NCBI GenBank assembly: GCA_964016885.1
Contig: OZ024750.1
Coordinates: 1,488,001-1,552,000 of the forward strand
Direction: 5' to 3'
Length of the DNA: 64,000 bases
DNA from: Eledone cirrhosa
Lineage: Eukaryota
This document shows, in pieces, positions 1 to 64,000 of this stretch. Below the pieces are notes generated by a model that made no database searches, was not told the origin of the DNA, and saw only the letters and a program-made list of their open reading frames with translations. How positions within the stretch are numbered: the first letter of the stretch is position 1; every line of letters begins with the position of its first letter. The position numbers were made by a program, and so were the translations under genes.

Positions 1-1033
1 TACTTCGGTAACATACAACTCATTTTTGTTCAAGAAGGATTACCCACAAAAAATATGCATTCCGTCTTGCAAAATATATTGACTTTGTGTCTAAATTAGA
101 AATCAATCTAGGTTAATGATGAACATCAATTTAAAAATCTCTTCAAATATCCTACGCATACTTAAAAAAATATCGTAAGTATACTTATATAAATGTCGGC
201 TGGACGGTCCAGACAATAGGAATATATATTTAACATATCTTTTCTATAGATATCTCCATACAGATTTGACCGACGCTGGCATGAGATTCCCCGAGATAAT
301 TGCACACCTATGGGTTCCATCAGTATTCTAGTCGATCATCATTGACTGATGTTGCACTCTATCAACTCCTGTGTTTCGTCATGTAAGTTTTTAATGTACA
401 GGAGGATCATTTTATTGAACCCCCCCCCCCCCCCCCAAAAAAAAACAAACTCCAATACCTGTGAAACACCAGAGATGTTAAAGTATGTGTCAATGAGTGC
501 TGATAGGAGGTTTGGTATGTAAGACATGGATATCGTATTCCAGAGACCGCCGAAAGTGTATAAAGAACACTAGAAAAGATATTATATTTAAAATAATTTC
601 CGTTTGTCTGGTGACTTTTATAGAATTATAAGACATCTAAAGATATTTAAGAAAAATAATCTCATATAAAATTGATGTAAATAGTTAATTGTTTTTAAAG
701 TTTTCATAAATTTTATGAAGAGGTATAGAGTTATATTTGCTGAGTTTTGTCTTTTTATTTGATATTTTAAAAAATAGATCAAATGAAAAAGGAACAAATC
801 AAGTGGAACAAATATGTCAAATATACATGATATTGATTGATCTAATAATTTCTTATGATGAGTATCTTCCCTTTTTCTTCTACCGAAATCATTCCTATCT
901 CTATGTGAAAACATGCATCCTTGGATAACGTAGTAAATTAATAGTCAGACATTGAACAGGAAATCAAAACAGTTCTTGCATGATTATATTATTCTAATAT
1001 CATGATTATATTATTCTAATATCTAATATCTAA

Positions 1034-1223
1034 GGGCGGTGGATTGGCAGTATCGGTAGAGGGTCGGACGCCATGCTTTCCAGCATAGTTACGTCCCTTT
1101 TACGATCTGAGTTCAAATCCCGCCGAGGTTGACTTTGCCTTTCATCCTTACGGGGTCGATAAAATAAAGTACCAGTAATGCACTGAGTAATTGCTGGCCT
1201 TGTGCCTAAAGTAGAAACAATTA
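1034..1223 (+). mobile_element. tRNA-derived SINE, family S1 (short subfamily), full length
   Basis: A-box-like TGGCAGTATCGG, B-box GTTCAAATCC and 3' end GGCCTTGTGCCTAAAGTAGAAACAATT. About 15 related copies in the window. TTATTCTAATATCT occurs on both sides (probable TSD). Confidence 0.9.
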
Positions 1224-1376
1224 TTCTAATATCTTGCGTAGTTTTATTTGTTGTTAAAATCTTATTTCTCCTCTTCTATTGTACAGTATGTCACGATTCA
1301 CAGATAGATCTCGAAAAGCGTTGAAGTAATGAAAACTAAAATAATTCGAAGGAAATGCTGCTTGTAGTTAGTTGAA

Positions 1377-1576
1377 NNNNNNNNNNNNNNNNNNNNNNNN
1401 NNNNNNNNNNNNNNNNNNNNNNNNNNNNNNNNNNNNNNNNNNNNNNNNNNNNNNNNNNNNNNNNNNNNNNNNNNNNNNNNNNNNNNNNNNNNNNNNNNNN
1501 NNNNNNNNNNNNNNNNNNNNNNNNNNNNNNNNNNNNNNNNNNNNNNNNNNNNNNNNNNNNNNNNNNNNNNNNNNNN
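1377..1576. other. Assembly gap (200 N)
   Basis: Run of N next to a long (TA)n array. Confidence 0.99.
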
Positions 1577-3642
<2,066 letters not shown>

Positions 3643-3974
3643 CTCAGTGTATCTCAGTGTGTCACAAGGCCGGGACCATTCGTATAGATTTCTTTATCAT
3701 TCGGTTCCAGATATAGACCAATGAAAATATAGTGCCTTGCTCGAGATCTCAATGCACTACCAGTAATCGATCTCATACTAATGCGGTCCTGAGACGTATT
3801 CAGATGTGCCCACTTCATGTTGATAGATGTATTCTCTCTCCTACCTATCAGACCCACACCCATTGTCAACTACAATTCACAACGGACCGAATGTTGAAGC
3901 GTGGGCTTTATTGAATCGACTCCTGTAATTCTTGGAAATAATCGAGCCTCCTGCCCCCTATTGCCCGTACAAAC

Positions 3975-4375
3975 AACCACGATACTTGAAACTCTCCATC
4001 TACTTCAGTGGAACTCTACTCACATGTAGAGTTGCACTGCACAGGCTTCCTTGAGAGAACGAGTGTCTCAGTCTTGGCATCACTGATTTTCATTCCTGCT
4101 ATGCAACAGGTCAGCAGGAAATCCATTTATATATAATTGAAATTAAAACCAATCTACTCAACTGTTACTTCTTCATGTCAGCATCGCCATCAATATCTGG
4201 TTTCTATCGAATTGTTGCTGCCAGATAAATTAGAGCCATCTACTCTGTTGTGTATGAAATACTTAATCATATGAAAAGTATAACCTTTTTTACCACAGAC
4301 AATACAATAGGGATCTTTCTTCACACTGTATCAGATACATGGTGCAATAACATACTTAGTCTAATACAACCCTAC
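3975..4375 (-). pseudogene. Degenerate RTE-type reverse transcriptase fragment
   Basis: Minus strand reads AGMKISDAKTETLVLSRKPVQC, then a frameshift, then LHVSRVPLK*MESFKYRG. This resembles the RTE RT segment GxKIxxxKT...FKYLG. Confidence 0.7.
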
Positions 4376-4886
4376 ACAAGAACAAATAACTAGCTTAAAC
4401 TAGGTAGAACACCACAACACACAGTATAATTGCCCAGTTAATATAATTAAAATTAGTAACACAACAGAAATAAAGCTCCATTTCAGAACCTTTCAGCGGA
4501 TCTCCTAGTCTATATACTATTTGATGCATAATACAATCTATATAACTTTTCCTTATGCCTAACAACACACACAAAATACAATATATACAACTTTGTGTGG
4601 GTGTCTTTGTGTTTATGTGTGTGCATGTGTGTGTGCGTGTGTGTGATGCATAGAAGGATATGTGAAATGGTAAAGACATATGATTGTCTATGTTTATTGT
4701 TGTTTTTCATGGATAGTTTTACATTAAAAAAAAAACCTGTTTACTCATAAATATAACTTTATTTCCTTTAGTTCGTCTCTTTTCTCTGAGATGTGGAAAC
4801 ATTTTAATACAAAATTACAATGCACTCGCATCTATTTATCTATTCATATTCTTGTGTTTATACACGAAACAGATAAAAACGGAGAG

Positions 4887-4919
<33 letters not shown>

Positions 4920-5023
4920 TTTCTTTATTTGCCACAGGGCGTACAAAAATGTGACATAACAAGACGTGATGGCGGGGGTTTTACATAAAAATCATATAAC
5001 TTTAACATTAGATAGATAGATAG

Positions 5024-5696
<673 letters not shown>

Positions 5697-6097
5697 TCTG
5701 GAATATATCAGCTTGCCATGTTGGAAATGTAGGAAATACGTCGATTAACGCGAGGAAGAGTGACCCCCATGAATCCATCAGCAGTTAAGATACTACGAGA
5801 GAACTGCGTAGCATGGCAAAGCATGATATGGTGAAGGAAAACAAAGGAAAAAGAATGAGAAAGAAAATGTTTTGATAGCAGAAATGATATCGGAAATAGA
5901 AATATATGATTAAGTCTCTGTTATGTTGAGTCGAAACTTTGCTGATATTGAAAGTGGAGGAATAATTACTTCGGAAGTGTGGCCAATATGTTTGGCATGT
6001 ATTAGTGTCAGCAAAGTTACTAAATGTGGGACATTTGGCAGCCATTTGCAATGAGGGAAACACACATGAATTCATACACACCAACATGTAGTATATA

Positions 6098-6285
6098 ATT
6101 GTTTCTACGTTAGGCACAAGGCCAGCAAATACCCAGTGCATTACTGGTACTTTATTTTATCGACCCCGTAAGGATGAAAGGCAAAGTCAACCTCGGCGGG
6201 ATTTGAACTCAGATCGTAAAGGGACGTAACTATGCTGGAAAGTATGGCGTCCGACCCTCTACCGATACTGCCAATCCACCGCCCC
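6098..6285 (-). mobile_element. SINE S1, full length, 12-bp TSD
   Basis: Near-identical reverse complement of 1034-1223. TSD GTAGTATATAAT at 6088-6099 and 6286-6297. Confidence 0.92.
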
Positions 6286-6621
6286 GTAGTATATAATAAT
6301 AATGGATATGTGTCTGCTATACTAACGTATAACAACGGGAAATCTGCTTAGTTTCGATGGAAAGATATGGATTACGGTAATATAACTTTTACAGTGACAA
6401 CTATTATCTATTGTATTCAAGTAAACAGACATCCTAAGATATGAACATAATTAAATAGGATGCAGTAACCACAATGTCAAGAATGATACGCAGTTTGTTT
6501 CAGTTAGCGATATATATATATATATAGTTTTGCGAGGTTTTTATAAATAAATAAATAAATAAATAAACAGATTAAATAAAGATGGTGTTGACATACAATA
6601 TAACGGGAGGAAACATAATAG

Positions 6622-6860
6622 CACCACTGACGATGTTGCAGATGTGCAACAAAAGAACTTTGTTAGACTATATATATGTGTTTGTGTCTATATTATATCT
6701 GTATTTTTGACCGTTGGTCAGTCAATGGTAAACATTGAGGACCGAATAAATTAACTGATATAAAAGATACAGAAGCAAAAACCAACCAAACAGTAAGTGT
6801 GTTCTGTTATTAATTCTGGCAATATTATAACAACAATATGACCCTCCCCAAGTATAACTA
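6622..6860 (+). mobile_element. HHR element family Y (degenerate hammerhead plus ATGACCCTCCC-AAGTATAAC tail)
   Basis: CTGACGA-T-GTTGCA-gatg-TGCAAC-AAAA-GAACT (GAAA mutated) at 6627-6659. The tail motif is shared with ~25490, ~28222, ~49360 and ~49465. Confidence 0.6.
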
Positions 6861-6915
6861 TATATATACCTAAGAGAGTATTGAAGTTTGCTTGAAGCAT
6901 TGTGGAATAATAAGA

Positions 6916-7280
6916 TAAATTTCTTTAAGTCGTTTGGAAGCCTCGACAATGCAGATGGGTAAATCTCCGGGTAACAAGATCCGGTGGTGGAGAACAACGC
7001 GAGAGAGAGTTACCCTGGGAGAGATTTAATTGTCCCTATATATTTCGGATTCACATCCATCAACTGGGTTTTTTTTCCGGGGGGGGGGGGAGGTTGTCTG
7101 TCGGAAAGGTGCGAAACGTGTCCTCCGTTGTTCGTTGTTTTGAATATCTGAGGTACTCAGCAGAGCGCGCGTGCGCGTGAAATGGGGTCGGTTAGGTAGA
7201 GGTCAGCGGCTGAAGTAGTTCTTTCAATTGTGAGAGTGGGGTGGCGCTAGATGTCAGTCCATTCTCTGCCTGTTTGGTGA

Positions 7281-7320
<40 letters not shown>

Positions 7321-7639
7321 GTTGCTGCATTTGTTAACTTAAACCAACCACCTCATTTCGCTTCTCTCTGATCGACCCCATTTCACGCGCACGCGCGCTC
7401 TGCTGAGTACCTCAGATATTCAAAACAACGAATAGCGGAGGACACGTTTCGCACCCTTCCGACAGACAACCTCCCCCGAAAAAAGTCCTAGTTGATGGAT
7501 GTGAATCCGAAATATATGGGGACAACTAAATCTCTCCCAAGGTAACTCTCTCTCGTGTTGTTCTCCACCACCGGATCTCGTTACCCGGAGATTTACCCAT
7601 CTGCAATGTCGAGGCTTCCAAACGACTTAAAGAAATTTA
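6916..7639. repeat. Long imperfect inverted repeat (arms 6916-7190 and 7373-7639, ~180-bp spacer)
   Basis: The arms are reverse complements with scattered substitutions, which is why the ORFs at 6722-6997(-) and 7555-7914(+) share [23 protein letters not shown]. The right end abuts a TA array. Confidence 0.93.
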
Positions 7640-7640
7640 C

Positions 7641-9572
<1,932 letters not shown>

Positions 9573-10137
9573 TTATAACAGTAGGTGAGTCGTACTTTTA
9601 TACTACAAAATCTACGTTTATTTTCCACAGAATATATATTACTTTGAGAAAATAATTCCTATTTTTTTAAAATGATGTCTTTTTCTTCTTTGAGAATCGC
9701 TAAATATTACCTCTTGAGGAGTATTGGAGTTAATTAAGTATCTTTGCAAATAGAATTCAGTACTTTATCCTTTAATTTATTGCGTATAGTGATCCACATA
9801 AACACTAGACAAACATGCAATATATATAAACACGCATTGGTATACATACATACACAGATCTATATCATCAAAAATAAAATGGCTTCCGTACTAATAAGGA
9901 ATAATTATTTGTTCTGGAAAAACCATTGTTGTGCAACTTATTAATTTGTAAAAAGAAAATCGTAGACAATTTGTCTCTGAAATGAGACGCTTTTCTGTCG
10001 CAGGTGAATTTTAGCAAATATTTCACATTAGCAATGCTCTTAAAACTTCGAGAAATTCTTATTATTGTCACTTCTAAACCCATTAATTACGCATCTACCT
10101 GAAATTGTCAACAGTTCAGTTCTGATACAAAAAAAAA

Positions 10138-10310
10138 GCGTCGGACAACATACTTTGTGGTATATAGTTACGTCCCTTTACGTTCTAAGTTCAAATCCCG
10201 CCGAATTTAGCTTTGCCTTTCATCCTTACGAGGTTGATAAAATAAAGTACCAGTAATGCACTTGGGTTGATTTAATTGACCTGCCCCTCCCCACCAAAAT
10301 TGTTGGACTT
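10138..10310 (+). mobile_element. SINE S1 (long subfamily), 5'-truncated
   Basis: GTTCAAATCCCGCCG...TTTGCCTTTCATCCTT...AAAGTACCAGT. Confidence 0.85.
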
Positions 10311-10530
10311 ATTAAATGATAATATTAGTTATATTATTTAATCCTTCAAAATATTTGATTATTTTTCAGAATTATTTGATTAGTAATTTTGTTATAAAGA
10401 TGGTAACGAAGGCACTGAATTAGTAAACTTCTTACACCGTCCAATTTGCTTAGCTCCAACTCAATCTTCATCAATGAAATCACGACATTCAAATTATGAC
10501 AATCCTATATCAATTCATCTATAGGAGTCT

Positions 10531-10812
10531 GGAGGCTAGTGTCCTAGTGGTAAAGGTGTTCGACTTACGATCATAATGTCGTGGGTTCGATTCCTGGGCT
10601 GAGTTGCGTGTTGTGTTCTTGAGCAAAATACTTCATTTCACGTTGCTCCAGTGTACTGAGCTGTAAATGAGTACCAGCAATACCCGGGGATTTAAACTTG
10701 CAATAGACTGGCGTCCTATCCACGAGGAAGTATTGTACTCTCAGTCACTTCACACCATGAAACCGGGATAAGCCCGGCCCAACGAGCCTTCTGGTTTAAG
10801 ACAGACTTTAGA
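10531..10812 (+). mobile_element. CORE-like tRNA SINE (family S2)
   Basis: A-box CCTAGTGG and B-box GGTTCGATTCC, then TGTGTTCTTGAGCAAAATACTT resembling the CORE-SINE domain. Related to 55838 and 36500-36757. Confidence 0.75.
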
Positions 10813-11579
10813 CCTTTAAAATGTCTTAGTCGCTGAAGGAATAGCGTATACTTTTAGGGAGGCCTGGCTAGAATGCTTGCCAGAGAATAACAGAATGTAA
10901 TTCCCTAAAAGTACTCTATGATTATTTAGTGATGTTAAACTGGGAAATACACTATGTCTACCAACTAAATTCGAATTCTCGACAAGTGTACCTTTAAAAT
11001 CTTTCACAGAATGGCGTCAATACCATTTTTCGGTCAAAAGTAGGAATTTTACAATGGAAACTAGAATATACTTTGGTATTAAAACCATCACCATACACAT
11101 CCAGCACAGCTGTCACCAGCAGCAACATCCCCAAGTGGTGGTAAGGATTTGAAAGCAAACATGTTCTATTTTCCATTGGAAAATCCTTATGAATCCAATG
11201 ATACACCATTATAAAAGCAGTCATACTGAGCATGGATCAATTAATTATGTTCCCACTACATCAACATAAACTAGACATAAATGGATGGCTTGATGAGTGA
11301 GTAATTAATGTTTTAACACTATGAGCTAAGATTTATATTAGCAGCACTTCTACGATTCTCATAAATTATGCCGAAGCATGGACATGTAATGCTTAAATAA
11401 TGGTTTCATAAATGGATTTCATTAACATTTCTTTCTTGGTTTAATCCCCTAAAACATCTTTTAAAGATATATTAAAAACACATCCTATAAAAAGGAAACT
11501 GATATATTTATTCCTAATGGTTTTGCTGGAATATTTCAATTATAGTTAGAAGAAATGAAGACTGTTGGAATGAAATATG

Positions 11580-11750
11580 GATTTCTGATATTAGCACAAA
11601 GCCAGTAAATTTAGAGGGAGCGTAAAGCTGATTACATGATACTCAGTGCTTGACTGGCACTTACATTTATTGACCCCGGAAGGATGAAATATAAAGTCAA
11701 GCTTGGTGAGGTTTGAACTTAGTACGTAATGAACCAGAATAAATACTACA
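11580..11750 (-). mobile_element. Old SINE S1-related copy
   Basis: GCACAAAGCCAG...GACCCCGGAAGGATGAAA...TTTGAACT. Confidence 0.7.
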
Positions 11751-11789
11751 ATATAAGCTTTTTTTATGTCGGATGTTAAATGGTTTTAC

Positions 11790-12660
11790 AGAGAAATTGG
11801 GACACAGACCATTCACGTATAGGAACTTCCTTCAATTCATGTGACTGAAGAAATTTGTAAAACGGTATTGAGTACAGATATATGTCATAATGTGAATGAA
11901 GAATCGATAGAGAACATGGAAGAAGCATACAATCATTTAGAACGGCAGACTTGGCAAGATATAACTATAAAAGTATTTGAGTTAGCACTTAAGAAAGCCA
12001 ACAAACGAAAGTCTTCCGGCATTGACAAAGTGCCAAACGCTGGTTATCTTCACTGACAACTACTCAGGACACGTTGGTGAAATGATAGTATGAAATTATT
12101 TCAAACCCCGGACAAATGCTGCCTGGGTTGCAAAGGTATAACATATTCTTTGTCAAAATAGACAGTAACAAATATTCGAAATATTATCGACACATCACCT
12201 GTTTTTCCACACCATATATAATTCTCAATTTTAAATGAGAAAAGCTACAAATTTATGAACGACAACCATTATTTCCCTTTTGAGCAGAAACGTTGTTGCC
12301 GTGGATATAACTGCTATGCAATCCAACTTCTATTTAACCGTAGGATTATGGAAAACTGTGATGAAAAACACAGAGGTTTGGACACTGCATGGTTTGACTA
12401 CGAAAACGCTTTTTACAGTGTTCGCCATTCATGGACTTTTGGATGTTCTAGACAATTCCCCAGTACTATCAAACTTGTCGAAATAAAACAGCTATTTATG
12501 GAATAGAAATCTATAACTGTCACCCAATGATAGATCCATAAATGCCAGCAACAAAAACATTAACTGTGCTATGATTCAAGGGGATCCGATTTCTCCTCCG
12601 TTATTTGCTATTGCACACATACCTTTGAAATCCAACAAAACGCAATATGACTACAAAATA
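11790..12660 (+). pseudogene. Degenerate R4/Dong-clade non-LTR RT fragment
   Basis: Fragmented motifs KSSGIDKVPN, YRHITCFSTTIY, EQKRCCRG..QLL..TAWFDYENAFYSVRHSW and IQGDPISPPLF correspond to R4-type KAPGxD, YRPITC, EQKGC..WIDYxKAFDSVPHSW and QGDxLSP. Confidence 0.8.
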
Positions 12661-14489
12661 GATAGTACAACATTTGAACTAGGTACATGGTAAGACGTCT
12701 TTGCAAGAGAATATGTCTCGAATTGTCAACGCCATGTCATATTCTGTGACTTTCTCAATTTGAGTTATTTTCAAAGCAATAAAGCACCGTTCATCTGGCA
12801 GCTGCGGCCATCACATCTGTTGGGTTAGCTAATTGGAACCTTTTCTACTCAACAGCGACCAATTAGGCCGTCTGTGTCTGGCATAAATCTGTATTGAGCA
12901 GGGAGATTTTAATGAGATCTGTTGTTTTTGTGGCTACAGATGTGAAAATATTGTTATATTCTTATTGTTGCCTGTAGTACGTATGTTATTTTTTTTTTGT
13001 ATTTTCTTGGTTGTCGTTGTTGTTGGTGTCAATGTTCTCTGTTGTAGTGGTGGTGAAAGTTTTGTTTTTGTTATTGGTGTGGTTCATTTTGTCATTGGTG
13101 ATGCTAATGTCAGTGTTGAGGTTGTCGTCCATGTTGTTGTTATTGTCGTCGTTGTCGTTCTTGCTGTGTCTTGTTAACATTTTTGGTGTTACTTTCGTCG
13201 GTGGAAGTGAAAATTGTCTTCGTTCACTGTTTTCTTTTAGTTGTAATTGTTGTTATTGTTATTGATGTTTATTTTTCCGATATTTTTATTGTTTTTATTG
13301 GTAGGTTTTGTTGTTGTAGTGGCATGGGCGGCAAAGATATTGTTCAGACTACTATTTAGAGGAGATTCGTTGTATTTTGGGTTTTAAATAAAATATATAG
13401 TTGCAACAGTTCACTGCTGCTAGTGTAGTTGTTCTCACTACTATTGTGATGGTAGTGTTGGGGATGCTACTCTGCTTATCTGTTTCTATGGTTGAAAACG
13501 AAACGTGATTTTTTTACTATAGCTTCACATGTTTACTTTTTTATTGTCGTTGTTGACTTGTGCCACAGGGCGAGGGCAATGAACGGGGTGGGGTCTTATA
13601 TTGTTGTTATTGAACAAGCAGGTGGTGTCACCATATTGTATTGTTTGAGGTTTCTTAAAACCAGAATTTAATACAAGTTTGTTTGTTTTTTTCTGCGCAA
13701 TAGTGAGCAGAATAGCGGCTGCCCTTCTCGCGCTATGAAGTAGGGTTTCTCATTAACAATAAAATACCAGACTGCAAAAAGGTGTGTGTTACATATAAAG
13801 AAAACAAGAAATTTACGAGAGCTGAAGCGATAAACATTTCTAAGTATAATGATGATGATGATAACAACAACAACAACAATGCCGAAAAGAGATTTAATGA
13901 GGAATTTCTTCATGGCGATGATGATGATAGCTTATGTTAAAGCTGATAATGATAAGGCAAACAATATTTGCAATAATCTAGAAGAAAATCAATATTCTTC
14001 TATGTTCAGCATCTCTATCATCAATAGCCACGAATAACAAAGCTCTGTTATAAATTAATAAATATCAACGACATGACTATTCCACTACCAGTTTTGTGTA
14101 CGTCATCACCGCCATTATTATCGTACACGAATACCAGTAGGAAAAAAAGTGCTTATAAACATATAAAAAGAAGAAAAAAAAGAAAGAAAATGTTTTACAG
14201 TATTTTAAAAGAAAACAATCTGAATAACAAAACTAAAGTTAAACAAGAATGAATTAACAGAGCTATTCCATATTTTACATCACGAACGCCTGCAGTCAGT
14301 CTACTTCTCCATAATGAAGATACTTTGCCTTCAGTTTTTCTGTTAAAAAATACCTACTTTTAATATCGAACATGACAACCAGCAATCCGAAAAATTAACT
14401 TAGTAGCAAACAGTATACGACCTGCCAGCACCATTTTCATCACAACCACAACATCAACAACATTTCGTACAAGTATGAATCATTAATAC

Positions 14490-15100
14490 ATCTAAGATTT
14501 GAACAAGGCTATAACATCTGGGGAAATAAGTAGTTCATTGAATCGATTCAATTATTGGACTGGTAATTATTTTATCGACCTGAGAAGGATGAAAGTGAAG
14601 ACGGTCTCGGTAGGCTTTCAACAACTAAAAACAAAGGATATAGATAAATTCAAGGTATTTTGCCTGATGTTCTAACGATTCTGTCCCCTCTGCCTATCTA
14701 TTAACTACAGTAGTTCAACACACAGATGTAAAATTTCTAGTGAAGATACTATCGAGTTCTTCGATCTCTCTCTATATCTAGTTTATCACCTGAAAAGTTG
14801 AAAGCTATGTTTGACCCCAGAACCCCAACATATGGAACTAAATACTGGACACTATTTTATTTGGAACTCTACTCAATCTTCTTTTCATCATAACGGTTTC
14901 TAAATTTGACACAGGGCCAACAATGTTCGGGGAACGAACCATCATATTGACCCAAGTACTTGACTGGTATTCTATATTATTGACCCCGGAAGGCTGAAAA
15001 TCAAATTTGTCCTCCACGCTGGAATTTGAAACAAGAACGTAGAGACCCGTAACGAAATAATGCACAGTATTTCCTCCTCCGACGAACGAATCTGACAATT
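14490..15100 (-). mobile_element. Two or more old S1-related SINE remnants
   Basis: TTTATCGACCTGAGAAGGATGAAA at ~14570. ATTGACCCCGGAAGG...GGAATTTGAA at ~14980-15030. Confidence 0.6.
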
Positions 15101-15199
15101 CCTTGTACTCCAACTTCATAATATTGCTAAGATAGGCAGAGTGTAGAAGTTGTTGGTTTTATTGTCATGTTTTTGACGTTGCTGCTACTACCAGGATGA

Positions 15200-15545
15200 A
15201 ATGGTAGTGATGATGTATGTGGTGGTGGTGGTGGTAGTGGTGATGATGGTGGTGAAATGGTGGTGGTGATGTATGTGGTGGTGGTGATGGTAGTGGTGAT
15301 GATGGTGGTGAAATGGTGGTGGTGATGATGGTGGTGGTGGTGATAGTGGTGGTGGTGATGTAGGTGGTGGTGATGGTAATGGTGATGGTAGTGGTGATGG
15401 TGGTGGTGATGGTGATGTAGTTGGTGGTGATGGTGGTGGTGATGATGATGAAGGTGGTGGTGATGGTAGTGGTGATAGTGGTGGTGGTGGTGATATAGTT
15501 GGTGGTGATGATGATGTAGGTGGTGGCAGTGGTGATGGCTGTATT
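15200..15545. repeat. Degenerate (GGT/GAT)n trinucleotide repeat
   Basis: Direct reading. Confidence 0.9.
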
Positions 15546-16118
15546 CATGTGAGTGTTGTTGTTGTTACTGTTCTTTTGTTGTAATGTTTTATTTTGAGCA
15601 CAAAAACTACGAAGTTCCCTCTCACCTCTCTAAGTGTAAATTAGTGTGGCATACCTAGAAAATGGATCGCTCCACGTAAATTAAATTTATCTTATATATT
15701 TAGATTCTAACTTCGCCAAATTATATGACAAATATATAATTCTTGCTGTAAACAATGTTCTGTTATGATGCTCCTTATGCAAGTAACTAAAAGCATTACT
15801 CTGTCACTGACCTTCTTTAGCTCCAGGTCATACATAATAGTCGGGTAAGTAATTATGTAAATAATTAAAGGAATATATAATGATAATAATATCAACATTA
15901 GTAACGGAAATAACAATTAATCATATATACATTGTAACAGATTTATTGATTAAGCAATTATATAACTATATTAATTAGCGCTAGCAGTAACATAGCGTGA
16001 TTATTAATAGAGGTGAATATAAAAGGTGTTTATGTACATTAAAAGTAGATATGTCAAGCTACGAATATTTTATGTATATAAGGTATAGCTTAGTCTTGTC
16101 TCACTAACGAGTAAATAG

Positions 16119-16165
16119 ATGTCACTGATGATGGGTATAATTCCTGAAACGCTAGCGTCTGGCGT
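16119..16165 (+). ncRNA. Minimal type I hammerhead ribozyme
   Basis: Stem I ATGTCA/TGGCGT (with G-U pairs), CTGATGA, T-GGG-tataatt-CCT, GAAA, palindromic stem III ACGCTAGCGT. Predicted GUC cleavage after 16159. Confidence 0.7.
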
Positions 16166-16894
16166 TTTCCCATAGCTCCAGAGATAGATATGACATGCTC
16201 ACTCCAAAACATCATTCGTAGTGATGTTTATATCATACATAAACATATCGTACATGACGATCAGCAGAAAGTGTCCACAACTCGACGGAGCAGCCGCATC
16301 AGTTTTATCAAGCTTCGTACTTCCAAGCTGACTGATACGTTTTCAGGTTTAATGTCATATAATATAGAGAGTTTTTATAATGATAAATATGCTTATAATT
16401 TCAAACAACAGATTAAAATTTATATAAAAGCCGGTTTTGACGGGGGAAAATGTGACGGTTGCATCTGCGAGATTCGAACCTCACATCTACTGTACACTGG
16501 ACATAATTAGCGAAGACGACTCAACAGATTTTAATATCTATTCTTACGGTTATAAATGTATTAATGGATTATGTGGTTATGTACGTGTGTTTGTGTGTTG
16601 TCATAGTTATATAATATCAAACGTACCATTTGTCTGGGTCTTATTTTACCGAGAGGTTTGCTGTACAATTAACAAACTCTGAACTTGAGGGACTGTAATT
16701 ATATTTAACATTATTTTCCTCCTTGTCTCATCACAACCTGTTGTTAGCCACGGATATGATAATGGTATCAATGCTATTTCTAATGCGGATTCATTTTAGC
16801 ATTGGACACGGGCATTATCTGTAGTGTTAATTTCCTGTTTCTGTAAAACATAATTACTTGGTTTAGGGGCCAGGTGGATCTCATTTATAGATTT

Positions 16895-17090
16895 ACGATC
16901 CAGGGCATAGTTAAGGGATGGCGAAGAAAATCCGGTTTCAACACCATCTTGGATTGGACTGGTCAAAACACTGATACCCTTCCACGTATGACGGTGAATA
17001 GAGAACAGTAGCGACGACTCAATGCGGAATCCGTCTACAGTGGCAACCCAACGACATGCTGCACCAGTTGCGGAAACAATGATGATGAAT
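16895..17090 (+). pseudogene. RTE-type LINE 3' end remnant
   Basis: IQGIVKGWRRKS...ILDWTG...NREQ*RR-like translation followed by a (GAT)n tail. Confidence 0.5.
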
Positions 17091-17183
17091 ATTTAAAACG
17101 AAGCGATACAGTGTTATATTACTATACAGAGTAAAACTATGCTCTATCATTTTACCTTTAGTGGCAAACTTACACTTCTATAT

Positions 17184-17334
17184 CAGACCTGCCAACCTCT
17201 AAAAATCCACACGGGGACAAACGAGGCAAAATGGGGAGACTTTACATAATGAAAGCTATATCCATTTTTCAAGAGAAGAACCTACTTTGTGGGTGAGGTA
17301 TCTTCCCGTCGGACGGGGAGAGTTGACAGGTCTG
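17184..17334. mobile_element. ~150-bp MITE with ~14-bp TIRs (hAT-like ends)
   Basis: CAGACCTGCCAACCT...AGTTGACAGGTCTG. A second copy lies at 30615-30972. Confidence 0.75.
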
Positions 17335-18411
17335 TCTATGTTAAAATTGTATGTCAACAATAGCATTATTTCATAATATCATGTATTTTCTCTATTTTAT
17401 TAATAAGTTAAAGAAGGACAAAGCAGTGAGACATGACAAAAACTAAACGGATGATAGGAGAAATTTCTTAACGCAGAGGAAAGGTATTTTTAGATAGGAG
17501 AAAACTTGCGACAAATCGTTCTCTGCTAAAGTCATATAAGGCTCAGGTGGTGAGAATATTTTAATAATTTCAAACAATAGATTGTGGTCAGGCTTTGGCA
17601 TCACCTCCTTTAGTCGATCATATCGACCACATTACATATATTTTATGTGTGGCAGTTATTTCATCGAATACTCTCGACCTCCATAAAATAGAGGACAAAA
17701 AGGAAATGTAAACATAACCAAAGACAGAAATAAACACACATACAAAAAGACACAGACACTTCACTCACACACACACCCACACCCACATAGATCGATATAG
17801 ATATATAGATATACGGAAGCGTTTTGCAGTTTTCAGCTACCAAATTTCTCTCACAAGGAATTGGTCAAACTTAGTCGTTAGTAGAATATACTAACCTAAG
17901 GTAAGACGAGAACTCTTTAAGCACACACCTAAACTTGGCTTTGCCTATATAATTCATATATATATATATAGAGATGTTCCACAGAATACATTAGTTCTTA
18001 AAGACAATCTTTAACATCAATTTCTTTCAACGTAAAACAAACTAAAATGCGTCTCTTATTTCAATTTCTTTAAAAAAATTTACTTAAGCAAAGAATTTGC
18101 CTTAAGGTTTAAAATGAAACAGGAACAAGATGAATTATTTGTTTGATATTATGAACAATGAAATAAGTGGGTTATGAAGGCATTGTTTATGCAACTCTGA
18201 CATTGTAATCAAAAGTTAGTTTTTATATTCATACTGATACCAGTTTCCTGAAATATCCGCAGCACATAAATGTATGATTATAATCTGTTCACTTTCTATA
18301 ATACATTTACATTGACAATGTACTTATATGTTCGAAATATTTATTTCATCTTGTGCTGGCTTGATATATCTACCTACTTTATCTTCACTGTCTATTGTGA
18401 TAATCCATTAT

Positions 18412-18636
18412 GATTTCTGATTTAGGCACAAGGCCAACAATATTTTTTGTTTGGGGAGGGGGGGGGTCAATTAAATCGACCCCAGTACATAATCGATACT
18501 TTATTTATCGAACCCATAAGGATGAAAGGCAAAGCTAACCTCGGTGGGATTTGAACTCAGAACGTAAAGAACCGCAACTCAATGCCGCAATGCATGCTGT
18601 CCGACGCTCTTACCGATATTGTCAATGCACCGCTCT
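18412..18636 (-). mobile_element. SINE S1 long subfamily, full length
   Basis: Homology to S1. TSD TTGTGAT(A/T)ATCCATTAT at 18395-18411 and 18639-18655. Confidence 0.88.
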
Positions 18637-21139
18637 TTTTGTGATTATCCATTATAAAAGATTAAATAACGAACTAGAATTACGTATTTAAGGCTACATT
18701 ATTCCTTATTTACCTTTATTATTGAACATGGCTACTGCTTTACTCCCCCAGAGAAGAAGAAGCAGCACAGTTATGAAAGCTAGAAAGAAAGGTCCTCCCG
18801 ATAACACTGATGATATGAATTGAGGCAATGTTTAATAAATGGTTCTACTAGTGAATAGATTTTCTGAATATCCTCTTATTGAGACTATATTAAATAAGAA
18901 CTAGCGGCGCACCTATACATTGTCCGGAACATTCTAACAAGTTTTTGATAATTACTCGTACGAATGATATCGACTTAGAACGGGGGTTGATTGGTTAAAT
19001 CAGATCCTAATAAATATTCAAGAGAAAGGTATAAGCTTAAATTATTGAAATGTGGATATTGGATTAATCTTGAGATCACATTTAAAACTGCAATATAATC
19101 TTTAATGGCTTTCTAAATATGCTTAAAGCCTCGGGGTTTTCTGATTGAAAATTTACGACGGGGCTCCATGGTAACGGTATTAATTAATTCTCACATGATC
19201 CGAATAACAAATGTACATTCGATTTTAGGATATTATATAATCATGTACAGTGATTTATATATTTTCTAATTATAGAAAAGACAAAATAAAAAAGACGTTT
19301 CCTTAGATAAAAATCCTAAAATGGGGAAAATTGTTTTCACCAATTATTGAGACCAACTATCGAAGAAACCTCTTCACCTTCTCTCAACCTGCTGGAAATT
19401 GCAGAAACATTTCTTTCACATTATCCTTGTCTTAAAATATGTTTGCTAAATTCAGCAATTTAGATATTGATAAAAATATATTAGAAACGAGTGCAGAATA
19501 ATCACAGAAACAAATATAGACCTAACCAGATGGAAATGTTTAGTTAAACATCAAGCTTGGAATCCAATTAAAAGTGCATGAAACGGCTAACGAAGTATAG
19601 ACTAAGGAGGTATATACTCCAAATATATTCACATATATATATAAACAGATAATAAGATACTTCAAACACATTATTTTAAATAGAAATTGTCAGCATTATC
19701 TCCCGTCTCGCATTCATAGCCCTGAACAAGCATAGAAATGATCAAACGAATATACTACAGATTAAAACAAACAGCCGATCTAAATATACTGCAATACAAT
19801 ACGAATGTCATAGAAACTTGCACATAGCACCAAGCTATTAAAACATGGTATTACAATCACTATCATGATTGAAAGAAAAAGTACTAGCTCAATAAAAGGC
19901 AGCTCAGATTGCAAATTACACATCAGTGAGTGATGAGCTACCACTCGATCGGAAACACAGCACAACACAACACAAAAGGCAAGCAGTAAAATTGTCAGGC
20001 AAGAACTTGTAACTAATTAAAACAATAAACGTAGACATGCTACAATCAATTTCAAGATTACGACTAGGTTATATATTACAATAACACTCTACAAACGGAC
20101 ACTGTAAAGGGAATATTCTAAGGTCACTATACATATTGGTATAAAACAATGATACACAACCCTTTAGAAAGGACTTAACAGTTTTAAAGTAAACTATAAA
20201 CCTAATACAACCTATCCACATATCTTACTAGGTAAAATATATAGAACTCCTCTTTGACGGCCTCTTTATATCGAGGAACCACAAACGTATCACAAAAAGT
20301 TCCCTAACTGTTCGAACCATTTACATGCAATAAATACAATAGCTTTGTCACTAAACGGACAAACGCCCTTTAACAACCTGACATCTACAACATTCTGTAA
20401 TAGTGGAAAGAACCGAACTTATCCAGAGGTCAGCACATCATAATAGAGAATTAAATACTGTTTACCAGAATGTGCCAGGTAATCCTCAAGATGTCAGTGT
20501 CATGGCATGTGTTGGTCACAGTTGTTTGTTCAAAGGTCCGTTTAATGACATTTGGCATGGAGTTAACCACCAATACCACACAATTACCATAACCACCACA
20601 GTTAACATCACCACAAACAACAATAACAACAACCATTTAATCAACTAGCCAATGTACTATTTTATGTTAATCCATGTTACAGATAAATCATGTTTTCTTT
20701 ATAATATTGTTTTTCAAACAAAGTAATTTTTCTTTTCACTTTCAAGTGTTTTTTAATCTTTATGAAAATGAATTTTACTTTAATTCAATTGTTTTTATAA
20801 ATAATTATCTACATTCTAAGATTGCAATTAAGCATTCATTCGTGTTTAGGTTTCCGTCTTTCTAAAACAATTGCATTCTTGTTTTTTGTCATTTAGTTGA
20901 TAGTAATTACATTTTATGATTTAGTAATTTACATCTACAGACGTTACCTAAGACGCCTAAAGCTTGATATATTTCTTAGATTCAAAGGTTTATGGGATGG
21001 TCATTCCATTGATTAAGTATTTCTTCATCACCAAAGATTTATTTGAATTCCACTTTCTTTTGTCTTAAGTAGTTTACATTTAGTTTGGAAGTAATTCTGA
21101 CTTCTTATAACTTATAGCTAATGGGAAAATAATCATAGC

Positions 21140-21270
21140 GATGTGGAGAAAATTGTTTTACCAAAATACATGGAAGAAATGGGAGTTCCTTTAGGCGACG
21201 ATCTTCAGAAAGCTAGACTACGTGCTGTAAAGACTGCTGAAGTTTTGAAGAAAATACTGTTAATGATGTT
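21140..21270 (+). pseudogene. Possible R4/Dong-type LINE C-terminal remnant
   Basis: LPKYMEEMGVP..LQKA..KTAEVLKKIL resembles the QKAxLLGTAxILRKVL end of restriction-like-endonuclease LINEs. Confidence 0.4.
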
Positions 21271-23308
21271 GGTACAATAGTTAATTCAAAGCGATATAAA
21301 GTGCAATAAGAAAAAAGTGAAGAAGCCACTGTTTATGTGTTTAATCATCGTAGAAATAATGGAAATGAGAAGTGTGTTTAAATGCCAACCATTTCTACTT
21401 TTATAGTACTTAAATACGTACATTCACTTGTTCAGACGTGACATGCTTGAAGAAAGAACGATGAAAAGACAATAAAAGTTCACATGAGACATTCAACACA
21501 GCTATTTGTTATTAATATCCTTTTGTTTCAAAGATGCTGGGAGCAGTATGGAATCATATCAGTCTCCCTGCGTTTATTTATATTTCTACCAAAATATACA
21601 TTTTACATACGTGCGCACGTTTGAGTGAATATCTTTATCATTAATTGTACTTGCGTCTATATGTATACTTATAGCCCTGTGTGCATGCATACATCCAATG
21701 AATGTATTCATGTTTATGTTAATATCTAATAGTATCTGTACAGTGAGAATATTTTCACTGTTTTTATTATAGTTGAATATTTTGATAAGATTTAATAAGG
21801 TTTCCTATATATTCTCTTATAGTGATTTCTTATTTTGCCAAAATGCCACATATTATATGGGCAGACATTACCAACTGTATCGACACCAGTACGTATCTGG
21901 TACTTATTCGCTCAACTTTGGAGAATGAAATGTACATTTTCTGGGCTCTGGAAGGGTTCCTAATATAGTCATTCTGATACTGCTTGCAATTTAATGTATG
22001 CTAACTACCCCTCACAGTGTATCATTTCGTACGTGGTAGACCGACCACAGTACAAAAGTTACTCAGTAATTTCAATTTGGCATAATGCGGCAGTCTTGGC
22101 ATATGTGAGGCAGTTTTGTTTTTACATTTTCTACTGACTAGGATGAAGCTGTTGATAAAATTGTGTTCCATTTGGCTTTTATTTATTTTCGTTTATGCTA
22201 ATGCCAGGATAAAATTCCATAATATTTTGTCGAGTGGTCGACATATTTCCCATTAGTTTATCACAGCATTTCATTTTTAGAAATATTCTTAGAGTATTTA
22301 GCTTGATTTATATGTGTTTCTGTCTTATTCAGTATTTGATACTTACTGGCTATTTTGGTTATTTCGATGTTATCTTAGTGTTTATCAAATACTTTATGTC
22401 AACGCACGTATTCATTTTTTCTCTAAAACTACAATGACACATTGCTGTGTATGAGCAATCGATATCAAAATTATTGAGATAATTATTGCTGAGCAACGTA
22501 GAGGTTACTGTTAAAATTGTTTCATATAGTTCATTCCATCTTTCATAATTAAAAAAAAAAAAATCTTTCAATTTTATTTTCGAAACATTAACACAAAATG
22601 TACAGAGAAATAGTTTATTTAATTTTTGTCTTCACTGATTTAATTATTTCATCACTTATAACATTTCTTTCTCTGTCGATTCACTCTTGAGAATGCCTTG
22701 ACATTTAATCATTTTTCTTACATTGTCAAGTATCTGTCCCCAGACGTGAAATGTTATCTTCTTACAGAAAAGACGCTTTATTCATTGTTCTTTTGGTGAT
22801 GATGGTAATGATGATGATGTTCATGATGATTATGTTGAAGATCAGGATGATAATGGTGATGACGTATCTTATATAATATTGAGAATTATCACAAAAAAAA
22901 AGAGAAATAGATAAACAAAATGCATTTCAAGTGTCTACGAGTGTTTCTCTGTAACTCAATGTAAAACAGAACATAGTAGCACCATTTCCATCAATGCGGC
23001 ATGCCATTTATTTTCATCCAGCCATTTCATCTTAAGATTTTTATAACAAAATGAAAATATGGCCAAAGGGAAAATACGTTGAAATATCATAGAAAGAGAT
23101 TGTCGTGTAATGATCAGTTTTGAAAACACTTCTGTTACCGACATTCGTTCTGAAAAAATGTGTTGTTGTTTACATAGAAGCAACTCTCGCTATACTACTC
23201 ACGTCAATCACCTGATATGAAGAATGAACACGTTTAATCGTTATGCCTCATTCTCTCTCTCATTTCTTCTGCAATATTTACCGTTCATTGAAATACTGGA
23301 GATTTTAA

Positions 23309-23339
<31 letters not shown>

Positions 23340-23355
23340 TGATACCCAGATTCCT

Positions 23356-25225
<1,870 letters not shown>

Positions 25226-25227
<2 letters not shown>

Positions 25228-25275
25228 TTCTATCCTACGCCATTTTGTTTCAACAAAATGGCGTAGGATAGAAGA
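25226..25275. repeat. Perfect 24-bp hairpin
   Basis: TCTTCTATCCTACGCCATTTTGTT-tc-AACAAAATGGCGTAGGATAGAAGA. Confidence 0.95.
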
Positions 25276-25309
25276 AAGGAAAGGCACAGAAACGAAGAAA
25301 GAAATCCCC

Positions 25310-25354
25310 AGTCACTGAAGAGGTCACAGAGTGTGTGACGAAAGAACTATGACT
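25310..25354 (+). ncRNA. Minimal type I hammerhead ribozyme (family Y)
   Basis: AGTCA-CTGAAGA-G-GTCACA-gagtg-TGTGAC-GAAA-GAAC-TA-TGACT: perfect 5-bp stem I, 6-bp stem II, 2-bp stem III, CUA site. Confidence 0.8.
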
Positions 25355-25514
25355 ATATATATATAAACAACTATCTGGTTGTGGAACCAACCAACCAACC
25401 AGAAATTTATAAATTTGTAAATTTATAAATATATAATAAATTAAATTGAAGTGAAAGCAACTGGTGCGTGTGTTTCTTATTGGCAACATGACCCTCCCAA
25501 AGTATAACAATATG

Positions 25515-25623
<109 letters not shown>

Positions 25624-25638
25624 ATATATATATATGTA

Positions 25639-25677
<39 letters not shown>

Positions 25678-27952
25678 GCACGCTCATACACACACACACA
25701 CACACACATATATATAAATATATATATACACCACTTTTTCTCCAAGATCCCATCATTGAGGATCTCAAAGCATACAAATTATATTCGTTCTCTCAATCCA
25801 CACCGACATTACTGTGGTATATCAATTGCTATTCTGGATTACCTGCACCGGTGCGTATTATTACATTACTGTATTTCTTAATAACAAATCGACTCCGTGA
25901 CTATTCTTATTTTATTTCTCATGTGTAAACACATCGCATACATAATGGCTTTCTGTGTAGCTCGCATGAAAGTAATACTCATTTATCTTCATATTGCACT
26001 ACATTCTCACTGCTATGTAAACCTTCTGAAACTTTCTTTGATCATGTAAGATATGAAAACCGTAAACCTAAGATCCGCACGGATATATAGAAACAGGTCT
26101 CTAAATGATAGATCGCTTCTCCCTTCACACTACTCAGATTACTTGCGACCAAATCTGTTTGCTTCAATACCCTCAATAATGTTCTCTCTTTATTGTATCC
26201 TGGTTAATTGCAGGATTGCATTAACGAGATTTTTATCCCCATTATTTTAGTAAAAATGAACTTCAAGGATTGTTATATCTCCCTCACTCCATTTATAAAT
26301 GATCAACTTTGAGATACGTGTAGTAACAACTTCTATGAATTATCTCCCACAATTAGAACGAAATAATTATCTCACTCAGATGTAGACAGCTAGAACCGCC
26401 AGGTCGACATTGGATATTTCGAATAAAAGAATGTCAAAAGCATTACTTTGCCCAGCTTTGGAAGGCCTACATAAACTATGAACGCTGCTTCTCTAGTTCT
26501 GATTACTGAAAATAATTTAACTATCAGCCCATAGTTCATCTCAATAGGAAAATCATTTTGGTTTGATAATGGATTAGATATTATTCTTTATTAGTTTTCC
26601 ACCGATCTGTTATCGGTTTTATTAAATAATATACTATCATACAAATCTCTACTTCTGCCAATGATATGACCAGCTAGATACACAGAGGAATGAAAGTTAA
26701 ATAAATACCTTTGCCATAAATATATTGCAATAAGGGTACACAAGTTCCAGTCATCTGCAGCTCCTAGCCTACTAAACTTTGACAAATAGAATTGAGAGTT
26801 CGGTTACTTAAATTTTCGGTTTTCAATTTCAGTTGAAGGATTAAGTCACTTCCGAAATTGAAAATATAGTATGTTTTCTATTGATGATATTCTAATAAAA
26901 TAGACCCCGGGTTCAAACCTAGATGTTGTTTATAGCTGCTTAGGGCTACCCTAGTATTCAACTAGCATTTATCGTATATTGACCGGATGAATAGAAAAGT
27001 AGAATTAGAGGAATTTTGATCTCGGAATCTAAAGGGACGCCCCTAAATACCACTTAGCCTTCCGTCTGTTATTCGGGTTTTGTGAATTTGAAGTCCTTAT
27101 ATCAGAATATATATTTAAAATCGAAATATGCCATACTTTACCATCTACTTGTAGTTAAAATACGAATAAAAAGGTTCAATCTTATTCTCATTTCTTCAAA
27201 TTTACTAAACTGAAATATTATTTTCGTGATATGATTTTCAGCTCTACTTAAAATACTACCAATGTGATCCGTTCACTATTCTCTAAAGTAGAATTAGATT
27301 TTGAAACTCACTTCCGCAGGAAAGAGATTCTTTATCCCTGTAGCTGGATATGATCGGGCCTTGATTAGCAGCCTATCCCCTCTTGGAAATATTTTCAAAT
27401 TACAATAGTTATTCTCGTTTAAAAAAAGAATTCTATGGGAATTTTAATCTTTTGATATCCGTTTACATTTTTTGTTAGAATCAAGCTTAATTTTAGACAT
27501 GTAATTATTTGGTGTTGAAAGCCTTAGAAACAAATCGATATTTAATATTCTATCGTTCTTTGTCAATGAATTTCTAGAATCCCATATTTTAATATAAATA
27601 AGCCAACATTTTCTATTGTCATCAAATTGCTTGCAGAAATTATATTGCAATAGGAATCAATTTCATTGACTGCGTCAATAATTCTCTTGTGAAATTCGAG
27701 GACGTTGTGTATTCCTATTTTCATTCCGTTTTAACTATGTCTATTTAAAAAAAATTCGGTATTTATGTTAGTACGACAACAAAGGTTTGCTTATATCATC
27801 AATGAAATATTTAGAACCTAGCACTTTTATCAGATGTCATTTATATTTCTGCAGTTGCAGAATATTTTTTCACGGTTAATTTTATTTCCTAGAATCTATT
27901 AACTTCAAGTTTAAATATATGCGGGTTTACAGCCATGTATTACGTGTGTACA

Positions 27953-27990
27953 ATACGTATAATCCTACTCTATAGTAGGATTATACGTAT
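27953..27990. repeat. Perfect 17-bp hairpin
   Basis: ATACGTATAATCCTACT-ctat-AGTAGGATTATACGTAT. Confidence 0.9.
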
Positions 27991-28157
27991 GGTGTTCTAT
28001 TTGGAAGGGAGTAGTCAGTTATTGAGTAATGTCATGAAATGTTCTTATATGAAATATTGTTCTTCACGCACGTAAAGTTTCGACTGTGTTTCTACGAGTT
28101 TTTTCTTAGCTGGGCTCTCACATTTCATTCTTCTCGTGGATAAAAGAATTCATATGA

Positions 28158-28310
28158 AACAACCGGAAATTCATAATAAATTGAAGTGAAAACCAACAGA
28201 TGCGTGTGTTGTTATTGGCAGCATGACCCTCCCAAAGTATAACAATATCTGTTTCAAAACACGTTTTCAGATAAGAAATCTTGCAAAACAAATTCAAAAA
28301 CGAAATATAC
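28158..28310 (+). mobile_element. Family Y 3' region ending in CA/TA microsatellite
   Basis: AATTGAAGTGAAA..TTATTGGCAGCATGACCCTCCCAAAGTATAACAATAT is shared with 25400-25512. The downstream extension is shared with 49461-49548. Confidence 0.75.
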
Positions 28311-28316
28311 ACACAC

Positions 28317-28371
<55 letters not shown>

Positions 28372-28387
28372 TAAAATAACAGATTAA

Positions 28388-28438
28388 AGTTTAAGCAAAG
28401 AATCGCTGCTTTCACCCTTAACGGGATCTTCTGAAACT
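28388..28438 (-). ncRNA. Hammerhead ribozyme with U4A core mutation
   Basis: Minus strand: AGTTT-CAGAAGA-tCCCgttaaGGGt-GAAA-GCA..TGC-TT-AAACT, then AATAAA and (TA)n. Confidence 0.55.
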
Positions 28439-28529
28439 AACAAAGTCAATCTGTAAACGCAGAACTGGATATTTCAAAAAACGTTGCAACCGGAGGAAGA
28501 CAGAAAGACGATACTTTGGTTCGTGGAAA

Positions 28530-28790
28530 CGTTCGCTGGCTAAGAACGGGAAAAAACGAATCTAATACGTCATTAATAGGAGCGGTGAAAAACAATTACG
28601 CGCAAAGACAAAACCACGTTTATGGTATAATAGAGGTCGTAGACTAATGTTCTCTTAGGTGGTGCATAGAGACGTTCTCTGGCGATGAACGAAAAAAACG
28701 AAGATAATACGTCATATGTGGAGCGTGGAGAACAATAGCACCCAAAGACAAAACCACGTAAATGGTATAGCAGAAGTGGTAGACTAAATT
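28530..28790. repeat. Diverged ~140-bp tandem duplication
   Basis: AAAAAACGAA..TAATACGTCAT..CAAAGACAAAACCACGT..TGGTATA..GTAGACTAA occurs twice. Confidence 0.8.
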
Positions 28791-30614
28791 CTAACTAGGA
28801 GACCGAATGAATCTCCGCTACGGAGTTAAGAACAAAGTAAATAAATACAATACAGAAGTAATAGAAATAAATAAATACATACACGCAAACAGAAACGTAC
28901 ATACACAAGCATACGCAAAATCTTACCATAGGTAAACAAAACCACGCACATATAAATATGTGTGTGTGTGTAAGCGTGTATACAAATAAATAAATAATTA
29001 TATAAACGTATATAAATAAATAAATACGTATATAACAAGCGCACACTCATACCTACATGTAAATACACGAATGTTCGGAAACGTAAGTCAACCAAAACAT
29101 ATATATATATATAATGTGTGTGTGTAGAGTGTATTCAGGTATATGTTTATAAATACACTTATATTAAATGTAATTTCTTGTTCATTTATTATGTTTTCAT
29201 GCAATGGTCAAAAATAGAGACTTTCGAAATTGGAAGCTTTCCAATAAGAAATTCATGAATTTAACAAATCCAAGAAAATCGTTTGTGAAATTTTAAAATT
29301 AAACGTTGAAATCGCAAGAATGATTTGTATTGCTTGAGAAGGCTTTCTACTTAAATATTTAAATTGAAAAATAAATTAAACAGGAGAAATACAAATAAGG
29401 TATGTGGGTTGTAATTACTTAGTCATTTCATTAAATGATAAGAGTTATTAACTGGCCAAATATCACGCGACATGTTATCTAATGAAAGGGAAAAGTATCG
29501 ATCTCTACACAGTGGGTCAATATTTGAATATAACTACAGAAAACACAAATGTCTAGAATTATTTGTACTAGCAGAAAAAACACCCTTTTTGTGGTTTTCT
29601 GCTAGCATAAATATGATACATCAAATAAAATCGTAATTGACCATATACATTGAAGTTGAACGAAGACTGCGTTACACTGTCTTATGTAATCAGTAACGTA
29701 ATCTATGATACATTAAAAAAAGACGATATTATATATAAACAGCATTAGGAGAAAATTAGTGACAGAAATATATGAATGTTTATTTAAGCGATCGCTAACC
29801 GGAAGTGTTGACATTTGAACATTTTATAGAAATGAACCTTAAAATAAGCAACAAAATTATTGATATTTAATCAAGAATAACGAAAGTTAGTAGATAAATT
29901 ATGTAATATTCATTAATTATTTATTCAAAGTAATCCAACTTATTTTACAAACGGGTAACAAAAAATATTATGGACGCAGTCCCGCACTCCTTACTTTATT
30001 ATAGTTTAGGTTTATTATTATCTATATATGTGAAACATATCTGTGTTGCATATCATACGTTTTACGTTTGATTCACAACTCACACCGTATATATGTTGAA
30101 TAGAGCTCAGCCAAATACTTAATATTCAAATAACAGATTATTTGGGACAGGATAATGTTTAGTTAATAGTAAAATTCATTACAAAAATCAATAATGAAAT
30201 AAATAAACAACAGAGTATATAATTCATAAGTATCTATTTTGTATATTTGAGAATACTGGGAATATTATCCTCCACATATTTCAATGTGTCATAACAATCA
30301 GAAATAATTGTTAAATTGTTGACGCGAGGCGCTCTGTGTTCGCTACTAGAAAAGGTTAGTATATCATCAATTTTCGATATCGAAGTGTCTGGAAAATAGC
30401 AATATTTTTGTCAGAGAATAAAAAAATTATTTGAAAAGCTTACATTGACATGAAGACCAATGTTAAATTAATTTACAACAATTAGAAGATAATAGAAATA
30501 GAAATACGTATCGATAAAAATATAGATTTTATATAGGCAAAACTTTGTGGAGACGTTAGAGCGTTGACTATCAGATTTCACAATATTTATTTCGACTCGC
30601 AAACCACACCTCAT

Positions 30615-30972
30615 TAGATCTGCTAACCTTGAAAAACACAGAGGGGGAGTACCATGAAAGAAATGAGGCAAAATGGGGAGATTTTATATAATTGTTTCTA
30701 CTTTTGGCACAAGGCCAGCAATTAAATCAGTGTATTACTGGTACTTTATTTTATCGACCCTGTAAGGATGAAAGGCAAAGTTAACCTCGGCGGCATTTGA
30801 ACTCAGATCATAAAGGGAGGTAACTCTATGCTTCAAAGCATGGCATCCGACCGGGGAGATTTTATATAATGAAAGCTATACACATTTTCACAAATGATGA
30901 CATCTATCACCCCCCCCCCCCCCCAAGTGGGTGGGAGATCTCCCCGTTGGACGGAGAAAGTTGACAGGTCTG
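30615..30972. mobile_element. MITE (17184 family) containing a nested 5'-truncated SINE S1 (30693-30852, minus)
   Basis: The MITE is flanked by CCTCAT on both sides. The SINE is flanked by the 18-bp TSD GGGGAGATTTTATATAAT (30675-30692, 30853-30870). Confidence 0.88.
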
Positions 30973-31189
30973 CCTCATGTAAACTATAACTAAAACCTAA
31001 AACTGAATATAGCTATGACCAAAGAATTTGAAAACATGACAATCTCAACTTTCCATCAGGCATTGCTTATCGTGGAGTATATTATTGCCATCTATGTATT
31101 TCTTATGAAGAACTTTGTATGGTGAACATTTAAATCAATTTTCAGTAATTCAAATTTAAATCTAATATATATCACAATATTGTAATTCT

Positions 31190-31325
31190 ACTGATGGCCA
31201 ACGATTGGGGGGAGGGGACAGTTCATTGGTACTTTATTTTATCGATCTCGTAATGAGAAAAAGCAGAGTTGATCTCGGCGAGATTTCAACTCAGAATCTA
31301 AAGGAGCGCACAAAATACAGCAAAG
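31190..31325 (-). mobile_element. Old SINE S1 remnant
   Basis: GGTACTTTATTTTATCGA...CTCGGCGAGATTTCAACTCAGA. Confidence 0.7.
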
Positions 31326-33379
31326 AATTACAGCAAAGAAGGTATTAATGATAATAAGTAGTATTTTTTTTATTAGTTAGGACGACAGTTTGGTAAAATC
31401 AATCACACTTATCACTTACTGTTGAGTACATATTAAAACGATTCACTTTAGCAATAAATAATTAAGGACGTAATGTCTAGAGATTGCCAATGATATCACT
31501 TTAGGAAGAAATACATGTATACGCTCTTCTCTTTTAAGTTGAAATAAATACAAAATTCTTGCATCAGTCGACATTATAAATTTTCTCATACTTTGTTGTC
31601 CTCGAGTTTCGTTTCATCTGAGATAGATGTCATACTCGATTACAATGTGAATGTTAAGGAGAGAAAATAAAATGTAAAAGAGACAACGAGACGGGAAGAT
31701 AAAAGAACATGTGTAAACAACTTATTTAAAAAAGCAAACGATAGTTTTTTTTTTATTCTTTCTCAATATCTTCGTATATGTGTTCATTCTTTATTTTAAG
31801 TGATAAAATGTGTTAGATAGGTTGTTTGGTTTTAATGATATTTCACAAAAGCAAGCATATATTATTATATATTATGACTTTTATGAGAGCGTGGATAGAA
31901 AGTTCTTATACGAAATTTTCTGCTACGAATACATTCTCTCGGGTATTTTAAACTAGCTGGCCAGATTTTGAATTGTTGATGAGATATTTAGAAGAAACCA
32001 ACTCTTTCACATGTTTATATTCAGACGCACAAAAGGAAGTCTTTCTAACATATATTGGGAGTATAAATATGAAAATATGATTATATTTTAAATTCCATCG
32101 ATCCTAGCTGTACCTGAACAGTGACATCTTTACCAAAGGGATTCGATTTTCGGTAGAAGTTGAATGATACGATACAAGACTAAAATGGTTCTAATGAATG
32201 CATGGAGTTTATATTTTTCTCCTGAGAAGAAAACTAATATTAAATAAAATTGATTGAGAATGTTGGCTGAAACAGCAGATTTGAGACACGGTATAACATC
32301 TTTACTTTGAAAACCACTCATGATATTTTCACCTATATTTAAATTGATTCGATAAAATTAATGCATGCATGATATTGCAATTAAAACTATTGGTTGTAGT
32401 AAAATCAGTTGCGAAAACACTTTGTGCACAATGAAAGCGAATTATCGTTAAGTGATCCATAAATTCAGTTGGAAAATGAATGCGTTAAGGAATTAAAAAA
32501 AGAGTTTTATTTGAAGTCTCATATAAGTAGGTGTATTGCTAAAATTTCGTGTTTTTTTTAATGGTTTACAATTGCAGGTGTCAGGTGATGTCTGTACTGA
32601 ATTGAAAATTAAATGTGGTCATGCTGTTCAAGCATTCGATAATAAAATATTCCTTTACTCTTCGTGACATAGAAAGGAAGTTGTCAGAAGAAAAACGAAA
32701 TAATTGATAATGAATTCTCTTTCCAGCTAGAAGAATGTATCTTAGACCTTTGATGGTTTTGCAAATTGTGCATTTTTTCTCAATAAAAAAGGGATAATAT
32801 CAATTTGAAAATACAGAAAATAAAACATAAAAAGCAACAAGTAAATAGAAGCATAAAATATGAACATTAAATATCGCTTAACTTGTTTTTGTGGAACACC
32901 GTTTTCGTCTATCCAAATTAACAATTACTGGCGTTAATCCTATTGTCGAACTTGGAGTTGTATTGGTAGACTCGCCAAAGCATCAGACAAAATACTTTCT
33001 GGTATTAGTTTCCATCTTTTACTTTCAAAGTTCAAATATTGTCGAGGTCACATCTTTCATCCTTCCCAATAAAGAATTAACACGAGAATGTGTTTTATTA
33101 TAGATGCGATATTTAGTGTATCCGTTATTATAAACTCTCTCAAATCAGATTCTCTTCATGAAATTTGATCTCAGCTGGTTTCGCTTGGGGATGCAGCCAA
33201 ATGAATTGGAGACGGTTGCTTCTAAGAAAAATGTGCTTGAGGCGTCTGCCTCACGACCCTCACAAGAAGGAGGAGGAAAGAAGACGAAGGAGAAGAAGAA
33301 TTCTAGTTCTAAATTGGTTAACTTTTCCTCATATTTGAATGTCACATTAAATATAAACAACATTATTATGTTGCTTTTC

Positions 33380-33520
33380 AGCATAGAGTTACTGCCCTTG
33401 CCATTCTGAGTTCAAATCCCGCCGAGCTTAACTTTGCCTTTCATCGTTACGGGGTCGATAAAATAAAGTACCAGTAATGTACTGGATAATTGCTGGCCTT
33501 GTGGCAAAAAGTAGAAACAA
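33380..33520 (+). mobile_element. SINE S1, 5'-truncated, 18-bp TSD
   Basis: TSD ATTATTATGTTGCTTTTC at 33362-33379 and 33520-33537. Confidence 0.9.
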
Positions 33521-34433
33521 TTATTATGTTGCTTTTCTCCATAAGTTATTTCATTCATTATCATAAGCAAAATTGAACAATTGAACAAGTAGACATTAAC
33601 AGCATACATAATATATTTATGAATGTTTCACAAACGGTTATGTAGTGCATCATTTTAATTTCATAAAACAGTCAAATGTTTCATAGATTATTCATGCAAA
33701 CTAAAAACTTCCCGAATAACAAGGATTCATTGCATTATCACAACAAACAATACAACAATTATGAAAGTAAATCGACAAAAATCAATATGGATTTTTAAAT
33801 TAAATCATCGCTAGAACATAGAAATTATAATAGCATCTAATGAAAATTAAATCATTTATATGATAACAACCATTAAAACGTAACTTTAATATACTAACCA
33901 CACCAGCTTCATTTATTAGTCCACAAGCATGATGCAAAATATACAACAGTCACTTATTACAGAGATGGGTCATATGGAAAATAAAACAATGTTAGAAACA
34001 GAGGAAATATATATTCTCTACATCCTAAATTGTAAAAAGTAATAAGGGCGGTAAAAATTGTTTTATATTTACTATAAAAAACGTAATTTAAACTATAAAA
34101 GATGAAATTTTAAAAATAAATTTATTTAAAACAAAGGATTCAATATAAATATTCAATCTACTTCATACATCCAACGGTAATTTTTGTTTTAGTATGATTG
34201 TGTCATATCCATTATAAAATGAAAAGTAGTAATTGCAAAAATGTGTTATGGATGTATGAGGTAGGAATTAATCAACTGTGTCAGAAGACAATTTTATATA
34301 AATGTAGAACATTGTTATAACACAATGCAATGAAGTGTAACTATATATATATGTATATATACATATATATATATATACATATGTATGTATGTATGTATCT
34401 ATCTATCTATGTAACTATGTATGAATAAAGAAA

Positions 34434-34467
<34 letters not shown>

Positions 34468-34762
34468 TATATATACACACACACATATATATATGTGTGT
34501 GTGAGTGTGTGTGTATGCGTGTGTGTAGTATATATGTAACCAAATTCTCCCTCTCTCTACATATCAATTACCACTAAACTCTCCCCCTCTCTATATCTAC
34601 ACAACATGTACATACATTATAGTGATTATATAAATAGATGTGTTTTGGTAATTTGCAGAGAAAAATATAATAATTGGAGGGGTGGTATTAACTCCACTGC
34701 CATCTCCAGTTCCACTGCCCCTGTATACACACACACATACACATACATATATATACATACAT

Positions 34763-34889
<127 letters not shown>

Positions 34890-34891
34890 CA

Positions 34892-34953
<62 letters not shown>

Positions 34954-35001
34954 CAGTTGTGTATAATGGTAGCTTAAGCGCTCTACTTGTGGAGGAGCGT
35001 A

Positions 35002-35072
<71 letters not shown>

Positions 35073-35076
<4 letters not shown>

Positions 35077-35382
35077 AGCGAGTAGGACCCCGACGGCTGA
35101 GCTCAAGCCGGAATAGCCGAGCTTCTCAAGGGGTAATTCCATATATGGTAAAAGTGATTGTCACAAGGATTGGTAAAAACTTTTGACCAATCCTTGTGAC
35201 AATCACTTTTACCATATATGGAATTACCCCTTGAGAAGCTCGGCTATTCAAATACCAGGATAAACATTTTCATTTAGTCCAGAATTAGGAACTCGTTCCT
35301 ATTACCCACTCTACTACCCTAAGTATTGAGTACTTTGGTGTGTTATGGTCCACCTGGTTCCTTACCACATTTCCTCCGTTAT
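35073..35382 (+). mobile_element. Family X element with 64-bp perfect hairpin (35111-35249) holding the HHR 5' half
   Basis: ACCCC-TTGAGAA-GCTCGGCTATTC at ~35226-35249. Same tail as the other X copies. TA flanks. Confidence 0.85.
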
Positions 35383-35525
35383 ATATATTAGAAAGTGAGG
35401 TTTTTTTTACAAAATGAAAAATAACCGAGGTGTCCTACACGAGTGGAAGTATAAAGAAAAAGGGATGGAATCGAAAATGCAACTGAAGTCTTATTTTTTT
35501 AAAAAATATATATATTTATTTGGTT

Positions 35526-35563
35526 CCTTTACCGGTTTCGCAGTTCTTCTGCTTTTCAAAAGG
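35526..35563 (-). ncRNA. Minimal type I hammerhead, U3:A8 core variant (family Z)
   Basis: Minus strand: CCTT-TTGAAAA-GCAG-aagaa-CTGC-GAAA-CCGG-TA-AAGG, then AATAAA. Palindromic stem III ACCGGT. Confidence 0.75.
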
Positions 35564-36235
35564 TGAGTTGAGATGGAGGGTCTGTGGTTTTTCTCACATC
35601 TGTGTGTGTGTGTGTGTGTGTACGTATTCAGTAAAATATTTGTTTTGGTAAAAACAGGTGTATTTAGGAGAAAGCTCTCTACATTTGTAGTGTGCAGTTA
35701 CAATGGAGATTCAGTACAAGAATGACATTAAGAAAGATGCTGTGATTACATACAGCGTTTATTCATTATAATTATTTCTGCAATCCAAGATGCAGTATTT
35801 ATATATAATGGACATCAACAAATATTAAAAATGACAAATAAATAAATACCCACGTATTTAAAAGTAATTCGAATCTTTTTTCTGTCTCGAGGCTTCTTCA
35901 AACAAAGAGAAAAATACAGATTTCGAAGATAATCAGACATAAACAATTTTATTAGAGATATGGACGAGAAAAAAGATTCATATGTGTGAGATGACGTTAG
36001 TAATGTGTTCCTGCTGATAGATTTTGGTGAGAAATTATATTTTTTTCATTTACAATTGAAAAGTAAATAAAATATTTATTCTAATCTTCCTTCTTTTTGG
36101 ATGTGTTCGTTTCATTTACAAATAAGGGAACTTGCTGGAAGTAGCTGGAAGTTGTTGGAAAATCTATCCTCTCATTTTCATATAATATTTGTTCAAATTC
36201 TTCAACGTTTCATTTGTAAGGGTTATTAGGTAGTA

Positions 36236-36460
36236 AGGCGGTGGATTGGCAGTATCGGTAGAGCGTCGGATGGCTTTGTGGCGTAGAGTCACGGCCCTTT
36301 ACGCACCGAGTTCAAATCTCGCAAGGGTTAGGTTTGAGTTACGAGGTCCACACGTCAAAGCACCATAAGATAAAGTACCAAAAACGCACAGGGGTCGATT
36401 TAGTCGACTTTATCTCCCCCGAAATTGTTGCCCCTCTGGCTAAATCAGAAACCGTTATTA
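36236..36460 (+). mobile_element. SINE S1 long subfamily, full length
   Basis: GGCGGTGGATTGGCAGTATCGGTAGAG head, B-box, 3' TCAGAAACCGTTATT. Confidence 0.85.
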
Positions 36461-36557
36461 TAATACAAGACATCTACTTTGCGGTTAAATTTGTTTTCGC
36501 CTTATTGCGCCTCATAAGTTCGAAAAACAACGCGTCGCCCGGTCCGAGAATCAAAAT

Positions 36558-36721
36558 AAATGCTTCTACTTTTGGCACAAGGCCAACAATTATCGCAGTG
36601 CATTACTGGTACTTTATAAGGATGAAAGGTAAAGTTAACCTCGGCGAGATTTGAACTCAGATAATAAAGGCCATAACTCTATGCTGCAAAGCATGGCGTC
36701 CGACCCTCTACCGATACTGCC
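36558..36721 (-). mobile_element. SINE S1 nested in a CORE-like S2 SINE (S2 parts 36722-36757 and ~36500-36556)
   Basis: Minus-strand flanks read GAAGGCGCGTGGATTAACGGTTA.. and ..GATTCTCGGACCGGGCGACGCGTTG, matching consecutive parts of S2 at 55838. Confidence 0.75.
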
Positions 36722-36754
36722 GATTCGAACATCGTAACCGTTAATCCACGCGCC

Positions 36755-36891
<137 letters not shown>

Positions 36892-38110
36892 AATAATATG
36901 TGAACAGTTAACACTCCACATGCAATCATAATTTGTATAGATGAAATCTGTTCTTGCTTTCTAGGTAATATCTATACATTAAAACATAACAAAAAAATGT
37001 CACGTAACTCATTGAAATTGTAAATGATTTCTTTTTCAACTAGTATAACTACATTTAATCTGATGCCACAATTTCACGTGGAGTCAGCTGTAATATATTG
37101 AACGGCTTTTATTATATTTCTTAATAATTTTAACTTCTTTTCCATGTGTATACCTTAGAAGGCGTTGTAGTAATTTGATCATAGTTATTTATAAAAACGA
37201 AATCTGTTCAATGTGTATATATATATATATATGTATGTGTCTGTGTTGTGTGTGTGTATGTGTATGTATATATATGAATAATATTTTCAATAGATTGAGA
37301 ATAAGTAGATTCGTATTTAGTATTTAGTATATATTTCTACACTAGTGTTCAGATCTAATCACGAGCATCAGCAAATATTTTCTGAGAGCAACCTGAAAGC
37401 ACACACAAACACACACACATATATATATATATCTATGTGTGTGTGTATGTTTGTGTGTGCGTGTATTCATTCTGTAGCAGCGGCATTTGAAAATATTAAA
37501 ATATCGAAGTAACTTTTTTCTATTTAAAGTCAATTCTGTAAAAGAATAATATTTTAGATTGGAAAATGTCTTTTGTCTTTTGCTTTGGTGGAAAATCCAG
37601 GAAATTCTCTGCGACTACAGCAGTATATTATTTGGTTGAGGCTTAACACAAACGTTATTTTTCATTCCAATGATTTCTAATGATGTTGAAGGAATGGATG
37701 AATTTGGATCAAATGGTGATAAAAAGGATTAGTTTCTGAAAAAGAAGGCCATTTACAATATATTCGATTAAAATTGATGTTCTTACTTTTATTTTTATTT
37801 TTTTTTTGCGAAATAAAGAAAGAATAATTCTTGTTCAGTAGACACGAGGCTACATTTGTAAAGAAAGTATAATAATGTATAGTCAGTTAAATCATTGGAT
37901 ATTTATCGACCTTAGAGAGATGAAACAGGGAATCGATCGAAGATACTGAACTAGAAAGCGGCATCAAATATGCTTCTATTGTTTATGTCACTTTGGTATT
38001 CTCATAAAGAAGAAGCGTTTCTAACAATATAACGTTGAGTCGAGTGCAGTTTCGATTGCTATTCCCCAGTTTTAAATACCAATTGAAATCAGACGTTGCT
38101 ATATATATAG

Positions 38111-38505
38111 GAGCAATAACATTAAGAAAGACATGATTTTGTTTTGAAAATGTTGAAAGTAGGTTTATAAGTATCAATTTTGATGAGATTTTCCTAGTTG
38201 TCTCTGTGGCCTAACGGTACTAGAGACGGTGGAAATCCTATCCTTGGGTTCAATCCTGGTCAAGAGGTACATATAACCTTTTTCAGTTTTTATTTTACAA
38301 CCCATAGAAAAAAACTCAAAAGGTTTACCGCGAACCCTACTCCCGACCAGGATCGAACTTCAGACCAGGACCACCACTGTCATTGATTCTTCCAACTAGA
38401 CCACCGAGACAGCTACAGAAGTATAATGAAAATTGATAATTATAAGCCTACTTTCAAAATCAAAGTTAAAAGATGTGGTGTCATTCATGGCTTTCCTAGA
38501 GCTAT
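38111..38505. repeat. Inverted pair of tRNA-like Pol III cassettes with conserved ~100-bp 5' flank
   Basis: Plus copy: GTGGCCTAACGG..GGTTCAATCC..T-runs. Minus copy: GTGGTCTAGTTGG..GTTCGATCC..T-runs. Shared flank TTGAAAGTAGG(T/C)TTATAA(G/T)TATCAATTTT. Confidence 0.75.
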
Positions 38506-38734
38506 TAGTAATATTTAGGGTCGACTTCTGGTCATTATTAAAAGTCTCTGGATTTAGCAAAATACATAATATTTTTTATTGGAGATGGTAAGATATTTTT
38601 CCACAAAAATTTGATTGTACTGTTTTGTTTCCACTTATGTATTTTTCGAAAATGTTATTTATTCATTATAACATTTAAATGATAGCATTCTATATGTAGG
38701 TGGGCCCTCTTCATCTGACAACCAATATTTTTAG

Positions 38735-38880
38735 ACCTAGTCCATCACTGTATATCTGGTTCGCGATTTCAGAGTCAGGTTTGATCACCACATCGATCGT
38801 GCCTCGAGCTGGACGCCCGAGAAACAATTGTAATATGTGCAATAAATTCCTTTCGTCGCAACACTGATTCTCTTTTTTCT

Positions 38881-38884
<4 letters not shown>
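38735..38884 (+). mobile_element. HHR element (paralogue of 58220), core deleted
   Basis: CAGAGTCAGGTT.GATC..CCTCGAGCTG..GAGAAACAATTGTAATA..AATAAA then (TA)n. Confidence 0.65.
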
Positions 38885-38937
<53 letters not shown>

Positions 38938-39010
38938 CCAATTATTGTAAGTTTGAATCTGACATGCAAAAACATACACCCAAAACATGCACCCAAATGA
39001 TTTAGAAGTA

Positions 39011-39212
39011 AGAGCATTAACATTAAGAAAGACATGAACGACACCACATGATTTTGTTTTGAATATTTTGAAAGTAGGTTTATAAGTATCAATTTTCATA
39101 AGATTTTCGTAGTTGTGTCTGTGGCCTAGCGGTAGGTACTAAAGACGGTAGAGATCCCGGCCTTGGGTTCAATCCTGGTCAAGAGGTACATGTAACATTT
39201 TTCACTTTTTAT
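39011..39212 (+). repeat. Third tRNA-like cassette with the same 5' flank
   Basis: Highly similar to 38111-38290. Confidence 0.8.
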
Positions 39213-39733
39213 ATAAATATATATATATATACCTGTGTGAGTGTAGATGGATACATAGATATAAATACACACACATATGTATATAGACAGAGAGAGAGGG
39301 AAATGGTGAATACCGTGAGATGCATCCATCCACATCACAGACTACAGGCATGACTCTTTTCTTCTTCCTATACATGTACTTGTAGTGATAAAAGTGATAC
39401 GTTCGTTCATATAAAAACATGAAATGTTTAGTGTTGAACTAGATTTTTATAGGATGAGGCGGGATTGTTCTCTATTTTGACAAGGCAGTTACCCAATTAG
39501 GTAAACTAAGTTCACAATATCTCAAATAGAGTAAGATTTCTATATAAGGTTTCGAGGTTTATCGATTATATCGATTTACACTGAATATGGTTTGTTGGTC
39601 ACTGATGTTATCTTTTTTCGATATCACAAGAATAGCTCAGATATATGCGTGTGCCATCAAGAATACACTGATTTATGTGTACGCGTTTACACAAACACAC
39701 AGATATAGAAACATGCCCCCCCCCCCACACACA

Positions 39734-39828
<95 letters not shown>

Positions 39829-39907
39829 TCATTTGTTTATCACCCAATAAAAAGAAAAGCCAATTTAATGGACGACCCTCTGGCCATCACTCATCACTTT
39901 GTTTCAA

Positions 39908-40082
39908 TAATTGTTTCTACTTTAGGCACAAGGCCAGCAATTACCCAGTGCATTACTGGTACTTTATTTTATCGACCCCGTAAGGATGAAAGGCAAAGTC
40001 AACCTCGGCGGGATTTGAACTCAGATCGTAAAGGGACGTAACTATGCTGGAAAGCATGGCGTCCGACCCTCTACCGATACTG
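39908..40082 (-). mobile_element. SINE S1, young copy
   Basis: Nearly identical to 6098-6285. Confidence 0.92.
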
Positions 40083-40494
40083 TAATGCCAACTAATTATC
40101 TCCTTAATAAAGTCGCAATATAATAAAATATTATGGATGTCATAATGCTAGAAATATATGTATTTATGCATAGATTCGTGGACAAATCATTTAAATGATA
40201 TATATCCATGCTATAGTCACCCACTTTCAATTTGAAGCAAATAATGTATATACACACATACTCTTTCTTATTGTTACACAATTGTTGTCGTACTACTGTT
40301 GATATTCTACATAAGTACCACTTATCATCACTTGCTGCTTTAATTCTATAATCTTCACCGGACTGCTTCACAAAGCCTCTCATGAAAACGGAATGCTTTA
40401 AGTTGTATACGAAATTCACCTATAAATTACTCACATTGGTCAAACGTTACAGTTGATTATTATAGTTATCCATATATTACAAATATATGCACAC

Positions 40495-40604
<110 letters not shown>

Positions 40605-42005
40605 CGATGTTCACTCATTTTCAGGACTTTCTCGTATAAAATGTTCGCATCTTTGCAAATGAAATGAAGACTTATATACCAAATATTTTTATCATATACG
40701 TAATTAACCAGGCCACAGAATGGTTACTAACTACACAAGTGTATTTAATGTGAAGAGAAGAGCGTTAAAGCAAAACAACGACTCATTTTCGTTTCGTTGG
40801 CTCTCTAAATCTTAAACTGTTTACCATGATTACCAGTTCAATTACCTCAGTCACAATTAAGAACAGTATAATACGTCTCAACAGAAATTGTACAAATTAA
40901 AAGCTAGAAAATAACACTTATTATTTTATTTGCAATGATTTCCACACATAGCCCTCCCGAAATGTCTACTTTTCTCTTCTAATTCGTACAATTTCCTTTT
41001 ATACGTTATCTTTTTTTCTTTAGTTTTGTCTCGTGTATCTATGTAAAACTTTTAACTTGGTCTGTAAAGAATCGATTCCATTTCTTTGCTGATATTTTCT
41101 CTTCGCCTTTCGGCACTAACTAAATTTAATTTCAGTTTGAGATGGTTGTGTAAAGGAGAAAGCGGTCGATTAACAACGACAAAGACATAATTAGTTGTCT
41201 AAAAGATTGTGCTGGACGTGGCTTTATATCTTTCCCAATAATGAACAGGAATAATATCTAATGTTACCTGATATTTGTATCTCACGTCACGAATAATTTT
41301 ATTGCATGAAAAAATTAATGAAAAGTTAACGTTTTTCTGGTGAATAATGTTTATAAGGATTTTATTTAAGACGTCTTCCAATCTGAACTGAAAATACCAG
41401 AGTTCAATTTGGATATCACCAAATTCTACTGTTGAAAGAAAGTCCATGTAGGCGTATAACACTATTGTATTTAGAACTTTTACCTCAATGTGTCACTAAT
41501 TTGATTAATGGCAACCGTTTCATTTTCTATGAGTGCTAAGCAAACCTCCTCTAAACATTATTTATTTAAGCTGAAATTCGGACGACTACACGATTTCCAG
41601 ACTCTACGTTTTGTCAGTAGAACCTCTACCTATTCACACAGTAACATGTATTTGTGAAACCAACACTATATACATACATATAAATACATAAATAAATATA
41701 TACATACATAAATACATGCATATAAAATACATACATAAACTCACACAATGAAAACAAAAAAAAAAGGTGAATAGTTTGGTGTTAAATAAATCCGTTGTTT
41801 TCTGAGAATGAAAGCCAGAATAAACGTGTGTTTTTCGAGGTTAATACTGATGCCAGCTTTGTGTTTTTGGCACAAATGTCCACGGTTGAGAAGGAAAGGA
41901 ACATCAAATCATATCTGGAGCAACTTCGAACCTTAAACGTCTGAGCTTTTCACGGCTAACTTCAGCTAGGTTTGGAAGATCATATGTATATATGTGAAAT
42001 AAACG

Positions 42006-42056
<51 letters not shown>

Positions 42057-45000
42057 GTCATATCGTTTTGGATATTTACAACAATTAATATTTCTGAATT
42101 CCCATTCCTTTTTCAACAAAAGCGACGCCATTGTTTCGTAATATCTCTTACAATCGAAGCATAGGATTACTACGAAAATCTTGTTATATCCATTGAGTGT
42201 ATATGAGAAATTTCCATAATCTGAATTGTCTGTCTCTCAGTTTCCTTTATATTATATAAAAGAACTGTGAACACATATGACTGAGATTGTTATCATTTCT
42301 TCAAAATTTGCTAATATTCAATTGCTAAGCTATACACCATCTGATACATTTATGTTATGTTATAGCTAAATAATATTTTAATTATTATTTAAGTTTATAT
42401 TTATATAGGAAACTATTATATAAGATTGTTTTATTGAATACTAATAAGGCTGAACCTCTATCGTAAGTCATACAGAATTTTAAACATCCTTGAAACTAAC
42501 ATTTTAATAAACGTCTCCTTGAAAGTAAAATTTAGGAACATTGGATGATAAAAGTACGGCGTTAAGCTCGTCAATTGTTTAAATAATGTGAGCCCTCGCA
42601 TATAGAGTACTTTACCACATGAAAACACTTTAGCTAGCATTCACACAAATCCATCACTAAAATATTCATTAATTTTTACATTATATTTATATTTTTCATT
42701 GTCAATGACATTTACATAAATAGCTTTACTTATTGTTAAGAGACAAGAATAGACAAAGGTTTGGTAGTGACATGTATTCTGAAGTTAATAATATATCATA
42801 GAGAATAAGGTAGTGTGAAATAAAATGGCGAATCTGTTCAGATATGATTGACGCAATGTATTTCAAGTCGGCGTTTCCAAGACACAACTTAAAACAAACA
42901 TCTTATTACTACTTGAGGGTGTGGTCCTTTTCATGTGATTTAACTTAGAAACAAATTAGACAAATCTTATTATTTTTTTTATTTTTGAAGTTAGCGAAAG
43001 TTTGAGATACTAATCTTATTATTAGATATTTTTATCGATCGATCGACGAGATACCTGGTATCATTCGCTTAACGGGTGGGCTGGAACTCCTCAAATCGAA
43101 CCAAGGAAACAATAAATTCATTGGTCGTTCCATTGCTGTTACTATCTACTAATGTTGGACCTCATTAATTATGAGGGGAATATAACGATTATAGAAAGGT
43201 AACATAGCATGCAATATTACTGGTACTTACAATAAGCATGTGTATTTAATCCGATTCACGATGGTTGTATATAGAAATACAGTTAACGGAGCCGCTGACG
43301 TGTCCAATATAAAACATTACCAAAGCACCATCATTAATCTAGAGTTCTCCCCGTGTACCATGTATTTGTAAATGTACGTATATGAAAATCATTGAAGTGT
43401 ATGATCTAAGATTCACACCTCCTTGCGGTTACTCGACATAGAATCCTAACCTCTTGACTACACTCTACATTATTTAAAATGCGATAAAACATTATACGCT
43501 GTAGTTCTTGATATGAATGCAAAATACTGAGTGACGTTTGATCATAGGTCTGCTCGATCAGGATGACCTGAGGCTAAATAAAAAAAGTAGCAACATACTT
43601 ATTGTGTTTGAGTAGTAACTTTAGATATATTGATGGTATGTTATATAAAGTTCTAACAATCATCGATATTTATTTTTCGTCTAGAATTCTGATATTTTAT
43701 TGTGAAGTTTAGTGTCAACGATGTAAAACTGTCTATAAAGCATGATTAATCATACAAGTAACTTTCACGCATGTATTCCTGTATACATGAACGTTGCGAG
43801 TTTGGGTGTTGGTGTGAAGTTATTTGTATACAAGTATAGATGTATCCTTGTGCTATTACGTCTTTACTAATGTAGACATTACCACAAGAATTTGATTGAT
43901 AATTTATCAGTCAGTCTTTTTTTTTGTTTTGTTTATGACTAATTTATAATGTCTGTAAGTTTATTTTAGCATCGTGATGTTTTATGTGGATTGTTTCTAA
44001 CATTAATATCTTATTTTTGTGGGGAAATCATTTCAATTGCAGCGTTCCAGTAGTAGAAACAAGACATAGCACTTTAAATGGTGTATTAAAAACATCCCAA
44101 GATGAAGCTAGCCGGTAATACTAGCTATTGTACTAAAGAAATTATTAGTGTTCTGTACTACAGAAGCAAATCTTTGTTGTCCACAAGGCAAATTAAATTA
44201 ACAGAAAATATCGAATATTATATAAATAAATCAAATTGATAATAATTATAGTTGATATGAATTTGATTTATCAAAGCCCATTTTAGAACACAACATGTAT
44301 TCACTGTAACCATAAACTAACAATAATAATAAGCTATAAAAAGACTAAAATTAAAACCCTTCTCATCATTAACAAACCATATAAAGCGATAAACAACCTA
44401 ATGACCAATTTCAGTTATAAATTAGATTGCAGACGTAAACGTCATAAGCAACACTACGTCAACTATTATATTGACCACGTACGAACGTCTCTTCCACGCC
44501 ATCTCTCTCTCTGTACACACACAGCCTAAATCAAAATCAGACAAAACAATCAGTGAACAACCCATCTGTACTTTACAAACTGTACTATAATATGCTAATA
44601 ATCGAATATGATCGTTCTAAATGAGTATTTGCACAGCATGCACCTCATTTTATATTGATTTGTTGTCATGCCGATATAATCTGTACCGTTCTGATTAGTA
44701 TTCAATATGGCAATACAAAGATATGTAAATGATTTTCATGGTAGTTCTTATTTACTGGGCATAACATTTGCATTTTCGAGAGCCTATATTGTTTGCGTCA
44801 AGGTAATTATAATTTATAATTTTCTACTTAATATTAATAAATAAAACTATGGTAGCGTTCAATTAGTTTTAAATGAGTTAACTTTGATTTGATTGACAAT
44901 TTTTCTAGAAATACGTTTCAGAAAACAACTTTAGTTTTAATAGATGGCGGAATATATATGACTACATCTGTAGACATATATGAAATATATAGTTTGATAT

Positions 45001-45476
45001 ATAGAAACAACCTAACGGATATTGCTTTCAAACATGTTACAAATGAAGACATAAAAACAATACAGTCAAACAGTAAACAATAGTCTCCGTCATTGACATT
45101 TCACTGAAAACATTTAATTTTGAAAGATATACGTCACTTAACTACGATGAAGATATTCATATAAAGATATTTGTTCATGCGTGTAATAGGTATGAGCATA
45201 TGTATGTACGTCTGTCCTTTCTACAGGGTTGTGTACATACACGCAAACATAGACACACAAACACACATGCACACACACATACTATGTTTCATTTCACTGG
45301 GTATGTTTCTATAACCGATTAACACGTATATATATATTCATATATATGCACATATACATATATATACGTGCATATATGTATATATATATATGTATATATA
45401 TATGTATACGATATATATGTATATGTGTGTATATATACGATATATATACATATATACGTATATACTGTATACATGC

Positions 45477-45562
<86 letters not shown>

Positions 45563-45669
45563 TATTTTCCGTTGTGTTGTAATATAAATATTACACACAG
45601 TAGATTATCAGCTCACGTAGAGTTTGCTCGACGGTTCCAGTTGTAGTTCCAAAACTAATCCGGAGAAAA

Positions 45670-46763
45670 ATAGAAGGATTTGAATGGATACAGTTTAGTT
45701 GAAAGGAATTTATTGACACGTGTTTCTATAACAGTTACATAACCTAAAACAGCTGCTATCTACAAACTTTTAGTTATGCAGACATTCAATATTTCAATGT
45801 TATTATTTACTGTCATTTCATCAGAATAATATTACTGAGGACCTATTTAGTTTTTATAGAGAATATTAGGAGGGAGGGGTGAAGTTGTTAGAAGAATAGT
45901 TGAAGGAGTGGTTTTTCGATAGCAGTGAGAATTCTTGGTGGCAGTGAGTAATTAGATTCCCATCTGTTGTTTTGACATTTTTTATAGAATATATTATTGG
46001 TTATTTTTCTAAATCTATAGAAGGATTAGAGATAGTAAAGATATGCGTGGTTGGTTTTGTGTTTGCACTTAATTAACATTCAGACTTAAATTTTTCTTTC
46101 AAGTGTACGTATCCTTTCACCCACGCATTCACACACAAATATATTTGCACACCTCTACAAAATACATATACTCACAATTCACATATTCATACTTACATAT
46201 ATATAGACATGCATACACATGTGTATGCATGTCTATATATATGTAAGTATGAATATGTGAATTGTGAGTATATGTATTTTGTAGAGGTGTGCAAATATAT
46301 TTGTGTGTGAATGCGTGGGTGAAAGGATACGTACACTTGAAAGAAAAATTTAAGTCTGAATGTTAATTAAGTGCAAACACAAAACCAACCACGCATATCT
46401 TTACTATCTCTAATCCTTCTATAGATTTAGAAAAATAACCAATAATATATTCTATAAAAAATGTCAAAACAACAGATGGGAATCTAATTACTCACTGCCA
46501 CCAAGAATTCTCACTGCTATCGAAAAACCACTCCTTCAACTATTCTTCTAACAACTTCACCCCTCCCTCCTAATATTCTCTATAAAAACTAAATAGGTCC
46601 TCAGTAATATTATTCTGATGAAATGACAGTAAATAATAACATTGAAATATTGAATGTCTGCATAACTAAAAGTTTGTAGATAGCAGCTGTTTTAGGTTAT
46701 GTAACTGTTATAGAAACACGTGTCAATAAATTCCTTTCAACTAAACTGTATCCATTCAAATCC

Positions 46764-46769
<6 letters not shown>
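45670..46769. repeat. Perfect spacer-less 1100-bp palindrome
   Basis: Centre CACA|TGTG at 46219/46220. Paired coordinates sum to 92439 at both the centre and the ends (no net indel). No mismatch seen by eye. Confidence 0.95.
46610..46729 (+). ncRNA. Hammerhead ribozyme with 91-nt stem II domain (mirror copy 45710-45829, minus)
   Basis: TTATT-CTGATGA-a-ATGACAGT...ACTGTTAT-a-GAAA-CACGTG-TC-AATAA. Palindromic stem III ACACGTGT. Inner helix GCATAACTAAAA/TTTTAGGTTATGT. Confidence 0.7.
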
Positions 46770-46800
<31 letters not shown>

Positions 46801-46804
<4 letters not shown>

Positions 46805-46860
46805 AACCAGTAAGACCCCGACAGCTGAGCTCAAGCCGTTTCGACGGCTAATTCTGGACC

Positions 46861-46904
<44 letters not shown>

Positions 46905-46977
46905 CGAAGGAATTGTGGTAAGGAACCAGAAGGATCATAACACACCAGAGTACTCAATACTTAGGGTAGTAGAGTGG

Positions 46978-46978
<1 letters not shown>
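46801..46978 (-). mobile_element. Family X element, two segments in permuted order separated by TA
   Basis: 46801-46860 (TAGGAACC..CTGGAC) precedes 46901-46978 (ATAACGAAGG..GAGTGG), the reverse of their order at 7911 and 58408. Confidence 0.85.
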
Positions 46979-47071
<93 letters not shown>

Positions 47072-47316
47072 CATACATATATATGTGTGTGTGCGTGTGT
47101 GAGCGTGGTGTGTAGGTATTTCTATATATATATTTGTGTATGTTAGTATATTGGTCCATGATTAGATGAAAGCAGCTGACAGTTATTTGTTTTAGTTTTA
47201 TCTGGAAGCTAGTGTACACATAAGCATTCCTTCCATATTTGTGGAGAATATTTTCATGTTTACATTCCATCCCTCATTTATATATGTGTGAGTGTGTGTA
47301 TATATGTCTTTGTATG

Positions 47317-47349
<33 letters not shown>

Positions 47350-49348
47350 ATATATATATTCTGAGATCGTTTCTCTTGTTTCTTTTATATCTATATTTTC
47401 TTTTTAATATAGATTATTTTCAAACCAAATTTAAGGGTTATTCTATCAGAAAAGAGAACCGTGCCAATCTTCCAATGCCATGTCTGTTTTCAAAGAAATA
47501 CACACAAACAAACAGAAATACGTGTGTGTATGTGTGTATGCGTTTCTTTGATCTGTATGTTCATGCCTGTGTGTGTATGAGAGTGTATTTGTATTTATGG
47601 CTGATTGGATATTATTGCTCGCCTAAGATGAATCACTAAAACAGTTCTCCAACTTACTGTTGGTTAGCAAAATTATGTTATCTAAAATATGTTGCAATTT
47701 TCCTCATATTAAAGGAGATGTTTGCCAAGATGATGATTTTCTGTACTTAACAAATTTAAACTTCCGGGATAACGTTTGTTTTCCATATAATATAGTAGAA
47801 ATTAACCTCATTATCGTTATACTTTTATACGTCTGATAAATAATTTTGTTTATATATTAACCGTACCAAAAGGAGAATGGGTTACTGCATTATAATTAGA
47901 AATATTCGTATATCTCTGTGCGAGCATAAATAATTTATTGTTCAGCTTTCAATATCCAAACGCTCGTTAGTAACGCTCATATATCCAAACAGCACGACAA
48001 TAAATATTAAAGTAAAACTAAATTAAAAATTATAGAATATTTAGCAGATACCAGTAAATATTAATGTAACACTAAATCAGAAATCTAAAGTAAACAACAC
48101 ATAAAGGAGAGTTAACCCTTTCAAATAAATAGGCCAAGTTTACACAGAAAACTACCTGATTGAGGCTAAATAAAATACAGGAAACAATAAAAATTAAATT
48201 ATGAGAGAAAATAAACACCAAAATTGACCGAAAAACTTGTAATAGATAAATAAATTAACATCTTATCTCAACTACTGCTTGAATATGAATTCTCGGCGAA
48301 GATCAAAAATCATTATACTCAGAATCTATACATTTATTGAGAATGATCACAGCATTGATAGATTCAGCAAGTATAGGATGTGCAAACACGTAAAATTAAT
48401 CATGCGATTTCCTTATATATCGATTATCACCATTTGAGTTCGTAATACCCTCGGATGGAGACCACTGATTTGAATAGAGTAGACAATGACGATAGCAAAC
48501 AAAGAATGCATCTCTACTTGTGTTCGTCATGCTTTTAGACCACACCTCTTAATGCCCTGTGCATATTGTTGACAGTTTTAAAGGACCTTACATCCTTTAA
48601 ATCCAAAGCAACAAATACTCATTCAAAATAGAATTTTCTATTCACTATTTTTAAACAACATCCTCTTGAACTATTTCATATATGCGCCAATATTTTAAAT
48701 ACTTTCAACTTTTCCCTCTATACGTCGAGAAAGTTTAACGATACAGAGAATACGCACGCGTTTCCGATAAGAAATGCCACTTTTCTTACCATTCTGGGAA
48801 GCAGAGGGACACTATCACATCGAACATTTAAAAGGTGATTGAAATGGTATAAACAATTATCTTATCTATCAAGTTAAAATTCTCATTTCATTTATCATAC
48901 TACAATCTCTGAAGAACTGAATTTTGTGATATCATCTCACATAATTACTATACGTTCATTTTCATGTTTTTGAAAAACTTGACGATTTCAAACATGTAGA
49001 GTTAAATGATGACTAGACACTAATCGTTTCGAATATGCGAAGTGTGTAATAAAACTATACTCCATTAATCATTCGATTTAGACGCTATATCTGTTCAACA
49101 CGATGTTTATTTACAGAACTTATTCGATCTTTATCGAACCAAGTTAGGTGTCAATCAACACACATTTATCTCTTAAATTCTTCATGCTCTAGATTATAAA
49201 GCTACATAGTGATGTCACACTTATCACACGTTTTCATAAATAGCTGATAATATAGAAACCGCTTAAATTCTGCATGTAGACTATTTATATGCAGTGTAAT
49301 GTTAACACCTCCCAGTCAGTATACACGGGCATTTCAAATAGAGCGATG

Positions 49349-49548
49349 ACAATATTTTTTATACTTTGGGAGGGCCATGCTCCCAATAAAACCACACACA
49401 CACCTGTTGTGTTTCACTTCATTTTATCATTATAATTTCACAGTCGGTTAGATTATAGAGAGCACGGCCCTCCCAACGTATAACAGTACATGTTACAACA
49501 CATGTTTTCAGATAAGGACATCCTGCAAAACAAATACAGCGAATATTG
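49349..49548. mobile_element. Two family Y fragments in inverted orientation
   Basis: TTATACTTTGGGAGGGCCATG (minus) and CGGCCCTCCCAACGTATAAC..TTTTCAGATAAG (plus). Confidence 0.7.
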
Positions 49549-49584
49549 TTGGCTCAACATCCCAAAACATTTCTCTCCTATAAT

Positions 49585-49872
49585 AATTGTTTCTACTTTT
49601 GGCACAAGGTCAGCAATTATCTCAGTGTATTACTGGTACTTTATTTCATCGACCTCGTAAGGATGAATGGCAAAGTTAACCTTGAAGGAATTTGAACTCA
49701 GACCGTAAAGGGACGTAACTATGCTGGAAAGCATGGCGTCCGACCCTCTATCAATACTGCCAATCCACCGCCCTTTCTATCCTATATTAATGGTTTCTGA
49801 TTTTAAGCACAAGGCAAACAATTAAATCGACCCCAGTGCATTACTGGTACTTTATATTATCGACCCCGTAAA
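49585..49872 (-). mobile_element. Full SINE S1 (49585-49773) next to the tail of a truncated long-subfamily copy (49791-49872)
   Basis: Imperfect 17-bp TSD TTTCT(C/A)TCCTATA(A/T)TAA. Confidence 0.85.
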
Positions 49873-50252
49873 TGATGGACACAGTACAACTTAGATGAAT
49901 ATACATAAGCTTTGTTTTGTTTATGTACGGAAACAGAATTTAGGCTCCTGTTTATCTATGCTAATATTGCAATTTCACTTTAGGTGAGTTACAGTCGTTA
50001 TAATCATAGTTAGAACATCTGATAGCCATGATGATTTCATTTATTTACTGTTTAACATTAATTTGATTTTAAATATACAAATGATTCTCTTTAAATATTT
50101 TGTTAGAGCGAATAAAATTATGGTTATTTCCAATTACATGAAATTAATCTTATTTATAATTAATTAAATCTAACCATACGTAAATATTTATTGGCATATG
50201 GATTATTTCTACATTTATGTGCTCTATAATTATTATGTAATAACTATAACTA

Positions 50253-50282
<30 letters not shown>

Positions 50283-50288
<6 letters not shown>

Positions 50289-53200
50289 GGGTATGATATT
50301 AAACTACATCCAGTGGCAAGGCACCAGTTCGGGAGTTCAGGAGATGTGGGGAATGTGGAGTTACCCCTTAGTTGTCATGACTCCCAGGTCTGCCCTGGCC
50401 CGGGGTGGTAGTACCTGTTAGGGCTCCATTTATGGGTTAAATAACTACCTTATTCGAGTGACGCCGGTAAGGTATTGTCAGCCATTGAAAAGAAATATGG
50501 AGAGTCGATCTAACAGCACTAGGGTTAGAGCCCCTACTTACACTGTCAAGGAGCAGCCTGGTCGTTATGACTCTGCTGGCTTAGAGCCACAGAGAGGGCC
50601 AGTGGATGATGGATCAGCTGTCTCTGAGACAAATATAAAGAATGCAGTTTTGTCCTGCAGAAGAGCCATCCAAATGGGAACTTTGAATGTGAGGACTATT
50701 CGAACGCTGGAGAAGAGAGAGGAGTTGGGACATCTGTTCGAGGAGAGTGGTATACAGATACTTGCGATCCAAGAACACAGGATTCTACACGATGAGCCCG
50801 TGACGAGTGTGATGATCGGGAGGAAGAGCCAGCTCATCACTACATCGGCAGTGAAGAACACAACAAATGCTGCAGTAGGAGGAGTGGGTTTTGTGTTCAG
50901 TGCAAAAACCAATCTGTTGGTGAGGGAAATAATGCCTATCTCCCCGCGAGTGTTGAGGGTGACCTTCAATGGAAACCCAAGACTGACAGTCATCTCAGCC
51001 TATAGTCCAACCGAGGGGGACAGTGATGTGAATGCGGAGGAGTTCCATGAGGAGGTGTGTAGAGCTGTCAACACCACTCAGGCACACAATATCCTGCTTG
51101 TTTTGGGGGACTTCAATGCACATCTGAGTAAGGAGGGCAGTGAAGATCCTTGCTGGTACTTCCATAACAACACCAACCGAAATGGAAGACTACTGAGAGA
51201 CACCCTGCTGGAGGCGAACTTGATGGCGACCAACCTAAGGTTTAGGAAAAATCTGGGGAAGATGTGGACCTACATCTCAGATATGCACCTGTCCAAGTCC
51301 CAGATTGATTTCATTCTGGTGAGGAAAAAGTGGCGGAATAGTGTTCTGAGCACTGAACCATACAGCTATTTCAGTACACTGGGTAGTGACCACCGGCTTG
51401 TTATGAGTGAGGTCCGCGTGAGCTTAAGAAAGAGCAAGGCTCAGCCCCGGAGAACAATCTATGACTGGGGAGCTTTCAAGGAAGATGATAATCTACAGGA
51501 GAGGTTCACAGTGGAAGTGAGAAACAGGTTTAGTGCTCTGTGTGGAGAGTCAGAGGAGAGAGAGATTGGATGGACTGAGGAGAGTGTGACGAGGAGGTAC
51601 GGGCACTTCACCAATGCAGTGGCGGAAGCAAGTGAAACCCTGGTGCCGAGGAAAAAGAACAAAGGGAAGCACGTCAGCTCTGCAAACCCAAAAGTGTGTG
51701 CAGCCAGAGAACACCTGAAAGCTGTCAGGGACCAATTCTATGCTGATCCTACGGAGGAGAGGATGGAGACTGTGGAGGTGATGAGGGAAGAGCTCTGTAC
51801 CGCTTACACTGAGGTCAGAGAGGAGGCACTGATAGAGAAGATCAGAAGTGTGGAGAGAGCGGTTGACAGATCTGGATGTAAGGAGAGCTGGATGATCATC
51901 AACGAGATCACAGGGAGGAAGAGAAGGTGTTCGAGTCAGATCCAGGGAACGGGGCCCGAGGATAGGAAGAGGAAATGGCTAGACCATTTTAGGACCCTAC
52001 TAGGATAGCCACCCTCCACAGCCCAGAGCACTGGGGAGATCAGGCGGCTGTTTGAGGAACTGGATGTTGAGACAGAGCCCTTCACCAGAGAGGAGCTTCA
52101 GAGAGCCAAGAAGAAGATCAAGGAGGGCAAGGCTCATGGAGAAGATGGAGTGGCATCAGAGGTGATGAAGAGGTGTGATATTGATGATATCATCCTGGGG
52201 TTCTGTAACGGGGCACTGGAGAAAGGAGTTGCCCCGAATCAGTGGAGGATCAGTAACATCGTCCCAGTGCCAAAGAAGGGAGATCTCTCTAACACCAACA
52301 ACTACCGGGGGATCTCACTGATGTCACTTGTGGCAAAGACCCTCAACAGGATGATTCTTAACAGGATCCAGCCTGAGATGGAGAAGAAGCTCAGGGACAA
52401 CCAGAACGGCTTCAGAGAGGATAGATCAACCACCAGTCACATCCTGATGCTGAGGAGGATATTAGAGGGAGCTAGAGCAAAGTGCCTTCCTGCGGTCATG
52501 GTTTTCATTGACTTTAGGAAGGCCTTTGATTCTGTGGACCGTTACTGCCTGATGAAGATCTTACAGGCTTATGGAATCCCCAAGAGGATAGTGGACCTGA
52601 TATCACTGCTCTACACCAACACCAAAGCCCAAGTCATTACACCTGATGGGATGACAGAGTTCTTTGAGATACTGGCTGGAGTGCTCCAGGGAGATACATT
52701 GGCTCCCTACCTTTTTATCATCGTAGTGGACTATTGTATGCGCCTTGCACTGGAGAAACACCAGGACTCTGGCTTTACTGTAGCACCGGCTCAGAGCAGG
52801 AGAGTTAGGGCGAAAAAGGTATCGGATGCTGAATTTGCCGACGACATAGTTTTGGTGACAAATACAGTGAAGGAGGCAGAGGATTTGATGCGGGAGGTTG
52901 AGACTGTGTCGATGAGTGTGGGGCTGAGAATGAATGAGACTAAAACAAAATATCTGGTAGAGAATGTTGAGAAGCCAGAGGGGATCACTAATGTAGGCGG
53001 GAAGCCGCTGGAATTGGTTGAGGACTTCCTGTATTTGGGAGCAAAGATTGGGAATACGGAAGATGATGTGGTTGAGAGGAAGAGCAAGGCCTGGGCGGCG
53101 TGCCACAGCTTGAGATCGGTGTGGAAGTCGGACCTTCGTAGAGACCTGAAAGTCCGCCTCTTCATTGCTGTAGTGGGGTCTGTGCTGCTGTATGGGTCTG

Positions 53201-53606
53201 AGACTTGGACACTGACCAAGAAACTCACTCAGATGGTGGATGGGTGCTCAGCACGAGAATGCTGAGGATGGCTCTGAACATTAATTAGTATACACTGAGG
53301 ATGAAAAACTCAGAGCTGTATAGGAGCATCCCAAAAGTCAGCTCAAAAGTGACACAGAGGAGACTGAGGTTGGCTGGACATGCTCACCGACATCCAGAGT
53401 TGACATTGCACTCAGTTCTCCTTTTGGAGCCCCTACATGGACACACTAGAAGAGGAAGACCAAGGTTAACATATGTTGATGCCCTAAGGACAGACACTGG
53501 TCTGTTGGAGATGCAGGATATGGCAGCGATAATGAGGGACAGAGACAGCTGGAGAGAACTCGTCCATGGATCTCGGGAATTTTACCCGCCTTAGATGTAT
53601 GTATGT
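50283..53606 (+). mobile_element. Near full-length RTE-clade LINE inserted in (TA)n
   Basis: GC-richer 3.3-kb island with a ~175-nt 5' UTR, a single APE-RT reading frame, an (ATGT)n tail and TA repeats on both sides. Confidence 0.93.
50458..53594 (+). pseudogene. APE endonuclease-reverse transcriptase ORF with three lesions
   Basis: APE motifs TLNVRT, QEHR, AYSPT, GDFNAH, IDFIL, SDHRL. RT motifs NYRGISL, QNGFR, FIDFRKAFDSV, GVLQGDTLAPYLF, FADD. In-frame TAG at 52006-52008, frameshift at ~53248, TAG at ~53287. Confidence 0.93.
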
Positions 53607-53924
53607 GTGCATATATATATATGTATGTATATATATATAAATGTTGAAATATTCACAGAAATTCTATCTCCATTGCGTAGCTCTATACAACACTTCCCTG
53701 ATATCTTCAGACGATAACAATCTGGTAATTGTGCATCGAACATTCATATATGTATATATATTTATATATAATAATAATAAGGGTTGACGGACCCAGCATA
53801 TTTATCAATGCCAGTACCGGTTGTATCTCAGCGCACTCAATGGGCAATGTAAGATACATTACCAGAGTATACACATAGTTATTTGCCTCAACACAACACA
53901 CGTAAAACGGGTGCCTATAAGGTT

Positions 53925-54006
53925 CCCGGACTCGAGTTGATGCAGCACTAATGCAGCAGTAAGGTGCACTGCACCATCTGTCTGCTTATGCGGCTTCATC
54001 AGCGGG
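53925..54006 (-). ncRNA. Degenerate long-stem-II hammerhead
   Basis: Minus strand: CCCG-CTGATGA-a-GCCGCAT...GTGCTGC-a-TCAA(for GAAA)-CTCGAG-TC-CGGG. Palindromic stem III ACTCGAGT. Confidence 0.5.
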
Positions 54007-55089
54007 TATCGCCTAATTAATAACCAATCGATCGACATAATCCAAACACCGGCCCGTGCTGGTCATGACTGTTTGTGACAACCGACACGGTAAAGCGATT
54101 AACTGGCAACCGATAGGACTCTATCTCTGAACTAGCCACTGATTTACAAATTTTACGTGGGGACGGGAAGCTAAAAAGAATCAATCTCTCTCTCTATATA
54201 TATATATGCAAGATATTCCAACGATTCCCTACATGAATGCATATGCACACAACTCTATGTTTACATATTACATATATATGTAACCTGTAATTTGAGACAC
54301 TCAGACACAAACACCCGCCTGCTAGAGAGACATGCACACTCTTGAGTGTATGCAGAGATACAAACATATAAGTACATAATAACATACTCACATTGATTAT
54401 TATCTGATGCCAAGCCAAAGCCAGCTGAGCAGTAACCACATAAACTACAGATATCACTACAGAGTTTCCCTCTTTTAGAAGAATGTCGTAAAAATCTTGG
54501 TGTCTTTCATTCCCGCCTATAGTGTTTAAGTCTTCAACCTATGACAAATACTTTTATAGTAACTATATCATCATGATAATGTTGACGGAATATGCCTACA
54601 TAAGTAGGTAGGTTGAAACGTTCTCAGGGTGCCATGAAGGATTGATGCTAGAGCTGTGAGATCTTGCATGCTTTAATTTCAACTCTTCTTATTAATAACA
54701 GCATTGTTTTTTTTTTCAGCGGTTATAATGATAAATAAACCCTATTTGGTCATTTCATTCCATGCTAGTGTCTTTGACAGCCTATGAACTTTTCAACCTC
54801 CTATACACATACATGGTGCCAGTTATACACTAGGGGTGGTGCAATTGATTTTGATTTCACCACAAATTTGCTTCTATTTAAATTAGAAATAATTATTTCA
54901 TCTACCCTGGAATCCCGAGAAGAAAATCCGAATAAGTCGGGCTTTGAATATACAGTATAGAAATCAATAATTGACGCCAGGTATTTTGCCTCGTAAACTA
55001 CCGATATTGCTATCTTTTCAGATTAGTCATTATGCGGCATGCGTTAGCTCTCTCTCTCTCTCTTTCATACACACACACACGCGCGCGTG

Positions 55090-55127
<38 letters not shown>

Positions 55128-55837
55128 CACACATACGCACGCACACATATATTTGTGTGAGTGCGCGCACTCACGAACAATTATATATGTGTGTGCGCGT
55201 ATATGAGTATACGTATGTGTGTATGTGTGCGTGGTTGTGTGTCTGCATGTGCATAACAATTAATTGAATTTAATGCTTGTAGTTGCAGTAAAAGCGATGA
55301 ATTCTAGATAAGATGTTATAAGAACATATAAATAGAAAATGAAAATATGTATTGTATTTTCTGATAAACACTCAGTTGAATGTGTCAATGACCATAAGAA
55401 TGAAATAATAGTTTTAAAGAAATTTGAAGACTGGCAACAATTTAATATATTAGATTATGAAAGAACAGTGGAGCCAGTCGTCGTATATTGCTTGGCTAGG
55501 TATTGTATTTGCTATACATTGGGGAATAATAAGCTAATGGTAGGGAGTGTATCATAAACATCGATGATAGGTTCTTTATCAGTTTCAAATAGAAACACTT
55601 CGATCACTCTTAATTCTACTTAAGCTCATCGGTAAAGTAAATACAGACAACTATACCAGTTTAATGGAGATGATAATTACTTTTAAATGTAATGTAATAC
55701 TTTGTTATATAACCTTATTTCGCCATCAGTAATCAGTTATTTTGTTGTTTTGTTGTTTTGTTATTTTACTGGTTTTATTATCACTGATAGGGCCCAGATT
55801 CGACGCGTTTTCCAAATATTCCGGCATCCTTTCTCGT

Positions 55838-55957
55838 GAAGGCGTATGGCTGAGTGTTTAGAGAATTGGATTCACAATCTTGAGGGTCTGAGTTCGATTC
55901 CTGGACTGGGCGATGCGTTATGTCCTTGAGCAAGACACTTTACTTCACGTTGTTCCT
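55838..55957 (+). mobile_element. CORE-like SINE S2, 5' half
   Basis: TGGCTGAGTG..GAGTTCGATTCC..TGTCCTTGAGCAAGACACTT. Confidence 0.78.
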
Positions 55958-57646
55958 TCTACCTGGAGTTGCGACCGATAGATAGAACTAGCAACTGGAA
56001 AGACCGACGAAAACATTGTTTCCTCGGTCCGATTTGACGAAAGTCGATCGATCCTTTGGTGTGTGTGTGTAAAGAAAAATATGAGTTGTTAATGCATTAT
56101 TTCTAATCTAATTGGTCTCTTTAAAGTGTCAACTATTCTCAGAATGCAACGATGGAAACAGTATTTGATACTATGTTGATCAACAGGATTTTCAAGAGGC
56201 TAATGTTAAACGAAATTAATCCATCCGTTGACTCATACATTAGTAATTCGCTCGCATACAATTCTAACAAGTGCAGATTCATTTTCTAGCAGAGCAACAG
56301 GCTGAAGTTGATGTAGTGGTTAACAGCATACTTCATATTGATTTGCCCTTAGCTTCCATTAATGAATAAGCTAAATCTTAGCGGTTCTCCTGCTGCTCAG
56401 ATATGTTTAGGATTTGGTACAAACTCACTAAATTTATCAGCTTGTGTTGACATGTATTACATATATTATTTAATTTTGAGGCAAATTGCTTACTGTTTTC
56501 CATCTCTAATTTCCCACTTTTATGTACTTAATTGAGGAGAGTAAGTGCTGCGGCCATGATATGTTTGTAGAGAATTTAAGACTGGTGTAAAGAAAAACGA
56601 GAAAAATCTACCAATCGTACTACTTGAACTGACAAACTATCAGAAGGCTTAAATTCGGTTATTACAGTCGCCCACATTTTATTAATATTTATTTATTTCA
56701 GGATTTAGTTTGGCTTTCATCACACTTTCTTTTGTATTTTAACATCCATCTTGTCTAGTTGCATATTTTCTAAAATAATTCTTCCCTCATCCTTAATCTT
56801 CCAAATCCAGCTGTCAGTTAGACATAGCTTCAATGTAGACATTAATACCAGCATAACGTCTATAATCCGAAGCTGTTACAATATGAGGTAACAGATTTCC
56901 ATAAATATTTATTACATATATTAAAACTAACTACCCAGAAGCAACTAACTGTTAAAGGCTTTGTCAATTATATCTTTATAGAAACAAATTTAGGATTAGG
57001 GACAGTGCACAGATTTTGCTGTGTCCCGAATGATGCGGTGATGCTCGGCTTGAGAAATGTGTAGGTATACGTAAAATGCATGGAAAGAAAAGGGAGATTT
57101 TCAGAGAGTTGCTGTTGTGTTAATATATGCTAATCATTGACACCTCTGATTATGAAACGTCAAGCAACTGCTTGATTAAATATGCTGAGATAATTTGCAA
57201 ATATGACAGCAAAAATAAACTTACTTCTATGATGCCTGTGTCCAGAAAATATATACAGATGCTATATATGCAAAACTATAGGCGTATATACGCGTCTATT
57301 TGAAAATAACATTAATTGATTCTGAAAAATAACTTGAAATTTGTGAAGTACTCGGGGATTTGGGAAATAAATATGAAGGCGAACATATTTGATTGAAGAA
57401 CCTAATTCACAATGGATAAACATGTCAATATTTCTCTGAATACTTGAGAAATTTCAGTAAAATGTTCAATTAGTTTTCAACTCGAAAGCTAACTCATATA
57501 TTTGCATCAAATGTATATCGAAAAGGACAAAAAGGACAAGGTATTTAATGAGTTCACGAAGAAACTAATAGTTGAAAAAACAAACGCGTTTATATGATGT
57601 ATGTGTATGTTTGCATGTAGATAGCATGTAAATATATATATATATA

Positions 57647-57971
<325 letters not shown>

Positions 57972-58219
57972 TACAAACACAGACATATATATTATATATA
58001 TTTACAGATAATGATTATTGAATTACGGTGTCATTTAAGGTACACATGTATCATTGGAAGCCGCTCTCTGACATTTCTGAAGTAGGCTCTATTCAATCGC
58101 TTATGTCGACAATGTTTTGTAGCGGTTATGTTTTTTTCCTAGGATGTGAAAGTGATTTTATAGATATATATATAATATAGAAAACGAAGAATCAGTAATG
58201 CATCGGAACCCAGTTTATT

Positions 58220-58312
58220 ACGTATTACAATTGTTTCTCCGCCGAACAGCTCGAGGTGGGATCTTTTTGTGGATCGAACCTGACTCTGGATTCGCAAGTT
58301 CCTCAGATACGT
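58220..58312 (-). ncRNA. Hammerhead ribozyme with 62-nt stem II domain
   Basis: Minus strand: ACGTAT-CTGAGGA-[62 nt]-GAAA-CAATTG-TA-ATACGT-AATAAA. Perfect 6-bp stem I, palindromic stem III. Confidence 0.65.
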
Positions 58313-58407
58313 CTAGTGATTTCTAAGCAAAACTTTTTTGCTCAACTGGCATACCGCCTATGGACGCATCCAAGCAGCAACCTTACTACAAATATATATA
58401 TATATAT

Positions 58408-58582
58408 ATAACGAAGGAAATGTGGTAAGGAACCGGGTGGACCATAACGCACCAAAATACTCAATACTTAGGGTAGTAGAGTGGGTAATAGGAACGAGTA
58501 GGACCCCGACGGCTGAGCTCAAGCCGTTTCGACGACTAATTCTGGAGTCCAGAATTAGCCGTCGGGGTCCTACTCGTTCCTA
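58408..58582 (-). mobile_element. Family X element with internally deleted fold-back arm
   Basis: Turns at TCTGGA-g-TCCAGA. The arm is deleted between AGCCGTC direct repeats. TA flanks. Confidence 0.88.
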
Positions 58583-58592
58583 TATATATATA

Positions 58593-58668
58593 TAATTGTT
58601 TCTACTTTAGGCACAAGGCCAGCAATTTCCCAGTGCATTGCTGGTACTTTATCGACCCCGTAAGGATG

Positions 58669-58670
<2 letters not shown>
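58593..58670 (-). mobile_element. SINE S1 3' fragment
   Basis: TTGTTTCTACTTTAGGCACAAGGCCAGC..GACCCCGTAAGGATGAA. Confidence 0.85.
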
Positions 58671-58705
<35 letters not shown>

Positions 58706-59221
58706 GAATAGTAATCAATTCTATGAATGCACGTTATTAATGAGACATGTCGGGGTAGCGAAGCTTTGGTAAAATGAAAGACAATTAAAACAACAGAATT
58801 CCATTGAAATTATAGAAGTAGAATTTTAATCTGAAATAAATTAGATGGGGAATCTTGTTTACCTATCAATAGTAAAATATAAATTAATAATAATAATAAA
58901 AATAATAATAATAATGATAATAAGTACGGAAAATTTGTGTAGGTGGCTCAAAGAGAGATTATCGTGTGATTTTATATGAGATTAAGTGATTATAACTATC
59001 TTTCCTATCAATCGGCAGCTAATGATAACCTGCAAATATATTTTTCATTGGTTTTACAAACGTGTTTACCTGTCATGGGAAGTAATTAACTTGATTATAT
59101 ATATATATATATGTATGTATATATATATATATATAAAAGGTAAACAGACATAACAAGACAATCGGTACAGTATATATGGAAGGAATATATTTGGTTAACA
59201 CTTGAAATAGCAGGAAAAGGG

Positions 59222-59257
59222 TCTTAACGTTTCGGATGCTAGTCCTTCATTAGAAGA
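59222..59257 (-). ncRNA. Degenerate minimal hammerhead (G5A)
   Basis: Minus strand: TCTT-CTAATGA-a-GGA-ctagca-TCC-GAAA-CG-TT-AAGA. Confidence 0.5.
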
Positions 59258-59409
59258 AAGAATGAGAAATATGATAGACTGAATGGACGGGCGGCGTGGA
59301 ATTGGAAAAAATGTCTTTAGATAAAAATAACAGGTACATCCATGTTGACATCGCTTGGAAAAGAAATCGAAAATGCAACTGGAGTCTTTTTAAGAATATT
59401 TATTCATTT

Positions 59410-59447
59410 CCTTTACCGGTTTCACAGTTTTTATGCTTTTCAAAAGT
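59410..59447 (-). ncRNA. Second family Z U3:A8 hammerhead
   Basis: Minus strand: aCTT-TTGAAAA-GCAt-aaaaa-cTGT-GAAA-CCGG-TA-AAGg. Flanks are homologous to 35465-35590. Confidence 0.65.
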
Positions 59448-59997
59448 GAAATTGAGATGGAGGGTTTGTGGTTTGTCTCTATGCGAGACAAACAGACAGA
59501 GATTTGAAGCAAGATAGATACATAAACAAATAGGTGAATAGATATATAGATAGAAGGTGAGACAAAGGGGGAGAGACGTATAAGCTGTGAATGAGACGAA
59601 ATCTCAGCTGTGCTTATAAATTACTGTGAGCAGAGTTGAGTAATTTAAATTAAATTGTTTAAAGAATATTGAAGCTATAACTTCACAGGTAAATATCACC
59701 TGTAGGTGTTAATATATTGCCGGAAAAAGAATTAGAAATCCTATTAAGATTTATTAATTTCAGATTTCTCACGATATATATAAAGAAAATTGTGGTAATT
59801 ATAGAAAACTGTACTTAACCATATCATACAGTAATGTATGGCTTTCGGCCAAATATTATTCCGAAAGGTGTTATTAACCCCATAGATAATGTTCTAAAAT
59901 TTGTTCTTTAATTAAATGCTAAGAAATTAAAGTTAAATCATAATATATGCATATATATAATGTATATTATATATACATCTCTCTCTCTCACTCTCTC

Positions 59998-60046
<49 letters not shown>

Positions 60047-60669
60047 TTGTGTGTGTATATTAAATAAGGATATGATCTTTTAGTCGTTAGGTCTGGGAGG
60101 AAAAGGAAATTTCTTATTTCTAGTACCTAATTCGAGATCTATATGAAATGAAACTGATGGTTGCTGCCTTCATGTTTCCTGCAAGATGTTTTATAAATTG
60201 CATTAATTAAAGAGATATTTTGTTGTTTATTCTAAGAAGGTAATGGAATCGTATTACATATATTTTGTTAATATTTAGACATAAAGTTATGATAGAAGTT
60301 GCAAAGGATTTCAATGATTATTCCTCAATTCGTTTTTTTAGATTAAGAAATATATTTACATCAATATCTTCATTTATTTAGCACATTGTTTTGAAATATT
60401 TTATTGTGTTTTTGTACATCAAAAACATAAGTGGATTTACTGACTGACATCTACAATAAATCAATGGTCCTATTTCTCTCGTCTTATTTTCCCAATATAC
60501 TCAACTAAATATATTGCTCAATGTATTTTTTTAGATATGCGTCTATGACAAATGATTTGATCTGAGATAATGTTTTGAAACTAATACAATTACACCAATA
60601 TATACTCATGATATTCATTGAAAATATATACATACTCTTAAATTTACATTTCTCTATTGTTTTACATCA

Positions 60670-60837
60670 GTAGAGGGTCGGACAACATGCTTTGCTGCAT
60701 AGAGTTATGGCCCTTTATGGTCTGAGTTCAAATCCCACCGAGGTTAACTTTGCCTTTCATCCTTACGGGGTCGATAAAATAAAGTACCAGTAATGCACTT
60801 GGTAATTGCTGGCCTTGTGCCAAAAGTAGAAACAATT
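60670..60837 (+). mobile_element. SINE S1, slightly 5'-truncated
   Basis: Homology to 1034-1223. Confidence 0.9.
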
Positions 60838-61121
60838 TTATTTTGTTGTGTATCAAAGACTTTTGTAGTACATCAACGAGCTATTCACCAAAATAATTTG
60901 ACTGCATCTATAACATTTTTGACATCAACCTCCCCCAAATTGCCATTGGTTCTATGAAAGTATAACCATATGTTTCTATTTAAAACCTTAAATTTTAGTA
61001 AAATTTTAGTAAAATCTCTGGAAAGATTTATATGGGCAAAACCAACCGGCAGGAGACACAGGTGTAGACGGAATATTCTATAGGTCTCTAAGGGAAAAAA
61101 TAGTTTACGAATGTCATCATG

Positions 61122-61156
<35 letters not shown>

Positions 61157-61798
61157 ATGATCGATAAAGACATGTAAACAATTTTCAATGCAAGAAATGT
61201 ACAAATTATAATTAAAAAGTAAAAACGATTAGGAAGTCCTGATGACAAGTAAATAATATCAGGAGAAAACAAGCTGTTTCCTTTGTAATATAAATGTGAA
61301 AATGAAATATTCGTTTACACTTGAAAGGCTTGTATTTGTATATATAATGTAATATAGAAACTATTGACGAAATGAATTTCAGTTTATTTCAATAGAGAAT
61401 TCGTTGGAATGTATTATTTTATATATATATATACAAATATTTGTTTCCTGAATATAATGATTGTATGCGCGCCATTAGAATTTATTGATAAAAATCGATT
61501 GAAACTAACGTAAATTTGTAGATGTTTGTTTTCACCATTCAATAGCTACTTCATTTTACGAAGTTAAGAACACTAAACGTGTGCAAACTCAACGAGTTCT
61601 TGAGAAGAATGAATATAAAATAGAAATATTAAATATAGGGCAAGTTGGAATTGCACTGAATTGTAGAGAATACTAAGGAACTAGAGATGTCTAATAAATA
61701 CAATATCAAAATTACAATTCATCTGAATATTTTACATAACGGTTTATTTAGCTATAATATGGCTTATATAGCCCTACGTTTATGCGACACAAATAGAT

Positions 61799-61948
61799 GT
61801 ATATATATCAATGTATATATCAATGTATATATATCAATGTATATATCAATGTATATATCAATGTATATATCAATGTATATATATCAATGTATATATATTA
61901 ATGTATATATCAATATATATATATATATCAATGTATATATCAATGTAT
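61799..61948. repeat. (TATATATCAATG)n TA-derived repeat
   Basis: Direct reading. Confidence 0.9.
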
Positions 61949-62902
61949 AAATCTATCACCAAATTTAAATTCTTGTAATATGCCAATTTAATATCTACAA
62001 TTCCTGTTAAACACCGGATATCTGTTGCCACGTGACACAGGATGTAGTAGGTTTTTTCTTCGGAATACTTTCTACACTCATGTTTATAATTAAGATTTTC
62101 ACTTCATGTCGAAGTGTCGATTTCCATTCTAATCAACTCATCGAAGCTGATGTCGCAAACTGGCTCCGAACTCCGGCTTTTATTTTGTTGTGTAGAATCC
62201 GCATGAATTACGATTAATTTCTGAAGGCATTTAATTATATTCAGCTCGCTTCGCAAAGCTTTACAATTTGCGCAATAAAATGTCTTAATGAGATCAAAGA
62301 CAACCATATACAAGGGTTTATATTGCTTATGGTATCTCTGTCTCTTCTGCGGCTTCTGCGCCTTGTGTGTCTAAAACCAGATAAGAACTTAGGTAGGTCA
62401 TTAGGAAAGTATGGCTTAGTGGGATGCATCAACCGAGCCGGATAGCTCATTAATTCATTAATTTGGGTGCTACACTTTTACACTAGTTTTCCCGGTGATA
62501 TAAAAAACTAACTGCTTCATTCGATTATCCAAATATGTCCACTTATATAAAAAAAATAAAAAAATCTGCTTTATATTGCGAGGCTAAATCTTTAGTCAGC
62601 GAAATATATGTATCACACAGTAACATGTTAAAAATATATAAGTGGATTAGATGGGGCTTCAGTATATGTGTATTATACATTTACATTTATGTGCGTGTAT
62701 ACATACATACTTATACATACATGCACACACATACACACATAAACACACACATACATACATACAATAGAATAATATATATGCACGATAGACGATTGTTTTT
62801 TATTCATACAATGCAACTAACAAGTTTCTTCAGCTACAAATATAAGAAAGAACATCATTATGTGACGCTGCAAAGAGAAAAACGATTATCTTATATTATA
62901 GG

Positions 62903-63492
62903 CTATAGCAACTGAGAAGCGACGCCAGTGTAGTAGTCTATAGCAACAGAGAAGCGACGCTAGTGTAGTAGTCTATAGCAACAGAGAAGCGACGCCAGTG
63001 TAGTAGTCTATAGCAACAGAGAAGCGATGCCAGTGTAGTAGTCTATAGCAACAGAGAAGCTATGCCAGTGTAGTAGTCTATAGCAACAGAGAAGCGACGC
63101 CAGTGTAGTAGTCTATAGCAACAGAGAAGCGACGCCAGTGTAGTAGTCTATAGCAACAGAGAAGCGACGCCAGTGTAGTAGTCTATAGCAACAGAGAAGC
63201 GATGCCAGTGTAGTAGTCTATAGCAACAGAGAAGCTATGCCAGTGTAGTAGTCTATAGCAACAGAGAAGCAACGCCAGTGTAGTAGTCTATAGCAACAGA
63301 GAAGCGACGCCAGTGTAGTAGTCTATAGCAACAGAGAAGCGACGCCAGTGTAGTAGTCTATAGCAACAGAGAAGCGACGCCAGTGTAGTAGTCTATAGCA
63401 ACAGAGAAGCGACGCCAGTGTAGTAGTCTATAGCAACAGAGAAGCGACGCCAGTGTAGTAGTCTATAGCAACAGAGAAGCGACGCCAGTGTA
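62903..63492. repeat. 35-bp minisatellite, ~17 units
   Basis: Unit CTATAGCAACAGAGAAGCGACGCCAGTGTAGTAGT, head to tail with no spacers. Confidence 0.97.
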
Positions 63493-63850
63493 AGAATGTG
63501 TTTGCACCGATCGATTGCTACTGCTGATGTCCTGACACACAGCAGGAGTGAAGTGATACCTTAAACACTTTTATCTTAGTACCTATCGGATGTGTCAACC
63601 GTCAAATATGAATTCAATGAACTGCTGTCTACACAGGTATCAGAATTCGACATCTTAGCTTTAAATCTTATTTGTCATCGATGTTATTCCTGTTTTGTCA
63701 TATGTAAAAGTTCATGAACGTTAGATACCGATATTGTGAGGGACATACACCTCCTAGGTGTAAAATAAAAAAAAATGTTTATTAGCGGCAACTTCTAAAC
63801 CCTTTCAATTGTAATATACTTCATAATTACATAGTCCGTTAGTGACAATA

Positions 63851-63906
63851 TATCATATTTTCAAATATTTCGTCTTTGATTTATGCTAGGACATCATCAG
63901 ATGATA
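63851..63906 (-). ncRNA. Degenerate hammerhead (cleavage-site deletion)
   Basis: Minus strand: TATCAT-CTGATGA-t-GTC...GAC-GAAA-TATTTgaAAAT-ATGATA. Stem I and stem III overlap, as if ~3 nt were lost. Confidence 0.45.
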
Positions 63907-64000
63907 AAAAAATAATTTCTAAAATAACCATAATATATATAGCTAGTTCATATATATGGTGTTTTGTCTTACATTTGTAGTTTCGACGACCGTAACTCGT

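What the first reader, a model, noticed from the sequence alone, without database searches (positions are those of the whole stretch)
35073..35382. Family X hides a split U3:A8 hammerhead recoverable only by merging copies
This copy supplies ACCCC-TTGAGAA-GCTCGGCTATTC. The copy at 8113-8160 supplies GAATTAGCCGTC-GAAAC-GGCT-tgagctc-AGCT-GTC-GGGGT, with variants at 46801, 57647 and 58408. Joined, they give stem I ACCCC/GGGGT, core UUGAGAA (C3:G8 swapped to U3:A8), a long stem II (CGGCTA/TAGCCG), a 6-bp stem III and a GUC site. In the 35-kb copy each hairpin arm has lost a different part, and no copy in the window is intact. This may reflect selection against, or recombinational loss of, the active ribozyme (inference).
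Basis: partly seen in the sequence, partly recalled or inferred. Interest (0 to 1): 0.82.

Follow-up and report, generated by a model that had tools for sequence, protein, structure and literature searches.

The report
Penelope ribozyme straddling likely transcript start
The "split" hammerhead ribozyme is whole in thousands of copies of a Penelope-type jumping gene; most copies lack its first half, likely because the element's RNA starts inside the ribozyme, and a pile-up of copy ends at the predicted cut site suggests that it cuts in living cells.

Summary
Family X is the 3' end (pseudo-LTR) of a Hydra-clade Penelope-like retrotransposon (RT plus C-terminal GIY-YIG, (TA)n targets). U3:A8 is already known from Penelope hammerheads. 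It is not fixed here: U-A 5,224, C·A 1,715, plus a small U·G lineage. Loss of the first half is real but looks mechanical, not selective. There are about 66,000 3' halves against about 7,000 5' halves, with a sharp edge at an initiator-like TTAGT 29-31 nt behind a TATA-like box inside loop II. This likely marks the transcript start, where reverse transcription runs off. A second, minor pile-up of ends lies exactly at GUC↓ and is stronger in U3-only lineages (12/55 vs 8/94, p=0.027), which suggests cleavage in vivo. No RNA data were available, and covariation is absent. The boldest open reading is that the capped 5' half-ribozyme is completed by the 3'-UTR half of the same RNA.

The parts
35073..35110 (-). 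Left (inverted) arm: short 3' end, stem I 3' strand, GUC site (35088-35097) and most of stem III, joined directly to the 5' half by a 49-nt internal deletion
35111..35134 (-). Left arm 5' half of the hammerhead: stem I 5' strand, UUGAGAA core, stem II 5' strand
35135..35225 (.). Element 3' UTR upstream of the ribozyme, present on both arms; fold-back pivot near 35180 (5'-truncation point)
   Evidence: 35111-35249 is a 139-bp palindrome at 97.8%
35226..35249 (+). Right arm 5' half of the hammerhead (U3...A8 core at 35231-35237)
35245..35252 (+). TATA-like box overlapping stem II / loop II, 31 nt before the likely +1 (inferred)
   Evidence: spacing 29-31 nt in nearly all long arms
35274..35278 (+). 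Initiator-like TTAGT; likely transcript start at A 35276 (inferred from insertion ends)
35279..35290 (+). Start of the stem II 3' strand, then an internal deletion that removes GAAA, stem III and the cut site
35291..35382 (+). Short end (35295-35302) and 80-nt tail ending at (TA)n; the two alternative 3' ends of the family
   Evidence: 54 short, 46 long of 100 arms
7911..8174 (.). Mini hairpin insertion: tail arm 7911-8053 (-) and short arm 8112-8174 (+); both stop at TTAGTCC
46800..46983 (-). Mini insertion: short arm 46800-46859 stopping at GTCC, plus a tail-only piece 46901-46983
57646..57844 (.). Mini hairpin insertion of an older lineage; pivot at 57704/57705
58408..58583 (.). Mini hairpin insertion; pivot at 58546/58547; the right arm lost stem III between two 8-nt direct repeats

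Best explanation
Family X is the pseudo-LTR of a Hydra-clade Penelope-like retrotransposon whose hammerhead is whole in thousands of copies, and about nine in ten copies lack its first half, likely because transcription starts inside loop II and reverse transcription runs off that RNA end. Steps: (shown) long copies have ORF - about 1.2 kb 3' UTR - hammerhead - two alternative 3' ends, in tandem or inverted units inserted in (TA)n. (Shown) short copies end sharply at TT-AGTCC in loop II. (Inferred) that A is the capped Pol II start, set by a TATA-like box 29-31 nt upstream and an initiator. (Inferred, by analogy with the anole element PAc) RT primes at the two tail sites about 65 and 145 nt downstream of the start, so the default product is a 65-145 nt cDNA that folds back into a mini hairpin. 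(Inferred) long copies need a read-through, tandem or circular template that carries the whole ribozyme. (Inferred) a few per cent of templates were cut at GUC, leaving copies that begin exactly at GGGGU. The window's copies are four run-off products and one longer copy with two private deletions.
For: Element identity: ORF with RWR, DKT, CxCx5C, CxxC...E, N...CxH and (TA)n flanks fits the Hydra definition; by eye it is collinear with Hydra-1_Obim; 1,092 relatives at E<=1e-30 among 8,000 scored. Cliff: 66,110 3' halves against 5,224+1,715+99 5' halves. 77 of 93 arms anchored on the 3' half end within 22 nt upstream of it and 10 reach 60 nt. Loss per base is about 0.041 across loop II against 0.00074 upstream, where 0 of 30 arms end within 60 nt. 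(TA)n-joined ends, 53 distinct loci in the first 100 of 3,611 overlapping rows, by eye: AGTCC 21, with a T/TT/TTC extension 8, GTCC 15, TCC/CCAG 9, none reaching CATTTAG. The non-T base before AGTCC is G 5, C 2, A 1, cap-like as for LINE-1 (PMC4859970). TATA-to-A spacing is 29-31 nt and the motif varies only as TTAGT/TCAGT. Contig depth drops about 17-fold across the same place and the top inversion joint is at +2. Cut site: direct (TA)n junctions in the first 100 of 207 rows, by eye: 17 exactly at the cut, 4 at -1, 3 at -3, 2 at +1. By lineage marker 12/55 vs 8/94, p=0.027; counting filler-joined ends, 24/55 vs 16/94, p=0.0006. The marker with the stronger peak goes with U3 in 55 of 56 arms; the other goes with C3 in 20, U3 in 14, other or unread in 9. 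PLE promoters lie in the pLTR (PMC2377424, PMC8557442) and RT starts internally at the tail sites (PMC11167929).
Against: No RNA evidence: the start and the cut are read only from DNA ends. The extra-G signal is weak (5 of 8, p=0.09). The TATA-like box is poor in some lineages (TATTCAAA, TATTCATA) and overlaps stem II, so its conservation has another possible cause. The +1 lies in the 3' strand of a weak distal hairpin, so an RT stall is not excluded. The stems show no covariation beyond shuffles (1 pair with a two-sided change; 458 of 500 shuffles as high). The hammerhead fold is a minority in the predicted ensemble (0.27, 0.12, 0.05, 0.008, 0.0009 in the 5 of 9 loci that the script could parse). 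In a C3-enriched set, ends at the cut site were about as common among hairpin junctions (about 18 of 39 non-indel rows, vs about 39 of 76; by eye), which does not fit a simple core effect, though many are GG microhomologies and the marker is polluted by CpG decay. The same lineage split also shifts another junction (-24: 1/55 vs 21/94), so the lineages differ in more than cleavage. Junction counts are by eye and come mostly from the first contigs.
Confidence: 0.7

Rival explanations
1. The cliff is a strong RT stall or template switch in the folded stem II / distal hairpin of a full-length template, and the minor peak at the cut site is a pause after the G-run or at the base of stem III. No start site and no cleavage are involved.
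For: A distal hairpin whose 3' strand holds the boundary is predicted in most lineages. A stall with about 10% read-through gives the same counts. Many ends at the cut site use GG microhomology.
Against: The modal end lies 3-4 nt inside the weak hairpin, after RT has passed the stronger stem II. It is the same in lineages with a strong and a weak hairpin. Initiator/TATA spacing and the extra G fit a capped end. The G-run is identical in all lineages, yet the cut-site peak differs between them.
Confidence: 0.17
2. The short hairpins are a non-autonomous, SINE-like derivative that is transcribed from its own retained internal promoter and amplified in trans by the Penelope protein.
For: Short copies outnumber long ones about 9:1 and share one 5' boundary. 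Non-autonomous PLE derivatives are known (PMC8557442 passages; bioRxiv 10.64898/2026.07.22.740005, abstract and first part).
Against: Pivot points and spacers differ from copy to copy, as expected for independent insertion events. Short copies carry the same downstream lineage markers as long ones. They lack the 5' UTR/ORF region that binds the protein in PAc (PMC11167929). This rival still needs the start at the same A.
Confidence: 0.08
3. One reading: copies with an active ribozyme are selected against or lose it by recombination.
For: About 90% of arms lack the 5' half. The 35-kb copy has deletions in both arms, and the 58.5-kb arm lost stem III between direct repeats. C3·A8 lineages, probably weaker cutters, did amplify.
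Against: Internal deletions occur in only 2 of 100 arms. Core columns vary no more than flanks apart from lineage changes. The youngest, most uniform lineages are U3:A8 with the best predicted fold. A single sharp boundary is not what removal by selection gives. Two other close-spaced inverted pairs (L088, L129) are whole in both arms.
Confidence: 0.05

Closest known systems
Hydra-clade Penelope-like elements, e.g. Hydra-1_Obim (Craig et al. 2021, PMC8557442; section 11, passages and supplement parts 1-2 seen)
   Same: RT plus C-terminal GIY-YIG, RW(K/R), DKT, CxCx5C, CxxC and CxH, (TA)n targets, tandem/inverted units with an optional tail, and a type I hammerhead near the 3' end.
   Different: A separate family with another ribozyme sequence. 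All Hydra-clade hammerheads in supplement S2 have C3...G8, short loop II and a 3-4 bp stem III; this one has U3:A8 (also C·A, U·G), a loop II of about 40 nt and a 5-6 bp stem III. Longer 3' UTR (about 1.2 kb) and an 80-nt tail. About 66,000 arms.
U3-A8 minimal hammerheads of Schistosoma Cercyon PLEs (Cervera and de la Pena 2014, PMC4209133; first two of four parts read)
   Same: U3-A8 core in a pLTR, long stem II, short stem I, extra nucleotide near 9/10.1, palindromic loop III, most motifs in truncated copies.
   Different: Those lack a stable stem III and need a dimer; this one has a full stem III. No start site inside the ribozyme was reported in the parts read.
PAc / Poseidon_Ac mechanism (Frangieh et al. 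2024, PMC11167929; first two of four parts read)
   Same: Two internal RT start sites define the tail; AT-rich targets; the hammerhead lies just upstream of the RT start sites.
   Different: In PAc the ribozyme overlaps the ORF start, needed protein to cleave, was dispensable for insertion in vitro, and no RNA-seq reads ended at its cut. Here DNA ends pile up at the cut, and the likely start lies inside the ribozyme.
D. virilis Penelope promoter (PMC2377424, passages) and L1Tc Pr77/HDV dual promoter-ribozyme (PMC3383444, abstract)
   Same: A promoter in the pLTR, or one sequence acting as both promoter and ribozyme.
   Different: Penelope's promoter is TATA-less and starts upstream of an intron whose end meets helix I, so its RNA holds the whole ribozyme. 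L1Tc's ribozyme lies wholly downstream of +1. Here +1 likely splits the ribozyme.
Discontinuous Clec2 hammerhead (as described in review PMC2950038, passages)
   Same: Enzyme and substrate halves meet across a long distance in one mRNA.
   Different: Clec2 halves are in normal order with an insertion in a loop. In the novel case here the substrate half is at the capped 5' end and the enzyme half about 3.5 kb downstream (permuted order, open at stems I and II).

Membership tests
Hydra-clade Penelope-like element | Single ORF with RT and C-terminal GIY-YIG endonuclease | tested here: met
   RT (YRDDG) followed by VIY...YIG; most copies have frameshifts or stops; Pfam gave 0 families for 2 of 2 proteins
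Hydra-clade Penelope-like element | RWK motif, DKG changed to DKT | tested here: met
   RLRWRT and HSDKTG; definition
Hydra-clade Penelope-like element | CxCx5C linker, CxxC and CxH around E/N, no CCHH | tested here: met
   CNCPDRSIC, CNLCSEE, N...ACKH; absence of CCHH judged by eye
Hydra-clade Penelope-like element | (TA)n insertion, tandem/inverted pLTRs, optional tail | tested here: met
   (same tail-to-5'UTR junction in the 4 tandem loci found)
Hydra-clade Penelope-like element | RT phylogeny places it in the clade | not tested
   Named Hydra proteins were seen only in a supplement and compared by eye; no tree with them was built
Hydra-clade Penelope-like element | Usually under 3 kb, canonical C3-G8 hammerhead | tested here: not met
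   Unit is about 3.5 kb; core is U-A, C·A or U·G. These are typical, not defining, traits
Type I hammerhead ribozyme | Core YUGAnRA, GAAA, UH around three stems; G10.1-C11.1 and A15.1-U16.1 | tested here: met
   G10.1-C11.1 and A15.1-U16.1 in 19 of 19 rows; position 7 and the bulged base vary freely by lineage
Type I hammerhead ribozyme | 3:8 Watson-Crick pair | tested here: inconclusive
   U-A 5,224, C·A 1,715, non-A at 8 in 99; U·G forms a clade of 3 rows, 100/100
Type I hammerhead ribozyme | Covariation in stems | tested here: not met
   only one-sided G-U changes, no excess over shuffles; the family is young (90% column identity), so the test has little power
Type I hammerhead ribozyme | Rfam hammerhead model match | tested here: not met
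   0 hits at gathering score in the window; no hammerhead among 11 weak hits on 4 whole copies at E<=5; the long loop II and U3:A8 may explain this
Type I hammerhead ribozyme | Self-cleavage after H17 | not testable with these tools
   Indirect only: insertion ends pile up at GUC
Pol II core promoter (TATA + initiator) | Capped RNA ends at the initiator A about 30 nt after TATA | not testable with these tools
   No RNA run listed; DNA-end proxy; initiator consensus recalled, not from a call

The most novel reading that the evidence does not exclude
The element's mRNA begins inside its own hammerhead, so its capped 5' end is only the substrate half, masked by an inner hairpin. The enzyme half from the 3' UTR of the same or another transcript invades it and forms a permuted, two-piece hammerhead that cuts off the capped 45-nt leader. 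With the cis cut at the 3' ribozyme this gives unit-length ends that can be joined into the circular template needed for pLTR-ORF-pLTR copies. The ribozyme would then be truly split, at the RNA level. Supporting: the two-strand fold gives the hammerhead for 1 of 5 loci (the youngest U3:A8 lineage) and near-hammerhead folds for 2 more; ends pile up at the cut. Not excluded: the cut templates came from read-through RNAs with a whole ribozyme.
Probability: 0.2. Interest if true: 0.8.

Novelty: new variant of a known kind. Interest (0 to 1): 0.55.

Why it matters
What the hammerheads of Penelope-like elements do is an open question: they cleave poorly in vitro, were dispensable for insertion in the one reconstituted system, and no cut RNA ends were seen there in vivo (PMC4209133, PMC8557442, PMC11167929). 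This family has about 66,000 insertion ends that record the 5' ends of its RNA templates. They point to a start site inside the ribozyme and to a minor template class cut exactly at GUC, with natural lineages (U-A, C·A, U·G) as built-in controls. That gives a cheap way to test cleavage in vivo, explains how a Penelope element can flood a genome with MITE-like mini hairpins, and can be repeated on any high-copy PLE. Paper searches with the terms (open-access library only; listings and the passages named) showed no report of a start site inside a PLE hammerhead. The U3:A8 core and the element class are not new.

Tried and rejected
Rfam: no hammerhead hit in the window or in 4 whole copies. Pfam: no family for 2 ORFs. 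Free folding of 4 whole copies: z about -0.3 and MFE not a hammerhead, so folding energy alone gives no support. RNA data: no RNA holder listed; the 4 runs laid are contigs of unknown type from one study and may be the assembly's own sample, so they are not independent and say nothing on expression. One search was one base off register and caught only 15 variants; useful by accident. The first tree lost most C3 rows to my filter and was replaced (106 rows, core columns left out, bootstrap not settled, midpoint root only), so the order U·G, U-A, C·A, U-A is a drawing, not a tested order. In one search the script's label was one off (the A is 15 nt upstream) and the class at 19 nt is inflated by chance matches to fold-back arms. 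The test of cut site against three other junctions (p=0.0001) is inflated by the lineage-specific -24 peak and is not relied on. An alternative hammerhead cutting at the GUC in loop II was rejected by eye (no stem I or III). Naiad was rejected (endonuclease is C-terminal). Earlier notes of this scan: nothing found. Supplements of bioRxiv 10.64898/2026.07.22.740005 and the supplementary figures of PMC4209133 and PMC11167929 were not seen and may bear on novelty.

Full report
Observation. The quoted motifs are all present. The copy at 35073-35382 is an inverted pair: 35111-35249 is a 139-bp palindrome. The left arm jumps from the stem II 5' strand straight to stem III, and the right arm jumps from the start of the stem II 3' strand to the short 3' end. 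Four more insertions (7911-8174, 46800-46983, 57646-57844, 58408-58583) hold only the 3' half. All five sit in (TA)n. Rfam finds nothing in the window.

Are the halves ever contiguous? Yes. The window lies in a 3.0-Gb animal assembly, where a pattern spanning both halves has 505 exact matches and the reversed control has 0. A 16-mer just upstream of the ribozyme has 5,170 matches. I read the first 100: 97 run through the ribozyme, 2 have internal deletions and 1 is cut off (by eye). A strict pattern passes 57 with U3, 10 with C3 and 1 with A3; 32 fail, mostly by single substitutions.

What the family is. [quoted passage not shown] The motifs RWR, DKT, CxCx5C, CxxC and CxH, and the (TA)n targets, match the definition of the Hydra clade of Penelope-like elements (PMC8557442 section 11). 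By eye the protein is collinear with Hydra-1_Obim but clearly another family. The best database relatives are 50-53% identical and unnamed. Hammerheads are known in this clade, all with C3...G8 in supplement S2. U3-A8 is published for Schistosoma PLE hammerheads (PMC4209133) and as a natural, active covariation (PMC3088659 section 8).

The core is not fixed. Exact 20-mer counts: U3..A8 5,224, C3..A8 1,715, any base but A at 8 in 99. C3 is linked to its own loop II markers and clusters on a tree far beyond shuffles; three U3·G8 rows form a clade (rough support, midpoint root). All lineages keep pyrimidine-3/purine-8. Other lineage-level changes fall at position 7, the bulged base, loop II, or turn G-C into G-U. 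There is no two-sided covariation beyond shuffles. Two CGGCU and two AGCCG tracts allow a rival fold that buries GAAA in a hairpin loop; the predicted share of the hammerhead fold ranges from 0.27 (young U3:A8 lineage) to 0.0009 (C3·A8) in the 5 of 9 loci parsed.

Why most copies lack the first half. The 3'-half 16-mer has 66,110 matches, about nine times the 5' half (patterns differ in length, so this is rough). Of 93 arms read from that list, 77 end within 22 nt upstream of the anchor, 6 between 24 and 53 nt, and 10 are long. Loss per base is about 0.041 across loop II against 0.00074 further upstream, where none of 30 arms ends in the first 60 nt. Ends joined straight to (TA)n avoid fold-back ambiguity: of 53 loci, 21 begin at AGTCC, 8 have a short T-rich extension, 15 begin at GTCC, 9 a base or two later, and none reaches CATTTAG (by eye). 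The seven short arms in the window that hold the 3' half stop there too. The boundary is an initiator-like TTAGT/TCAGT (consensus recalled) with a TATA-like box 29-31 nt upstream in nearly all long arms. An extra G precedes AGTCC in 5 of 8 informative cases (p=0.09), as cap copying gives in LINE-1 (PMC4859970, passages). PLE promoters lie in the pLTR. In the anole element RT starts at two internal sites that define the tail, and shortening the template's 5' end shortens the product (PMC11167929). Here the tail is the 5' UTR: it joins the ORF leader at one fixed junction in the 4 tandem loci found. The simplest reading is that RT starts 65 or 145 nt from the cap and runs off it. An RT stall in the distal hairpin remains the main rival.

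A trace of cleavage. Ends near the predicted cut pile up exactly at GUC↓GGGG: about 39 of the first 100 of 1,756 rows, 14 free of microhomology against 2-5 at neighbouring bases, with about 24 rows being indels (by eye; 30 loci shown in context). Direct (TA)n junctions give 17 at the cut, 4 at -1, 3 at -3, 2 at +1, 5 at -8, 5 at -13 and 10 at -24 (first 100 of 207). The peak is lineage-dependent although the G-run is the same: 12 of 55 rows with the U3-linked marker against 8 of 94 with the mixed marker (p=0.027), or 24/55 vs 16/94 with filler-joined ends (p=0.0006). Against this, a C3-enriched set of hairpin junctions shows no drop, and the lineages also differ at -24. Cut templates would be only a few per cent of all; most templates were uncut, which fits an RNA that starts with half a ribozyme.

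Mechanism and boldest case. Shown: element class, whole ribozyme in long copies, sharp boundary, minor peak at GUC. Inferred: start site, run-off, cleavage. Long copies need a template on which ORF, ribozyme, tail and protein-binding leader follow each other: a tandem read-through RNA or a circle. If the RNA starts in loop II, its 5' cut needs the enzyme half from elsewhere. Co-folding the 24-nt 3'-UTR strand with the start-site RNA gives the hammerhead for L050 and near-hammerhead folds for L047 and L138, but the rival fold for L004 and L053. That permuted two-piece ribozyme is the novel case (probability 0.2).

Verdict. This is a new variant of a known kind: a Hydra-clade Penelope element whose hammerhead likely overlaps its own core promoter, with DNA ends that make cleavage in vivo testable. 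Interest 0.55.

Noticed in passing
window 50422-53594 (+): Long ORFs (528 and 418 aa, one stop between them, then a broken end) that read like an APE-endonuclease/RT LINE of the RTE type (family name recalled).
   Followed up: no
window 62899-63492: 35-bp tandem array, 17 copies, 97% identical.
   Followed up: no
G000: (TA)n-joined ends at position -24 (C11.1, base of stem II and loop of the rival hairpin) are common in one lineage group (21/94) and rare in the other (1/55); unexplained.
   Followed up: partly
L188, L190, L204: An older lineage with a U3·G8 core, its own upstream sequence and its own loop II; most of the G8 matches look like it.
   Followed up: partly
window 8094-8112; L197, L202: Poly-T runs directly before the loop II boundary, as if RT added or slipped on A residues at the end of the template.
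   Followed up: no
window 35281-35302: The right-arm deletion junction creates a short hairpin that repeats the short 3' end in reverse, suggesting a template switch during integration.
   Followed up: partly
L031:1012-1495, L033:7038-7442, L035:900-1335: Other large imperfect palindromes (400-500 bp) next to family X copies; not examined.
   Followed up: no
L010, L022, L170 flanks: A different repeat, itself a perfect fold-back in L170, recurs beside family X ends; it may be another (TA)n-targeting Penelope family.
   Followed up: no
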